The translations under genes were made by a program, and so were the position numbers. A stretch of DNA of 64,000 bases, from contig CAWEEQ010000004.1 of the NCBI GenBank assembly GCA_963808235.1, positions 1,632,001 to 1,696,000 of the forward strand, written 5' to 3'. Source of the stretch: an uncultured delta proteobacterium. Its GTDB lineage: Bacteria; Desulfobacterota; Binatia; Binatales; Binataceae. Positions 1 through 64,000 of the stretch are shown piece after piece. The notes beneath the pieces were generated by a model. It saw nothing but the letters and a program-made list of their open reading frames with translations. It ran no database searches and had not been told where the DNA came from. Positions within the stretch are counted from its first letter, which is position 1, and the number at the start of each line of letters is the position of its first letter.

Positions 1-1041
1 CAACGGCGCCAACGCTTTGAACAGGGCGGTCATCTCGGCGGGAGTTCCGATGGAAATGCGAAGCGCGTCGCGAAGCATCGGCGTCGCGAAGTGGCGGACC
101 AGAATTCCAGCCCGCCGGAGCCCGCGCGCGACGGGCGCCATGTCGCGGCCGAACATTCGCGCCAGCACGAAATTTGCCTGCGAGGGCGGCACGATGAAGC
201 CGAGCGCGCGCAGTCGCGCCTCGGTATGCGCCCGCGTACGCCGTACTTTCTCGACATTGCGCCGCATCCAGGCAGAGTCGCGCAACGCCTCCGCACCGGC
301 GGCAAGCGCGACCCGACTCAAATTGTAAGAGTCCTTCACCTTCATCAGCGCGTCGATCACCGACGGATGCGCGAAGCACAAGCCCAGCCGCATCCCGGCC
401 AGCGAGTACGACTTCGAGAGCGTGCGAAGAACCACGACGTTGCGATGGCGGCGCACGAGCGCGAGTGCGTTCTCATTGGCGAAGTCAACGTATGCTTCAT
501 CGATCACGAGCAATCTATCGCCGAGTCGCCTGGCGAGCGCAGCCAGGCTGCGGCGCGGAACGAGTGTTCCCGACGGCGAATTCGGGTTGCATACGATAGT
601 AAGATTGGCGCGCGCGGCTGCGAGATCGTCAAGCGGAAGCTCGAAGTCGATCCCCAGCGGGAAATGGAGGATTCGAGCCTCCTGCACCAGAGCCAAGGTA
701 TCGTACAGCGAGTAGGTCGGCACCGAGTAAGCTACCGTGTCGCCAGCGCCCAGCGTCGCGCGAAAGAGCATCGCGAGGAGCTCATCGGATCCGTTCCCCG
801 CGAGGATCATGGTGCGAGGCATGGAGTAAATCCGCGCGGCGCTTTCCACGAACTCATCGGCGCGCGGCGCTGGATACAGGCGCAGCGCAGATCCGGCGAT
901 AGCCCTGGCAATCGCGCGGGCGACTCGCGGCGACGGCGGATACGGATTTTCGTTCGTGTTGAGCTTGATAATGCGCTGTCCCGGGCGCGGCTGCTCGCCG
1001 GGACTATAGGGAGCCATCCTTTTGATCGATTCGCGAAACAT
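1..1041 (-). CDS. hisC: Histidinol-phosphate aminotransferase (3' end runs off window)
   Basis: Manual translation from ATG at 1041: MFRESIKRMAPYSPGEQPRPGQRIIKLNTNENPYPPSP (HisC N-terminal motif); absent from the ORF track, consistent with no stop codon inside the window. Confidence 0.9.
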   Translation of the reverse strand, partial: MFRESIKRMAPYSPGEQPRPGQRIIKLNTNENPYPPSPRVARAIARAIAGSALRLYPAPRADEFVESAARIYSMPRTMILAGNGSDELLAMLFRATLGAGDTVAYSVPTYSLYDTLALVQEARILHFPLGIDFELPLDDLAAARANLTIVCNPNSPSGTLVPRRSLAALARRLGDRLLVIDEAYVDFANENALALVRRHRNVVVLRTLSKSYSLAGMRLGLCFAHPSVIDALMKVKDSYNLSRVALAAGAEALRDSAWMRRNVEKVRRTRAHTEARLRALGFIVPPSQANFVLARMFGRDMAPVARGLRRAGILVRHFATPMLRDALRISIGTPAEMTALFKALAPL

Positions 1042-1050
1042 CTGGATTTA

Positions 1051-2091
1051 CTAATCCAATGGCAGCTTGATGCGAGTTCCGGTTCGCGACGAACGATAGC
1101 AGGCTTCGACCGCTTCGACAGCGCGCAGACCGTCATTGCCGTCGGGCGAGGGCGTCGCAAGGCCGTGGATCGAAGCGACAAAATTCGCCGCCAGCGCGCG
1201 AAAAGGAGCGAGCAGATCGTGCGGATCGAATCGACTCAGCACTTCTTCGCGCGAGAATCCCGGGGCAGGAGTACCGTCGGCCTTCAGGATTGCTATATCC
1301 TGACGCGGGTAACCAATCATCAGGCGGCCCTCGGTGCCGTAAATTTCCATTACCGAGAGCGGCGGCATGCTGCTCCAGCTCGCTTCGACGACACCGATCG
1401 CGCCTGATTTGAATTGCAAGATCATCGCGCCGGTGTCATCGACATCAATCTCCTTCACGAGCGTCGCGACCTTCCCAGAAATCGATTCGATTTCCCCCAT
1501 GATCCAAATTGCGAGGTCCGCGACGTGGACTCCGAGGTCGAGCATCGCGCCGCCGCCAGCTTCAGAGGCCAGCATAAACCAGTTCTGTCCGGGCGCCCAC
1601 GATTCCGGGCCGCCGTGCGAGAGGCGAGCGCGGATGAAGTGCGGTTTTCCGATTGCGCCGCTCGAGACCGCATCCTTGATGGCGCGTTCGAGTCCTCCGA
1701 ACCGCCGCTGCATCGCGACCATCAGCACGCGCCCTGCCCTGGCGGCCGCATCGACCATCTTTCGTGCGGCGCCGACCGTCGGCGCCATCGGTTTTTCAAC
1801 GAGCACGTGGGCGCCGGTATCGAGCGCTTTTAGTGTCAGCTCGCAATGCAAATGGTTAGGCGTGAAGACGCAGACCGCGTCTGGATGCTCGCGCGAGAGC
1901 ATTGCGTCGAAATCCGAGTAGGTTTTGGGGCGTTCGTCGGCACCGGGCCAAATCGAGTGCGCGACCCGATCGGCTTTCTCCACGGTACGGCTCTGCAACG
2001 CCACAATTTTCGCGTCGGCGACGCTCATCAACGCCGGGATGTGCGCGCGCTCGGCGATCGCGCCGGTACCGGAAATGGCAATCCTGATCAT
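1051..2091 (-). CDS. Gfo/Idh/MocA family oxidoreductase
   Basis: GTGAIA Rossmann motif, HVLVEKPMA, GGGAMLDLGVH; start overlaps the cutA stop (ATGA). Confidence 0.9.
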   Translation of the reverse strand: MIRIAISGTGAIAERAHIPALMSVADAKIVALQSRTVEKADRVAHSIWPGADERPKTYSDFDAMLSREHPDAVCVFTPNHLHCELTLKALDTGAHVLVEKPMAPTVGAARKMVDAAARAGRVLMVAMQRRFGGLERAIKDAVSSGAIGKPHFIRARLSHGGPESWAPGQNWFMLASEAGGGAMLDLGVHVADLAIWIMGEIESISGKVATLVKEIDVDDTGAMILQFKSGAIGVVEASWSSMPPLSVMEIYGTEGRLMIGYPRQDIAILKADGTPAPGFSREEVLSRFDPHDLLAPFRALAANFVASIHGLATPSPDGNDGLRAVEAVEACYRSSRTGTRIKLPLD

Positions 2092-2486
2092 CGCGAGGTG
2101 CCTGGGCGATTTTTCGCCCGCTTCTTCGTACTCGAGGCGGCGATCGTGTGAGCCGCGCGGGTCGTGTCGAGCAGCCACTGGATGTATGGAGGCGAGCCCC
2201 GATCCGCCGTCAGTGCCAGTACTTCAGGGACTTCGTAGGTGTGCAGCTCGCGCACCCGGCGTTCGACTTTCATGTAAAGCGTCGCCCGAGTTTTGATAAG
2301 CAGCAGAAATTCGCGGTCGTCCTCGATCGCGTCGCGCCATCGATAGACCGACGTGATCGGACCGATGATGTTCACACAGGCCGCAAGGCGTTCGGAGACC
2401 AGCGCGCGCGCGATTGACAGTGCCTGCTCTTCATCCTGAGTGGTTGCGAGAATAATTCTCAACTTGTGCGGCGTTCGGAGTGGCAT
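2088..2486 (-). CDS. cutA: Divalent-cation tolerance protein CutA
   Basis: LVSERLAACVNI, SVYRW, LHTYEVPEV motifs. Confidence 0.92.
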   Translation of the reverse strand: MPLRTPHKLRIILATTQDEEQALSIARALVSERLAACVNIIGPITSVYRWRDAIEDDREFLLLIKTRATLYMKVERRVRELHTYEVPEVLALTADRGSPPYIQWLLDTTRAAHTIAASSTKKRAKNRPGTSR

Positions 2487-2488
2487 AC

Positions 2489-2737
2489 TCAGCGACCGAC
2501 CTCACGCAGAAGGCGTTTGCGCAGTTCCTTGGGAGTGCATCGGTACTTGAATGCCTTGCGCTCGTTCACGAACAGGACCGGCACTTCGATTCCGAAGCGC
2601 GTTTCCAGATCGGGATCTCCGTCGATTTCAATTCGTTGGATTTGTGCGTCGAATTTTGGCAGTTCGGCCGCAATTATTTCTTCCATCTCGCGGCAAAGCT
2701 CGCAGTCGTTTCGGGTGTACAGAATCAAGTCGATCAT
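2489..2737 (-). CDS. Glutaredoxin-like protein (DUF836)
   Basis: LYTRNDCELC (CxxC), IDGDPDLETRFGIEVPV. Confidence 0.85.
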   Translation of the reverse strand: MIDLILYTRNDCELCREMEEIIAAELPKFDAQIQRIEIDGDPDLETRFGIEVPVLFVNERKAFKYRCTPKELRKRLLREVGR

Positions 2738-2772
2738 GAGTCGGCGGGTATCGGAATACTCTTCGGGGTACT

Positions 2773-3480
2773 CTAGCGATCGTCGCGCAGGACTCCAAGC
2801 CGCTCCAGGACCGCCTCGGTCGCGGGGCATGGCGATGCGCTCGATCGGCGCGCCGCTCGCGAGAGTCGCAGATGCACAGCCAACATCATCACGTCGCTCC
2901 ATCGATCGACGTCGTACCATGCGGGTCCCAGCGCGTAATGAACGCCGGCGCGTTTAAGGCGTATGGTAGTCGCGTCGAGAACTCCGCGACCGCCCCATCT
3001 AATCGCAGTGAAGATTGGGGGCATCGCGCCGCGCACGCCGACCGCGTAGTAGCCCCCATCGAGGCTCGGTGCGATTACGATGCGATTGCGGCGGAGAGCG
3101 CCGATGCTTTTTTCGAGCAGGGCGGGCGGAAGCGACGGCGTATCGGTGCCCATCAGCAGCGCGCCGAACGATGCGAACGGCTCGAGCGCCCGCGCCATTC
3201 GAGCGCCGAGCGATCCACTACCCTGATCGATGAGCGCGGCGCCGAAGCGTTTCGCGATGCGGCGAAAGTATTTGCTGCCGCTGGCGCCATCGGGCGCGCT
3301 CGCCGCGATCACGATCCTGGAGGCATTGACCGACACGGCCTTGGCGAGCGCATCGACTATGAATGCGTCGGCGAGCAGGGCAGCGCCTCGCGGCGTGAGT
3401 CGGCCAATCAGACGAGTCTTGGCGAGGTGCGGAATGGGTTCACGGCAGAAGACGATCAGTGCGGGCCGCGACCCGTTCAT
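2773..3480 (-). CDS. DUF2064/TIGR04282-type glycosyltransferase-like protein
   Basis: KTRL, QGSGSLGARM, GTDTP, DGGYY, WYDVD motifs. Confidence 0.85.
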   Translation of the reverse strand: MNGSRPALIVFCREPIPHLAKTRLIGRLTPRGAALLADAFIVDALAKAVSVNASRIVIAASAPDGASGSKYFRRIAKRFGAALIDQGSGSLGARMARALEPFASFGALLMGTDTPSLPPALLEKSIGALRRNRIVIAPSLDGGYYAVGVRGAMPPIFTAIRWGGRGVLDATTIRLKRAGVHYALGPAWYDVDRWSDVMMLAVHLRLSRAARRSSASPCPATEAVLERLGVLRDDR

Positions 3481-6400
3481 TTGATGGTGTTGGGCCGAAT
3501 GATGTTTATCGGCATGCCGAGCGTCTTCTTGACGAACTCCGCGACCGACGTGATCGGCTTGGGCACGATCGAAGGGTCGTCGATCGGGCCGGACACCTGG
3601 AAGTAGGCCGCGACCAGCTTGCCGGTTCCGGCGATCCGCTCGCCGATCAGTGGAATTTTATCGAGCACCCAATTGACAGTATCGAACGGAAACATGCCGA
3701 CCTGCAGATCGAGCGAGCTCGCGCCGAACTGGATGCTGCCCGTCGCGGTAATATCCATCACCGGACCCTGCAGCACAAAGTTGTCGGTATAAAACAGACC
3801 GCCGCTACCCTTGAAATCGGCGATGATCGATTTGAAAGGCACACCGTTCACGCGCGGATCCGGAATCTGCGCGCTCAGCCAATTCTTGATGTCGATAAAA
3901 CTCAACAGGCGCGAGAGCAAGGTGAATTTATTGAGGGTGCCGTCGCGGACCGTGATGGACATATCGCCGGCGAGAGTTTCGAAAAAGTTGGTGTCGGTGT
4001 TGCCCCACAAATCGGCGGCCAGGTTGAGATGCCCGAGCAGCGGCGAGCGCGGATTCTTGCCGCCGAGCATGAACAATGGCGCGGGATCCATGTCGGCGAC
4101 GCTGCCCTTCATTTCGATCCAGTTGTCGGGCGCGCGACCGATGAGCTCGATTTTCATCTTCCCGCGATAGGCGGTCGCGCTCATGTTGTAGACGTGCCAG
4201 GAAGTATCGGGGCTGCGGGTGAAGTCTGTTTTCAGATCGGTCATTTGAAATTCGCCGAGATTACCGGCTCTCGCCTCGATGTGACCGCTGGCGGGAATTT
4301 TGAAATTGATTGGCGGCGTGGCGGGCGACCACGGCATCCGGATGAACTTCATGACCTCGAGATCCAGCCTCTGAACGATCGCGTCAATACGAATCGAGGG
4401 ATGGGTGTAGTCGGGCACCGTGACCTTGAAGTTGATGGCCTGATTCTCCAGCTTCGACCCCGGCATCGAGAACACGACCGACTTGCGATGCATCGTCAGC
4501 GTCGCGCCCTGCACCAGCAGCGGCGCGCGCAAAAAGTTGAACTGCACGTTACCATTGGCGAGTGTCAACTTTCCTTCGGGCGTGAAGCGGGAAGGATCGC
4601 GAGGATCGCTGTTGACGACCACGCGCCCGCCGATCGGCCCGCTCACCGCAAAGTCGCTGGGATCGATCAGCAGCGTGACCCAGAGCTGGGACGGGAAGTC
4701 ATGAAAGTCGAGGGTCAATCGTGAACCGCGACGCCGGGTGAGACGAAATTCAATTCGCCATCGAGGGTCGCATCGCCACCGGTCGCGGAAAGCATCAGAT
4801 GGTTGAACTTGATTGAGCTCGGCGTGATCGCGACATTGCCCCGCCGGACCTCGAGCGGGCCCGGGGAGCCTTTGATGTGTCACCACGGCGCCCACCGCGT
4901 CGGCGCGGATCTGAAAATTGGTCGGCGGCACCGGTTTCGTGGCGCTCAATTTCCCGGAAGCGTTCGCGACCAAATCGACCCGACCGCTCAGGCGCTCCAA
5001 CCTGGCGCGTTCCCTCACTTGATATAAGTCAAGGAATCTTGCGATCGCGGGATGCAGCTCGGCGAGATCGGCCTTCATGTCAACGCTGGTTCGATAGTCC
5101 GCGCCGTCGATTCCGCCAGCCAGGTTGGCGCTCGCAGTCAGATCATTAAATGTTGAGTTTCCAAACTTTGCGGAGCCCTGCGAAATAGTCAGGATCCCTT
5201 TTTCGTAGCGCAACTGCGCACTCAGATCTTCGACCGGAGGCAACTTGGTCTCGGGAGGAATTACGAAGCCGGCATCTTCGATCATGCCGCCGACAACCAG
5301 GTTCTTGCGAATCGTCTCGAGCGGCGCGGTGCTGATTTCCTGCAGCGCGGCGCTCAGCGTCGCACCGCCCACGCTCACCTTGCCCGGTTTAATCCGCTTG
5401 ATCATTTCCACCACGTCGGCCGGCAGGCGGCGGACTGAGAGCAATCTTTGCTTGAGGGCGCCAGCGTCGAAATGAAATGGGTGGAGATGAATTCCGAGTT
5501 CGGGATGGTCGCCATTGGGACCGCTCAGCACCGTGTCGCCGGACAGCAGCGGAGTGTCGACGCGCCGCAAAACGATCTGCGTCAGCGCATAACTGCCGTC
5601 GGTCATGTTCAACCCGGCGTGCAGGGAATAGCCGCCGAGCTCGATCGGTGTGAGTAAGCCGATCGCCCTTGAGCAGCAGATTCTGCGCGTTGGCGTCGGT
5701 CGCGCCAGTCAACGAGCCATCGTTGTGGAGCCGGAACTTGACGCTCGCCTGCATCGCGCCCGACCAGCGCGAGGCCCTCCACCTCGATTCCGTTCAGCGG
5801 CACGTTCCAGGTCCATACCGCTCCATGCGCAAATTCGTCGGGAGGCAATGTCGCTGCTGGGACCGACGCTTAGCCTGCCGCTCAGTTGCGCTCCGGCGAC
5901 GGGCGCGCCGAGCATCGAACCGTCGAACGCGAACCGCCAGCGGTTGGGCTCGCGTCGCGTTCGATACGCCGTGATTTCCACATGATTGGCAAGCGGCGTG
6001 CCATCGGAATAACGCACCGTGGCGTCGCTCGCCTCAACGTTCCATGCAATCCGCGCGAGCGAGCGCAGCACGTCATTGAGCGCGGCGGTCGTCTGCGGTC
6101 CCGGACGCGGCATCGGAACCGCGGAAGCGTTGGATGAAGGTACGGGGAGCGTGATTTCGGGACTGGTCGCGGTCAGCTTGTAGAGTGGAAGTCCGGTGGC
6201 GGTGAAAATCGAGTGATAGGAGACGATCGCGCGGAGCGTTTTGAGCTTGACGAGTTCATGGCCGTCGGCAATGACCTGCGGCTCGTCGAGCACGACGATC
6301 AGATGAGGGCCAAGATGCACCGAGCTTGAGCGAGGAATGATATCGACGCCGGTGCGATTTCTGACCGAAGCCAGAACGTAGACGACGATGCGCGCCTGGT

Positions 6401-6482
6401 TGAAAACGATCAGGGCCGCCGAACCACCGACCAGGATCACCGTGAGGAGTCCGAGGAGCGCGGCGATTCGGGCCAGTCTCAT
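3477..6482 (-). CDS. AsmA/YhdP-like envelope lipid-transport protein, split by several frameshifts
   Basis: N-terminal TM (ORF 5709-6482); coherent fragments in alternating frames (5609-5848, 5389-5754, 3477-5612); AsmA_2-like C-terminus (TDNFVLQGPVMDITATGSI...IPLIG...FQVSGPIDDPSI). Confidence 0.75.
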
Positions 6483-6542
6483 GATTGCCGTGACGCGATT
6501 AGCACGTCCGCTCTGGCGCCGTTGGCCGGTCCCGCGAAGTGG

Positions 6543-8390
6543 TCAGTCGCCCTCAGCCATCTCTGCCGGCGGCGCGTCGGTGAATCCAATGCGGTGCTTG
6601 TTGCGCAGCGCGGTCCTGAGCACGCGGTTGCGCAGCCGCACGGATTTCGGGGTAACCTCGACGAGTTCTTCCTCGTCGATCCATTCGAGCGCCGCGTCGA
6701 GAGTAGGCACGCGCGGAGGCGAAAGGCGCACTGCCTCGTCGTGACCCGAGGCGCGCATATTGGTGAGCTTTTTTTCACGACATACGTTGACCGGCAAGTT
6801 TATCTCGCGCGCGTACTCGCCGACTATCATCCCTTCGTAGACCGGCTCGCCAGGACCGACGAAGAATATCCCGCGCTCCTGCAAATGAAAGATAGCGTAC
6901 GGAGTGGTGGTTCCTTCACGGTCGGAGATCATCGCTCCGTTCGCGCGCGAGCGAATCGTCCCGGTCCACGGCGCGTATCCGTTGAAGAGCGTGTTCATGA
7001 GGCCGTTGCCGCGCGTGTTTTCGAGGAATCTGCCCCGAAACCCGATCAGTCCGCGCGCAGGGATGTCATATTCCAGGCGGACCCGGCTGCTCGCATGCGT
7101 CACCATCGTGCGCATCTTGCCCTTGCGCGTCGAGAGCATCTGGGTGACGACGCCGATGCATTCGGCGGGGATGTCGATGACCAGCATCTCCATCGGCTCG
7201 AGGATCTGGCCGTCGGATTGCTTGGTGATGACGGTGGGCTTCGAGACCTGCATCTCATAGCCCTCGCGCCGCATCGTCTCGACGATCACCGCGAGCTGCA
7301 ACTCGCCGCGGCCCATCACGCGCCACGAATCATGCGTGAGCTGCTCGACGCGGGTGCTCACGTTGCGCCGCGCTTCGAATTCGATTCGCTCGCCGAGCTT
7401 GCGCGAGGTGACGAAATCTCCCTCGCGTCCGGCCCACGGCGAGTTATTCACGGAGAAAGTCATCGCGACGGTCGGCTCGTCGATGCGGATCGGCGGCAGC
7501 GGGCGCGGATTTTCGAGATCGGCGATCGTTTCACCGATCGCGATGTCCTCGACGCCGGCGACGATCACTATCTGGCCGGCGCTCGCGGTCTCGACTTCGA
7601 CCCGCTTCAGCCCCTGCCATCCATAGATATGCGCGACCTTGCACACCACGGTTTTCCCGTCGCGCCGGCACAGCGAATAGTTTTGCGATGCGGTCATCGA
7701 GCCGGCGATGATCCTGCCGACCGCAAGGCGGCCGACGTAGTCGTCGTAGTCGATATTATTGACCTGGAACTGAAGAGTCGCGTCAGGATCCACTTCGGGG
7801 CCCGGCAGATGCGCGACGATCGCGTCGAACAACGGGATCAGGCTGTCGCTTGGAACGTCGAGGCGATGCGACGCGGTGCCGGTGCGCGCCTGCGTGTAGA
7901 GGACCGGAAAATCGAGCTGACTTTCGTTCGCACCCAGGTCAATGAAAAGATCGTAGACCTCGTCGAGGACCTCGGGCGCACGCGCGTCGGCGCGGTCGAT
8001 TTTGTTGATGCAGAGAATCGCCGGGAGGTTCGATTCCAGCGCCTTCTTCAGCACGAATCGCGTTTGCGGCAGCGGCCCTTCGCAGGCGTCGACGAGCAGC
8101 AGGATTCCGTCGACCATCGATAGCGTGCGCTCGACCTCGCCACCAAAGTCCGAGTGGCCGGGAGTATCAACGATATTGATTCGCGTCTCGCCCCACAGAA
8201 TCGAGGTGTTCTTCGCCATGATGGTGATGCCGCGTTCGCGCTCGAGCGCGTTGGAATCCATCACGCGGTCGATCACCTGCTCGTTGGCGCGAAAGACGCC
8301 AGACTGACGCAGCATCGCGTCGACCAAAGTAGTTTTTCCGTGATCGACGTGAGCGACGATCGCTAAATTTCTGATGTCTGGGCGTCTCAT
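6543..8390 (-). CDS. typA: Translational GTPase TypA/BipA
   Basis: [50 protein letters not shown]. Confidence 0.97.
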
Positions 8391-8506
8391 CTTGGGGTAA
8401 ATGCTAAAGCGCGGCCGAGCCTCATAGGTTCGCCCGCGCGTCAATCATTCTACCCGTCGCTGGAGGCAGAGTAAACGCGGTTCAAAACTAGCGCGTAACC
8501 AGCTCG

Positions 8507-9055
8507 TCACGGAGCATTGAGATTCTTTTGTTCTTCGCGCTGCAACTTTTCCAGCAGTTGCTCGATGTTCTTGATCTCAACGACCCGCCATTGCCCGTCG
8601 TCGCCGCGCGCCAGGTGGACTTCCCACTCCTGCCCCTTATTATCTTTGAAATCTGTATAGGCGGTGTCGCCATTGCGATGCAGGACGACCAGGGAGGCCG
8701 CCACGGCCGCACCCGGCATCTGCACTTCCCGGTCGCCATCGTTGACCTTGCGCACCGCCCACGCTTTGGCAAGCTGCGCCATCGGTTTGGTGAAGAGGTC
8801 GATCGCCGCGTTGCCGATCATCGAGCTCAATGGATCGCCGCCGCCGCGCTTTTGCACCATCTCGTAGCCCGCATGCTTGACCACGCTTTCGAAGTCGACA
8901 TAGCTGGATGCCCCCTCGCCATTGTGGGCATCGATCGCCTGCTTCATCTGGAACACGGCGTAGCTCGGAGTTTGCGGCAGGTAGAAGACCGCCCAACCGG
9001 ACAGCGCGGCGAGGATCAGTATCGCGGTGAAATGGCGCAGTGCGAATCGGAGCAT
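8507..9055 (-). CDS. DUF2939-like membrane-anchored protein
   Basis: N-terminal TM, then TPSYAVFQMKQAIDAHN...YVDFESV. Confidence 0.7.
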   Translation of the reverse strand: MLRFALRHFTAILILAALSGWAVFYLPQTPSYAVFQMKQAIDAHNGEGASSYVDFESVVKHAGYEMVQKRGGGDPLSSMIGNAAIDLFTKPMAQLAKAWAVRKVNDGDREVQMPGAAVAASLVVLHRNGDTAYTDFKDNKGQEWEVHLARGDDGQWRVVEIKNIEQLLEKLQREEQKNLNAP

Positions 9056-9070
9056 CGGAGCTGCGCAGGG

Positions 9071-9814
9071 TCAGCGATGAGCGAGCAGGCTCGCGGCGGC
9101 CTTGTCGAGCATCCAGGTGACTTCGCCCTTCTGCAGCTCGACAATCTGCGCGGGAAACTTGTCGGGGTCGCGCGGGCCTTGGATAACATCTTTCACCGCG
9201 GACGCTTTGCCCTGCCCTGCCGCCAGGAACATCACGCGCTGCGCATTGTTGATCACCGGCGGCGTGATGGTGAGGCGTTTGCGAGGTTCGGCGTCAACTT
9301 CCACGGCGACCACGAGACGCTGCGTCTCATGCAAACTGGGATCGCCGGGAAAAAGAGACGCGGTATGGCGGTTGTCGCCAAGGCCCAGCAACACCAGGTC
9401 GAAGCGGGGAAATTCACCCTCGCCGAGGCCGAACTGTTTTCGCAATTCACGTTCGTAGGAAGCAGCCGCTGAAGCGGGAGTATCTTCGCCGCGCATGCGA
9501 TGAACCTGGTCGGGTCTGAGCGCGATTTTGCTCAGCATGGTGCGACTCGCCATCGCGAAATTGCTCTCGGGGTGATCGGGCGGGACGCATCGCTCATCGC
9601 CCCAGTAAAATTGGACTTCCTTCCAATCGACGCTCAAGTGAAATCGTGTCGCGAGCAGGTCATAGGTCGCAGCGGGCGTCGAACCGCCCGACAGGCAAAG
9701 CGTGAACTCGCCGTGAGTGCAGATGGCCTCGCCCGCGATGTGCGCGATTTCCTCGGCCGCACGCACGTAGAGTTCCTGCGGATCGTTCAGGATGATGAGA
9801 TGAGGTTCAGGCAT
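9071..9814 (-). CDS. pgl: 6-phosphogluconolactonase
   Basis: LSGGSTP, WGDERCVPPDHPESN, FDLVLLGLGDNRHTASLFP. Confidence 0.95.
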   Translation of the reverse strand: MPEPHLIILNDPQELYVRAAEEIAHIAGEAICTHGEFTLCLSGGSTPAATYDLLATRFHLSVDWKEVQFYWGDERCVPPDHPESNFAMASRTMLSKIALRPDQVHRMRGEDTPASAAASYERELRKQFGLGEGEFPRFDLVLLGLGDNRHTASLFPGDPSLHETQRLVVAVEVDAEPRKRLTITPPVINNAQRVMFLAAGQGKASAVKDVIQGPRDPDKFPAQIVELQKGEVTWMLDKAAASLLAHR

Positions 9815-9881
9815 GGCAGCTCGTCCGGCAAATGAACTCGAAATAAAAGTTATCCGATACCCCTTGCGCGACGCCAGATCC

Positions 9882-12737
9882 TTACTTGGCGATCGCCTCG
9901 ACGACCTCCTGGCGAAGAGCTTCAAGCGCGCCGATCGGATCGTGTCCGGCGAAATGAACTCGAATCACGCGCCGGCCGTGCGCTTCCAGGGATTGGAAGT
10001 CACCGAGATATTGCGCCTGATTGAGTTGCCCGAAGTCGTACGATGCGCCGGGTATCGGAATCGACTCGCGATGATCCTGCGTAATCTGCAGAAACAGTCC
10101 GGTGTTTGGTCCGCCCTTGTGCAGTTGGCCGGTCGAGTGCAGGACGCGGGGACCATAACCGAACGTCGTCGCGATTGCGTAGCGCTCGACCACGGCTTTA
10201 CGAATCGCCGCGATCTCCTTGTCCACGGTCGGGTTGGGCGACAGGTATGCCATCATGGCCAGGTAATCGCCAGGGCGCGCGAGGTTCAGGAATTCGCGGA
10301 GCAGTCCGCGAAAATCGTGACCTCCCTTGAGCGCATCGCCGGCAGCTCCTCCGCAGTAAAGTGCCAGCTTTCCTTTTTCGGCAATCGGCGATCGCGTGGG
10401 CAGCTTGTGGCTTCGTTCGAATTCGGCGAGCAATCGATTGGTTGTGCCTTTGCTCTCCTGAACATTCGGTTCCTCGAAGGGATCGACGCCGATGATCGAG
10501 GCCGCTGTCGCCGTCGCGATCTCCCATCGCATGAATTCTTCGCCGAGATCGATCCGATCGGCGACCGCGATCTCCACGGTTGGAACGCCAGCTTTTCTGA
10601 TCGCCTCGAAGGCCGCATCCTGCCCCAGATCGCGGGTGCCTTTGAGCTTCAAGTAGGCGAACACGCGGTCCTTTCCATAGTACCTTGGTTCGACGATCGG
10701 CTCGTCGCAAACCGGGATGATGCCGGTGCCTTCCTTGCCGGTGGCTTCGGCGATTAGTTGCTCGACCCACAGACCGAATGCACCGATCGACTGCGAAACG
10801 ATGAACGTGACTTTGTCGCGGCCCGCCTTCTTTAACGCACCGAGCGCTCCGCCCAGGCTCACGCCGACATTTTCCTCAACGCTGAGGCATCCCGCGGAGC
10901 TATGTGTCATTCGAATCGCGCGATCGAGCAGCGTCGCGATGTTCACTCCAATCAACGCGGCGGGCACCAGGCCGAAGTAGGAAAGTGCCGAGAAACCGCC
11001 GCCGATGTCGGGCGGATTGAGGAACCGGCGACGAAACTTATGCTCCCTGGCGATCATATCCAGCTCGGTACCAGGATCGGTGATCGCGACGAAATGAGAT
11101 CCCGGCGGATTCGAAGACTTGGACTTCACGCGCTCGAAGAACGCTTTGTAGTGCGAGAGTGTTTCGATTGTGCTGCCGGTTTTACTCGAGACCACGAACA
11201 GAGTGTGCGCGATATCGATGTTGCGTTCGAGCGCCCGAATCGTTTCCGGCACGGTGGAATCGAGAACATGAAGTTTCGGATAGCCCGGCGCACTCGGAAA
11301 CGTCTTTGCGATCAATTCGGGAGTCAGCGAGGAGCCGCCCATTCCGAGCAACACAACGTCGCGAAAGCCCGCGCTCCTGACTTCATCTGCGAAGTTGCTG
11401 AGGTCGGCGACGCGCTCTGACAAAAGCTCGGGAACGACCAGCCATCCGAGCGCGTTCTTGATGATCTCCTGATGCGCGGGTTCCTTCTTCCAAAGCGTGG
11501 GATCCTTATGCCACAGGCGGGCTGGAAATTCCGCCTTCTCGAGATCTTTGTAGGTTGCGGCTAGCTGAGAATCGTAGCCCGGCGCGGAGATCGTCTGCTT
11601 GTCGAGCGATCCGTCGACAATCGCGGCGCGCCGCCCGCTGATCACCGCGCTCAAATCCTCGAAGGACTTTGCAAAGGACTCGACGCCCTCTTTCTGCAGC
11701 TCCTCTCCAACTTCGAGAAGGTCGATCCCGACCGACTTGAGGCGCTTCACCGCTTCGCGCGCCTCGTCGAGGTTTTCTTCGAGCGACGCGCGCGGCTTGC
11801 CGTGATCGCGGAACGCGTCCATGGTCGCGGGCGGCATCGTGTTGACCGTATCGGGACCGATCAGATCCTCCACGTACTTGACGTCGCTGTAAGCGTGATT
11901 CTTGGTGCCGGTGGATGCCCACAACGGCCATTGCGGACGCCCGCCTTTTTCGCTGAGCGCCTTGAAGCGATTGCCTTTGAAAAGTTCCTTGTAGCGCTGA
12001 TAGATGAGCTTCGAGTTCGCCACCGCCGACTTCCCCATCAGCGCTGCGACGGCCTCGTTCGGCGCCGCCTTCAGCTTGTCCTCCAGCTTGCGATCGACCA
12101 GCGTCTCGACGCGGCTCACGAATACGCTCGCCACCGACCAGATTTTCGAAAGCGATTGGCCCGCTTTGAGCCTGCGTTCGAGTCCACGGATGTACGCCTC
12201 GGCGACATCGTCGTAGTGTTTCATCGAGAACATCAGGGTCACGTTGATGTTGAGGCCTTCAGAAATGAGCTGCTCGATCGCCGGCAGACCTGCGGGCGTG
12301 CTCGGGACCTTGATCATCACGTTGGGCCGCGCGAGCATCTTCCAGTAGCGGCGCGCGGCGGCGATGGTGCCGTCGGTGTCGTTGGCGAGCGTCGGCGAAA
12401 CTTCGTAACTGATGTAGCCGTGGACGCCGTCGCTTTTGTCGTAGAGGGGGCGGAGCGCGTCGGCGGCCAATTTGATATCGGCGGACGAGAGCGCTTCGTA
12501 GATTTCGTCGATGCTCTTTCCGCTCGGCGCGAGCTCGCGAAGCTGATCGTCGTAGTCGGTGGATCCGGCGATCGCTTTTTCGAAGATGGTCGGGTTCGAG
12601 GTCATCCCCTTGAGGCTGTCCTCATCGAGCATCCGGCGAAATTCCGCGGAGGTCAGCAGGTGACGGCGAATATAATCGAGCCATACGCTCTGTCCGAAGT
12701 GCTCGAGCTGCTTTAGAGGGTTTTCAGCGCTCGCCAT
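9882..12737 (-). CDS. tal: Bifunctional transaldolase / glucose-6-phosphate isomerase fusion
   Basis: GQSVWLD, GMTSNPTIF, EVSP, NVMIKVP, LWASTGTK; C-terminal PGI-like domain (GMGGSSL, AITDPGT, HSTGQLHKGG). Confidence 0.93.
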   Translation of the reverse strand: MASAENPLKQLEHFGQSVWLDYIRRHLLTSAEFRRMLDEDSLKGMTSNPTIFEKAIAGSTDYDDQLRELAPSGKSIDEIYEALSSADIKLAADALRPLYDKSDGVHGYISYEVSPTLANDTDGTIAAARRYWKMLARPNVMIKVPSTPAGLPAIEQLISEGLNINVTLMFSMKHYDDVAEAYIRGLERRLKAGQSLSKIWSVASVFVSRVETLVDRKLEDKLKAAPNEAVAALMGKSAVANSKLIYQRYKELFKGNRFKALSEKGGRPQWPLWASTGTKNHAYSDVKYVEDLIGPDTVNTMPPATMDAFRDHGKPRASLEENLDEAREAVKRLKSVGIDLLEVGEELQKEGVESFAKSFEDLSAVISGRRAAIVDGSLDKQTISAPGYDSQLAATYKDLEKAEFPARLWHKDPTLWKKEPAHQEIIKNALGWLVVPELLSERVADLSNFADEVRSAGFRDVVLLGMGGSSLTPELIAKTFPSAPGYPKLHVLDSTVPETIRALERNIDIAHTLFVVSSKTGSTIETLSHYKAFFERVKSKSSNPPGSHFVAITDPGTELDMIAREHKFRRRFLNPPDIGGGFSALSYFGLVPAALIGVNIATLLDRAIRMTHSSAGCLSVEENVGVSLGGALGALKKAGRDKVTFIVSQSIGAFGLWVEQLIAEATGKEGTGIIPVCDEPIVEPRYYGKDRVFAYLKLKGTRDLGQDAAFEAIRKAGVPTVEIAVADRIDLGEEFMRWEIATATAASIIGVDPFEEPNVQESKGTTNRLLAEFERSHKLPTRSPIAEKGKLALYCGGAAGDALKGGHDFRGLLREFLNLARPGDYLAMMAYLSPNPTVDKEIAAIRKAVVERYAIATTFGYGPRVLHSTGQLHKGGPNTGLFLQITQDHRESIPIPGASYDFGQLNQAQYLGDFQSLEAHGRRVIRVHFAGHDPIGALEALRQEVVEAIAK

Positions 12738-12822
12738 TGTATTTGCTCCTGATTGAAAAATTTAAAGCGCATAGCCGGCGGCGGACCGCGCGCGATCGCA
12801 ATTCGCCCCTTTTTCAGACCTG

Positions 12823-14854
12823 CTAACGAGCGAGTAGTTTCAGCGCGCGCTCGACAACGTGCTCAACGGTAAAGTTAAAGTGTTTCATTACATCTTCGGA
12901 TTTGCCCGACGCGCCGTAGGTCGTCATCCCGATGATGTCGCCGTCGAGCCCGACCCATCGGTACCATGACATCGGCGCGGCGGCTTCGACCGCGAGCCTG
13001 CGCCGAATGTTCGGGGGCAGCACGGAATCGCGATACGCCTGGTCCTGTGCCTCGAAGATATTTGCGCTCGGCATGCTCACGACGCGCACCGCCCTGCCCT
13101 TTTCTTCCAGCTTCGCTTTCGCATCGACGACCAGCGAGAGCTCCGATCCCGATCCAAGCAAAATAATTTCCGGAGCTTTGCCGGCGGTCTCAGTCAGCAC
13201 GTAGCCGCCGCGCCGGACGCCGCTCGCGGGCGCCACCTTGGTGCGATCGAGAGTGGGAACTTTCTGCCGCGAGAGCGCCAGCAGCACCGGACCTTGAGTA
13301 TGGGTCATGATCGTACGCCAGGCCTCGACCGCTTCGTTCGCATCGCCGGGGCGGATCACGGTGAGATGCGGAATCGCGCGCAGCGATGACAAATGCTCGA
13401 TCGGCTGATGCGTCGGGCCGTCCTCGCCTACGCCGATCGAATCATGGGTGAACACGAACACCACCTGGAGTTCCATCAACGCCGCGAGCCGAATCGACGG
13501 CCTCGCGTAATCGGTAAAGCACAGGAAGCTCGATCCGTACGGGATGAAGCCGCCGTGCAACGCGATTCCGTTCAAGATCGCGCACATGCCGTGCTCGCGA
13601 ATTCCGAAATGCGGATTGCGGCCGCCGTACTCGCCACGCTCGAAATCACCGCCGTCCTTGATGTCGGTGAAGGTCGACTCGTTCAGGTCGGCGGAACCGC
13701 CGAACAGGTTCCAGACTTTTTTAGCGATCGCCGCCTCCGCCTGCGAGGCGGACATCCGGGTCGCGAGCGAATCCTTGGGCGTGAACACCGGGAGCTCGGC
13801 GTCCCATCCCTTAGGCAGATCTTTTGCGAGCGCGGTCTGAAACTCGCCCGCCTCCGCGGTGTGTTTTTTTGCGTAAGTTTCAAACTTCGCGTTCCATGCG
13901 GTCTCGAGCTCCTCGCCATGCTCGACGCACTCGCGAAAATGCGCGAGCGAATCGTCGGCAACGAAGAACGGCGGCTCGGTCGGATATCCGTAGAATTCCT
14001 TGGTCAGCTTGACCTCTTCGACGCCGAGCGCATTGCTGTGCGCGGCCGAGGTGCCCTGCTTATGCGGGCTGCCGTAACCGATAATCGAGCGGACTCGAAT
14101 CAGCGACGGGCGTGCGGTCTCCGCGATTCCATTTTCAATCGCCTTCGAGAGCGCCGCCAGATCGTTCGCATCCTCGACGACCTGCGTGTGCCACTTGTAG
14201 GCGTCGAATCGCTTGTTCACGTCCTCGTCAAAGGCGAGCTCGGTGTGCCCGTCGATGGTCACGTGGTTGTCGTCGTAGATGTAGACGATGTTGCCCAACC
14301 CAAGATGCCCCGCGATCGACGCCGCTTCACTCGACACGCCTTCCATCAGGTCGCCGTCGCTGCAAATCCCGAAGATACGATGATCGAACAGGCCCGACTT
14401 GTCGCGCTCGAAGCGCGCCTCAAGATGCTTCGCCGCCATCGCCATCCCGACTCCGTTGCCGAAGCCCTGGCCAAGCGGCCCGGTCGTGGTCTCGACGCCG
14501 GGCGTCATGCCGTGCTCCGGATGGCCCGGGGTCCTGCTTCCCACCTGGCGGAACTGTTTGATGTCGTCGAGCGTCACGTCGTAGCCGGTGAGATAGAGAA
14601 TGCTATAGAGGAGCATCGAGCCGTGACCGGCCGACAGCACAAAACGATCGCGCCCAAACCATTGTCGGATTCTTGGGATTGTGACGCATGAAGCGCGTGT
14701 AGAGCAGGTACGCGACCGGCGCCATCGCCATCGGCAATCCGCAATGGCCGGAGTTGGCCTTTTGAACCGCGTCGATCGTGAGCACGCGAATCGCGTTGAT
14801 ACAGGTTTGGTCCAGGTCGGACCGATTCACTTTGATTTGTGATGCAGTCGCCAC
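12823..14854 (-). CDS. tkt: Transketolase (+1 frameshift near 14662)
   Basis: [50 protein letters not shown]; removing one base restores [16 protein letters not shown]. Confidence 0.93.
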
Positions 14855-14940
14855 GATGTCACCAACGCCTCAAGGTTTTGGGCGGTCGCTATCTTCCGCC
14901 GGTTGGATATGTAGCTTGCTTCGCCAGCTCCGAAGCCGAA

Positions 14941-15309
14941 TCACCAATCTTTCTTGTCGTCGTCTTTGCTGTCGCCCGCCTTCCGGCGCATCACGTCCAC
15001 CACGGTCTTCGCATCGCCCTTATCTCCGGCGCCGAGCGCCGCGGTAAACTTCTCGGCAATAAAGCGCATCATCGCACCCTCTTCAGGATCGAGAACGCTG
15101 CCTAGCGCCGCGAGGCGCTGCATCGCGCTTCGGATTGCCGCGATCGCGGCCGGCATATCGCCCCGCTCGCGGCATACGATCGCGTCGCGAAGACCGGCAC
15201 GCACTTCGGCGATCGTGGGACGCGCGCGCTCACCTATCACAATCTCCAATTCGCCGAGATTTTGTGCAAGTTTTGCGAATGGATCGTCAGCGGAATTGAT
15301 TGGCGACAC
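14941..15309 (-). CDS. Hypothetical helical protein
   Basis: 122 aa ORF with plausible composition filling the gap between tkt and fabF. Confidence 0.65.
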   Translation of the reverse strand: MSPINSADDPFAKLAQNLGELEIVIGERARPTIAEVRAGLRDAIVCRERGDMPAAIAAIRSAMQRLAALGSVLDPEEGAMMRFIAEKFTAALGAGDKGDAKTVVDVMRRKAGDSKDDDKKDW

Positions 15310-15458
15310 TCAAAGATTGTTTCATCGGTACAAGTTTAGATGCAAGGCTAAACCATCGTCGCAAGCCGGGGCTCGACAGGCCAAAATGCGCATTCTCGAC
15401 CAGCCCGGCTTTTTGGTAGATGATTAAATCAATCGCGCATGGAGGATGAGGGGCCCTG

Positions 15459-16716
15459 ATGAGACCAATGCTTGAGCGCCGTGTGGTGATCACCGGAGTA
15501 GGTTTGGTGACCCCGCTCGGTATCGGAGTCGACAAGAACTGGGAGGCGCTGATGGCGGGCCGGTCCGGAGTCGGACCGATCACCCGTTTCGACGCTTCGG
15601 AGTTCCCCGCGCGCATCGCCGGTGAAGTCAATGACTTCAATCCGGAAGACTGGATCGAAAAGCGCGACGTTAAAAAGATGGATCCCTTCATCCAGTACGC
15701 GGTCGCGTCTTCCGAACAGGCCATGAGTCAGTCGGGCTTCAAAATTACCGAAGAGAATGCCGACATGGTCGGCGTACTGATTGGAGTTGGAATCGGCGGA
15801 CTCTGCACCATCGAGGAATACCACAAGGTCTTCATGGCGACCGGGCTCAGGCACGTCACCCCGTTTTTCATTCCGAAGCTGATCGGCAATCTCGCTCCCG
15901 GCCAGATTTCGATCCGTTACGGAGCGCGCGGCGTCAACTTGACGACCACCAGCGCCTGCGCGTCGGGCAGCCATGCGATTGGCGAGGCGTATCGCATGAT
16001 CAGGCTCGGCTACCTTGACGCGGCGATAACCGGCGGGTCCGAGGCTGCGATCACGTCCCTCGGAGTCGGCGGATTCGTCGCGATGCGCGCGCTGTCGACC
16101 CGCAACGATCCTCCGGAGAAAGCGAGCCGCCCGTTCGACAAGCATGCGCGACGGATTCGTCATGGCCGAAGGATCGGCGGCGCTCATCCTCGAGGAGCGC
16201 GACGCGGCAATCGCGCGCGGCGCGAAGATTCTCGCCGAGGTTTGCGGATACGCCGCCAACAGCGACGCCTATCACATCACCTCGCCCTCGCCCGAAGGAC
16301 GCGGCGCGGCAAAGTGTATGCGCATGTGTCTCGAAGACAGCGATCTCGATCCCAATGAAGTCGACTACATCAACGCGCATGGCACTTCGACCGAGCAAGG
16401 CGATCTCGCGGAGACTCAGGCAGTGAAGCGGGTCTTCGGTGAACGCGCGGCGAAGGTCGCAATCAGTTCGACCAAATCGATGACCGGGCACACGCTCGGC
16501 GCGGCCGGCGCGATCGAGTCGGTATACACCGTGCTCGCGATCGAGCGCGGGATGCTCCCGCCGACCATCAACCAGGAATTTCCCGACCCCGAATGCGATC
16601 TGGATTACGTACCCAACCGGCCGCGAGCCGCGAAGATTCGAATCGCGCTCAATAATTCGTTCGGATTCGGCGGCACCAACACCACGCTGGCCTTCAGGCC
16701 CGCCAACCAGGACTAA
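15459..16716 (+). CDS. fabF: Beta-ketoacyl-ACP synthase II (+1 frameshift near 16146)
   Basis: RRVVITGVG, TSACASGSHAIG, YINAHGTST, SMTGH, NNSFGFGGTN; PFDKH-[g]-RDGF. Confidence 0.95.
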
Positions 16717-16728
16717 GCCTAGGTCATC

Positions 16729-17706
16729 ATGGGCTCCAGAATTGTTTCTACCGGACGGGCTCTGCCGCGTGCCGCGCTCACCAATAAAGATCTCGAGCGC
16801 TACATGGATACCTCCGACGAATGGATTCGGTCGCGCACCGGAATCGGCCAGCGCTACACGCTCCGTCAGGGCGAGTCGCTCGCGGAAATCGCCGTCGACG
16901 CAAGCCGCACGGCGCTCGCACGGGCCGGAATCAAGCCGGGAGATCTCGACGCGATCATCGTCGGCACGGTTTCCTCCGAATACGCGTTCCCGTCCTTCGC
17001 GTGTCAGATTCAGAACGGCCTCGGCATCTCCACGATTCCCGCCTTCGACGTCGCCGCCGCCTGCTCCGGCTTCGTGTACGCGCTTTCGGTCGCGGACGCA
17101 CACATGCGCGCCGGCGACTTCAAGCGCGTGCTGGTCGTCGGCACCGACGCTCTGTCGACGATGGTCGATTGGGGCGATCGCAGTACCTCGGTGCTGTTCG
17201 GCGACGGCGCGGGCGCAGCCGTGATGGTGACCGAAGCGGGAAATCGCGGCGTGTTGTCGAGCCTGCTGCGATCGTCAGGCGAGTACTGGAACCTGCTCTC
17301 GGTGCGCGCGACCGGAGTCCGTGGCACGGTTGATTCGGAAATCCGGCGATCCTCCGATGACGCGATCAAGATGAAAGGGCCCGAGCTTTTCAAAATCGCC
17401 GTCAAGAGCATGGAAGAAGTCAGCCGCCTGGTCGCGCAGCGCGCCGGCGTGCCACTCGAGGAAATCGATCTGTTTGTGCCGCATCAGGCCAACATGCGGA
17501 TTATTTCCGCGGTCGCCGAACGGCTCGGCCTGCCGCAAGAAAGGGTCTTCACCAATATCGATCGCTATGGCAATACCTCCGCCGCTTCGGTACCGATCGC
17601 ACTAGACGAAGCGATCGAGCAGGGCCGCATCCGTGAAGGCAACATCGTGATGCTCAACGCATGCGGCGGCGGCCTCACCTGGGGCGCAAACCTGATCCGC
17701 TGGTAG
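16729..17706 (+). CDS. fabH: Beta-ketoacyl-ACP synthase III
   Basis: DTSDEWI, AACSGF, FGDGAGA, PHQAN, YGNTSAAS. Confidence 0.95.
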   Translation: MGSRIVSTGRALPRAALTNKDLERYMDTSDEWIRSRTGIGQRYTLRQGESLAEIAVDASRTALARAGIKPGDLDAIIVGTVSSEYAFPSFACQIQNGLGISTIPAFDVAAACSGFVYALSVADAHMRAGDFKRVLVVGTDALSTMVDWGDRSTSVLFGDGAGAAVMVTEAGNRGVLSSLLRSSGEYWNLLSVRATGVRGTVDSEIRRSSDDAIKMKGPELFKIAVKSMEEVSRLVAQRAGVPLEEIDLFVPHQANMRIISAVAERLGLPQERVFTNIDRYGNTSAASVPIALDEAIEQGRIREGNIVMLNACGGGLTWGANLIRW

Positions 17707-17715
17707 CGCTTCTTA

Positions 17716-17773
17716 CCTCGCCCGTTATTTTACGGGAGAGGATGCCGGCCGCCTTGCGGCCGGTAGGTGAGGG
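17716..17773 (-). repeat. REP-like double-hairpin element (CCCTCACC...CCTCTCCC...GGGCGAGG family)
   Basis: CCTCGCCCGT-tattt-tACGGGAGAGG, GCCGC-ctt-GCGGC, GGTGAGGG; reverse-oriented relative of the copies at 52277, 53022, 53116 and 54867. Confidence 0.75.
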
Positions 17774-17813
17774 TTCTGCGCCATGCCACTGCCACTCGAC
17801 CGCTCAACCTAAA

Positions 17814-18773
17814 ATGTTAAAAGAAATCCTCGACCGACGCGTCCTGATCGTGCTCGGCAAGGGCGGAGTCGGTAAAACCACTGTCAGCGCGGCGATCGCG
17901 AAGCTCGCGATTGCGTCCGGCGCCCGTGCGCTCGTCATGGAATGCGACTCGCGCGCGCCGTTGGCAAGAGTATTCGGAATCGATCCCGCGTTCCAACCGA
18001 AAGAGGTCATGCCTCATCTCTCTCTGATGGCCCTCGATGGACGCCGCGCGCTCGAGGAATATCTTCGCCTCGTGGTGCCAAGCCGGATGCTGCTCAAGGC
18101 CGTGTTTGCCAGTCGTCTCTACCAATTGTTCGTTCAGGCCGCGCCCGGCCTGCGCGAACTGATGATGCTCGGCAAGGTTTATTACGAAGCCGGGCGCAAA
18201 GCCGTCGAGCCTCCGCTCCGCAGGCTGATTATTGTAGATGCGCCGGCCAGCGGGCAGGCGATAAGCTTGCTCAAGATGCCGACCGCGGCGCGCACGACGT
18301 TTGCCGACAGCGTGGTCGGCAAAGAAGCGGGCAATATATCGCGGATGCTTCGCGATCGGCGCCATTGCGCAATTTTGCAAGTCACGACCGCCGACGCGCT
18401 GTCCGTCGCCGAAACTATCGAGACTCACGCCGAGCTGGAGAAGATCCATCTCGCACCGCTAGCGGTGATATTCAATCGAACGGTGGCGTCACGCTTCGAT
18501 GGCCACGATGTCGCCGCGCTCGCCAATCGTCGCGGACCTCGCTCCCACAAGAAAAATCTCGAGCACCTCGCGGAACTTGCAGGGTCCGAACTCCGCCGCG
18601 TCTCAGAAGCGCGTAACGCTATCGTGGCAATCCGCGCCGCGACCGGAGGTCCAGTGATCGAGCTCGTCGAGCATCCAAGTATCGCGGGCATCGAGTTGAT
18701 CGATCGCCTCGCCGAAGACCTCGCCCGAGATGGCGAAATACCGGCTCCGGAAATTCACACAACGGGCAAGTAG
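17814..18773 (+). CDS. ArsA/Get3-related P-loop ATPase (BagA/Rv3679-like subunit)
   Basis: GKGGVGKTT deviant Walker A, APGLRELMMLGKV, IIVDAPASG. Confidence 0.85.
   Translation: MLKEILDRRVLIVLGKGGVGKTTVSAAIAKLAIASGARALVMECDSRAPLARVFGIDPAFQPKEVMPHLSLMALDGRRALEEYLRLVVPSRMLLKAVFASRLYQLFVQAAPGLRELMMLGKVYYEAGRKAVEPPLRRLIIVDAPASGQAISLLKMPTAARTTFADSVVGKEAGNISRMLRDRRHCAILQVTTADALSVAETIETHAELEKIHLAPLAVIFNRTVASRFDGHDVAALANRRGPRSHKKNLEHLAELAGSELRRVSEARNAIVAIRAATGGPVIELVEHPSIAGIELIDRLAEDLARDGEIPAPEIHTTGK
18690..18731 (+). repeat. Left copy of 42-bp imperfect direct repeat (within the 3' end of the ArsA-like gene)
   Basis: ATCGAGTTGATCGATCGCCTCGCCGAAGACCTCGCCCGAGAT; 38/42 identical to 22073-22114. Confidence 0.85.
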
Positions 18774-18787
18774 TTAGGCATATTTCC

Positions 18788-18816
18788 TTGACGCTTTCCG
18801 GATGATTTGGTACTGA
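18788..18816 (+). promoter_or_regulatory. Putative sigma70-type promoter
   Basis: TTGACG-N17-TACTGA with TG at the extended -10 position; -10 imperfect. Confidence 0.4.
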
Positions 18817-18822
18817 TCAATC

Positions 18823-19072
18823 GCGTTGACGATGCCTGTGAGGGAAAACGCGGGTCAAAACCGCGTCGACGTCCGGCATCGCGGCGTCTGAATGCCGACC
18901 GCGCTTGCGAGGGAAGATGGCCGTCTAAACCACGGTCACTGACGTCCAAGACGGCGGCATTCGATATCTGGCCCTTGCGTCCTTAGTGAAGGATTGCACG
19001 CCAGCCACACGGAGACTCTCCGTGTTCGAATCACTGAACTTAGTGGAGCGAGCACGGAGAGTTTTTAATTTT
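18823..19072 (+). ncRNA. Candidate cis-regulatory leader RNA: two tandem conserved-core stem-loops plus a terminator/antiterminator
   Basis: Units 18823-18887 and 18890-18962 share GYGAGGGAA...GACGTCC with different but still paired stems; third hairpin 18968-19004; competing hairpins 19007-19025 and 19014-19063. Confidence 0.6.
19014..19072 (+). terminator. Intrinsic terminator-like hairpin upstream of the HEAT gene RBS
   Basis: GACTCTCCGTGTTCG / CGAGCACGGAGAGTT 15-bp stem (2 GU) followed by TTTTTAATTTT. Confidence 0.7.
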
Positions 19073-19084
19073 GGAGGGAAATTC

Positions 19085-19606
19085 ATGAAACCGGGAACTG
19101 AGGATCTCATGCAAACCGTAGAGAAGCTGGCCGACAGGGCCATGCTTCAAGAGGCACTGAAGACGATGCACGAGGCTGGTCAAGCCGCGGTCGGTCCCGC
19201 GCGAGAGGGATTGTCGCATCCGCATCCACGGGTGCGGCAATTTTGCGCGATGTTCCTTGACGAGCACTGGGATGAATCCGCACTGCAGCGGCTGATCCTC
19301 GCTTTGCACGACCCGAAACTGAAGGTACGCAAGGCCGCCGTACATTCGCTGGGATGCGATCGCTGCAAGAGCGGCGAAAATCCGATCGACGTGCTGCCAT
19401 ACGTCGAGGAACGGATTCGCGAGGACAAGAGCATCAAGGTGCGCCGCACCGCCGTGCTCACCCTGGCGACGCAGATGCCGAGTAAGCGGATCGCGCGGGT
19501 ATTGCGTCGGGTGCTCCGTGACGAAACCGATGAGAAGATTCGAAACTACGCCCAATACGGCCTGCGGCGGTACGAAGATTCGCTTAAGGCGCCGGCTTCC
19601 GCGTGA
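19085..19606 (+). CDS. HEAT-repeat protein with CxxCK motif
   Basis: GGAGG RBS; LSHPHPRVR, LHDPKLKVRKAAVHSLGCDRCK, DKSIKVRRTAV repeats. Confidence 0.85.
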   Translation: MKPGTEDLMQTVEKLADRAMLQEALKTMHEAGQAAVGPAREGLSHPHPRVRQFCAMFLDEHWDESALQRLILALHDPKLKVRKAAVHSLGCDRCKSGENPIDVLPYVEERIREDKSIKVRRTAVLTLATQMPSKRIARVLRRVLRDETDEKIRNYAQYGLRRYEDSLKAPASA

Positions 19607-20832
19607 GCATTGGGATCAAATCGCGATTGCCGCGAGGCAGTTTCCGGCTCGGCAATATCGGTGGCCGTCACGTGCTGATCGATCCCGCAGGCGCGCCATT
19701 TTTGTCGCTGGGCGTAGTGCACATTCGCGCGCTGAACAGAAATGCCGCGGCATTCGAACATCGCTATTCCGGCGACTGGGTCCGCGCGTGCCAGGATGTC
19801 GTCGCCAATCTCAAATCGTGGGGCTTTAATTCTGCCGGGTATCATCATCCAATGGAAATTCGCACGATGCTGCCGTTCATGGCAGAGACCTACCTAGGCG
19901 AGATCGCGTACTGGATGGCGGGTACTCGTTACCCCGACGTGTTTGGCCGGGGCTTTTCCTCCGCGGTAGCGCGCCAGGTACATCAGATGTGTTCGGGCGC
20001 GAAAGGGAATTTGAATCTGATTGGCTACTATTGGACTGATACTCCTCGATGGGACCTGGACAACGCTCGGCGGATGATCAACGACGATTGGGTTTCAGCG
20101 ATCCGCCGTGCCCCATTGGATTGGCCGGGCAAAAAACGCTATGTCGAGTTCCTGGTCCGGCGGCACGCCAACGATCCGGAGATGTTTCGCGCTTCCTATG
20201 GCTTCGATCTGAAGGACTGTAACGAACCCAATGCGTCCTACGATGCTATCGATCTTGAGAATCGCACTATACGCAGTGATGACGATGAATTCCTTCGCCT
20301 GATTGCGCGCGAATATTACCGCGTCGCCGGTGAAGCGATGGACCTTGAAGATCGCAAGCATCTGGTGTTCGGCGATCGTTATATGCTGAATGATTTGCCG
20401 GATTCGGTGCTCGAGGAATCACTACGGTGGACAGATGTAGTCTCGATCCAGCCGTACGGGTCCCAATTCGAGCAGGAGGACTTCGACCGCATCTACAAAA
20501 TCGCCAGACGGCCTATCATGATCTGCGATCACGCGGTGAACTTTCGGACCGAGAGGTATCCCACGACTGGCTGGCCGGCTTCTCCAAATGAAGAGCACGC
20601 GGCGCACGCGCACGCCCAATATATTGCTGATGCATTTAACCGCCCCTACATTGTGGGCTATCACCGATGCCATTACATGGATAACTACATCGCCAAGGAC
20701 GGCTTTGTAATGCAGGGACTCCTGCGCGAAGACTTGACCCCTCATACTGTCATGCTGGACACGACAAGACGCGCGAATCAGGAGGTTGCCTTAAACCTGA
20801 AGAATCGAAGTTTGAGCAGGAATAAAGGTTGA
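19603..20832 (+). CDS. Glycoside hydrolase-like TIM-barrel protein (GH50 agarase-like)
   Basis: LIDPAGAPFLSLGV, LKSWGFNSAG, YPDVF, NLIGYYW, IAREYY, HLVFGDRY, PYIVGYH; GTG start overlaps the upstream stop. Confidence 0.65.
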   Translation: MSIGIKSRLPRGSFRLGNIGGRHVLIDPAGAPFLSLGVVHIRALNRNAAAFEHRYSGDWVRACQDVVANLKSWGFNSAGYHHPMEIRTMLPFMAETYLGEIAYWMAGTRYPDVFGRGFSSAVARQVHQMCSGAKGNLNLIGYYWTDTPRWDLDNARRMINDDWVSAIRRAPLDWPGKKRYVEFLVRRHANDPEMFRASYGFDLKDCNEPNASYDAIDLENRTIRSDDDEFLRLIAREYYRVAGEAMDLEDRKHLVFGDRYMLNDLPDSVLEESLRWTDVVSIQPYGSQFEQEDFDRIYKIARRPIMICDHAVNFRTERYPTTGWPASPNEEHAAHAHAQYIADAFNRPYIVGYHRCHYMDNYIAKDGFVMQGLLREDLTPHTVMLDTTRRANQEVALNLKNRSLSRNKG

Positions 20833-20978
20833 GGCTTGAGAATTATGGTTGCTCGCTATCGCTTGGTGAAAACTCCACCGTTCCGGAAACCAAGCTCGCG
20901 GAAGATCGAAGCATCGCAGCTCGACTGAGACCGGATTTCGCGTCGTGGCCTATGCTCGAAACATCTGCACGCGAATTT

Positions 20979-21545
20979 TCACGGCGCGACAAACTTGCCG
21001 CCGTTGACGACAAGACGCTCTCGTTTCAGGTAGGAATCTGGTTCGTCCCTCGGTCCGGCTGCTACGAATACAGGACCAGTTTTTGAAGCGAAGATCACAG
21101 CGCTGCCCTGCTCATTTGGACTGTCTAATATCAAGTACGAACGATCATCGAAGACGCCTATGCTTACGAGTCTTTTGCCGTGAGAATCAAAAAGTCGAAA
21201 CGCGGCAGACCCGTGCATTTTGTCGGTGGAGAGCTCCGCGCGTGAAACACCAGAATCATCGCGCAAGATGAACTGTTTTGCTTCTACCACATCCGGGATC
21301 GCTGCTTTTGTAGGTTGAGCAGCAGTAGCACTTGTCGGTTCGAGTAGCTGAATCTGCTGAAGTTCCTCTTTTGCTTCCGCTTCGATGGAAGCGCTGCCGA
21401 CAGTTCCCCTAAGCGTTTTTAATCGCTCAACGTAGTCGGAAATCGCGGTCAGAATTTTTTTGAACTCGTCTCCAAACCACCACAAGGCGACCAGGATGGT
21501 GATCGGCTTTGCGAGTATCTGCAATATTAGGACGAAGTTCTTCAT
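20979..21545 (-). CDS. Hypothetical membrane-anchored protein
   Basis: AAGGA RBS; N-terminal TM; VEAKQFILRDDSGVSRAEL beta-rich C-terminus; AT-richer codon usage. Confidence 0.65.
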   Translation of the reverse strand: MKNFVLILQILAKPITILVALWWFGDEFKKILTAISDYVERLKTLRGTVGSASIEAEAKEELQQIQLLEPTSATAAQPTKAAIPDVVEAKQFILRDDSGVSRAELSTDKMHGSAAFRLFDSHGKRLVSIGVFDDRSYLILDSPNEQGSAVIFASKTGPVFVAAGPRDEPDSYLKRERLVVNGGKFVAP

Positions 21546-21810
21546 ATTTATCCTTTTCCGAGAAATCGGACGCGCTCCTCGCGCTGAGCGGCGCGAGCGC
21601 GGGTTCGGCCAGCGCGTACTTTGTGCCCGTTCCGTCGTAAGGCGTGGCGGCATCGAGCGCAGAGCGCACCGGTAGGCGCTTCGGCGGTAGCGATATCACT
21701 CAACGCTGGTAGCGGTTTGGAAACCGATGGAGTGATCTCAGATCTGGGCGACGAAGCCTGACGATGGTCCAAGCGCTGAAGGAAGCGTTGGATTAGCGCT
21801 GGGATGGCGC

Positions 21811-22056
21811 TCACAGTCCCCCCGATGTTCGCGCATTTACGAAGTTCACATAGTTCCTGAGTTTCACGCCAGCGACTTGACCAGCGGCAAATAGAAGGCA
21901 AGTGGCGGATATGCCGAGCCACATCGCTACACATCGTTTCCTGGTCCTTTGGCCACTTAGATAGGAAACGACCTGAGCCACAATCGCGAGCAGGATGCCG
22001 AGACTGAACAATGCGTTAACGATGTAAACCGGAGTCGAGATGATGAAACGCGCCAT
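21811..22056 (-). CDS. Small two-TM hypothetical protein
   Basis: 81 aa with two hydrophobic segments. Confidence 0.45.
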   Translation of the reverse strand: MARFIISTPVYIVNALFSLGILLAIVAQVVSYLSGQRTRKRCVAMWLGISATCLLFAAGQVAGVKLRNYVNFVNARTSGGL

Positions 22057-22072
22057 CGACGGATTCTGCTGT

Positions 22073-22114
22073 ATCGAGCTAATCGACCGCCTCGCCGCAG
22101 ACCTCGCCCGAGAT
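22073..22114 (+). repeat. Right copy of 42-bp imperfect direct repeat (orphan ArsA 3' fragment)
   Basis: ATCGAGCTAATCGACCGCCTCGCCGCAGACCTCGCCCGAGAT encodes IELIDRLAADLARD versus IELIDRLAEDLARD. Confidence 0.85.
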
Positions 22115-22568
22115 CCGAAATCGAGATCCCCGAAATAACCAGTCTGGCACGGGGACCGATGCCTCCGAAAGTCGCCAGAGACTCGCAGCTATGCGGCTTC
22201 TGGGGATGAACTGTTCAGCCTGACGTCGGTGGATTTGGCGTGGTACACCTACCGCATGGACGGTTGCGACAATACCTCGTATTGGACGGACTCGCCCGAA
22301 ATCGGGCTAGCCGCGCTTACCGCAGAAATAATTTTTGACGGAACGAAGCTACGCCTAGAGCCAAGGCGTCCCAACGCCACAACATATGGTATGAATTGCT
22401 CCTTTCGGCTCTATCCGATCAGTGTGGAATCGCGTCGGCGGCGCGCCATGTTTGCGCGATATCGGGCGGGTTCAGGTCGTCAGGATGGCGAACCGAGGCC
22501 CGCACCAGCCCCTGCTGGAATCCCGAGGCTCCGGCAACTACGCTTGGCTCACAGGACTGACTAGTCAG

Positions 22569-24506
22569 ATGGAGAGCGGTAAGAAAGTTCGCGAGTCAAA
22601 GGTCCGTGAGCCGTGGATTATCCGCACCTACGCGGGCTTCGGCGACGCGCGCCAGGCAAACGAGCGATTTCTTTCGAACCTCAGCCAGGGTCAGCGCGGG
22701 CTCTCAATCGCTTTCGACTTGCCTACCCAGAACGGATACGACCCGGACGCGCCGGTCGCACGCGGCGAAGTTGGCGAGGCGGGCGTGTCGATTTGTCATT
22801 GGCAGGATATGGAGACGCTGTTCGCGGGAATCCCGCTTCAGTCCATCAACACCTCGATGACGATTAACGCGACCGCGCCGTTCCTCCTGGCGCTTTACCT
22901 GGTGGTCGCCGAAAAACACGGCGTGCCATGGACGGAGCTGCGCGGCACCACCCAGAACGACATGCTCAAGGAATTCGTCGCGCGCGGAACTTCGATCTTC
23001 GATCCGGAATTGTCGCTGCGCCTGTCCACCGACCTGATCAAATTCGCCGTCGAGCGCGTTCCGAACTGGAATCCGATCAATTGCTGCGGCTATCACTACA
23101 TGGAGAGCGGCGCCGGTCCGGTCGAGGAAATCGGCTTCGCGTTCGGCAACGCACTGCTCATCCTCGACGCGATCCGGGCCCGGCTCGACCGCGCCGCGTT
23201 CGAGCAAACGGTTCGGCGCATCTCGTTTTTTATCAACAGCGGAATCGAACTGGTTCCCGAAATCTGCAAAATTCGCGCGTACTTCAAACTCTGGCGCGAG
23301 CTGTGCGCGACTGAATACGGAATCGAAAATGTAGCCTTTCGCGCCGGATGCCAGGTGCGCTCCCTCACCCTTACCGAGCCGCAACCCGAAGTGAATATAA
23401 TCCGGATTGCTTACGAGGCACTGCCGGTCGTCCTCTCGGCGGATGCGCGGGTGAATGCACTTCAGCTTCCCGGCTTTCGAGAGGCGCTCGCGCTGCCCGA
23501 CCAATCCGAGCAGACGCTCAGCCTGCGCACGCAGCAGGTGCTCATGCATGAGACCGAGATCGCACGCTACGGCGATATCTTCGAAGGCAGCAAGGTTATC
23601 GAGAAGCTTACCGATGAGACCGCCGCGCGCGCGCGTGAAATTGCGATTCGATTGCGCGAGGCCGGCTACTCGCGCGCCATTTCGATCGTCGGCGCCGAAC
23701 TGACGCGTGAGCTCGCCGAGCGTCATCGCAAGGTTGAATCCGGAGAGATCGTGCAAGTAGGCGTCAACGCGTTTACCGGCGAGATCGGACTCACGCCCGT
23801 GCCCACGCGCGGCGTCGATCGCACGACGCAGGCGGCCAGGGAAGATGAGCGGATCGCCGCAATCCGGAAGTGGCGCATCGCGCGCGACCAGGCCGCGGTT
23901 TCGAGCGCGTGCGAAGTGTTAAGAAGAGCCGCTATCGAAAATACCGACGGCGGACTGATGAATGCCACCATCGAATTGGCTCGCGCCGGCGGTACGGTCG
24001 GAGAATGGACGCAGTCGCTCGAGCGTGCTGGCCGTGGACGCTTTACCCCTTCAATTTTCGAATCCAGCTTGAACGTCGGCGCGCTCAAGGTGCCCACGGC
24101 GCCACAAAAGATTCGCATCGCGCTCGGCAAGGCCGGCCTCGACGGACATATCAACGCGGTGAAACTGCTGGCGCACGCGTGCATGCAGGCCGGGATGGAA
24201 GTGGTGCTTGCCGGATTCAAGCAAACGCCGGATCAGATGGTCGAGACCGCGCTCGAGGAGGATGTCGACGTGCTCGCGATATCGACCCTGGCCGGCGCGC
24301 ACATGATGATCGCGCGCACGACGCTCGACCTGCTCAAACGTCACGGCGCGGAAGACGTGAGACTCGTGATGGGCGGAATAATTCCGGAACCCGACCGCAA
24401 AGCCCTGCTCGATCTCGGCGTCAAAGCAGTCTTCACGCCGAAGGACTCGAACCTGGGCGAGATTGTCAAACGAATTATCGAAGTGGGAACGCGTAATCGA
24501 AAATGA
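22569..24506 (+). CDS. B12-dependent acyl-CoA mutase, ethylmalonyl-CoA mutase (Ecm/MeaA)-like
   Basis: PWIIRTYAGF, GLSIAFDLPTQNGYDPD, GTTQND, LQLP; C-terminal B12-binding GLDGH. Confidence 0.85.
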   Translation: MESGKKVRESKVREPWIIRTYAGFGDARQANERFLSNLSQGQRGLSIAFDLPTQNGYDPDAPVARGEVGEAGVSICHWQDMETLFAGIPLQSINTSMTINATAPFLLALYLVVAEKHGVPWTELRGTTQNDMLKEFVARGTSIFDPELSLRLSTDLIKFAVERVPNWNPINCCGYHYMESGAGPVEEIGFAFGNALLILDAIRARLDRAAFEQTVRRISFFINSGIELVPEICKIRAYFKLWRELCATEYGIENVAFRAGCQVRSLTLTEPQPEVNIIRIAYEALPVVLSADARVNALQLPGFREALALPDQSEQTLSLRTQQVLMHETEIARYGDIFEGSKVIEKLTDETAARAREIAIRLREAGYSRAISIVGAELTRELAERHRKVESGEIVQVGVNAFTGEIGLTPVPTRGVDRTTQAAREDERIAAIRKWRIARDQAAVSSACEVLRRAAIENTDGGLMNATIELARAGGTVGEWTQSLERAGRGRFTPSIFESSLNVGALKVPTAPQKIRIALGKAGLDGHINAVKLLAHACMQAGMEVVLAGFKQTPDQMVETALEEDVDVLAISTLAGAHMMIARTTLDLLKRHGAEDVRLVMGGIIPEPDRKALLDLGVKAVFTPKDSNLGEIVKRIIEVGTRNRK

Positions 24507-24964
24507 AAATTGTGCGAAGCTTGGCAATCGTCGCGATGGTCTGCGCAGTCTTTTCCTCGAGCGCACTGGCGGAAGAGGCGCGGCCGTGGCTGTGCCGCGA
24601 CAAGCCGGTGTTCTCATACGATCACGCGATGAACTATCAGGCCACCGCGCGGCCCGGCCGTCAGTGGCGGATATTCTTCATGCTGTATTCTCCCGATGCC
24701 GCGCACGACGGATTCGACATCGTGAACTCGGGCGAGATCGGTTCGCGAGGCGACTCCGCCATGGGAAATCTGCCCGCGGGCCGCTACTTTGCGGTCGCTC
24801 TTTACCGCAGCGGCGGCAGCCATTGGATTTGCCCCGACTACACTCACGACAATCGTAACTCCGCGCTCGGTGAAGTGAGCAATCTCTGCTACGGAGAGGA
24901 CGGCCCGCCCTGCCTGGTCAACCTGAAGGTGACACCCGCGTCTCCAACCCGGCCGCAGCCATAA
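24503..24964 (+). CDS. Secreted hypothetical protein
   Basis: Signal peptide (ALA/EE); 4 Cys in the mature part; ATGA overlap with the mutase. Confidence 0.7.
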   Translation: MKIVRSLAIVAMVCAVFSSSALAEEARPWLCRDKPVFSYDHAMNYQATARPGRQWRIFFMLYSPDAAHDGFDIVNSGEIGSRGDSAMGNLPAGRYFAVALYRSGGSHWICPDYTHDNRNSALGEVSNLCYGEDGPPCLVNLKVTPASPTRPQP

Positions 24965-25082
24965 TAATCGCGCGTTAAGACATAGTTCGAGTCTGTCACC
25001 CAGACGCGCATGGTCTTGTTCGGGCTAGAAGCTAACAGGATAGTATTGCCCGGCGCAGGTTCTTTCCTTTGGGAGGATATGA

Positions 25083-26669
25083 GTGAGTTCTGCCGCGTTA
25101 TCGAGCGTGCCGGAGGCATCGCCGACTTCGTTCGCACCGGATGCAACCGTCCGCGAAATATCGTTGATAGCGACAGGCAGCCTGGTATTGCTGGCGGCGG
25201 AAGCGCTCAGTAGTAATCCGCGGATACTGTTCGCCCGGTACCTGTGGATTGATGAACTCTGGACGAAATTAATCGAATCTAAATCGACCGTGTGGGAATC
25301 TCTCGTTGCCCTTGAGCAAGCGGGAGATCCGACGCCGCCGATGTACCATCTCCTGGCGCGAGCTTCATGGGGGCTTTTGGGCGGCAGCGCGGAAACCGCG
25401 TTCCGGACGCTCTCTTTCGTCTCAATGTGGATCGCGTTGGTCCTTCTCTATGTACTGTTGCGCCGCTCATTCGCGCTGCTACCCGCGTTGGTCGCTGTGA
25501 TCGCGTTCTGGTCATGTCCTACAATTATCGGGTACGCCTTTTATGCCCGGCCCTATGCGTCTCTGCTCGCCGCGACAGTCGGCTTTTGCCTGGTTTACGG
25601 ACAGGACCGAAAAGGACCGCTGGCAATCGGATTAACCGCGGCGATGGCCGCGCTGATCTGTACGCTCCATTATTTCGGAATATTTGCTCTTTCCGCGGTC
25701 GTGATTGGCGACACGCTAGCGCGGCACGAACCACTGCCCGCAATGATCCGCCGAAACTTACCCACCGCAGCAGGTCCAATCGCGCTAGCTTTTTGTTGGC
25801 CATTCGTTCACGCGTGGAGATCGGGCCAGGCGGTGTTTACTTTTTTGCCTCCACTAACTTTGGGTTCCGCGGTGAGAGATGTACTGATGACCTGGATCCT
25901 TACGTGGGAGTCAATATTGGTCTTGTTCTTTGCCTGGTATATTTCAGCTGTCATATGGCTGATAGCTGGTCTTCTCGGACGCGCGGCCGACAAAGCCCCG
26001 TCGACAAACATCGGAAGGTTGCAGCCGGTCGCGGGGCTATTTGGTTTGATCCTGGTACCCATCTTGGTGGCTCTCTTTTCGGCGCTAACGTATAACGTGA
26101 TGCTGACTCGATATATGATTCCCGGCTTGCTTGGAGTAGCCGTGCTGTTAGCCTTGGTCGCATCAAAGATCCCTTCGAGAATATTGGCCGGAACTGCGAT
26201 TCTGCTAATACTACTAGGCGCGTGGAATCTGCGGCTATTTAGCGAGGAACAGTTGAAATGGCAAACGACCGAAGGCCGGATGATTAACATCGGTCAAAGT
26301 GATGACCTATTTGTCGTGACACTTACTTCGCATGAGGCTTACCTGCTGTACGAATATGCCCCGCGTCTGCGCAACCGTCTGGTCATCGCCGATTTCCGCG
26401 CAAGCCACCGGTCTGAGCTCTTCCGCGGCATCTTGTCGGACTACGAGCTTGAAAGTAAGTGGTCGGCGGTGTTTCCCGATCTGCCGAAGTTCGTCAGCCT
26501 CGAACAGATGCGAGCGATGGAAAGGTTTCATCTTGTGAATCCGGAAACAGCGGTTTTGGCCGATCAGGAAAACCGACCAGCTACTGCTTTCCCGCTCCAG
26601 AAAATCGCGCAAGCGCTCTCACTCGAAAGAGTCGGTGACTTATATGAAGTCCGACCGAATTGGCCTTGA
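25083..26669 (+). CDS. GT-C fold membrane glycosyltransferase (family 39/PMT-like)
   Basis: LWIDE, TPPMYHLL, YARPYA, TLHYFG; many TM segments. Confidence 0.8.
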   Translation: MSSAALSSVPEASPTSFAPDATVREISLIATGSLVLLAAEALSSNPRILFARYLWIDELWTKLIESKSTVWESLVALEQAGDPTPPMYHLLARASWGLLGGSAETAFRTLSFVSMWIALVLLYVLLRRSFALLPALVAVIAFWSCPTIIGYAFYARPYASLLAATVGFCLVYGQDRKGPLAIGLTAAMAALICTLHYFGIFALSAVVIGDTLARHEPLPAMIRRNLPTAAGPIALAFCWPFVHAWRSGQAVFTFLPPLTLGSAVRDVLMTWILTWESILVLFFAWYISAVIWLIAGLLGRAADKAPSTNIGRLQPVAGLFGLILVPILVALFSALTYNVMLTRYMIPGLLGVAVLLALVASKIPSRILAGTAILLILLGAWNLRLFSEEQLKWQTTEGRMINIGQSDDLFVVTLTSHEAYLLYEYAPRLRNRLVIADFRASHRSELFRGILSDYELESKWSAVFPDLPKFVSLEQMRAMERFHLVNPETAVLADQENRPATAFPLQKIAQALSLERVGDLYEVRPNWP

Positions 26670-26704
26670 GTTTTGGTCTGACATGAGTCTTTGTTTCTAG
26701 TCCG

Positions 26705-27418
26705 ATGTTTGAATCTTCAAAGACTCGCCGACTCCGCGGCGCGGAATTCCCTGCGAAGTACTTCTCGGGCTCTGTTCTGGACATTGGTTGTGGTGAGGAT
26801 CTGGTCGTATCACATGCCCGGCCATTTGACCTCGCAAACGGAGATGCGCAACGAATTACCGAATTCCTCCCCGCGGAGGTTCAATACGATTGCGTTCATA
26901 GCTCTCATTGCCTGGAGCACATGGAGGATGTGCACGCAGCGCTGGCGCAATGGTGGTCATTGGTGAAGCCAAACGGCCATCTGATCGTCGTAGTACCGGA
27001 TGAAGATCTCTACGAGCAGGGAATCTGGCCGTCTGTTTTTAATTCCGATCATAAGGCCAGTTTCCGCTTGGGAAACCAGCTATCGTGGTCGCCAGTCTCT
27101 TACGACTTACAGACAATTCTCGAAGAGCTCCCAGGCGCGGAAATAGTTGACATCTGCGTCCAGGACCAAGGATACGATTACGAACTCAAGCCTCGCGAGA
27201 TGACAAAGCTCGGTCGTCTGCTAATTCTCTTCAGGCGAGCGCGCAAAGCGGCGTTCAAGAGCAGGCGGAAGATCCAGACATCTTCCAAATTCGACCGCTG
27301 GGTCGGAACAATGGAATACAATATTGAAAAGATCGAGTACCGTTTCGGCGCTCCGATAGATCAAACACTTAAGGATGCGCTCGCGCAGATTCAGGCTGTG
27401 GTACGCAAACGATCGTGA
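26705..27418 (+). CDS. Class I SAM-dependent methyltransferase
   Basis: VLDIGCG, YDCVHSSHCLEH, VKPNGHLIVVVPD. Confidence 0.88.
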   Translation: MFESSKTRRLRGAEFPAKYFSGSVLDIGCGEDLVVSHARPFDLANGDAQRITEFLPAEVQYDCVHSSHCLEHMEDVHAALAQWWSLVKPNGHLIVVVPDEDLYEQGIWPSVFNSDHKASFRLGNQLSWSPVSYDLQTILEELPGAEIVDICVQDQGYDYELKPREMTKLGRLLILFRRARKAAFKSRRKIQTSSKFDRWVGTMEYNIEKIEYRFGAPIDQTLKDALAQIQAVVRKRS

Positions 27419-27454
27419 TCGATGCGTGCGCGAGGCTCGCGCCGCCATCTCGCA

Positions 27455-28756
27455 CTACGCAGTCCCTTCGCGTCTAATCGACGCGCGAACCACGACCCCA
27501 AGCGGGCTGCCGTCCGGCGCGTCTCTGAGGACTGGAAGGTCAGCCGGATCCGTATGTACTTGAGGGATGGCGGACGAGCCGCCGAGCATCCGCAATACCG
27601 CTTGCAGTACTGGCTCTGGCTTAATTCGCTGCATGCAGATGTTGTTGCCGTCGCAGGGAGGCTGATCGGCCTCGTAAAGGCACGGACTACAAAATACGGG
27701 CGAGTAGAAAATCGCGACGTTGGGCAATTCTTGACCGTAATGTTCCGGGTTTGCGGGCCCGAACAGGCATACCGTCGGGCGCTCCAATGCGATTGCGATG
27801 TGCATCGGTCCACTATCATTGGTAAGAACGCACGCGCTTCGGTCTAACAGCGCCAACAGCTCGCCCAGGCTCAGTCGTCCGGCGGTATTTGCCACCTTTG
27901 CCTGGACCTTCGCCGACAAGCGATCAAATAAACTCTGAACATACGGAAGCTCGCTGCCGGCTCCGATTAGCGCCACCTGATGGCCGAGCGAGACCAACCC
28001 AGTGATGACTTCGATTACATATTCGCCGGGCCATCGGCGCTCCAGCAATAAATCCGACGCGTTGGGGTTGACGACTATGTACGGGCGGTCCAACTGCCAT
28101 CCTGGATTCTGAGACAAGATGCCGGCGATGGACGATCGATCGGGATCCGCGATTCGAATCGGTCCGGTTTTCTCCGACATGCCGGGCGGGACTCCAGCCA
28201 CTCGTCCCAACTGAAGATACAACTGACGGACCGGCATCCGGGTGTTGAAGTACACCAGGTGCGTGTAGATGCCGTTCTTGAAGGCAAGGCTATGTCGGTA
28301 AAACCCGGCGCGGTTGCGCGTCACTGCCCAAAGTGCCAGCAACGACGCGAATGCGGAATAAACCTCAAGATCGAAGTACAGATCGGCACGCCGCCGAACC
28401 AGTCGCACAATGGTCTGAAGCGTGGTCACCGCCATGGCGAAGAGGTTTCGATCGTCGAGCGTTAGTATCTCGTCAACGCCGGATAGCCGCTCGACGAACT
28501 CCCGGTTCGATTGCATTGTCACGAACGTCAATCGGGCGTGCGGATATTGATCCTTCAGAGCTTTCAGCAACGGCGTGGCCTGGAGAATGCTCCCCATGCC
28601 GATGAGTTTCGCGACCACGATTCCGGTGACCCTCGAGGACGCAATCGAATGGTCTCTTCGCATCAGGGTGCCCAGTAGCCGGGCAACGCCGTTGAACAGA
28701 AAAGCGACCGGGGCCGCGATGATCCGGTCGGCAAGAATTCGTCCACGATGGGTCAT
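27455..28756 (-). CDS. Glycosyltransferase family 9 (heptosyltransferase-like)
   Basis: GMGSIL, RRWP, AGRLSL, TNDSGPMHIA, LFGP, CSPC. Confidence 0.9.
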   Translation of the reverse strand: MTHRGRILADRIIAAPVAFLFNGVARLLGTLMRRDHSIASSRVTGIVVAKLIGMGSILQATPLLKALKDQYPHARLTFVTMQSNREFVERLSGVDEILTLDDRNLFAMAVTTLQTIVRLVRRRADLYFDLEVYSAFASLLALWAVTRNRAGFYRHSLAFKNGIYTHLVYFNTRMPVRQLYLQLGRVAGVPPGMSEKTGPIRIADPDRSSIAGILSQNPGWQLDRPYIVVNPNASDLLLERRWPGEYVIEVITGLVSLGHQVALIGAGSELPYVQSLFDRLSAKVQAKVANTAGRLSLGELLALLDRSACVLTNDSGPMHIAIALERPTVCLFGPANPEHYGQELPNVAIFYSPVFCSPCLYEADQPPCDGNNICMQRIKPEPVLQAVLRMLGGSSAIPQVHTDPADLPVLRDAPDGSPLGVVVRASIRREGTA

Positions 28757-28952
28757 GGCCTCAGCACCACCGCCCTCTCACGTCGCGTTCCCCGTTCCGG
28801 CGTCGCGCGTCGTCAGGCCGCCACAATATATTTTCGCTCCTTTCAAGACCACACCTGCGCGCGGATGAAAGCGAGGGGTCGGTTGTCGCAACGGATTGTC
28901 GATCGGAAGCTTGTCCCGACCGACAATTCATCTGCCGATAAGCGGAGATTTT

Positions 28953-29028
28953 TGGAGGCGGCGATCGGATTCGAACCGATGCATGGAGGTTTTGCAGACC
29001 TCTCCCTTAACCACTTGGGTACGCCGCC
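28953..29028 (-). tRNA. tRNA-Cys(GCA)
   Basis: GGCGGCGTACCCAAGTGGTTAAGGGAGAGGTCTGCAAAACCTC...GTTCGAATCCGATCGCCGCCTCCA; cloverleaf with encoded CCA. Confidence 0.97.
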
Positions 29029-29106
29029 CTGGCGCCTGGGTGTGATCGCGCGACCGGACCCAATCAAATATCACGCGCGGGAAAGGCCATCAATTAAGCT
29101 GAACAA

Positions 29107-31539
29107 TCAAAGTGCGGGCTGAACGTAGCGAAAGGCTTTCAGCGCGACGCGGACCCGCTCCGCTTCCGCAAGCATGGAAGCAACCGCCGCCTTCATTCCG
29201 TCGTGATGCCCGCCGTCGATATCTTCGCCGCGGACCCGGTCTTCTATCGCCGCGCACAACTGCATCAGATGCGCCGCCCCAAAGTGACCGCTGCTGCCCT
29301 TGAGCGCATGTGCGGTCGCCGCCAGTCCGGCATTGTCGTCACGGTCCATCTGCAGCCCGGCTGCGCGAACGCGCTCGCTCATGTCGGCGAGAAACACTTC
29401 GATGATGTTGGCGACAAATTCTGCGCCCGATTCGTCGCTGGCCGCGAACTCGGAAAGCGCGCGCATATCGATCGCGCAGGCGCTCGGTGTCTCAGCCGTC
29501 GGGTCAATTGCGGTTACATCGCGGGCGCCAGTTGGCACCAGCCATCGCGCGAACGTCTGTGCGAGCGCCTCGGCCTGCAGAGGTTTGCTCAGATAATCGT
29601 CCATGCCCGCGTTCAGGCATTTTTGACGATCGTCGTGGAGCGCATTTGCGGTGAGGCCGACGATAATGATCCTGCGCTCCCGAAATTCGCTGCGGATCGC
29701 TCGCGTCGCGGCATAGCCGTCCATATCGGGCATCTGGCAGTCCATCAGGATGAAGTCGTAGTCGCGCTGACGAAGAGCCGCCACGGCCTCGAGACCAGTA
29801 ACGACACTATCGGCGCGGTAGCCCAGTCTTTCCAGCATTTTGAGAACTACGCGTTGATTCACCGGATGATCGTCGACCGAGAGAATACGCGCGCGGATGC
29901 GAACGTCAGCCGAAACCTCCGGCGACAGTTGATTCAGCGAGATCGGCGCTGCGGGGCGATTCGATGACGCCCGCGGAGCCTCGCCGCTCTGCGGAGCGGA
30001 CTCCGTTAGACAATCGAAGAGCTGCGTTTGACGTATCGGCTTCGAGATCCACGAACGGAATCCAGCTCGTCGCAATGCCGCATCGTCAGGTCGATGCCCG
30101 AGTTTGTGAATCGCAATCAGCGCAGTCGCTTGCAGTTTTGGATCGGCACGGATCGAGCGGGCCAGACCGATTCCATCTAGTTCGCCGTGATCGAGGTCTA
30201 TCAGCGCGCAGTCGAAATGATTCGGCGTCGAATGTCCGCGGGCGAGAACCTCGAGCGCTTCCGAGCTGGTCGGCGCGACTTCGCATCCAAGCCCCCACGC
30301 GCCAAACTGGCGGCACATCCACTGCGCGGTTGCACTATTCGGGTCGACGACCAGCACCCGTTTTCCGCGTAGATGCGCTCGCGCCTGCGCCTCGGTCTCG
30401 ACACCGGCGGCTGGTTTGCGAAACCTGGCGCTGAACGAAAATGAGGATCCATTTCCGGGCACGCTCTCGGCTTTCAGCTCTCCGCCCATCAGCTCGACGA
30501 TTTGCGCCGAGATTGCCAGCCCGAGGCCGGTGCCGCCGTGACGCCGGGTGGTGGCCGAATCGACTTGATAGAACGCATCGAAGATCCGGCTCAGAAGTTC
30601 GGGCGAAATACCGGGACCGGTGTCGCTGATTGCGAAATGCAGCACCACCTCGTCTGCGCTTTCGCTTTCCCGGCGGGCCAGCAACGTGACTTCGCCGCGC
30701 TCGGTGAACTTGACCGCGTTGCCGACAAGATTGGTGAGGATTTGGCGGAGCCTTCCAGAATCGCCGAGCAGACTCACCGGCATGTCGCCGTCGATCATCG
30801 ATACAAGCCGCAGGTCCGGGCCCTGGCAACGCCCGGCGAACAGTTCGAGTACGCTTTCAAGCACGGCGGTCGGCCGAAATTCGCAGTCGTGCAAGGTGAG
30901 TTTGTCGGAAGAGACTTTCGAGAAGTCCAGGATGTCGTTTATGATCGCGAGCAGCGCACGGCCGCTGGACCAAACGGTGTCCGCGAGCTCGCGCTGTTCG
31001 GTGTCGAGTTCCGTGTCGAGCAGCAGCTCGGTCATCCCGATTATCGCGTTCATCGGGGTGCGTATTTCGTGGCTCATGGTGGCGAGGAATGCGGACTTCT
31101 GCCTGGACGCTTCGAGAGCCCCGTCGCGCGCCGTTGCGAGTTCGTGCTCGGTACGTTTTCGCTCGATCGCATAGGTCAACGAGCGCGCCAACAGGCGGCT
31201 GTCGAACTGACCCTTGACCAGGTAGTCTTGCGCGCCAACCTTCGCCAGCGCGCGGCTGAACTCCTCGTCGTCGAGGCCGGTCAGCACGACGATTGGAGTT
31301 CGCGAGATTGCCGCGGTAATTCGATCCACAGTTTCCCGCATTGGACAGTCGGGAAGCGACAGGTCGAGGAGCACAGCGTCAAAATTGTCGGTAACGATAG
31401 CTTTGAGGGCTTCGCTCAGGCTCGCGACGGCGCGGACCTGGAATCGGACGCGATGGCTCTCGGCCAGCGCGAGTTCCACCAACCGCGCGTCGCCGGGGTT
31501 GTCCTCGACCAGCAGAACTTTTATCGGCGCGTCAGGCAT
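29107..31539 (-). CDS. Hybrid histidine kinase (REC-HisKA-HATPase-REC-REC-Hpt)
   Basis: [46 protein letters not shown]. Confidence 0.93.
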
Positions 31540-31546
31540 CGGCGCT

Positions 31547-31993
31547 TCACTCGGGCGGCAGCTTCACCATCGTAAGCCAGAAATTCTGAATTTCGGTCAC
31601 CACGGCGGTGAATTGCATCAGATCGACCGGCTTTACGATGTAGCAGTTGGCCTGCAGATTGTAGCTCTTCAAAACGTCGGATTCGGCTGAGGATGTGGTC
31701 AGGATCACCACCGGGATCCGCTTCAAGTCAGCGTCATCTTTTAGTTCGGCCAGTACCGCTCGCCCGTCTTTTTTTGGCAGATTAAGATCGAGCAGGATGA
31801 TATCGGGCCGAAACGCGTCGGCGAATTTGCCCCTGCGATGCAGGTAGTCGAGCGCCTCGACTCCGTCCGAGGCGACTGCCAGACGATTGCGCACCTTGCC
31901 TTCCTTGAGGACTTCGACGGTCAGCCTGACATCTCCTGGATTATCCTCGACCAGTAGTATGTCCACCATCTCTCCTTTAAATGCTTGACCCAT
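31547..31993 (-). CDS. Single-domain response regulator (Rcp1-like)
   Basis: [33 protein letters not shown]; alternative start at 31969. Confidence 0.92.
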
Positions 31994-33584
31994 CTGCCAC
32001 CTCCAGTGCCGCCGGTAGCGTAAAGAAAAACGTGCTGCCCTGTTCGGGTCTCGATTCAACCCAGATGCGTCCGCCGTGATGCTCGATGACCCGTTTGCAG
32101 ACCGCCAGTCCGATTCCGGTGCCGGAAAATTTCTCACGGCCATGAAGTCGCTGAAACATCACGAAAATTCGATCGTGGAACTCAGGCGCCATTCCGATCC
32201 CGTTGTCGCGCACCGAGAACATCCAGTTTTTGCCCTGCAGCTCGCATCCAATATGCACCTCGGGCGGTCGTCCATCGTGGAACTTGAGCGCGTTGCCGAC
32301 CAGATTCTGGATGACCTCGCCCAGACGACTTTCGACTCCGATGACCGACGGCATCGGGTCATAAGTGACGATAGCGTGCGCGTCGTCGATAGCCAGCTTG
32401 AGGACCTCGAGCACCCGTTCGACGACTTTAGCGAGGTCGACAACTGCGCTTTTGCCGTCACGGCCGGCGCGCGAGAATAGCAGCAGGTCGTTGATCAACT
32501 GCTTCATCCGCACCGCGCCGTCAACCGCAAAATGAATGAATTCGTCGGCGTCGGCGTCGAGCTTGCCCTTGTAGCGCTGCTCGATAAGCTGGAGGTAGCT
32601 TGCCACCATCCGTAGCGGCTCCTGCAAATCATGCGAGGCGACGTAAGCAAACTGTTCGAGTTCCGCGTTTGAGCGCGTGAGCTCCTCGGTCCGTGCGAGC
32701 AAATCGTGTTCGGCGCGTTTACGATCCGTGATCTCGTAGCTGACGCTCGAAATTGCGACGACTTCTCCGCGCGGCCCGCGCATCGGCGCCCACGCCACTG
32801 CCGCGTCTATCACGGTGCCGTCTTTGCGCCTGAACGTGGTCTCGAATTCTTCGGGGATACCACCGGCAGCCAACCTGGATATCAAGAGTGTGCAAGGTTC
32901 CGGATCGCGCCCGGGTGGATCCAGGGTCCGGATACTCCGGCCGATCATTTCATTTGCCGAGTAACCGTAAAGCTTCTCAGCGCCGGGATTCCAGGTGAGT
33001 ACGATTTGATCGGCGCGCATCGTCCAGGATCCCCCGCCTGCGTAACGGGTGGCATCGATCAGCCCTGCGAGCTGGGCGCGGCTCTGTTCGGCGAGCTTGC
33101 GCTCGGTGATATCGCGCAGGAGCATCACGCTGCCGAGCAAGACGCCAGTTTCGTCGGTAAGCCGGCTCGAGGTCGCAGCGAGCACTCTCAGGGCTCCGCG
33201 CGCAGGCTGGTGCAGAACCATCTCGATTTCGCCTTTCGGCGGGTCATTCGCGAGCCGGGCAAACGGAGTCTGATCGTATGCGAGCGGTTCTCGCCCGGCC
33301 TCCTCCCATATGGAAGCCTTCCGCAGCCAATCCTCCCAGGCGATCGACTCGTCGAGCGCGAGTATTCTTCGCGCGGCGGGGTTGAGCATGGGAGTGGAAT
33401 CACCGGCGCGGATAATGATTACGCCCTCTACCATAGCGTCGAGGACCGACTGCAGAAGCGTGCTTTGCGCACGCAACACCGATTCAGAGCGAGCCAGCGC
33501 GTCGCGGGCGGATCCCGACGAGGCGGCGTCGTCAATCTTGATCGGCAGGTCGATTTTGATCGGCTGATCGTGGTCCATCTGCAA
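31977..33584 (-). CDS. PAS-PAS sensor histidine kinase
   Basis: Two PAS-like domains ([12 protein letters not shown]), [17 protein letters not shown]. Confidence 0.92.
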
Positions 33585-33881
33585 AAGCCTTCTCGATCCG
33601 GTCTCCGTCTCGCCCCAGTCCGCGCGAGGCCGCCAGAAGAAGGCATCGCGCCTCCCGCACGATCAATCCAAGTTGTATGCCGCGCAACCGGCTGCTTCGG
33701 AATCGAGACCGCGGTCGCCAACGATTGGCCTTGGCCGCCAATCGCGAGCATGGACGAGCCGCCCGACACCTCAGGCAAGCGTCGGAGTGACATTTTTTTG
33801 TCAGCGAGTCGGAATCTTTCGGGCCGGGACTGAAATCTTTCGGGGAATGACGACGCGCTTTGACGCCGCTGAAGAGTCCAA

Positions 33882-34580
33882 TCACTTCGAGAGAATGAGA
33901 CTCATCTGTCCCGCGGCCTTGAGCAGGTCTGGAGAATCGTTGTCAACATTATTGACTTCGGGCGAGACCGGAGTGGCAATCAGCAGATCCGGCCCCGCAG
34001 GGACGAGCAGCCTTTTCAATGCCAGCGGATCGGGCGCGCGCGGATCCATCCAATCGTCGGCGTCGCGATCGGCGAGTATCACCGGCATCCGATCGTGATA
34101 ATTCCGAAGCAAGGAGTTCGCGGCCGTGGTCAGAATCGTGAAAGTCGTCTCCCACTGGCTCGGAGACGGCTGCCACGCCTCGTACATACCGGCGAACAGA
34201 ATCAAGTTATTGTCCTCGCGATGGAACCAGGTCGGCTGCCGCGCGGTCTTGGGTCCGGTCCATTCGAAGAATCCGTCGGCCGGCACGACGCATCGACGCT
34301 CCATGAACGCCTCGCGAAATGCGCGTCGCGTTTCCACCGTCTCGGAGCGCGCGTTGATATTCCTGCTCGCCTGGGACGCGTCTTCGGCCCACGAATTCAC
34401 CAGGCCCCAGCGCGCGGGAAGAACTTCGCGATTCTCAAATTTGATCCGCACCACGTAATGCATCTGTGTCGGCGCGACGTTGTAGCGCGGCCGATAATCG
34501 ACGAACGAATCGTTCGCGACACCGAGCTCCGCCGCCAACAAGTTTCCGTCGCGGCGCGTGATTGTGAAACGTCCGCACAT
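33882..34580 (-). CDS. SOS response-associated peptidase (SRAP/YedK/HMCES abasic-site protein)
   Basis: MCGRF, RYNVAPTQ, INARSET, GFFEW, HDRMPV. Confidence 0.95.
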   Translation of the reverse strand: MCGRFTITRRDGNLLAAELGVANDSFVDYRPRYNVAPTQMHYVVRIKFENREVLPARWGLVNSWAEDASQASRNINARSETVETRRAFREAFMERRCVVPADGFFEWTGPKTARQPTWFHREDNNLILFAGMYEAWQPSPSQWETTFTILTTAANSLLRNYHDRMPVILADRDADDWMDPRAPDPLALKRLLVPAGPDLLIATPVSPEVNNVDNDSPDLLKAAGQMSLILSK

Positions 34581-34628
34581 CGTTCAGATTTTACTCCACG
34601 GCTTGATCGTTATTAAAGGAAGCGCAAC

Positions 34629-35426
34629 ATGGCGGACCAAATCGTCTTGTACGAGACACGATATCCGGCGGCGATAATCACGCTCAACAATGCCGCGCAT
34701 CGAAACGCGCTCAGCTGCGCAATGATCGACGCCCTGATGGCCGCGATTCAGCGCGCCGAAGACGACCCGCGGGTGCGCGCATTGATCTTCACCGGCGTCG
34801 AACCGGCATTTTCAGCCGGGATGGATCTCGGCGAGCTGCGTGGAGTGCTCGACGAGCTCCGCGTCGACAACGCCGGCGCGGTGTGGGATGGCGCGCTGCG
34901 CGGCGAGGATCTGATCGAGCGCATCTACCGGCTCGGCAAGCCAACCATCGCGGCCGTCAACGGCGTCGCGGTCGGCAACGGCGCCGGCTTCCTGAGCGCG
35001 TGCGACATGGCCGTGGCCGCCGACGGCGCGCGAATCGGCTACACCGAAATGAAGCACGGCATCCAGGCCGGGATGGTGATCCTGCACCTGATGCGGCTGG
35101 TTGGCGAGCGCGTCGCGCGGTACCTGCTGCTCACCGGCGAACTCGTGAGTGCCGAGAAAGCCCGATCGCTCGGACTGATCAATGAGGTGGTACCAAGCGG
35201 GATGCTGATGGAAACCGCGCTCAAGTGGGCCGACGCGGTCGCGACCAACGCACCCAAGGCCGAAGCAATTACCAAGTCGCTACTATGTAGATTTTCAGGA
35301 CAGGCTATTGCAATGAGTATGACTGAGTATACCGCCGCGCCGCATATCACCGACGAATGCCGCTCCGGCCTCGAAGCATTCTTCGAAAAGAAGCCCGTCC
35401 CGTGGTCGGAAAGCAAGAAGAGCTGA
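34629..35426 (+). CDS. Enoyl-CoA hydratase/isomerase family protein
   Basis: RNAL, FSAGMDL, KPTIAAVNG. Confidence 0.9.
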   Translation: MADQIVLYETRYPAAIITLNNAAHRNALSCAMIDALMAAIQRAEDDPRVRALIFTGVEPAFSAGMDLGELRGVLDELRVDNAGAVWDGALRGEDLIERIYRLGKPTIAAVNGVAVGNGAGFLSACDMAVAADGARIGYTEMKHGIQAGMVILHLMRLVGERVARYLLLTGELVSAEKARSLGLINEVVPSGMLMETALKWADAVATNAPKAEAITKSLLCRFSGQAIAMSMTEYTAAPHITDECRSGLEAFFEKKPVPWSESKKS

Positions 35427-35430
35427 TGGT

Positions 35431-37092
35431 CTAGCGCTGACCCGCCGATTCGGCCTGCTTCAGCACCCGTGTGATCAACTCCTGCGCCTCGGCCTGTATC
35501 TGATGCAGATGCTCGACGCCGCGAAAACTCTCGGCGTATATTTTGTAAACGTCCTCGGTGCCCGAGGGCCGCGCCGCAAACCATCCGCTCTGCGCAATCA
35601 CCTTGATTCCGCCGATCGCAGCGCCGTTGCCCGGCGCCTGGGTGATCGTGGCGATTATCTTTTCGCCCGCGAGTTCGCGCTCATTCAGTTGCTCTGGTGA
35701 AAGCTTACTGAGGATGGCCTTCTGCGCCGGCGATGCCGGTGCGTCGATCCGTTCGTACGCAGGAGTGCCGAACTGATGCGTCAGGTCGTCGTATAATTTT
35801 CCCGGGTCGGCGCCACGCGCGGTTGTCTCGGCCGCCAGCAGGCCCAGGATGAGTCCGTCCTTGTCGGTCGTCCAGACACTGCCTTCAGTGCGCAAAAATG
35901 ACGCGCCCGCACTCTCCTCGCCGGCGAATCCGACCGAGCCATCGACGAGGCCGTCCACGAACCACTTGAATCCAACCGGCGTATCGACAATTTTGCGTCC
36001 GAGGCTCGCCGCCACGCGCTCGATCATGGCACTGCTCACCACGGTCTTGCCGACCGCCGCGTCCTGACGCCATTTGGGGCGGTTTCGATACAGGTACGAA
36101 ATCGCGGCTGATAGATAATGATTCGGATTCATCAAGCCGGCCGAGCGAGTAACTATTCCGTGCCGATCGGCGTCGGTGTCGTTTGCAAATGAAACGTCGA
36201 AGCGATCGCGTATCGCGAGCAAGCGAGTCATCGCATACTGCGATGAGCAGTCCATCCGAATCTTTCCGTCGTAGTCGGCAGTCATGAAACGAAAAGTCGG
36301 ATCGACAACGTCGCTGACCACCGTCGCCGCAATCTTGTACTGGTCGATCACCGCCGGCCAGTAATGCACCGCGGCGCCGCCGAGCGGATCGATTCCGAGC
36401 TTCACGCCCGCAGTGCGAATCGCCTCCATGTCAACGACGTTGCCGAGATCGGCAACGTACGCGCTGATGTAATCGTGCTTGTGCAGCGTCGAGGCTGATT
36501 GCGCGCGCTCGTACGGAATTCGAAGCACGCCCTTGAGATCGCTCTTCAGAAATTCGTTGGCCGTGTTCTCGATCCATTTGGTGATCTCCGTGTCGGCGGG
36601 TCCCCCGTTGGACGGATTATATTTGAAGCCGCCATCTTCAGGCGGATTGTGCGAAGGCGTAATCACGATCCCATCGGCAAGTCCGCTCTTGCGCCCGCGA
36701 TTGTAGGTCAAGATCGCGTGCGAGATCGCGGGCGTCGGCGTGTAGCCGCCCGCGCTATCGATCATCGTCTCGACGTTGTTCGCAGCCAGCACTTCGAGCG
36801 CACTCGCGAACGCCGGCACCGAGAGCGCATGCGTATCCATCCCGAGATAGAGCGGCCCGTTGATATTGTGCTGGCGGCGGTAGAGACAGATCGCCTGACT
36901 TATCGCGACGATGTGCGCCTCGTTGAAGCTGAGCGTGAACGACGACCCGCGATGTCCCGACGTTCCGAACGCAACTCTCTGGGCCGGCACGGTGGGGTCG
37001 GGCCGTCCGCTGAAATACGCAGTGATCAATCGTGGCACGTCGACGAGTCGCGAAGGATCGACGGGTTTTCCGGCCAGCGGGCTTACTTTCAT
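35431..37092 (-). CDS. pgm: Phosphoglucomutase
   Basis: FGTSGHRG, TPSHNPP, DTDADRHG, GEESAG, RPSGTE. Confidence 0.96.
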   Translation of the reverse strand: MKVSPLAGKPVDPSRLVDVPRLITAYFSGRPDPTVPAQRVAFGTSGHRGSSFTLSFNEAHIVAISQAICLYRRQHNINGPLYLGMDTHALSVPAFASALEVLAANNVETMIDSAGGYTPTPAISHAILTYNRGRKSGLADGIVITPSHNPPEDGGFKYNPSNGGPADTEITKWIENTANEFLKSDLKGVLRIPYERAQSASTLHKHDYISAYVADLGNVVDMEAIRTAGVKLGIDPLGGAAVHYWPAVIDQYKIAATVVSDVVDPTFRFMTADYDGKIRMDCSSQYAMTRLLAIRDRFDVSFANDTDADRHGIVTRSAGLMNPNHYLSAAISYLYRNRPKWRQDAAVGKTVVSSAMIERVAASLGRKIVDTPVGFKWFVDGLVDGSVGFAGEESAGASFLRTEGSVWTTDKDGLILGLLAAETTARGADPGKLYDDLTHQFGTPAYERIDAPASPAQKAILSKLSPEQLNERELAGEKIIATITQAPGNGAAIGGIKVIAQSGWFAARPSGTEDVYKIYAESFRGVEHLHQIQAEAQELITRVLKQAESAGQR

Positions 37093-37179
37093 CGCATTAC
37101 CTTTGTCGCACTTCCGATCATTTGTCGAAAGCCGCAAAAACGAGTCAGGATAACTCTCCCACGCAAGGAGGCCACCACT

Positions 37180-37683
37180 ATGGATGATAGCAAACTTCAG
37201 TTGCTGCTCGATCGCGCCGAAATAAGCGACGTACAGTTGCGCTACGCGACCGGTCTCGACTCGCGCGACTGGCCGCTCTTCCGATCGTGCTTCGCCGACG
37301 AGATCGAAACCGACTTCACCTCGGTCTTCGGCGGGGCGCCGCGCAAGACGACCGGCGACAAATGGGCCGAGGCCGCGCGGCGCACGATTGTCGGACTCGC
37401 CGCGACCCAGCACATGATCACCAATCACGTGATCACCGTGAACCACGAACGCGACTCCGCCACCTGCGTCGCTTACGTGCAGGCGCGTCACTTTCTACCC
37501 AACGACACCGGCGATAGCACCCAGACGATGTTCGGCTACTACACTAATGGATTCATCCGAGCGCCCGCCGGCTGGAAAATTCGCGCCTGCAAGCTGACGC
37601 TATGGTGGCAGACCGGCAACTCGAACATCTTCACGCTCGCACACGAGCGCATGAAAGCGGCCGAGTCCGAGAAGAAAAGTTAG
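37180..37683 (+). CDS. SnoaL/NTF2-like family protein
   Basis: AAGGAGG RBS; RYATGLDSRDW, TQHMITNH, GWKI. Confidence 0.88.
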   Translation: MDDSKLQLLLDRAEISDVQLRYATGLDSRDWPLFRSCFADEIETDFTSVFGGAPRKTTGDKWAEAARRTIVGLAATQHMITNHVITVNHERDSATCVAYVQARHFLPNDTGDSTQTMFGYYTNGFIRAPAGWKIRACKLTLWWQTGNSNIFTLAHERMKAAESEKKS

Positions 37684-37716
37684 CGGGTTGCGAACTTTTG
37701 CGATGGAGGAGTCGAG

Positions 37717-38016
37717 ATGACGCCGAATCTGAGTCCGCTGATTGCGACGGGAGTCGTGTTCTCGACGGCGGCGACCGACGCAGTTTACGTCATGTTCAAC
37801 GCGGCTGTGACGGCGCGGCGGCCTTCGCGGGCGGCGTCGTGGAGCGCGCTATGGTACCTGCTCTCGGCGTTTGCGGTGATCAGTTATACAGGCAACTCCA
37901 TCTATGTAGTCTTCGCCGCGGCCGGCTCATGGATCGGGGCCTATCTTTCAGTGCGCTGGCTGGATCGGGCGGACGCAAACAGCGGCCATGCTGCAGTGGG
38001 AAACCCTCCGGTCTGA
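37717..38016 (+). CDS. Small membrane protein
   Basis: GGAGGAG RBS; three hydrophobic segments. Confidence 0.7.
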   Translation: MTPNLSPLIATGVVFSTAATDAVYVMFNAAVTARRPSRAASWSALWYLLSAFAVISYTGNSIYVVFAAAGSWIGAYLSVRWLDRADANSGHAAVGNPPV

Positions 38017-38079
38017 TCGCTGTCCCGACTCCGTCGCGGCAAGAATTTCCGAAGAGAATTTAGAAAGTTTGCGAACCGG

Positions 38080-39690
38080 CTATTTCGTGCTCGACGACGC
38101 CGGCGTCGAAGGAACCGCGAGCACCTGCGCGGCGGCGGAGTTGGCGCGCGCAAAGACCAGCGCGACGTTGTCGTTGTAGATCAGTTTCCAGCCCTGAACG
38201 CGCCTCATCAGCGGCGCGCTCCTCAAGCTCGGTGGAATCAAAACGAAGTCGTGCGGATATGCGTCGAGCACCGCGACCGCGCCCGCTCCGGCCGATTGAA
38301 ACAGCAGATAGTCGCTCAGAACTTCGCGCGGATAAACGGTATCGAAGCGCCCGTCGACGAACACCCGAAGGTCAGGTGCGCCGTGGAAGATCAGGTACCC
38401 GCCCCAGTTGTAGTAGCAGAGCACATTTCCCTTGAGCTTGTGCTCGAGCATGAAGTCGACCGCGTTGACCGGGAACGGCTCTGCAGGCTGTAGACGCGTA
38501 GCGAAAGATCCCGTCGCCCACAAAATTACTATCGCGCCGATCGCGGCACTCACTTCGCTAGCCCGCGATAGGCGTCGCGACGCAACCGATGCCCCAGCCG
38601 CAGACCTGCCGACCGCCGCCGAGCGAGCGCGAATCAGCGCCACATGATGCGCCAGCGGCACCACCGCGGTGATTGCGGCCAGCGGTACGTTTCGCAGCGA
38701 GTACGCCGCACTGACCGCCATCAGAATCGCGATCGCCACCAGCGCGAGATCGTCGGCCGACGGCGACATCGCGAACGCGAGCGCAACCCCTCCGCTCATC
38801 GCAACCACGCTCGCGTAGTAAATCAGCATCGCGGGCCGGTTCAAATTGACCGCAACTTGTTTGTAGAGCGGAAACCACTCGGTGATCGCGCTCCGCAACA
38901 GCGGATCGGTGAGCGCGTTGACGAGAAACTCCCAGATGAGAATTCCGTACGGAGTCGCAAGCGTCGCGAGCATCGCGCACGCGGTAATCGAGTAGAGTCT
39001 GAGCGCGCGATTCCATCCCCGCCCGGCAAGCAGGTCCTGCGCGCCGGCGATGGTCGCGTAGGTTGCCAGTACAAAGATTCCCAGCAGAAATGCGCCGTGC
39101 AGATTGGCCCATAACGCAAGCATCGGAATCGCCGGCCATAGCGGGCCCTTTCGGCGGTACGAATCACGCGCGAGCATCCACATCAGCGTCGCCGCAAATG
39201 CGAACGTGAACAGTTGCGGCCGAAACTGCATGTGCAGCGTGATCGCGATCGCGGCCACGATCAGTATTCCGAACTGCGCAAGCGGCGTCGCGCCGGTCTC
39301 GCCGGCCGCCATCGAGAGCATTGCGATTGTCACGGCTGCGCACGCGAGCTTCATCAGATGCAAACCGAAGACGCCGAGCAAATTGAATGCCGCCGCCATC
39401 ACAACGTCGCTCAACCATTCCTCGTTGAGCCAAAGATGACCCGGTGCGGAGTAGGAGTACGGATCGTAGCGGACCAGATGTCCGAGGCGCAGGATCTCCT
39501 GCCCCGACCGCAAGTGCCACCACAGGTCCGGATCGGCGTAATTTGCGGCGTTGGCCACCGCGATCACCAGCAACACCAGGGCCGGCGAGTAGGACAGCAG
39601 CGAGGTATGCTGCGGCGCTGACGCGGAGGCGTCCGGCGTCAATGCATTCGCATGCGACTTCCGCGATTTGCGCGCTCCCGCGATGCTCAT
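38080..39690 (-). CDS. Multi-TM protein, GT-C-like (DPDLWWHL family)
   Basis: DPDLWWHL, EWL, RPQLF, LWANLHG, WGGYL, FVDGR. Confidence 0.75.
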   Translation of the reverse strand: MSIAGARKSRKSHANALTPDASASAPQHTSLLSYSPALVLLVIAVANAANYADPDLWWHLRSGQEILRLGHLVRYDPYSYSAPGHLWLNEEWLSDVVMAAAFNLLGVFGLHLMKLACAAVTIAMLSMAAGETGATPLAQFGILIVAAIAITLHMQFRPQLFTFAFAATLMWMLARDSYRRKGPLWPAIPMLALWANLHGAFLLGIFVLATYATIAGAQDLLAGRGWNRALRLYSITACAMLATLATPYGILIWEFLVNALTDPLLRSAITEWFPLYKQVAVNLNRPAMLIYYASVVAMSGGVALAFAMSPSADDLALVAIAILMAVSAAYSLRNVPLAAITAVVPLAHHVALIRARSAAVGRSAAGASVASRRLSRASEVSAAIGAIVILWATGSFATRLQPAEPFPVNAVDFMLEHKLKGNVLCYYNWGGYLIFHGAPDLRVFVDGRFDTVYPREVLSDYLLFQSAGAGAVAVLDAYPHDFVLIPPSLRSAPLMRRVQGWKLIYNDNVALVFARANSAAAQVLAVPSTPASSSTK

Positions 39691-39806
39691 ACGACCGTCG
39701 ATGAACTCTGCGGTATCGAATGAGCTTTCTCAATAGCCTGCTTCGATGCTAGTGACCCGAAAAGAGGCGCGCGTTACGCAGCGGCCCATAGAGAGAGGTT
39801 TCTCAA

Positions 39807-40259
39807 ATGCACGCATGCATCGCGGCCGGCGGCGGATTTCTGATCGCCGTGTTGTGGTTCGATCTTATGTTCGATGTGCAGACGCGAAAGCACGCCGGCG
39901 CCACGCTTCCAACCGAAGTGCTGGAATCAATCGCGGCCTACTACCGGCGCGTCACTATCGAAGCATGGCCGATGAACCGCCTGATCGCAGCAGTGATGCT
40001 TCTGACTGTGTTCGCGATCATCGTCGAAATTTTCCAGAATGCAGACGCCTGGTGGATCGGATGGATCTCGCTCGCCGCGGCCGCCGGCGCCATCGGCCTG
40101 GCCCGCGCCCGCACCGTCCCAAACGCAATGCAACTCGGCCGCGCCGCCGATTCAGCCAACGAGCAAACCCGCCTGGCCCGCGCAATCTACCGAGATCATC
40201 TCTACTGTCTCGCAGCTATTGTATTAATGGTGGGACTGCAGCTAACCACGCAGCATTAA
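39807..40259 (+). CDS. Conserved hypothetical membrane protein
   Basis: GGFLIAVLWFDLMFDVQ, IAAYYRRVT; 4 TM segments. Confidence 0.75.
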   Translation: MHACIAAGGGFLIAVLWFDLMFDVQTRKHAGATLPTEVLESIAAYYRRVTIEAWPMNRLIAAVMLLTVFAIIVEIFQNADAWWIGWISLAAAAGAIGLARARTVPNAMQLGRAADSANEQTRLARAIYRDHLYCLAAIVLMVGLQLTTQH

Positions 40260-40260
40260 C

Positions 40261-40336
40261 TGGAGCGGGTGATCGGTTTCGAACCGACGACCTCGTGCTT
40301 GGCAAGCACGCGCTCTACCAACTGAGCTACACCCGC
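40261..40336 (-). tRNA. tRNA-Gly(GCC)
   Basis: GCGGGTGTAGCTCAGTTGGTAGAGCGCGTGCTTGCCAAGCACG...TTCGAAACCGATCACCCGCTCCA. Confidence 0.97.
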
Positions 40337-40387
40337 TCTCCCACCGCCAGAACGAATCCCTTTCACTATCCGGCGCGGATGCGCCTG

Positions 40388-40969
40388 TCAAATCGCCGCT
40401 CTCTTGCCCGCCGCCGCCATCGGTTTCGGGCGCAACACTTTCAGCACCCGCACATAGTAGTCGATTCCCGACCACACCGTGACCGCCATCGCGATCCACA
40501 GGATGAACATCCCGGCCGCGAAAAAATCGACGTGAAAGTATGTGTAATGAATCAGCAGACCGTGTATCGCGATCGCCTGCAGCACCATCTTGTATTTGCC
40601 GAGCTCCTCGGCCGCCACGATCAGCCCCTCCGCGGCCGCCACCGCGCGCAGCCCGGTCACCAGAATTTCCCGCGACACCAGCACCACCACCATCCACGCC
40701 GGCACATGCGGCACCCGCGCCATCCCGGTCAGCATGATCAGCGCCGTCATTACGATCAGCTTGTCCGCCATCGGATCGAGGAATTTCCCGAGCGTGGTGA
40801 CCGAGTCGTAACTGCGCGCAAGGTATCCGTCAAAATAATCACTGACCGTCGCGACGAAGAACACGCCCGCTGCCGCCCACGACGCGGCCGGTCCTGTGTA
40901 CATCATGATCCAGATCAGGATCGGCGCGGTCGCGATCCGGAAAAGTGTGACGATATTTGGCGGCGTCAT
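40388..40969 (-). CDS. pgsA: CDP-diacylglycerol--glycerol-3-phosphate 3-phosphatidyltransferase
   Basis: PNIVTLFRI, SDYFDGYLAR, GKFLDPMADK. Confidence 0.95.
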   Translation of the reverse strand: MTPPNIVTLFRIATAPILIWIMMYTGPAASWAAAGVFFVATVSDYFDGYLARSYDSVTTLGKFLDPMADKLIVMTALIMLTGMARVPHVPAWMVVVLVSREILVTGLRAVAAAEGLIVAAEELGKYKMVLQAIAIHGLLIHYTYFHVDFFAAGMFILWIAMAVTVWSGIDYYVRVLKVLRPKPMAAAGKRAAI

Positions 40970-41190
40970 CGGCACGGACGTTGGCCTGCATCAACTCTAC
41001 GAAACTGCGCTGCGGAGGTTTCGTCATCGGGTGCGCTCCGCTCCGTCAAGATTATTTGAATCGCATAGAGGGAGCAATTCGCAGCCGTTCGAATTGCCTT
41101 GACTGGCCGCGCGCTGGTCGAGTAGCGTCAAATTGACACAACGCAATCCGTCTTTCGTCCAGATGAGAAGCGCGGAGCGTCGAAGGCCTG

Positions 41191-42829
41191 ATGATGAAGC
41201 ATAACGCGCAACTGTTCAGCGACTTCCTGGTGATTGGCGGCGGTATCGCCGGCCTCACCTTCGCAATCAAAGCCGCCGAAGTCGGCACCGTCACCGTGCT
41301 GACCAAGGCCGGCAGTTCCGAGGCCAACACCAGCTACGCTCAGGGCGGTATCGCGAGCGTATGGAGCGTCGACGATTCGTTCGAGTCGCACATCGAGGAC
41401 ACGATTCGCGCCGGCGCCGGCCTATGCGATCGCGACGCGGTCGAGACCATCGTCCGCGAAGGTCCAGAGGCGGTGCGCGAATTGATCCGTCTCGGCACCC
41501 GCTTCACGAAGGTCGAAAATGGCGAGACCGACGGCACCGATGACAGCGAGCTCGAATACGATCTCGGCAAGGAAGGCGGGCACAGCCACCGCCGCGTGTT
41601 GCATGCGCAGGATCTGACCGGACGCGAGATAATGCGCGCGCTCACCGAGGCCGCGAAGGCGCGCCCGAATATCCGCACGCTGGAGAATCACGTCGCGATT
41701 AATCTTCTCGTCGAGACTCCCGCGGCTGGCAAGCCCGGCGCATGCTGGGGCGTTTACGCACTCGATCGCAACACGCACGAAATCCGCAAAGTCATTTCGC
41801 GCGCCACGATGCTCGCGACGGGTGGCGCGGGCAAAGTCTATCTGTACACCACCAATCCCGACATCGCGTCGGGCGACGGGGTCGCGATGGCGTATCGCGC
41901 GGGCGCCGCGGTCGCGAACCTCGAGTTCTACCAGTTCCATCCGACCTGCTTGTACCATCCCGCCGCCAAGTCGTTTCTGATCTCTGAGGCGCTCCGCGGC
42001 GAAGGCGCGATTCTGAAGTTGCCAGACGGCACCGCCTTCATGAAGCGCTACCATCCGGACGCGGAGCTGGCGCCGCGCGACGTCGTTGCGCGCGCGATCG
42101 ACTCTGAGATGAAACGCCACGGCCTCGACTTCGTGTATCTCGATCTCAGCCATCGAGAGGCAGATTTCATCAAACGTCGCTTTCCGAATATCTTCAAGCG
42201 ATGCTTGAGCTTTGGATTTGACCTCACCAAGGGCCCAATCCCGGTGGTTCCTGCCGCTCATTACATGTGCGGCGGCGTGTCGCACCGATCTCGACGGCCG
42301 CACTTCGATTCCGCGCCTGTACGCGGCCGGCGAAGTTGCGATGACCGGTCTGCATGGCGCAAACCGCCTCGCGTCGAACTCGCTGCTCGAGGCCGCCGTG
42401 ATGGGCCGGCGCGGATTCGCGTCGGCGCGCGAAATCGTCGCGTCGGGACGCGGCCACCCGCCCGAGTTCCCCGAATGGGATCCCGGCCGCGCAATTCGCA
42501 GCGAAGAACGCGTGATGATCACGCAGAGCTGGGACGAGATTCGCCGCCTGATGTGGAACTACGTCGGCATCGTGCGCAGCGACCGCCGCCTCGAACGCGC
42601 GCTGCGCAGAATCCTGATGGTCAAGGATGAAATCCACAGCTACTACTGGGACCATCTGCTCGACGCCGACACGATCGAGTTGCGCAACCTCGCCAAGGTC
42701 GCCGAGTTGGTCGTTCGATCCGCGATGAATCGTCACGAGTCGCGCGGCCTGCACTACAATATCGATCATCCGGAAACGGGCGGCGACGAATGGATCCATC
42801 CGACGATTCTGCAGAAGCCCGTTCAGTAA
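41191..42829 (+). CDS. nadB: L-aspartate oxidase (+1 frameshift near 42280)
   Basis: AQGGIA, EGGHS, QFHPT, LISEALRGEG, AHYMCGGV-[t]-RTDLDG, GLHGANRLASNSLLE, ESRGLHY. Confidence 0.93.
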
Positions 42830-42838
42830 GCGCTCGCG

Positions 42839-43438
42839 ATGGAGATGGATAAGAAGGAAGTGAAAATGTATTCGGACTACAAAAGTCCGTTTGCGTATCT
42901 CGCCTTCGATCCAGCGTTCGAGCTCGAAAAAAACTTCCGCATTCGCCTCCGATGGATTCCGTTCCAGCTCCGTATCAAGGGCAAGGGCGAGCGCAGTCTC
43001 TATTCCGAACACAAGGCGCGCTACTCATACCTCGACGCCCGCCGATGGGCGAAGCCGCGCGGCCTGACGATTCGCGGACCATCGAAAGTTTACGACACAA
43101 CGCCTGCACTAATCGGCGGCCTCTTCGCAGAGCAACAGGGCCGTCTCCTCGACTACAGCCGCAAAGTGTACGAGTTGTTCTTCAAACGCGAACTCGAAGC
43201 CGATCAGCCCGACGCTGTCGCGAGCGTGATCGCAACCCTCGGCATGTCAGCCGACGACTATCGCAAATTCCTATCCGGCGAAGGCCTGGCGGCTTACAAC
43301 CGCTCCCAGAGCGAAGCTGCGGAGGATCACGTCTTCGGAGTCCCGCTATTCATCTTCGAAGGCGAACCATTCTGGGGCCACGATCGGATCCCGATTCTCG
43401 CCGAACGCCTCACCGAAGCAGGACTCGCATCGCACTAG
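42839..43438 (+). CDS. DsbA-like/kappa-GST (2-hydroxychromene-2-carboxylate isomerase family) protein
   Basis: YSDYKSPFAYL, VFGVP, FWGHDR. Confidence 0.88.
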   Translation: MEMDKKEVKMYSDYKSPFAYLAFDPAFELEKNFRIRLRWIPFQLRIKGKGERSLYSEHKARYSYLDARRWAKPRGLTIRGPSKVYDTTPALIGGLFAEQQGRLLDYSRKVYELFFKRELEADQPDAVASVIATLGMSADDYRKFLSGEGLAAYNRSQSEAAEDHVFGVPLFIFEGEPFWGHDRIPILAERLTEAGLASH

Positions 43439-43448
43439 GTACTCGAGC

Positions 43449-44240
43449 TTGCGCAATCCCGCCGGCCCGCTAACCGCTGTCGAGAGAGTCAATCTCGCGT
43501 TTGCGATGACCTGGGCGGCCGGCTTCGTCGATCTCGTCGGTTACGTCTCGCTCTACGGCCTCTACACCTCGCACATGACCGGCAACACCGTCGCGATGGC
43601 GCGTCACATCTCGGAGCTCGATTGGAGCGGCGTGGTCCGTCGCGGATGGCCTATCGTGACTTTCATCTTCGGCCTGATGCTCGGCTCGTTTATTTACGAA
43701 GCGGAGAAGCGTCGCAAGATCCTGGCTCCATTTCCGCCCGCGATCGGCCTCGAAGCACTGCTCATCGGTGTCTTCATCGCGCTCGGCATCGGCAGCGGCT
43801 TCAAGGCCGACATTCCACCGCAGCCGGCCGGCAAATTTTTCCTGATGGTCGCGATGCTCGCGATTCCGATGGGCATCCAGAACGTCGTCATCCGAAAAGT
43901 CGGCGGGATGAACGTGTACACGACTTTCGTGACCGGCTCGCTGGTCAAGTTCGCCGAAAGTCTCTCCGAATTTTTGTTCTGGTTCCGCGATCGAACCCGT
44001 CGCCGTTCCCGCCGCCGGATCATCCACGTCCTCAGGATTTCGCCGCGCACCCGACCGGCTCGGCGCGCGGCACTGACGCTCGGCCTATGGGCCGTCTATC
44101 TGGCGGGTGCGATCTGCGCTGGTTTTTCGATGGATCGATTTGCGCTGCTCGCGATGCTCGCGCCGTTCGCGCTGCTCTCCGCGATCGCTCTGTACGGCGC
44201 CTTCCGCCCGCTCCTCCCACTCTCGTCCGACGAGTGGTGA
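43449..44240 (+). CDS. YoaK/DUF1275 family membrane protein
   Basis: AGFVD, SHMTGN, MGIQN, TTFVTG. Confidence 0.9.
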   Translation: MRNPAGPLTAVERVNLAFAMTWAAGFVDLVGYVSLYGLYTSHMTGNTVAMARHISELDWSGVVRRGWPIVTFIFGLMLGSFIYEAEKRRKILAPFPPAIGLEALLIGVFIALGIGSGFKADIPPQPAGKFFLMVAMLAIPMGIQNVVIRKVGGMNVYTTFVTGSLVKFAESLSEFLFWFRDRTRRRSRRRIIHVLRISPRTRPARRAALTLGLWAVYLAGAICAGFSMDRFALLAMLAPFALLSAIALYGAFRPLLPLSSDEW

Positions 44241-44265
44241 ACGGCGCATCAAGAGCGGATTGGGA

Positions 44266-46614
44266 TTACGCGACCGGCGCGGGCTGACGCGCCGGGGTCG
44301 GCTCGTAGCTGAATGCGAGCTTGTCGCCGTCGAGGTCTACGATCGCTTTGCCGCCCTTGGTGAGCTTGCCGAACAGTACCTCGTCCGCGAGCACGCGCGC
44401 GATTTCGTTCTCGATCAATCGTCCGAGCGGACGCGCGCCGAAGCGCGGATCGTGTCCGTGTTCCGCAAGCCATTTTTTGGCCGGCGCCGCCACCGAGAGC
44501 ACGACCTTCTGCTTGTCTAGGCGCTCCTGCAACTCGGCAATAAACTTGTCTACCACCATCTCCATGACCGGCGGACTCAGTGGAGCAAATTCGATCGTCG
44601 CCGAAAGTCGGTTGCGGAACTCCGGCGAGAACATCCGCTCCAGCACGCCCTTCGGATTGCCCTGCCCTATTCCGCCGCTGAATCCGATCATCGCGCGCGA
44701 CAGTTCCTGCGCGCCCGCATTCGTCGTCATCACCAGGATCACGTTGCGGAAATCCGCCTTGCGCCCGTTGTTGTCGGTCAGCGTCGCGTGATCCATCACC
44801 TGGAGCAAGATGTTGAACAGGTCCGGGTGCGCCTTTTCGATTTCGTCGAGCAGCAGCACGCAATGCGGCGTCTTGTTGATCCCGTCGGTGAGCAGTCCGC
44901 CCTGATCGAAACCGACGTATCCCGGCGGCGCACCAATCAAGCGCGACACCGTATGCCGCTCCATGTACTCGCTCATGTCGAAGCGGATGAACTCGACGCC
45001 CATCACCTTCGCGAGTTGCCGCGCCACTTCAGTCTTGCCGACGCCGGTCGGTCCCGCGAACAGGAACGCGCCCACCGGCTTGTCCGGATGACTCAGCCCC
45101 GAGCGCGCGAGCTTGATTGCCCGAGCGACGGAGTTTATTGCCTCGTCCTGCCCGAAGACCGCCTTCTTCATATCCTCGTCGAGCATCTGCAGGCGTCCGC
45201 GATCGGTCGCCGAGACCGTGCGCTCCGGAATCTTCGCGATACGCGCGACCGTCCGTTCCACGTCGCGCGTCCCGACCGTCACCGGCTCGCTGGCGCCCGC
45301 ACCGCGCAGATGCCCCGCGACTCCGGCCTCGTCCATCACGTCGATCGCCTTGTCGGGCAGAAAGCGGTCGTTGACGTAGCGCGCCGACAGCTCAACGGCG
45401 GATTTGATCGCCGCGCTGGTGTAGCGAACATTATGATGCTTTTCGTAGTACGACTTGATCCCGTTCAGGATCAGCACCGCCTCGTCCTGGGTCGGCTCGA
45501 CCACGTCGATTCGCTGGAAGCGCCGCGCAAGCGCCTTGTCCTTGTCGAACGAGCGCTTGTACTCCTGATAGGTCGTCGATCCGATACAGCGCAGGTCGCC
45601 CGACGCGAGCGCGGGCTTAAGCAGGTTCGATGCATCCATCGTCCCGCCCGACGCCGCACCGGCGCCGACGATCGTGTGAATCTCGTCGATGAACAAAATT
45701 CGTTTCGAGTTGCCGACCACGGCCTTGATAACCGCCTTCAGCCGCTGCTCGAAGTCGCCGCGAAACCGCGTCCCCGCAAGCAACGCGCCCATGTCGAGCG
45801 CGTAGATCTCGACACCCTTCAACGCGTCGGGCACCTCTCCATGATGGATTGCCAGCGCAAGACCCTCGGCGAGGGCGGTCTTCCCGACACCGGCCTCGCC
45901 GACAAACACAGGATTGTTCTTGCGCCGGCGGAGCAACACGTGCACCGCGCGCTCGAGCTCGTTCTTGCGCCCCACCAGCGGATCGATCTTGCCGTCAGCC
46001 GCGCGCTTGGCGAGATTGATCGCATATGTATTCAGCGCCTTCGACGGCGACATCTTTCGCTCGCCGTCCTCGTCGCTGCCTTCGTGCTCATGCTCTTCGT
46101 GTTCGATCGAATCTTTTTCCGAATCGCCGCTATCGCTTTCGGATTCGTCCTCGGCGCCGACTTTCGACACTCCGTGCGAAATATAGTTGATGGCGTCGAA
46201 GCGGGTGACGCCCTGCTCCTGCAAGAAGAAAATCGCCGGCGATTCGGTTTCGTGGAACATCGCAACCAGCACGTTGCTGCCGCTGATTTCCTGGTGCCCC
46301 GAGGATTGCACATGCAGCGCCGCGCGCTGCAGCGCCCGCTGCACTCCGATCGCATATCGCGGCGCCGCGGTCTCGCTCTTCGGCATCCGCTCGACCTGCT
46401 CGTCGAGATAGTGCCCGAGCTTGCGCCGCAGCGCATCCAAATCTGCGCCGCAGTTTTTCAAAATGTTGCTCGACGTCACGTCGTGCAGCATCGCGTAGAG
46501 CAGATGCTCCAAACACACGAACTCATGGCGTCGGTTCACAGCCTCGGTCATCGCCAGCTGCAAGGTTACCTGCAGTTCGCGGCTGATCATGATGTTATTA
46601 TTGGATGGAGGCAT
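44266..46614 (-). CDS. clpA: ATP-dependent Clp protease ATP-binding subunit ClpA
   Basis: RRHEFVCLEHLL, GEAGVGKT, GPTGVGKTE, SRLIGAPPGYVG; directly downstream of clpS. Confidence 0.96.
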   Translation of the reverse strand: MPPSNNNIMISRELQVTLQLAMTEAVNRRHEFVCLEHLLYAMLHDVTSSNILKNCGADLDALRRKLGHYLDEQVERMPKSETAAPRYAIGVQRALQRAALHVQSSGHQEISGSNVLVAMFHETESPAIFFLQEQGVTRFDAINYISHGVSKVGAEDESESDSGDSEKDSIEHEEHEHEGSDEDGERKMSPSKALNTYAINLAKRAADGKIDPLVGRKNELERAVHVLLRRRKNNPVFVGEAGVGKTALAEGLALAIHHGEVPDALKGVEIYALDMGALLAGTRFRGDFEQRLKAVIKAVVGNSKRILFIDEIHTIVGAGAASGGTMDASNLLKPALASGDLRCIGSTTYQEYKRSFDKDKALARRFQRIDVVEPTQDEAVLILNGIKSYYEKHHNVRYTSAAIKSAVELSARYVNDRFLPDKAIDVMDEAGVAGHLRGAGASEPVTVGTRDVERTVARIAKIPERTVSATDRGRLQMLDEDMKKAVFGQDEAINSVARAIKLARSGLSHPDKPVGAFLFAGPTGVGKTEVARQLAKVMGVEFIRFDMSEYMERHTVSRLIGAPPGYVGFDQGGLLTDGINKTPHCVLLLDEIEKAHPDLFNILLQVMDHATLTDNNGRKADFRNVILVMTTNAGAQELSRAMIGFSGGIGQGNPKGVLERMFSPEFRNRLSATIEFAPLSPPVMEMVVDKFIAELQERLDKQKVVLSVAAPAKKWLAEHGHDPRFGARPLGRLIENEIARVLADEVLFGKLTKGGKAIVDLDGDKLAFSYEPTPARQPAPVA

Positions 46615-46636
46615 CTTCGATTTGGCCCGTCGGGCG

Positions 46637-47005
46637 TCACTCCTTTTCCATCACGCACTTCAGCGGATACTCGGCCTGCCGCGCCAATTCCTCGACCGTG
46701 TTGGTCTTGGTTTCCGCGACCTCAAATGGATACACGCCCGCGATTCCCATCCCGTTCTGATGCACGTGCAGCATGATCCGGGTCGCGTCGGCATGCTCCT
46801 TATGAAACACGGCCTTCAGCACTTCGACCACAAACTCCATCGGCGTGTAATCGTCATTGAGCAAAATCACCTTGTACAGCGGCGGCTTCGCAGTCTTCGA
46901 TTTGGTGCGAGTCTTCCGCTCGGTTACGATACCACCGTCGCCGTTGCGGCCCTCGCCGTCACCGTCGGTGATTCGCGCCGTTTCAATAAACCTAAGCACG
47001 GCCAT
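46637..47005 (-). CDS. clpS: Clp protease adaptor ClpS
   Basis: YKVILLNDDYTPMEFVV, YPLKC. Confidence 0.96.
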   Translation of the reverse strand: MAVLRFIETARITDGDGEGRNGDGGIVTERKTRTKSKTAKPPLYKVILLNDDYTPMEFVVEVLKAVFHKEHADATRIMLHVHQNGMGIAGVYPFEVAETKTNTVEELARQAEYPLKCVMEKE

Positions 47006-47105
47006 AAGGATAGCAAATTCAAGCAAGCTGAGTGGAGTATCCCAATCGAACTTTCAGATATTATGCGAACAGCAGATTTGTCATGCACGATCGGATGTTT
47101 TTAGA

Positions 47106-48296
47106 ATGAACGACGCCGCACCACGACTCGACGTCGCAGTCGTCGAGGGAATCGACAAAATCCCGCGCGAGGCCTGGGACAACCTGCTCGCGCCCGACGA
47201 TTCCCCATTCCTCGAATGGGACTGGCTCTATGCGATGGAGCATTCCGGCTCCGCGTCGCGAAAAACCGGATGGGCGCCGTATCATCTGATCGTTCGCGAG
47301 GGGCCGAAGAAAAGAATCGTCGCCGCGTGCCCGCTCTATCTCAAAACTCACAGCATGGGCGAGTTCGTTTTCGATCACGGATGGGCCGACGCCGCCGAGC
47401 AGGCCGGCATCCGATATTTTCCGAAATTGATGGTCGGTGTCCCGTTCACGCCGCATACCGGGCGCCGATTTCTCACCGCGCCCGGGATGGACCGCGCCGG
47501 CCTGATTCATCTGATCGGCCTCGCGCTCTCCTCGATATGCGAAGACAACAAGCTCTCGAGTGTGCACGTCAACTTTTGCGAACCCGACGAAGCGCACGCG
47601 CTCGCGCCGATCGGATTCATGGAGCGGGCCGGCTACCAGTACCATTGGCACAACGCGGGCTTCGCGACCTTCGACGACTACCTGAACCGGCTGAAGCACA
47701 AGCGCCGCACCGCGGTCCGTCACGAGCGCGGCGCGCTCGAGGAACAGGGAATCACGATCAGGGTCTTCGCCGGCGAAGAGATCGCGGACCATATGTTCCC
47801 CGAGATGTACGCGATCTACCTGTCCACGATCGAAAAACTTTACTGGGGGCGCCAGTACCTGACCGAGAATTTTTTCAACATCATCCGCGACCGATTCAAA
47901 CGCAACATGGTCTTCATCGCCGCATACCACGGACGCGAACTAGTCGCCGGCGCGGTGAACCTCGCCAAAGCAGACCTGATGTACGGTCGTTACTGGGGAT
48001 GCTTCCGCGACGTCCGCTTCCTGCATTTCAACGTATGCTACTACGCAGGAATCGAGCACTCGATCGCCAAAGGAATCCAGCGTTACGAACCAGGCGCGGG
48101 CGGCGAATACAAATGGCTCCGCGGCTTCGACCCAGCGCTGACCAGAAGCATCCACTACATCGTCCACCCCGGATTAAAAAAAGCGATCGCCGGATTTCTG
48201 AAGCGCGAACGTACCGAAGTAGAACGATGGATCGTCGCGGGCAAAGAGCGCAGCCAGTTGAAACCGCCCCCGCCGTCAGACCAGGAATCTGAGTAG
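47106..48296 (+). CDS. FemAB-like GNAT protein (DUF482)
   Basis: YLKTHSMGEFVFDHGWA, VPFTP, YGRYWG, LHFNVCYY, GAGGEYK. Confidence 0.9.
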   Translation: MNDAAPRLDVAVVEGIDKIPREAWDNLLAPDDSPFLEWDWLYAMEHSGSASRKTGWAPYHLIVREGPKKRIVAACPLYLKTHSMGEFVFDHGWADAAEQAGIRYFPKLMVGVPFTPHTGRRFLTAPGMDRAGLIHLIGLALSSICEDNKLSSVHVNFCEPDEAHALAPIGFMERAGYQYHWHNAGFATFDDYLNRLKHKRRTAVRHERGALEEQGITIRVFAGEEIADHMFPEMYAIYLSTIEKLYWGRQYLTENFFNIIRDRFKRNMVFIAAYHGRELVAGAVNLAKADLMYGRYWGCFRDVRFLHFNVCYYAGIEHSIAKGIQRYEPGAGGEYKWLRGFDPALTRSIHYIVHPGLKKAIAGFLKRERTEVERWIVAGKERSQLKPPPPSDQESE

Positions 48297-49565
48297 CTAG
48301 GCGATCTCGCGCACGTTGGTCGGTGGCGCGGGGAAATCAAGTTCTGGGACGGGTTCGCCGGTAAGTCCGGTCACGCGATTTCGATATTTCGTCAGATGCC
48401 CCTTCGCGACTTCGAACGCCTGCTGCGCCTTTGACAGCGACTTGCCGAGGTCGTCGAAGCGATTTTCGAAATGCCCAAACGCGGCCTGCGCCTTCTTGAG
48501 TTCCTCGGTCGCGCGCTCGTGCCCCTTCGCGTACTCGTACATTTTGAAGACCATCTGGATCGATTGCAGTGTCACGATCAGCGTGTTCGGCGAGACCGGA
48601 TAGACGCGCCGCTTGTTCAGCCATTCGCTCAGCTCCGCGTTGAGCACCGCCTCCATGTAGAGCGTTTCGCTCGGCAGATACATCAGGGCCATGTCGGTGG
48701 TGCCATTTTCCGGATGGATGTAGTTGCCGATTCGTTTCGCCTGTTCCTTCATCACGCGCTCGAACTCGACCCGCGCCTGGTCGAGGGCTTGCGGATCGTT
48801 GGTTTCGAACAGCGCCAGCACCTGCTCGCGCGGAAACTTCGCGTCGATCGGCAGCGTGCGATCGGGAAACTTGATGACCGCATCGGCGCGCCCCGGGCCT
48901 TCTCCGTCGGGCGACGCTTGCAGATCGTACATGTGGCGTGGGAGGAAATCCTCGAGCAGGCGTTCGAGGCTTTGCTCGCCGAAGCGGCCGCGCAGATGAG
49001 GCATCTTGAGCAGGTTGTTGAGGTCGTTGATCGACTCGCCGATCACGCCGAGATTTTTCAGTTGCTCCTGCGCTTCATTCAGATGCTGCTGAACCTTCTC
49101 AAACTGTGCGAAACCGTCCTTAATATTCTGGTCCAGCTTCATTTGGACCGCATTGCCGATAGTTGCCAACTTCTGGTCGACGTCCGACCGTATCGCGTCC
49201 ATGCTGATCCGCGTCTCGGCGGTCAACGCAGCTATTTCCAGCTTGAGCGAGCTCGCCTGCTCCTGCCGCCCGGCTGAGAGCTGAGCCTCCAGTGATGTCT
49301 TCAGATTCGCGAACGAAGCGGTAAAGCGATCGGCGCTTTCGAGATTCAGGTCGCCTTTGACCTGCTGCAAGCGTCCGGCGATATCGGTCCGCGTGTGGGT
49401 CAGCTTTTCGTCGAGGCTTGCCGCAACCGAATTCAGCCGTTCGATCAGCTGCGCAGAAGAATCATTTGAGGAAAGCGCGCGCAGCCTCGCGAGCGCGAGG
49501 AAGATACCCACAACCGCCACCGCGCCCAGAACGACCACTGCCGCCGCAACCATTTCCATCGCCAT
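48297..49565 (-). CDS. rmuC: DNA recombination protein RmuC
   Basis: N-terminal TM plus coiled coil, RGRFGE, PIDAKFP, MYLPSE, VSPNT. Confidence 0.92.
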   Translation of the reverse strand: MAMEMVAAAVVVLGAVAVVGIFLALARLRALSSNDSSAQLIERLNSVAASLDEKLTHTRTDIAGRLQQVKGDLNLESADRFTASFANLKTSLEAQLSAGRQEQASSLKLEIAALTAETRISMDAIRSDVDQKLATIGNAVQMKLDQNIKDGFAQFEKVQQHLNEAQEQLKNLGVIGESINDLNNLLKMPHLRGRFGEQSLERLLEDFLPRHMYDLQASPDGEGPGRADAVIKFPDRTLPIDAKFPREQVLALFETNDPQALDQARVEFERVMKEQAKRIGNYIHPENGTTDMALMYLPSETLYMEAVLNAELSEWLNKRRVYPVSPNTLIVTLQSIQMVFKMYEYAKGHERATEELKKAQAAFGHFENRFDDLGKSLSKAQQAFEVAKGHLTKYRNRVTGLTGEPVPELDFPAPPTNVREIA

Positions 49566-49658
49566 CACCGTCGCCTCCCCTGCTCCACTTCCGCGTTAAA
49601 AATTCTATTCCCCATGAGTGAAGCCGTCGAATCGACTATCCACAATTATAGACCGACC

Positions 49659-49676
49659 CAATGACAACCGTTGACA
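49659..49676 (+). repeat. 18-bp perfect direct repeat, copy 1
   Basis: CAATGACAACCGTTGACA, identical at 50436-50453. Confidence 0.85.
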
Positions 49677-49770
49677 TGCGATGCGCGGAGGAGGACATTT
49701 TCGGGCGTTTGTCGCGGTTATTCCCCAGCAGTTCTAGCAGGGACGAAGTCCCGCATCCTTTCTTGTTACT

Positions 49771-49823
49771 GGGTGCAGGGGTCGCCCCTGCCCAAGGAAG
49801 CGTGAAACCCACGGCGGGTTTCA
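49771..49823 (+). repeat. Composite palindromic element (GGGTGCAGGGGTCGCCCCTGCC plus TGAAACCC..GGGTTTCA)
   Basis: Both hairpins recur in inverted order and orientation at 51755-51852. Confidence 0.7.
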
Positions 49824-49830
49824 GATTAGA

Positions 49831-50391
49831 TCAAGATTTCCGCTTCCCGAGTTCGCTTTTCGGACGATGCGCGAATGCTTTGTCGAATGCGTTTTCCAAC
49901 TCACGATTGGTGCCGCGGATCTTGTCGACTACTCTCTTCGCCCAATCGAAATATTCCTGCTTCCGCTTAAGGTCCCATCCGGCTGGAGGGTCGTGGACTA
50001 CATCGCGCAGATTGCAGATCTTGTCGGCCAGCTTCACCACTCGCGCGCGCGGAGACAGCGACGATGCGTGCTCCACCTGCAGGCGCTTGCGGTCTTCCCT
50101 GGACAGCATCTTGTTGTCGGTGACCTCCGCCACCAACTTTGCAATCGTCGGACTGAACTCGGCTTTGAGTTCTTCGAATGTGGTCGGAGTGTCTTCGACG
50201 GTATCGTGAAGGAGCGCCGCCGAAATCGTCTCCCCGTCGCGGATATTTCCCGTGCATACCAGCAACTCTGCGACCGCGATCGGATGGTTGATATACGGAA
50301 TCGGCTCCGCGCCTTTGCGAAGCTGCTTACGATGCTTGGTTGCGGCGAACGATAACGCCTTCATCAATAAATTCAGATCGAGCACTGCCAT
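49831..50391 (-). CDS. HD-domain small alarmone hydrolase (Mesh1-like)
   Basis: HRKQLRK, PYINHP, AALLHDTVEDT, VKLADKICNLRD; no synthetase domain. Confidence 0.88.
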   Translation of the reverse strand: MAVLDLNLLMKALSFAATKHRKQLRKGAEPIPYINHPIAVAELLVCTGNIRDGETISAALLHDTVEDTPTTFEELKAEFSPTIAKLVAEVTDNKMLSREDRKRLQVEHASSLSPRARVVKLADKICNLRDVVHDPPAGWDLKRKQEYFDWAKRVVDKIRGTNRELENAFDKAFAHRPKSELGKRKS

Positions 50392-50435
50392 TGCAGTCTT
50401 ATTGTACCCGGCTGACAGCATAAGCGGCACCCAAT

Positions 50436-50453
50436 CAATGACAACCGTTGACA
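50436..50453 (+). repeat. 18-bp perfect direct repeat, copy 2
   Basis: CAATGACAACCGTTGACA. Confidence 0.85.
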
Positions 50454-50478
50454 GGGCGAGGCGTGCTATCGTGGATGC

Positions 50479-51717
50479 GTGTCGATCACTCCGCGCTTGA
50501 ATGACCTGCTCGGCAAAGGGGCGATTCCGATTCTGCTTGGGACTGGCGGGGTTGGTAAGACTACGATTGCGGCGGCGCTTGGGCTCGCGGGCGCGTCGGC
50601 CGGGCTCGAAACTGCGGTTATCACCGTCGATCCCACCCGGCGGCTCCGCGATGCGCTCGGTCTGGAGCGCCTCGGCGGCCATCCGATAAGAATCGGAGCG
50701 AAGCAACTCCGGGCGGCCGGTCTCGCGCCGACGCTGAAACTGTCCGCGATGATGCTCGACGTTAAGGGCGCGTGGGACGCCGTGGTCGAGCGCTTTGTCG
50801 CGGACCCGGCAACGCGCCGCCGCATTTTCGATAACCCCTTCTACCAGAGCCTGACCAAGGAGTTTGCCGGATCGGAAGCGTTCGCGGCGCTGCAGCAGCT
50901 TTACGATTTGCATCAGGCGGGCGCATTCGAACTCGAGGTCGTCGACACTCCGCCCGCATCGCATTCGTTTGAATTTCTGCAGGCGCCCGCCCGCATGATC
51001 CGGCTGCTCGATTCGCGCGCCGCGCGATGGCTTTTCACGCCGTCGCTGTCGGCGGGGCGAATCGCGATGAAGCTCGCGAGCAACGCGGCACGCTTCGTGG
51101 TGCGCGAGTTGGAACGCTTCGCGGGCAAGAGTGTGCTTTCGACGATCGCGGATTTCTTCGCGGCGATGGCCGACAGCATGGACTCGGTAGTGGATCGACT
51201 GCACAAGACCGAAGCGCTGTTGCATTCTCCAGCGGTGCGATTCGTGCTGGTGACAACGGCGGAAGCGGATCGGCTTATCCAGGCGCGTGAGCTTATCGAC
51301 GAAATGGAAGCGGAAGGACTGAAGCTCTCCGCAATCGTGATCAACCGGTTCCTCGACGAACGCATCTGGCATTCGATCGCCGATTCGTCGCGAGACCCAT
51401 TGAGCCATCTCGAGGAAATTTCAGAATTGCGAATGGAAGTCGGGTCGCGAGCGAATCGCGACGGCGACAGCCGCACGGGACTTGCGCGGCTGGTCGACTA
51501 CTTCGAGCAGTATCGAGTGCAGACCCTCGACGAAATTAGGCGCGTGGCGGATTTCGCGCGCGGACTGCCCGCCGACGTGAAGCTCGCGATCGCGCCGAAA
51601 ATCGAGGCGGGCGTGCTCGACTTGGGGGCGCTGTCGCGAGTCGCGGGGTACGTCACGTCAGGGGTTGCGATATTGCAGCCGCTGGAAGCGGCGGCAATCT
51701 CGCAGCGCGCGGGTTGA
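50479..51717 (+). CDS. ArsA/Get3-related ATPase (BagB/Rv3680-like subunit)
   Basis: GTGGVGKTT, VITVDPTRRLRDALGL, NPFYQSL, VVDTPP...FLQAP. Confidence 0.85.
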   Translation: MSITPRLNDLLGKGAIPILLGTGGVGKTTIAAALGLAGASAGLETAVITVDPTRRLRDALGLERLGGHPIRIGAKQLRAAGLAPTLKLSAMMLDVKGAWDAVVERFVADPATRRRIFDNPFYQSLTKEFAGSEAFAALQQLYDLHQAGAFELEVVDTPPASHSFEFLQAPARMIRLLDSRAARWLFTPSLSAGRIAMKLASNAARFVVRELERFAGKSVLSTIADFFAAMADSMDSVVDRLHKTEALLHSPAVRFVLVTTAEADRLIQARELIDEMEAEGLKLSAIVINRFLDERIWHSIADSSRDPLSHLEEISELRMEVGSRANRDGDSRTGLARLVDYFEQYRVQTLDEIRRVADFARGLPADVKLAIAPKIEAGVLDLGALSRVAGYVTSGVAILQPLEAAAISQRAG

Positions 51718-51735
51718 GGGGGAGAGGAGCGAGGC

Positions 51736-51970
51736 GGGAGAAAGGATCAGGATGTGAAACCCATAGTGGGTTTCGTTTTTCCACACTGGTTCACTTCAGT
51801 AGGAATCTTAGTCACGCCTGCGCGGCTGGCGGCAGGGGTGACCCCTGCACCCGGTGTCTACACAACGCGAAGCAGCCAGTGGCGGCATTTCGCGGGGGTC
51901 TAGTGTGGGAAAGGGGGAAGCGTCCGAAGGTTTTCGCACTTCCCGTTGTGGGAGAAAAAGATCAGGATGC
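51736..51970. repeat. MITE-like palindromic element between imperfect direct repeats
   Basis: GGGAGAAAGGATCAGGATG (~51736) and GGGAGAAAAAGATCAGGATG (~51950) flank TGAAACCCA..TGGGTTTC, TTTCCACACTGG...CTAGTGTGGGAA and GGCAGGGGTGACCCCTGCACCC. Confidence 0.55.
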
Positions 51971-52046
51971 GGCGCTGCGCGCCTGTTAGAAGGTTTGAAC
52001 GGGGAGAGAAGGCGATGTCATTAGATTTGGTGCGGGGTGCTGGATA

Positions 52047-52080
52047 CCTAACCCCTAACCCCTTCCCTCGAGGGAAGGGG
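52047..52080 (+). repeat. REP-like hairpin
   Basis: CCTAACCCCTAA-CCCCTTCCCT-cg-AGGGAAGGGG. Confidence 0.7.
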
Positions 52081-52174
52081 AACCGGATTCATGTTTGCTT
52101 ATTTTGATACTGTGAGAGCTGTGGAACCTTTCAAGAGTTTCACAGCTTCTGCTGCCGTCATAGGTGCGTTTGCT

Positions 52175-52354
52175 TGATTGTGTACTTGTTGATTGGCGTG
52201 CGACCTCTCCCTAACCCGCTCCTTGAACAAGAGAGCTTGGCGTAACCTCCGGCTGTGAGCGGAATTTGGATGCGGACCCTCACCCGCCGCTCGTCTTTCA
52301 CCAAGTCGCTACGCGAAGAGCGTCGGCCTCTCCCTGTCAGGGCGAGGCTATTAG
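52175..52354 (+). repeat. ~180-bp imperfect direct repeat, copy 1 (contains a REP-like element)
   Basis: Blocks GTACTTGTTGATTGGCGTG, GCGTAACCTC, GCGGAATTTGGA, TGCGGACCCTCACCCGC, GGCCTCTCCCTGTCAG and GAGGCTATTAG are shared with 52895-53080. Confidence 0.85.
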
Positions 52355-52510
52355 GAGCGCTGCGTCGGTGTTTAGTTATGCAAAGCCTTTTTGGATCAAG
52401 GAGGTGCGACTGGCACGCGGGGATAAGAAGGAAAAGGATAGAGGGATAGATGGGGCGCTGCGGCTTGGTGGTGCCGCAGCGCCTGCTATAGGTCGTCTGC
52501 TACACAGTGC

Positions 52511-52800
52511 CTATTCGGTGATGGTTCCTTTCCAGGTGCGCGCGGCCAAGTCTATCTCGCCGACGTTGGCGATTCGGCGGCCGTCGGAGAGCTCCCAAGT
52601 GTTCGCCGTTGCCCATCGCGCCTTGCCCTTGGTCTCGTAGGTTCCTTGACCAACGCCGCTGATAGCATCGCCGTTCTCGAGGAACGCCTGCCCGACCACG
52701 CTGAAAGTTCCGTCCTTGTTGCCGCCGATGAAGCTGGCGGTTTCATAGACGTTTCCAAATCCGGTCGCGGTGCCTTCGAAATTGACCTGGTTGATCTTTT
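52511..52800 (-). pseudogene. 5'-truncated hypothetical gene remnant
   Basis: Protein-like frame KINQVNFEGTATGFGNVYETASFIGGNKDGTFSVVGQAFLENGD...; in-frame TAA just upstream and no ATG start. Confidence 0.55.
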
Positions 52801-52894
52801 TACGGGACGTGCAGGCCGCTTACGTCGTGGTGGCGTCGCGCGTTAGGCAGTGCGGGCGCTGCTTTGCGGAATGCGTGTTCGTGCTGCGATCACC

Positions 52895-53080
52895 TGATTG
52901 CGTACTTGTTGATTGGCGTGAAATTCTTCAGCAGAGCTCAGGGCGGGCTCTCTCCCTCATCCTCTTGCTGGAAAGAGAGCTTTGCGTAACCTCGGGCTGC
53001 GCGCGGAATTTGGAATGCGGACCCTCACCCGCGTCGAGAAGACTCGACGCGGCCTCTCCCTGTCAGAGAGAGGCTATTAG
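52895..53080 (+). repeat. ~185-bp imperfect direct repeat, copy 2
   Basis: See 52175-52354. Confidence 0.85.
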
Positions 53081-53106
53081 AGGCCTTGTGTCGCGCATTG
53101 CGCTCG

Positions 53107-53201
53107 ATGCGGGCGCCCGCACCCGTCCGACGACGTGAACGTCGTCGGCCGGCCTCTCCCGGTTCGCGGATGGCGACTTGAGTCGCCATCCGCGGGAGAG
53201 G
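53107..53201 (+). repeat. REP-like double hairpin, near-duplicate of 54858-54951
   Basis: ATGCGGGCGCCCGCACCCGT-CCGACGACG tgaa CGTCGTCGG-CCGGCCTCTCCCGGTTCGC...GCGGGAGAGG. Confidence 0.85.
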
Positions 53202-53297
53202 TAAGAAAGCGCGCCGGCGCAAATCGATCATCAAATATGTGCTCGCCTATGGAAGAAGCACTCTAGACGCTTGCGACCTGCACGTTCACTTAAAAGA

Positions 53298-53638
53298 CCG
53301 GAGTGAGTCTGTAAGCCGGGTTCTGTGCTCTTGCGAGTGGCGATCATTCCTCTAGGCCGTCGATTGCTCGATGGCTCATGCGACCATACCCGAGGCCTTA
53401 AGAGCGGGCCGCTCAGCCTCCTATTTGGTCTTGCTCCGGGTGGGGTTTGGCATGCGCGCGCGATCACTCGCGCGCCGGTGGGCTCTTACCCCACCATTTC
53501 ACCCTTACCCTTTCGGGCGGTCTATTTTCTGTGCCACTTTCCGCGGATCGCTCCGCGCCGCCGTTAACGGCCACCCTGCCCTATGGAGCCCGGACTTTCC
53601 TCCTCCCTTATGGGAGGCGATCGCCCGACTCACTCCGG
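53298..53638 (-). ncRNA. rnpB: RNase P RNA (type A, compact)
   Basis: GAGGAAAGTCCGGGCTCC, ACAGAAAATAGACCGCC, GGTAAGAGCCCACC, AAACCCCACCCGGAGCAAG, ACAGAACCCGGCTTA; terminal P1 CCGGAGTGAGTC/GACTCACTCCGG. Confidence 0.97.
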
Positions 53639-53701
53639 CGGACGGAATTCTAGCATCTTTGACGATGAGGCCTCACCTCTCCCAAGCCAGTAGCGTCTCG
53701 T

Positions 53702-53794
53702 GTCATTCTGAGCGCAGCGAAGAAACCCGGCTTCCGTGGTTTACGTCAGCACTGTTCCGGGTTCCTTCACTCCGCAGACTCCGTTCAGGATGAC
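53702..53794. repeat. GTCATTCTGAGCGCAGCGAAGAA-type palindromic repeat
   Basis: GTCATTCTGAGCG...CGTTCAGGATGAC terminal inverted arms. Confidence 0.75.
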
Positions 53795-53847
53795 TCGAAA
53801 AAGTTGGAACGCAGGCGAAGCCTGCTGACCAAAATGTGGAGGGAGAT

Positions 53848-54852
53848 ATGAAAGCGATTCGGGTCGAACAAGCCAAAGGGCCTTTTAAACTTGTCGACGA
53901 GAAAATGCCTGAGCCTGCGCGCGGGCAAGCGCGGATTAAAGTGCAGGCGTGCGGGATTTGTCACAGCGACTCGTTTACGAAAGAAGGAGCGTGGCCGAAC
54001 ATCAGCTACCCGCGCTCGCCGGGACATGAGATTGCCGGGGTGATCGATGCGCTCGGCGAAGATGCGGGCGACTGGAAAGTGGGAGATCGCGTCGGGGTCG
54101 GATGGCATGGCGGGCATTGCACGAAATGCGATTCGTGCCGCAAGGGCGATTTTGTGAATTGTCGCTATTTGAAGATCCCCGGGATCAGTTACGATGGCGG
54201 GTATGCGCAGTACGTGATTGCCCCGATCGAGGCGCTCGCGCATATCCCCGATTCCTTGCGCCCCGAGGAAGCCGCGCCGCTGATGTGCGCGGGGATCACC
54301 ACCTTCAACGCGCTCCGGCACAGCGGCGCTGGGCCGGGCGACCTGGTGGCAATCCAGGGTATCGGCGGGCTCGGGCATTTGGGAATCCAGTGGGCGGCCA
54401 AGTTTGGTTACGACGTAATCGCAATCGGCCGCGGCGAGGACAAGCAGTCGCTCGCGCAGAAGCTGGGCGCCCGCCGCTATATCGATGCATCCAGTCAGAA
54501 TGTCGCGACCGAGCTGACCAAGGAAGGCGGGGCCAGCGCGATTATCGCCACCGCGCCCGACGGGAAGGCGATGGGCGCGCTGATCGAGGGCCTCGGCGTG
54601 CGCGGCAGATTGGTGGTCGTAGGGGCCAGCGCTGAGCCGTTCGCAGTCTCCTCGTTCCAGCTTATCGGAGCACAACGGTCGATCGTCGGATGGCCGTCGG
54701 GAACCTCGAGGGATTCTGAGGATACGCTCAAATTCGCAGCCGCGACGGGAGTCCGCGCGATGATCGAGACTTTTCCGCTGGAACAGGCGAGCGCCGCGTA
54801 CGAGCGCATGATGTCGGGCAAGGTGCGTTTTCGCGCGGTGCTGACGTATTGA
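53848..54852 (+). CDS. Zinc-dependent alcohol dehydrogenase
   Basis: CGICHSD, PGHE, CTKCDSCRKGDFVNC, CAGITTFNAL, GIGGLG. Confidence 0.95.
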   Translation: MKAIRVEQAKGPFKLVDEKMPEPARGQARIKVQACGICHSDSFTKEGAWPNISYPRSPGHEIAGVIDALGEDAGDWKVGDRVGVGWHGGHCTKCDSCRKGDFVNCRYLKIPGISYDGGYAQYVIAPIEALAHIPDSLRPEEAAPLMCAGITTFNALRHSGAGPGDLVAIQGIGGLGHLGIQWAAKFGYDVIAIGRGEDKQSLAQKLGARRYIDASSQNVATELTKEGGASAIIATAPDGKAMGALIEGLGVRGRLVVVGASAEPFAVSSFQLIGAQRSIVGWPSGTSRDSEDTLKFAAATGVRAMIETFPLEQASAAYERMMSGKVRFRAVLTY

Positions 54853-54857
54853 GCTGA

Positions 54858-54951
54858 ATGCGGGCGCCCTCACCCGTTCGACGACATGAATGTCGTCGAA
54901 CGGCCTCTCCCGGTTCGCCGATGGCGACATCGTCGCCAGCGGCGGGAGAGG
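54858..54951 (+). repeat. REP-like double hairpin between convergent genes
   Basis: ATGCGGGCGCCCTCACCCG-TTCGACGACA tgaa TGTCGTCGAA-CGGCCTCTCCCGGTTCGC...GCGGGAGAGG. Confidence 0.85.
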
Positions 54952-54955
54952 CTAA

Positions 54956-55681
54956 TCACGAAGGCGGTTTTTCGGGCTGCGCCTCGTAGTACAGGATTCG
55001 CTGGCAGTTCGGGCAGAAGTGAATCTGCAGATGCTTCTGGATCTCGTTGTAGAGCTGTGGCGGCAGGCGCATCCGGCATCCCTGGCAGGTGCCGCCTTTG
55101 GCCATCGTGACCGCAACTCCGCCGCGCCGGCTGAAGATCATCTGGTAGCGGGCAAGCAAGCTCGGCTCGATATTCTCGGCGACCTTCTCGCGCGCCTTGC
55201 GATGCTTGGCGATTTCGGACTTGTAGTCTTCGACTTGCGCGGCGATTTCTTTTTCCGCCGCCAGCAACTCGACGCGGCCCTTGGCGATCGCTTCGGTGAG
55301 CTCCTTGATCCGCGCGGTGCGAACGTCGGCGCCCTCCATCGAGGTAAGAATCTCGGATTCGAGGCGCTGATTGGTTTCCTTGAGCGAATCGACCTCGTGG
55401 GTCAGGGCCTGCAGTTCCTTGTCGTTGCGCACCAGCGTCAGGCGCATCCGCTTGTTGCGGATTCTGACTTCGCCTTCGGCGAGCTCGCGCTCTGCTTTCT
55501 TGCGGGCGGTGATGATTGTTTTGTCTTGTTCGGCGAGGCGATCGAGCTCAGCTTGATTCTTATGGGTCTCGTCGCGAATCTCCTCGACCCGCCCCGCAAT
55601 TGACGTCAGCGCCAGCTCCAGCTCCTGCAACTGCCGGTCGATGACCTGAAGGTCCATCAGCCGGGTTATCTCTTCACGCAA
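54956..55681 (-). CDS. Coiled-coil C4 zinc-ribbon protein (zf-RING_7/DUF164)
   Basis: LQVID, long coiled coil, CQGCRM...CPNCQRILY. Confidence 0.92.
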   Translation of the reverse strand: MREEITRLMDLQVIDRQLQELELALTSIAGRVEEIRDETHKNQAELDRLAEQDKTIITARKKAERELAEGEVRIRNKRMRLTLVRNDKELQALTHEVDSLKETNQRLESEILTSMEGADVRTARIKELTEAIAKGRVELLAAEKEIAAQVEDYKSEIAKHRKAREKVAENIEPSLLARYQMIFSRRGGVAVTMAKGGTCQGCRMRLPPQLYNEIQKHLQIHFCPNCQRILYYEAQPEKPPS

Positions 55682-55783
55682 TTGTTACTCCGCTAAGTTG
55701 GGCGCATCGCGCAGAATGTTTCATCGCCATACTTACGCGATCCGCGTTACAGCGCATCGTTGTCGACATCGTTATCAATGATA

Positions 55784-55859
55784 TGGGCCCACCAGGATTT
55801 GAACCTGGGACCAGCCGGTTATGAGCCGGCAGCTCTGAACCTGGCTGAGCTATGGGCCC
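55784..55859 (-). tRNA. tRNA with CAT anticodon, probably tRNA-Ile2; CCA not encoded
   Basis: GGGCCCATAGCTCAGCCAGGTTCAGAGCTGCCGGCTCATAACCGGCTGGTCCCAGGTTCAAATCCTGGTGGGCCCA; paired 1-72 and no 3 G-C anticodon-stem run, so not an initiator. Confidence 0.9.
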
Positions 55860-55971
55860 CGTGAAATGCATCAGGCTTTCATGATGGTAGCAATTTCGTG
55901 GCGCGGACTTAAGGGGTTCAACGCACGACTCGCGTTCAAGTTATGTCCGCTGGTCATTTCACAGCCACCGG

Positions 55972-57807
55972 TCATTGCGGCACATCGCGTCCTTCGCGAC
56001 GAAGCGCGATCACCGCCTGCGCCGCCGCCTCCGCTTCGCCCGGCTCGGACGCGCGCGCGCCGATTTCGGACGCGTTCTTTCTTAAGCTCTCGAGTTCGCG
56101 CGAGCGCCGGCGCCGCTCGAGCGCGGCCGCGTAGTCGCTCGCGAGCCGGCGCCCTTTTTCCAGATCGTTCGGATCGCTTTGCGGATCTTTCTGGGTGTCT
56201 CGCTCCAGGCTGTCGCTTAAGGGGCCGACCGCAATCTCGCTGACCCGGCTCAGCTCTTCGGGGGTCAATCGCTCGGAGAGCCACTCTTCGAGCGCACTGT
56301 ACTCCTCGTCGGTCTTGCACAAATCGGCCAGCAGTCCGGCAAGCCGAAGATCCTCAAAGTTAGCGCTCGCGTCGAGCGCGGCTATTTCGGCGCGCAACTC
56401 GGGGCGCAGAATCGCGAGCGCGACCAGCCCGATCTCAGCCTTCGACCCGGCGTTGCCGGCCGCCGCGACGGGCCGATTCTCCGGCGCACGCGGCCGGCGG
56501 GCCGATTGCGAACGCGAATCGGCTCCGCGCGCTTCTTTGCGCAGAACCTCCTCGCCGATTCCGAGCAGGTCGGCCGCCTTGCGCGCGAGGAGGTCGAACT
56601 GGAAGGGATCGCCGACCAGTTTGAGCATCGCGGCGACGCGCGCCGCCGCTCGTGCGCGCTCGGCGATCGAGCCGCGCGCCTCGGTTGCCTGCTCGCTCAG
56701 AAAATAATCGACCAGCAATTCGGCGTTCTCGGCGAGCTCCGCAAATGCCGCCGCGCCGCGCTCGCGGACAAATGTGTCGGGATCGAAACCGGGAGGAATG
56801 AAGATTCCGTGGCCGAGCAATCCCGCCTGGAGAAAAATTTCCAGCGCGCGCATCGAGGCCTTGCGGCCGGCGGAGTCGCCGTCAAAGCAGGCGATGACAT
56901 TTTTCGTGTAGCGGCTGAGCAGGCGGAGCTGCTCGACGGTGAGCGCGGTGCCGCATCCGGCGACCGCCTCCTTGAACCCGGCTTGCCAGAGCGCGATCAC
57001 GTCGAAGTAACCCTCGACCAGAATCCCGCGGTCCTTTCCAGACGACGCCTGAGAGGAAATCGCCTGGCGCGCTTCGCAGAGTCCGTAAAGCGTGCGGGTT
57101 TTCGAGTAGAGTGGCGATTCCGGAGAGTTGATGTACTTGGGCAGGCGCGCGTCGAGCACGCGGCCGCCGAACGCGATCACCCGTGCCTGCGGGTCGCGAA
57201 TCGGGAACATCACGCGCGCGCGAAACATGTCGTATGCGTCGGCGCCGTCGGTTTTGATCAGGCCGACTTTCACGCCCGCGTCCCGAAGTCCGCGCCGCTC
57301 GAGCGCCTTGGCCAGCGAGGACGGCCGGCTAGGCGCGAATCCGACCAGGAATGCGCGCGCGGTGTCGAGGCTTATCCCGCGCGATTTCAGATAGTCGCGC
57401 GCGAGTGCTCCGTCGGTGGTATTCCACAGCACGTGCGCAAAGAACTCGGCGGCGACGGCGTTCGCATTGAGCATCGCTTCGCGCTCGCCGGCCGCCGGTC
57501 CCGATTCATCGCGCTCGGGAATCGTGACGCCGTACTTGCGCGCGAGCGATCGCACAGCTTCGGGAAAAGTCAGGCCCTCGACGCGCATCAGGAAATTGAA
57601 AACGCTGCCGCCGGTGTTGCATCCGAAGCAATGAAAGAAGCCGCGCTCCGCGTTGACGGAAAACGACGGCGTCTTTTCGTTGTGAAACGGGCATAGGCCG
57701 ACGAAGTTGCGGCCGGCGCGGCGCAGGCGCACGTGCGCGCCGACGATCTCGACGATATCGGCGCGGGCGCGGACTTCCTCGATCTTGTCGTCGCCGAAAC
57801 GTCCCAT
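55972..57807 (-). CDS. dnaG: DNA primase
   Basis: CPFHNEKTPSF...CFGC, FGGR, KYINSPES, VEGYFDV, FDGDSAG. Confidence 0.97.
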   Translation of the reverse strand: MGRFGDDKIEEVRARADIVEIVGAHVRLRRAGRNFVGLCPFHNEKTPSFSVNAERGFFHCFGCNTGGSVFNFLMRVEGLTFPEAVRSLARKYGVTIPERDESGPAAGEREAMLNANAVAAEFFAHVLWNTTDGALARDYLKSRGISLDTARAFLVGFAPSRPSSLAKALERRGLRDAGVKVGLIKTDGADAYDMFRARVMFPIRDPQARVIAFGGRVLDARLPKYINSPESPLYSKTRTLYGLCEARQAISSQASSGKDRGILVEGYFDVIALWQAGFKEAVAGCGTALTVEQLRLLSRYTKNVIACFDGDSAGRKASMRALEIFLQAGLLGHGIFIPPGFDPDTFVRERGAAAFAELAENAELLVDYFLSEQATEARGSIAERARAAARVAAMLKLVGDPFQFDLLARKAADLLGIGEEVLRKEARGADSRSQSARRPRAPENRPVAAAGNAGSKAEIGLVALAILRPELRAEIAALDASANFEDLRLAGLLADLCKTDEEYSALEEWLSERLTPEELSRVSEIAVGPLSDSLERDTQKDPQSDPNDLEKGRRLASDYAAALERRRRSRELESLRKNASEIGARASEPGEAEAAAQAVIALRREGRDVPQ

Positions 57808-58511
57808 CAGCCGCCCAGCACCGTGCGCAAACGTTCAGGATAGTTGGTCATGATACCGTCAACGCCGCATTCCATCAGCGCGCGCATCCGCGCGTCCGCA
57901 TCGACGGTCCAGGTATAGACCTGGAGATTCTTTTCGTGCGCCGCCTTGCAAAGATCGGCAGTCACCATGTCCCATCGAGGGTTGATCGCATAAGCGCGCA
58001 TCGCAACCGCGTTAATCATCAGGTCAACCGGCTTCTCGTCGGCGAGCAATGCGATGCGGATATTGAAATGGAGCTGCTGAATTTTTTTCAGATATTCCCA
58101 ATCGAAGCTCGACACGATGCTGTCGGCGAAAGCCTCACGCGACTGCATGATCTGAGCGACTTGATGCTCGAGACCGCCGGCCTTGAGCTCGATATTCAGG
58201 CCGCATCGGCCCGCCGTAACGTCAAAGACCTCGTCCAGGGTGGGGATTCGCTCGCCCTTCACCGCGCCGCCCTTGAACTTCGCGCCCGCGTCGAGGCGCT
58301 GCAATTCCGCGAGCGTCAGTTCGGCGACTTCGCCCTTGCCGTCGGTCGTGCGCTCGACGGTTTCGTCATGAATCACGACCACAGCGCCGTCGCGCGTGAG
58401 CTGAACGTCGAGCTCGCACATGTCCGCCTTCGCGTCGATAGCGGCGCGAAATGCGCTGAGGGTGTTTTCGGGAAAAGTACCGCTCGCCCCGCGATGGGCC
58501 ATGTTAAGCAC
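57807..58511 (-). CDS. Glycerophosphodiester phosphodiesterase
   Basis: AHRGAS, ENTL, ELDVQLTRDG, HD, NIELK, TWTVD. Confidence 0.93.
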   Translation of the reverse strand: MLNMAHRGASGTFPENTLSAFRAAIDAKADMCELDVQLTRDGAVVVIHDETVERTTDGKGEVAELTLAELQRLDAGAKFKGGAVKGERIPTLDEVFDVTAGRCGLNIELKAGGLEHQVAQIMQSREAFADSIVSSFDWEYLKKIQQLHFNIRIALLADEKPVDLMINAVAMRAYAINPRWDMVTADLCKAAHEKNLQVYTWTVDADARMRALMECGVDGIMTNYPERLRTVLGG

Positions 58512-58674
58512 AGCCCGCCTCCACCACTTGGAAAAATTGAGAACTAATAATGTTGCAAGTGTACGCGACCGATCCGCGCGAGCGCAAACCGCACTGTCCG
58601 TGATGTCAACAGGAGCGGCGCGTGGCGGGCCTCGAATGAAATCGGCGCGGATGCCATAAGTCAGAGCGGAAAAT

Positions 58675-59598
58675 ATGGCACGATCGCGCGCATCCAGGCC
58701 TGCCTATACGAGGGCGACGTTTCACACGCCGGCGCATCTCGCGGATGAGGCCGCGGGAATCCTCGTTGCGGGTGGCGCGATCGGATGTGCGGTGGCGGGG
58801 ATGAAATTGCCGCATGCTCGCGAGCAGAAATTCGTCGCGCTCGAAGCTTATTTCAAGCAGATTTCCGCGGCGCAACTCGAGCATCTGCGTCATGTGATGC
58901 ACGATGCGGGGATGCTCGCGGATGGTGCGCAGGATGCCGCGCGCGACGGCGCTCGCAACGGCAGCATCCGGAGAATCATCGATCCGGGATGGTCCACGTT
59001 GTGGATGAAGCGGTTCGGGCCGTTTCGAGTTGGCGCGAGCTTCCTGATCGTGCCGCCATGGCGTCGCGAGAATGAGCGGGGGCGCACGACTATTGTCATC
59101 CAGCCGGCGCAGGCGTTCGGCACCGGGCATCATCCGACAACGGCGGGAGCGTTGCGCGCTCTCGAGACGCTGATGCGCAAGCATCGGACCCATCGGATGC
59201 TCGATGCCGGCACGGGGTCTGGAGTGCTCGCGATTGCGGCAGCGCGGAGTGGCGCGCGCGATATCATGGCTGTAGATATCGATCCGATCGCGCTGGAAAA
59301 CGCCCTCGCGAATGCGCACTTGAATGGAGTCGATCGAGCGATCCGGTTTTCGGCGGTGCCGCTCGCTTCCATCCGGCGCCGCTTCGATCTGATCACCGCG
59401 AATATTTTGAGCCACACGCTGAAGGAACTCGCGCCGCATCTGAGGCGAATCCTCGCGCCGGGCGGACGATTGATCCTGGGCGGATTCCTTGCCGACGAAG
59501 CCGACGAAGTGCTGCACTACTATCGGCCGCCATTGCGATGCGTCAGCCGCAGAACACATCGCGGATGGACCACGGTTGTGCTTGCGCGGGCGTCATGA
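58675..59598 (+). CDS. prmA: Ribosomal protein L11 methyltransferase
   Basis: IVPPW, AFGTGHHPTT, DAGTGSGVLAI, DIDP, ANIL. Confidence 0.9.
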   Translation: MARSRASRPAYTRATFHTPAHLADEAAGILVAGGAIGCAVAGMKLPHAREQKFVALEAYFKQISAAQLEHLRHVMHDAGMLADGAQDAARDGARNGSIRRIIDPGWSTLWMKRFGPFRVGASFLIVPPWRRENERGRTTIVIQPAQAFGTGHHPTTAGALRALETLMRKHRTHRMLDAGTGSGVLAIAAARSGARDIMAVDIDPIALENALANAHLNGVDRAIRFSAVPLASIRRRFDLITANILSHTLKELAPHLRRILAPGGRLILGGFLADEADEVLHYYRPPLRCVSRRTHRGWTTVVLARAS

Positions 59599-60332
59599 AG
59601 ACGAAGGCCGCGCTCGCGCCGCGCTTTGTGATCGCGTCGCCAGTCGACGCTTCAGGCCTCGCGAAGGTTGAGGGCGCGGAATTGCATCACATGCGCGACG
59701 TATTGCGACTCGCGACGGGCAGCGGCGTCTCAATTCTGGATGCGGCCGGCGGAGAGCATCAGGGCACGCTGGTGCGCTACGAGCGCGACCGGGCGATCGT
59801 TCAGATCGAATCTTCGAGTTCGCCGCAGATGCGTCATCGAATCATCCTCGCCACCGCGATAATCAAGGGGCCGCGCATGGACTTCATGGTCGAGAAAGCC
59901 GCCGAGCTGGGCGCGGCGGAACTCTGGCCGATCCTGACGGCGCACGCGGTCGTCCGCGCGCCGGGCACGGAGCGGCTGCTGCGATGGCGCCGGCTCGCGC
60001 TCGCCGCCGCCAAGCAGAGCCATTCGCCGGGTCCGATGAACGTGATGCCGCCGACGACTTTTGACGCCTTGATTGGCGCGGTGCGGAAAGACACCCTCGC
60101 CGTTATCTGCACACCCGGAGCCGAGCCGTTGGGCGACGCGATTCGACGCGTTGCGCCGCATAATATATTGATAGCGATCGGGCCCGAGGGCGGCTTCGAC
60201 GCCAAGGAACTCGGAGCGGCGGCGCAGGCGGGATTCGTTGCCGCCGGACTTGGCGCGAACCGTCTTCGGAGCGAGACCGCGGCCCTGGCGGCGGTCAGTA
60301 TCGCGGCCGAGGCGCTTCACGCGGCGCGATGA
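59595..60332 (+). CDS. rsmE: 16S rRNA m3U1498 methyltransferase
   Basis: HHMRDVLR, EKAAELG, AAKQS, IGPEGG, LRSETA. Confidence 0.93.
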   Translation: MKTKAALAPRFVIASPVDASGLAKVEGAELHHMRDVLRLATGSGVSILDAAGGEHQGTLVRYERDRAIVQIESSSSPQMRHRIILATAIIKGPRMDFMVEKAAELGAAELWPILTAHAVVRAPGTERLLRWRRLALAAAKQSHSPGPMNVMPPTTFDALIGAVRKDTLAVICTPGAEPLGDAIRRVAPHNILIAIGPEGGFDAKELGAAAQAGFVAAGLGANRLRSETAALAAVSIAAEALHAAR

Positions 60333-60366
60333 TTTAAGGCGACGGCGCGATCGTACGGAGGCAACA

Positions 60367-61327
60367 GTGGCGTACAAGTTCGCATTCATCATGGACCCGC
60401 TCGAAAAGGTCCTGGTCGACAAGGACACGACCTTCGTCTTCATGCTCGAGGCGCAGTTCCGCGGCCATGAGATCTATTTTCTCGGCCTGCACGATCTTTA
60501 TGCGCGCGGACCGCAGGTGATCGCGCGGGCGCGGCGATGCGAAGTGGTGCGCGGCACGCCGCATTTCAAATTCCTCGACGAGCGGCATCGAGTATCCGGT
60601 CGAAAACTTCGAGGCGGTTTTCATGCGCAAGGATCCGCCCGCCGACGCGCACTATCTGTACGCGACGATGCTGCTCAGCCTGGCCGACAGCCGGCGCACA
60701 TTCGTGCTCAACAGTCCGCACGGACTTCGCGAGGCCAACGAAAAGCTCTACGCGCTCAACTTTCCCGACGCGATTCCGCAGACCCTGGTGACCTACGAAA
60801 TTCCGCGGCTCAAGAGCTTCCTCACCGAGCAGGGGGGCGAGATGATCGTCAAGCCGCTCGACGGTCATGGCGGCGAAGGCGTCTTCCTAGTCACAACGAG
60901 CGATCGCAATCTTGGCGCGATTTTAGAAACCGTCACCCAATACGAAACGCGGCCAATCATGGCGCAGCGCTATATCCCCGAAGTACGCAACGGCGACAAG
61001 CGGCTGATCGCGCTCGACGGCGAGCCGCTCGGATGCATGCTGCGGGTGCCGCGCGACGATGAGCATCGCGGCAATATCCACGTCGGCGGCACCTGCGTTA
61101 AGACCCCGCTGACCGCGCGCGATCGCGAGATCTGCCGGATGCTGAAGCCGCGTCTGGAAAAAGACGGACTATACTTCGTCGGGCTCGATATCATCGGCGA
61201 CTATCTGACCGAGGTGAACGTGACCAGTCCGACCGGGGTGCAGGAGATCGATCGGCTCGACGGCGTCAATCTCGAGGGCAAGGTGATCGACTTCGTCGAG
61301 TCGAGAGTGTCGGGCCTGGCGCGCTAG
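60367..61327 (+). CDS. gshB: Glutathione synthetase (+1 frameshift near 60583)
   Basis: FIMDP..KDTT, MRKDPP, NEKL, KPLDGHGG, GDKR, RGNIHVGG, TEVNVTSPTG. Confidence 0.93.
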
Positions 61328-61447
61328 CCAACGCGCATGCGCCGGCTTGAGGCAAAGAGGGTAGCCCGTTGCAAGCCGAAGCAATCATCGGTAGCAATGA
61401 ATGTTCACATCGACGAATCTGAATTCATATGATTGGCGTGTGACGGT

Positions 61448-61523
61448 GGGCAGGTAGCTCAGTCGGTAGAGCAAAGGACTGAAAATCCTTGTGTCGAGTG
61501 TTCGATTCACTCCCTGCCCACCA
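61448..61523 (+). tRNA. tRNA-Phe(GAA)
   Basis: GGGCAGGTAGCTCAGTCGGTAGAGCAAAGGACTGAAAATCCTT...TTCGATTCACTCCCTGCCCACCA. Confidence 0.97.
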
Positions 61524-61538
61524 GAATTTTCAGGGTTA

Positions 61539-61551
61539 AATCAACCACTTA
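61539..61551 (+). promoter_or_regulatory. IHF-consensus site next to the tRNA 3' end
   Basis: AATCAACCACTTA matches WATCAANNNNTTR. Confidence 0.5.
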
Positions 61552-61685
61552 CGCGCTCCGTCCCCGAGGCCAGGGCGGCAACTGACGCGCCGGAAGCATC
61601 TTCGCATTCCTCGGCAGTCTACAGAGCCAAAGCGATTCGAACTGGGCGAGAGGCGGGGAACTCAACCTCTCGCCACTAGTGTTGA

Positions 61686-62198
61686 TCAGCCCGCCGGCTC
61701 GAAGCAGCTGATACACACCTGACAGGTCGGATTGGAACCTGGAGCGGAACATGGTGAATTGCCACTTTGGCCGCTTAGGTCAGTGCAAATATCGTTGTTG
61801 TGGCATGGGCTCGCATTCGTCCCGACGCTGCAGCTCGGAACAATCTTCACTTCGCCTGAGCTCTGATTCACGCAGGCGAACGTATGGCCGAAAGAACTCG
61901 CTAAGGTTTGCCCGATGGTTTGCCAGCCGTTCGGAAACGGGCCTCCCACGAAGCCGCCGAAAAACGTATTCACATCGACGGTAACTGGCAACAAGTCTGC
62001 ACCCTGATTACAACTACAGGAGTAACCTCCGGTGACAACGACTTGCCCCGGAAGGATGCATGAAACATCAATATTAAAACTCCCGTTAGCAGAAACAGGA
62101 GTATTGGGTGAACAGATTTCTGTAAACTGCGCGCGAGCTGTCGATGCCCCAATCGCCAGCAAGCCGAGTAGCAAGAGGCTTGTCATTAAGCTTCTCAT
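61686..62198 (-). CDS. Cys-rich secreted protein
   Basis: GGAGGAG RBS, signal peptide (ARA/Q), 12 Cys in ~147 mature residues. Confidence 0.75.
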   Translation of the reverse strand: MRSLMTSLLLLGLLAIGASTARAQFTEICSPNTPVSANGSFNIDVSCILPGQVVVTGGYSCSCNQGADLLPVTVDVNTFFGGFVGGPFPNGWQTIGQTLASSFGHTFACVNQSSGEVKIVPSCSVGTNASPCHNNDICTDLSGQSGNSPCSAPGSNPTCQVCISCFEPAG

Positions 62199-62379
62199 GT
62201 CATTCTCTCCTCCGGGCCGCTGCTCAATTCCGGACCATGCGGGTTGGCTGATTTTGCGTATCTCGCCAGTTTTTGACGATCGTTGATTAGTAACTTTGCG
62301 CGGTTAGCGCCACCGTCGTTGCGTTACGAGTAGAACAAATCTGGATTAGGCTGCGCCTCTGATCGGAACAACCAGTGCG

Positions 62380-62631
62380 TTGCCGCAATATCCGCAGCTG
62401 GTGACACATAGCGATGACGGCAAGCTCGATGGGGTACGCTACGAGTTGCTCCCCGCGCTACTCATCAACGAAGTGCAGAAGCTGACCAGGGAAAACCGGC
62501 GTCTCGCCGAGCAAGTCGCCGCGCTGAAGAAGAAGGACGCTCAAATCGATGCGCTCGACGAACGTATCAACGCCTTGGAGCGGCAGGCCCCAAGCGCAAG
62601 GCCAGAGCATTTGGCAAGCGCGATGCGTTAG
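62380..62631 (+). pseudogene. Remnant of a tail-fibre/peptidase S74 chaperone C-terminal coiled coil
   Basis: YPQLVTHSDDGKLDGVRYELLPALLINEVQK plus coiled coil; N-terminal part missing. Confidence 0.65.
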
Positions 62632-62728
62632 TCAGAACATCAGCATCGTGATCGGCCGCGGGCGTGCAACGGCGCGCGGTAACCCACACCGGGTGGCCCG
62701 AAACGAAGCGGGGTGAGCTCGCGACTAG

Positions 62729-63535
62729 CTACTTCCGGGGGTGGGCGGTGCCGAAGTAGTCGCCGCCCTTTACATGGTGGTCTTGATCGGGATGATCTTG
62801 ATCGGGATGGTTTTCGCCGGGATGGTTGTCGGCGCCCCACTTGATGTCGTGATCGAGGCGCTGCATCGGCGGGATGTGTTTTGAGCACTGCACGTATGCC
62901 TCGGCGACCTGGACCATCACCCATCGCTCGAGATGTCCGCCGTCGCTTTCGATGATGTCTTTCAGGACCGCGTCGCCCAGAATTGCTTCCTCGGCTGGGT
63001 GATCTTTCAGGAAATTCAGGAACTCGTCGTTCTCGACAATTTGCGCGCTGCCGTTTATGTGAAGGCCGATCCGGTCCGAGAAATCGACGAACAGCAGGCC
63101 GACGTGCGGATTCTCGGAGATGTTTCCGAGACTCGCCATCACGCCGTTGCCGCGGTATTCGGGATACGCCACGGTGCGCTCATCGAGGACTTTCACAAAC
63201 CCCGCATGACCGCATCGAAACGCCGAGTCCGCCTGACCACGCGAATCCGCCGTGCCCACGAACATCATCTCCTGACGTGTGAGAAATTCCTGCATCGCGG
63301 GATTCAGACGGTCGAGCACCTGGTGCCGATAAAACGCGAGCGCATGAGTGGTCTTTCCGTATTTCTGCTGTAGGCGATGCTCGCCGTCGGAGCCCGGGAG
63401 CGCGCCTTCGGCGATTCTGACCGAGATTGAAGCGGTCGACTCGCCGGTTTCAAACTGTACGATTTGTTCGACTCGTTCTTCGATGCGAACGATCAGTTTG
63501 TCGTCGCCACGTTTGTCGTCTTCGCTCGCACCCAT
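62729..63535 (-). CDS. Pyridoxamine 5'-phosphate oxidase-like FMN-binding protein
   Basis: GSDGEHRLQ, YPEYRGNGVMASLGNISENPHVGLLF, EAYVQCSKHIP. Confidence 0.88.
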   Translation of the reverse strand: MGASEDDKRGDDKLIVRIEERVEQIVQFETGESTASISVRIAEGALPGSDGEHRLQQKYGKTTHALAFYRHQVLDRLNPAMQEFLTRQEMMFVGTADSRGQADSAFRCGHAGFVKVLDERTVAYPEYRGNGVMASLGNISENPHVGLLFVDFSDRIGLHINGSAQIVENDEFLNFLKDHPAEEAILGDAVLKDIIESDGGHLERWVMVQVAEAYVQCSKHIPPMQRLDHDIKWGADNHPGENHPDQDHPDQDHHVKGGDYFGTAHPRK

Positions 63536-63620
63536 CAGGAGTCTCCCAATGAAAAGTAAAATGTATTCCCTCGAAAACAGGGTACTGCATCTCGCCCCGA
63601 GAAAGCGAAAGCCGATCCGC

Positions 63621-64000
63621 TCAGTCGGTGTTGAGCAGAACCAGGTTCGCGGTATTTTGCGGGCGGACGTGCTCGAAGTACCAATCCTCCGCTGCCATCC
63701 ATGGCGTCATCCAATCGCGGGGTTGGTCGGCATCGCGGGCGAGCATCCGGGTGAGGCGCACCTGTCGCGGCGCGTCCACAAAGATGATGGCGTCAAGCAT
63801 CGGGCGGAGTTCAGGACGCGCGGAGTAAACGCCCTCGACCAGCACGATCTCATTGGGCTCGACGCTCACCCAATCCAGGAGCCGGTCCGCGGACCAATCG
63901 TATCTTTGATAGGTCGCCGTTTTGCCGCGGCGCAGGAGCATCAGAGCCTCGTCGCGCATTCGCTGCCATGGAAAGTACAAGTCGTAAAGTTCTTCGTATG
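63621..64000 (-). CDS. Uridine kinase-like P-loop kinase (5' end outside window)
   Basis: YQRYDW, VLVEGVYSARPEL, WMAAEDWYF. Confidence 0.75.
   Translation of the reverse strand, partial: YEELYDLYFPWQRMRDEALMLLRRGKTATYQRYDWSADRLLDWVSVEPNEIVLVEGVYSARPELRPMLDAIIFVDAPRQVRLTRMLARDADQPRDWMTPWMAAEDWYFEHVRPQNTANLVLLNTD

Follow-up and report, generated by a model that had tools for sequence, protein, structure and literature searches.

A putative composite leader RNA of Candidatus Binataceae joins a common attenuator core to HEAT-specific tandem hairpins

Several described leader systems come close to the arrangement considered here. Glycine riboswitches occur in tandem and in single arrangements, and a pair of ACGR tetraloops is a feature among the small tandem riboswitches such as guanidine-II and NAD+-I. 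In the L4/S10 and PyrR/pyr systems, hairpins of the leader are bound by the product of a downstream gene, and this binding alters the outcome at a terminator. In BglG/LicT antitermination, a RAT hairpin overlaps a terminator and the operon opens with the regulator gene, followed by glycosidase genes. ANTAR targets comprise two small hexaloop hairpins, the second of which overlaps the terminator. To our knowledge, no bacterial HEAT-repeat protein binds its own mRNA.

The window, by which we mean the whole stretch of 64,000 nucleotides analysed and to which all positions refer, carries a region upstream of a HEAT-repeat gene that, judged by sequence comparison, is a conserved and undescribed regulatory leader RNA of soil bacteria. 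Relatives, which are Candidatus Binataceae, were searched with BLASTN and then with covariance models: R1 and R2 describe the hairpin units (4 and 34 sequences, respectively) and R3 the core attenuator (26 sequences). A7 denotes the alignment of 34 unit copies, 31 of them distinct, and A13 that of 36 core copies. The features are as follows.

18788-18816, plus strand: promoter candidate, TTGACG (18788-18793), a 17-nt spacer and TACTGA (18811-18816), seen in the sequence
18822-19074, plus strand: the whole 5' leader, about 250 nt, its 3' end 10 nt short of the ATG at 19085
18825-18885, plus strand: unit 1 (R1 45.5 bits, R2 58.3 bits; covariation in A7)
18894-18958, plus strand: unit 2 (R1 84.6 bits, R2 71.2 bits; MFE fold; covariation)
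18958-19074, plus strand: core attenuator module, full extent of the R3 match (92.0 bits)
18964-18967, plus strand: conserved AUAU tail (A12/A13)
18968-19004, plus strand: hairpin H1, with a conserved irregular base and a variable top (A12/A13)
19007-19025, plus strand: antiterminator ACACGGAG-ACU-CUCCGUGU, 8 bp (sequence, A13)
19016-19028 and 19049-19061 (arms), 19031-19046 (inner hairpin), plus strand: terminator-like hairpin (folds, A13)
19062-19072, plus strand: U tract TTTTTAATTTT, directly after the terminator stem
19073-19077, plus strand: ribosome-binding site GGAGG (sequence; a GGAGG-like motif precedes the ATG in aligned leaders)
19085-19606, plus strand: HEAT-repeat gene, 173 aa (PF13646, E 8e-16), the constant partner of the units
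19603-20832, plus strand: GH50-like (agarase-like) gene, 409 aa, whose GTG start overlaps the last four HEAT bases; an optional partner

Sequence and folds place two tandem hairpins of 61-65 nt in the leader, followed by a third one and by the antiterminator and terminator. A check of the window found every element of the preliminary description at the coordinates it had given; the HEAT gene starts at 19085, not 19086. Positions 18815-19085 of the plus strand fold at -125.9 kcal/mol, whereas 200 shuffles reach -91.2 +/- 5.2 kcal/mol (z -6.7) and none of them is as stable; the minus strand has a z of just -3.0. The promoter candidate proposed earlier is indeed present and is conserved in 17 aligned leaders: TTGAC-N16/17-TA stands at the same site with constant spacing, TTG and the TA of the -10 element are invariant, and the following A and C of the -35 element are kept at 90% or more. 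However, the -10 hexamer is weak, and a consensus promoter scan made no call at 18788-18816. Unit 1 begins 6-9 nt past the -10 element in these leaders. Every copy of the element lies in a 5' leader on the strand of its gene, as had been claimed, and the 18 nt between the terminator and the HEAT gene leave no room for an independent promoter there.

A cmscan of the window against Rfam 15 (4227 models at gathering thresholds, including glycine, cobalamin, NAD+-I, guanidine I-III, T-box, SAM, PyrR and ribosomal protein leaders) returned an RNase P RNA and four tRNAs, and nothing in 18788-19085, in agreement with the preliminary description, which could not match the leader to a riboswitch class. 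At E <=10, the best match of 18700-19150 was mir-504, with 20.4 bits against a threshold of 57, among microRNA-like chance matches on the long hairpin. In seven homologous HEAT loci the sole matches were cobalamin riboswitches at distances above 2 kb, and nothing reached threshold in six loci of the PhyH type described below. A literature search for riboswitch candidates associated with HEAT repeats, or for riboswitches in Binatota, found no description of this element. The papers listed as combining riboswitch, HEAT repeat and tandem were unrelated as far as their titles and abstract openings tell, and the main text of Weinberg et al. 2017 (PMC5737381) contains no 'HEAT', its motif-listing supplements lying outside this search. 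A dispersed REP/MITE repeat, which the preliminary description had weighed as an alternative, is ruled out: across the window and the 4.59-Mb genome, R1 matches the two units of this locus and nothing else. Two other genomes hold one or two unit copies each, at the HEAT locus only and with no scatter.

Compared with the known systems, the locus shares with glycine riboswitches two homologous tandem sensor-like domains, single-domain variants elsewhere and one terminator downstream; however, it has no Rfam match, its units are internal-loop hairpins rather than three-way junctions, and its platform is a self-standing module. Small rod-like or hairpin domains in tandem are also found in NAD+-I (nadA) and guanidine-II (mini-ykkC) riboswitches, but there is no Rfam match to these at E <=10 and the conserved nucleotides are others; the antiterminator has a single 3-nt ACG loop in place of a pair of ACGR tetraloops. 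As with L4 on the S10 leader and PyrR on pyr leaders, the candidate operator is found with one operon only, whose protein is a candidate binder of its own leader, although no rRNA mimicry was found here and the HEAT protein is without a known RNA partner. With BglG/LicT systems our loci share a small antiterminator hairpin overlapping the 5' arm of the terminator, a first gene that encodes a candidate RNA binder and, in part of them, a glycoside-hydrolase-like gene behind it. The protein here, in contrast, consists entirely of HEAT repeats without CAT or PRD domains, its gene stands alone in several genomes, and no second terminator site was seen. The dual hexaloops of ANTAR targets are lacking: antiterminator loops are of 3 nt, except for four sequences with 7-8 nt, and the H1 loops vary in length and sequence. 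Finally, the leader has the conserved, structured and covarying 5' domain expected of a riboswitch, but no switching sequence shared between the units and the antiterminator/terminator.

The two units follow a single plan. Unit 1 is made of an outer helix with a bulged A, a variable helix, a GUGAG bulge, GGA/UCC, an AA / CGACG internal loop and a variable hairpin. Unit 2 has the same architecture, with GCGAG as its bulge and AGA / CUGACG as its loop, and four extra pairs (GAAU/AUUC) extend it to 18890-18962. Their shared core, GAGGGAA..GACGTCC, is present twice in the window, where 0.06 occurrences would be expected. Both units also have the outer helix GYYG-A-C / G-CGGC with its invariant bulged A, which was absent from the preliminary description. 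In A7, reading from the 5' side, a GYYG / CGGC helix with the bulged A precedes a C-G pair and a six-pair helix of varying sequence; the inner part comprises an (N)GYGAG bulge, an invariant 3-bp GGA/UCC helix and an AR(N) / YGACG internal loop. The distal hairpin varies freely in sequence and length, with an insert of up to 68 nt. The bulged A is present in 31 of 31 rows, and the conserved outer helix lies up to seven pairs from the internal loop.

Pairing in A7 reaches 92.8% of cells, compared to 81.3% in shuffles, and none of 500 shuffles matches any of the observed measures. Sliding one partner by 1-3 columns leaves 29-56% paired. Double changes affect 15 of 21 pairs, a count that overstates independent events because the family is narrow and many of its sequences are close kin. 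The outer helix keeps its sequence and does not covary. G-U pairs are frequent and all copies lie on one strand, which fits a transcript from the plus strand. Two homologous structured units, as originally claimed, are therefore both conserved and covarying, and the retention of their core while the inner stems differ and still pair is confirmed by the same alignment; homologues without covariation or out of 5'-UTR orientation, named beforehand as potential counter-evidence, were not encountered. About 25 unit positions are nearly invariant while the helices vary freely, over a HEAT divergence that goes down to 58% identity.

Simpler searches returned mostly spurious matches. BLASTN with the leader hit 22 of 165 family genomes at E <=0.01, of which only G070, G185, G182 and G012 proved real; the 20-45-nt matches that we inspected lay within coding-like sequence. 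The loose pattern GAGGGAA..GACGTCC is found in 37 of 61 genomes, nearly always in conserved coding stretches without hairpin potential. A strict pattern gave at least 119 stretches in at least 80 loci, mostly, among the matches listed, one conserved 78-nt stretch of Streptomyces and Kitasatospora in which 0-2 of 6 helix pairs can form. Scoring 23 strict-pattern loci with R1 passed, among the matches listed, only the four already known. A K-turn reading of the unit loops was tried by eye and its registers misfit.

The preliminary description had suggested searching relatives with a covariance model of the units, and this recovered copies upstream of HEAT orthologues. Such orthologues (identity >=59%) occur in 12 of 165 family genomes, and units lie directly upstream in all 12; one of these genomes, G181, is unpublished, and the conclusion is independent of it. 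Eighteen further HEAT loci include 14 with units and two in which a unit is cut by the contig end; of the remaining two, one has just 128 nt of upstream sequence and the other is only a 37%-identical fragment. Four loci encoding HEAT paralogues (32-40% identical) gave no unit match better than E 0.1. Outside HEAT loci, an R2 search of 151 genomes of the class produced two weak matches, neither of which we accepted: one in G287, within coding-like and very G+C-rich sequence, and one in G229, an intergenic hairpin of 32 bits. The units thus behave as an autogenous operator should, occurring only with the gene of the candidate binder (12 of 12 orthologue genomes, 0 of 4 paralogues, and 2 of 80 loci of the GH50-like family, both with HEAT). 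Their number per HEAT locus is one or two. Single units are found in about half of the loci, so a picture of a dimer on two sites cannot be general. In one locus, L105, two units stand 17 nt before the ATG, the core is absent and no alternative pairing is evident.

From the sequences at hand, the distribution is narrow: Binataceae and close kin. A spread across phyla is suggested only by the depositor labels of L092 and L093. The contig number and coordinates of L092 are those of a genome placed in the genus of G000, and L093 has the same gene order as L092; since these labels are unreliable, we claim no wider spread.

The HEAT protein is the constant partner of the units. Its orthologues are 58-92% identical, and its AlphaFold (AF2) model (pLDDT 93) is an alpha-solenoid; a fold search with it returned designed repeat proteins only and gave no functional clue. 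H87, C91 and C94, which form an H-x3-C-x2-C motif, are invariant in 46 HEAT sequences. The protein has a pI of 9.3 (range 9.3-9.9), with 19 basic positions conserved at >=90%. We considered basic charge as a mark of RNA binding, but charge does not discriminate, because HEAT paralogues without units are also basic (pI 8.4-9.6).

The GH50-like gene is a less regular companion. Its 409-aa product has no Pfam or NCBIfam match; the 'glycoside-hydrolase-like' label given earlier nevertheless appears fair, as the predicted fold (AF2, pLDDT 94) is closest by Foldseek to GH50 exo-beta-agarases (E 3e-22, TM 0.8), and the Atlas lead for this protein reads 'agarase family'. A GH50-like gene follows HEAT in 3 of 10 genome loci examined (G000, G070 and G118) and in 8 of 21 further loci, several of which end just past HEAT. 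The next gene is convergent in G185, G182, G179 and G181, and HEAT is alone in several genomes. In G167, a chromate-transporter gene and mscL lie behind HEAT on the same strand. Conversely, among 80 loci of the GH50-like family from many phyla, units are present in two, both with HEAT, and 78 have neither HEAT nor units. The HEAT + glycoside-hydrolase-like operon of the preliminary description therefore holds for HEAT but not for the hydrolase, which belongs to part of the loci only.

The downstream half of the leader shows the anatomy of an attenuator: a G+C-rich hairpin with a U tract, and two mutually exclusive helices that share a strand and are both kept. The shared strand serves as 3' arm in the antiterminator and as 5' arm in the terminator, whose long stem spans 19011/19016-19061/19066 and is followed by TTTTTAATTTT. 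Two columns of A13 lie in this shared strand. Column 69 pairs with column 61 in the antiterminator (AU 20, GC 14, other 1) and with column 117 in the terminator (UA 17, CG 14, UG 4). Column 73 pairs with column 57 (AU 19, GC 9, GU 2, other 6) and with column 113 (UA 16, CG 12, UG 4, other 3). A base that changes together with both of its alternative partners is the best comparative evidence obtainable for a two-state switch, and the behavior of these columns, also seen in a 19-sequence set, supports a true antiterminator/terminator switch. The mutual exclusion of the small hairpin and the terminator, first noted from a single sequence, is thereby backed by covariation in both helices. The outer helix of the terminator is 97.2% paired in 36 rows, and RNAalifold finds double changes in 8 of 15 pairs of the hairpin. 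Folds computed without the 3' arm of the terminator show the antiterminator in most sequences; the terminator (-23 to -37 kcal/mol alone) prevails in every full-length fold except that of L097. We conclude that a functional cis-regulatory attenuator very probably exists here. The U tract is good in G000, but in many relatives an extended stem is followed by just UUU or UUUG, and because of this weakness some core copies may act otherwise. In H1, C11-G48 is paired in 33 of 34 rows with letters, while positions 12/47 are unpaired in 16 of 34, and the base also has a C/C mismatch; the helix as a whole is 85.5% paired.

We looked in the folds for pairing that would connect the units to the antiterminator or terminator and found no conserved link. 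A clamp helix joining the linker that follows unit 2 to the segment behind the antiterminator was good in G000 and G070 (AUUCGA/UCGAAU) but did not exceed shuffles in most lineages, and was rejected. By eye, the loop and 3' arm of the antiterminator (GACG-CUCC) resemble the GACG-UCC of the units.

The core came to light through the BLASTN match in G012, which covers only the 3' half of the leader and led to a second class of loci. R3 matches 26 of 151 family genomes, with one or two distinct loci per genome. Sixteen of 17 non-HEAT cores examined have a PhyH-like ORF just downstream, whose first in-frame start codon lies in the range from 4 nt ahead of the end of the module to 63 nt past it (16 copies). 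The products are 35-74% identical to the G012 protein, which itself matches PF05721 (PhyH) with 34.5 bits against a cut-off of 22. Units are absent from the leaders of these PhyH-like genes in 16 of the copies examined. Promoter-like sequences (TTGACA..TAAGAAT or TTGTAA..CATAAA) lie just upstream of PhyH-type cores, and one subgroup has a small extra hairpin nearby. G118 combines both classes, in the order core, PhyH-like gene, unit and core, HEAT, GH50-like gene; L100 has two cores as well. A PhyH-like query found no match in G000, whose genome is 93% complete.

Because its downstream half is a separate module that is also found without units, the leader as we read it is a composite of a common attenuator core and HEAT-specific units. 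This changes the standing of the elements that had been assigned to the units as their platform: the terminator and antiterminator do covary and the third hairpin is present, but all belong to an independent core that stands alone before PhyH-like genes. We propose that transcription would start at the conserved sigma-70-type promoter candidate, a few bases ahead of unit 1. The core, with its AUAU tail, H1, antiterminator and long terminator, would adopt one of the two helices at a time, and an effector acting on it would set the level of read-through into the gene; the same core alone would control PhyH-like dioxygenase genes. The units are probably effector-binding domains. They may, at somewhat less than even chances, be operator sites for the basic HEAT protein itself, which would give the common attenuator an autogenous feedback specific to this gene, much as ribosomal protein L4 acts on the S10 leader.

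We favor the HEAT protein as effector because the units follow HEAT alone, although the PhyH-like gene has the core too; because two invariant patches, which include a bulged A and lie up to seven pairs apart on one helix, resemble a protein footprint; because the protein is basic, with its 19 conserved basic positions; and because the core-less layout of L105 would suit steric repression. Against HEAT binding, no precedent is known to us, the fold search was uninformative and the unit-less paralogues are equally basic; tandem 5' domains before a terminator are, moreover, classic riboswitch traits. The main rival reading, in which the units form a new class of riboswitch aptamers that sense a small molecule or ion, feed the shared switch and cooperate when in tandem, is possible but rather doubtful; the shared terminator switch may then itself be a second, different riboswitch. 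Conserved internal-loop nucleotides between covarying helices, a distal stem of variable length (up to the 68-nt insert), tandem and single arrangements as in glycine riboswitches and a position at the 5' end of the transcript ahead of a terminator/antiterminator all agree with aptamers, and the H-x3-C-x2-C motif could bind metal, a rationale for a dedicated sensor to which the chromate-transporter gene and mscL after HEAT in G167 may be added. Yet a single gene family, neither enzyme nor transporter, is ever associated with the units, and PhyH-like genes are under the same core without them. Furthermore, the P1 helix of the units and the platform have no switching sequence in common, the outer helix is conserved in sequence instead of covarying, and L105 has units but no platform. 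Since no pairing joins the units to the switch, ligand and protein models both need an indirect link.

Strict co-inheritance of RNA and protein suits a partnership no less than it suits regulation. Termination would yield a discrete RNA that carries two conserved hairpins, and the core would be able to regulate by itself. The units could bind another trans-acting factor, be it protein or RNA from a gene elsewhere, or form the structured body of a stable RNA of about 245 nt that ends at the terminator and works with HEAT as a ribonucleoprotein instead of regulating it. We regard this as improbable: no second unit copy exists elsewhere in the genomes searched, hence no other targets, the unit is always in the leader and never apart from the gene, and no candidate factor was identified. 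Least likely by far is a reading of the units as neutral duplications or remnants, beside a core attenuator that alone matters. The core would work without units before PhyH-like genes and unit number varies from one to two, but a neutral origin hardly accounts for near-invariant positions beside free helices over such HEAT divergence, for compensatory changes or for the retention of units in all 12 orthologue-bearing genomes.

The finding is richer than the preliminary description, comprising a shared attenuator core and HEAT-specific tandem hairpins. Tentatively, we may be looking at two undescribed RNA families stacked on each other: a core that co-regulates a PhyH-like dioxygenase and HEAT, and a tandem hairpin operator bound by HEAT. 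In such a stack the core would conceivably be a compact attenuator or riboswitch of Binataceae that senses a signal common to a dioxygenase of the Fe(II)/2-oxoglutarate type and a HEAT protein bearing Cys and His, which we likewise hold to be possible rather than probable. Two well-supported, uncatalogued families of structured RNA are added from a phylum known almost solely via metagenomes, and the platform, found with and without units, provides a rare natural case of sensor-like domains and expression platform as separate, reusable modules. If the units bind HEAT, bacterial HEAT repeats would have an RNA-binding role, and the stacked arrangement, if true, would be the first case in which a bacterial alpha-solenoid (HEAT) protein is shown to recognize a structured RNA and to control its own transcription by feedback. 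Should the units bind a metabolite or ion instead, they would form a new class of riboswitch, and their ligand would hint at what an uncharacterized protein family does. The shared core also offers a first way into an unknown pathway by tying HEAT to a PhyH-like dioxygenase and, in some loci, to a GH50-like hydrolase.

The genes around the HEAT leader, the attenuator region preceding the gene for a 173-aa HEAT-repeat protein, differ from one HEAT locus to another, and no conserved neighborhood emerges. In the window, a P-loop ATPase gene lies upstream of the leader and a B12-dependent mutase gene is also present:

17661-18773, + strand, ArsA/Get3/BagA-like P-loop ATPase gene (PF02374, E 6e-20)
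22422-24506, B12-dependent methylmalonyl-CoA mutase gene

Upstream of the ATPase gene are genes of fatty-acid synthesis (KAS III, ketoacyl synthase). Structured RNA genes are found elsewhere in the window:

28956-29028, - strand, tRNA gene
40264-40336, - strand, tRNA gene
53296-53636, - strand, RNase P RNA, bacterial class A (305 bits)
55784-55859, - strand, tRNA gene
61448-61520, + strand, tRNA gene

At two other HEAT loci, L092 and L093, a known riboswitch is present nearby:

L092 46-186, + strand, cobalamin riboswitch (43.7 bits)
L093 477-554, + strand, cobalamin riboswitch (50.1 bits)

In both, the riboswitch precedes a string of genes for TonB, an unknown protein of 207-213 aa and YqeY, which stops directly 5' of the HEAT leader.

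Four loci, L245, L247, L248 and L249, encode proteins of 166-184 aa that are paralogous to the HEAT protein at 32-40% identity; these proteins are basic and retain the H-x3-C-x2-C motif and a conserved upstream Cys. No units, the 61-65-nt hairpins of the HEAT leader, and no comparable leader were detected at these paralogue loci. The family of the GH50-like, 409-aa protein encoded behind HEAT (L253-L332) is widespread in records from Verrucomicrobiota, Planctomycetota, Bacteroidota, Kiritimatiellota-type bacteria and some archaea, for the most part without annotation or named agarase.

Matches to the unit model or pattern also occur outside HEAT loci. An intergenic hairpin in a genome from another family of the class (G229, L232 1501-1551, - strand) scores 32 bits with R2, the covariance model of the units. 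It carries AGGGAAGA and CUGACGUCC flanking a G+C-rich stem, has neither an outer helix nor a GYGAG bulge, and may be either a chance match or a remote relative of the units. A conserved 78-nt stretch of many Streptomyces and Kitasatospora genomes (L112-L191) fits the loose unit pattern by chance, with 0-2 of the six helix pairs among the matches listed; it is presumably coding sequence.

Leader architecture itself varies. One variant HEAT leader (L105 1-215) contains a pair of units, with a branched distal insert in the first, and only 17 A/U-rich nt separate the second from the ATG; H1, antiterminator, terminator and a clear Shine-Dalgarno sequence are all absent from this leader. Elsewhere, the core attenuator (H1, antiterminator and terminator) occurs twice on the same strand, about 1 kb apart (L082 9889-11059, - strand; L100 249-1404, + strand). 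In genome G118, the first core precedes a PhyH-like gene and the second, equipped with a unit, precedes HEAT and the GH50-like gene, which indicates that both gene classes can adjoin.
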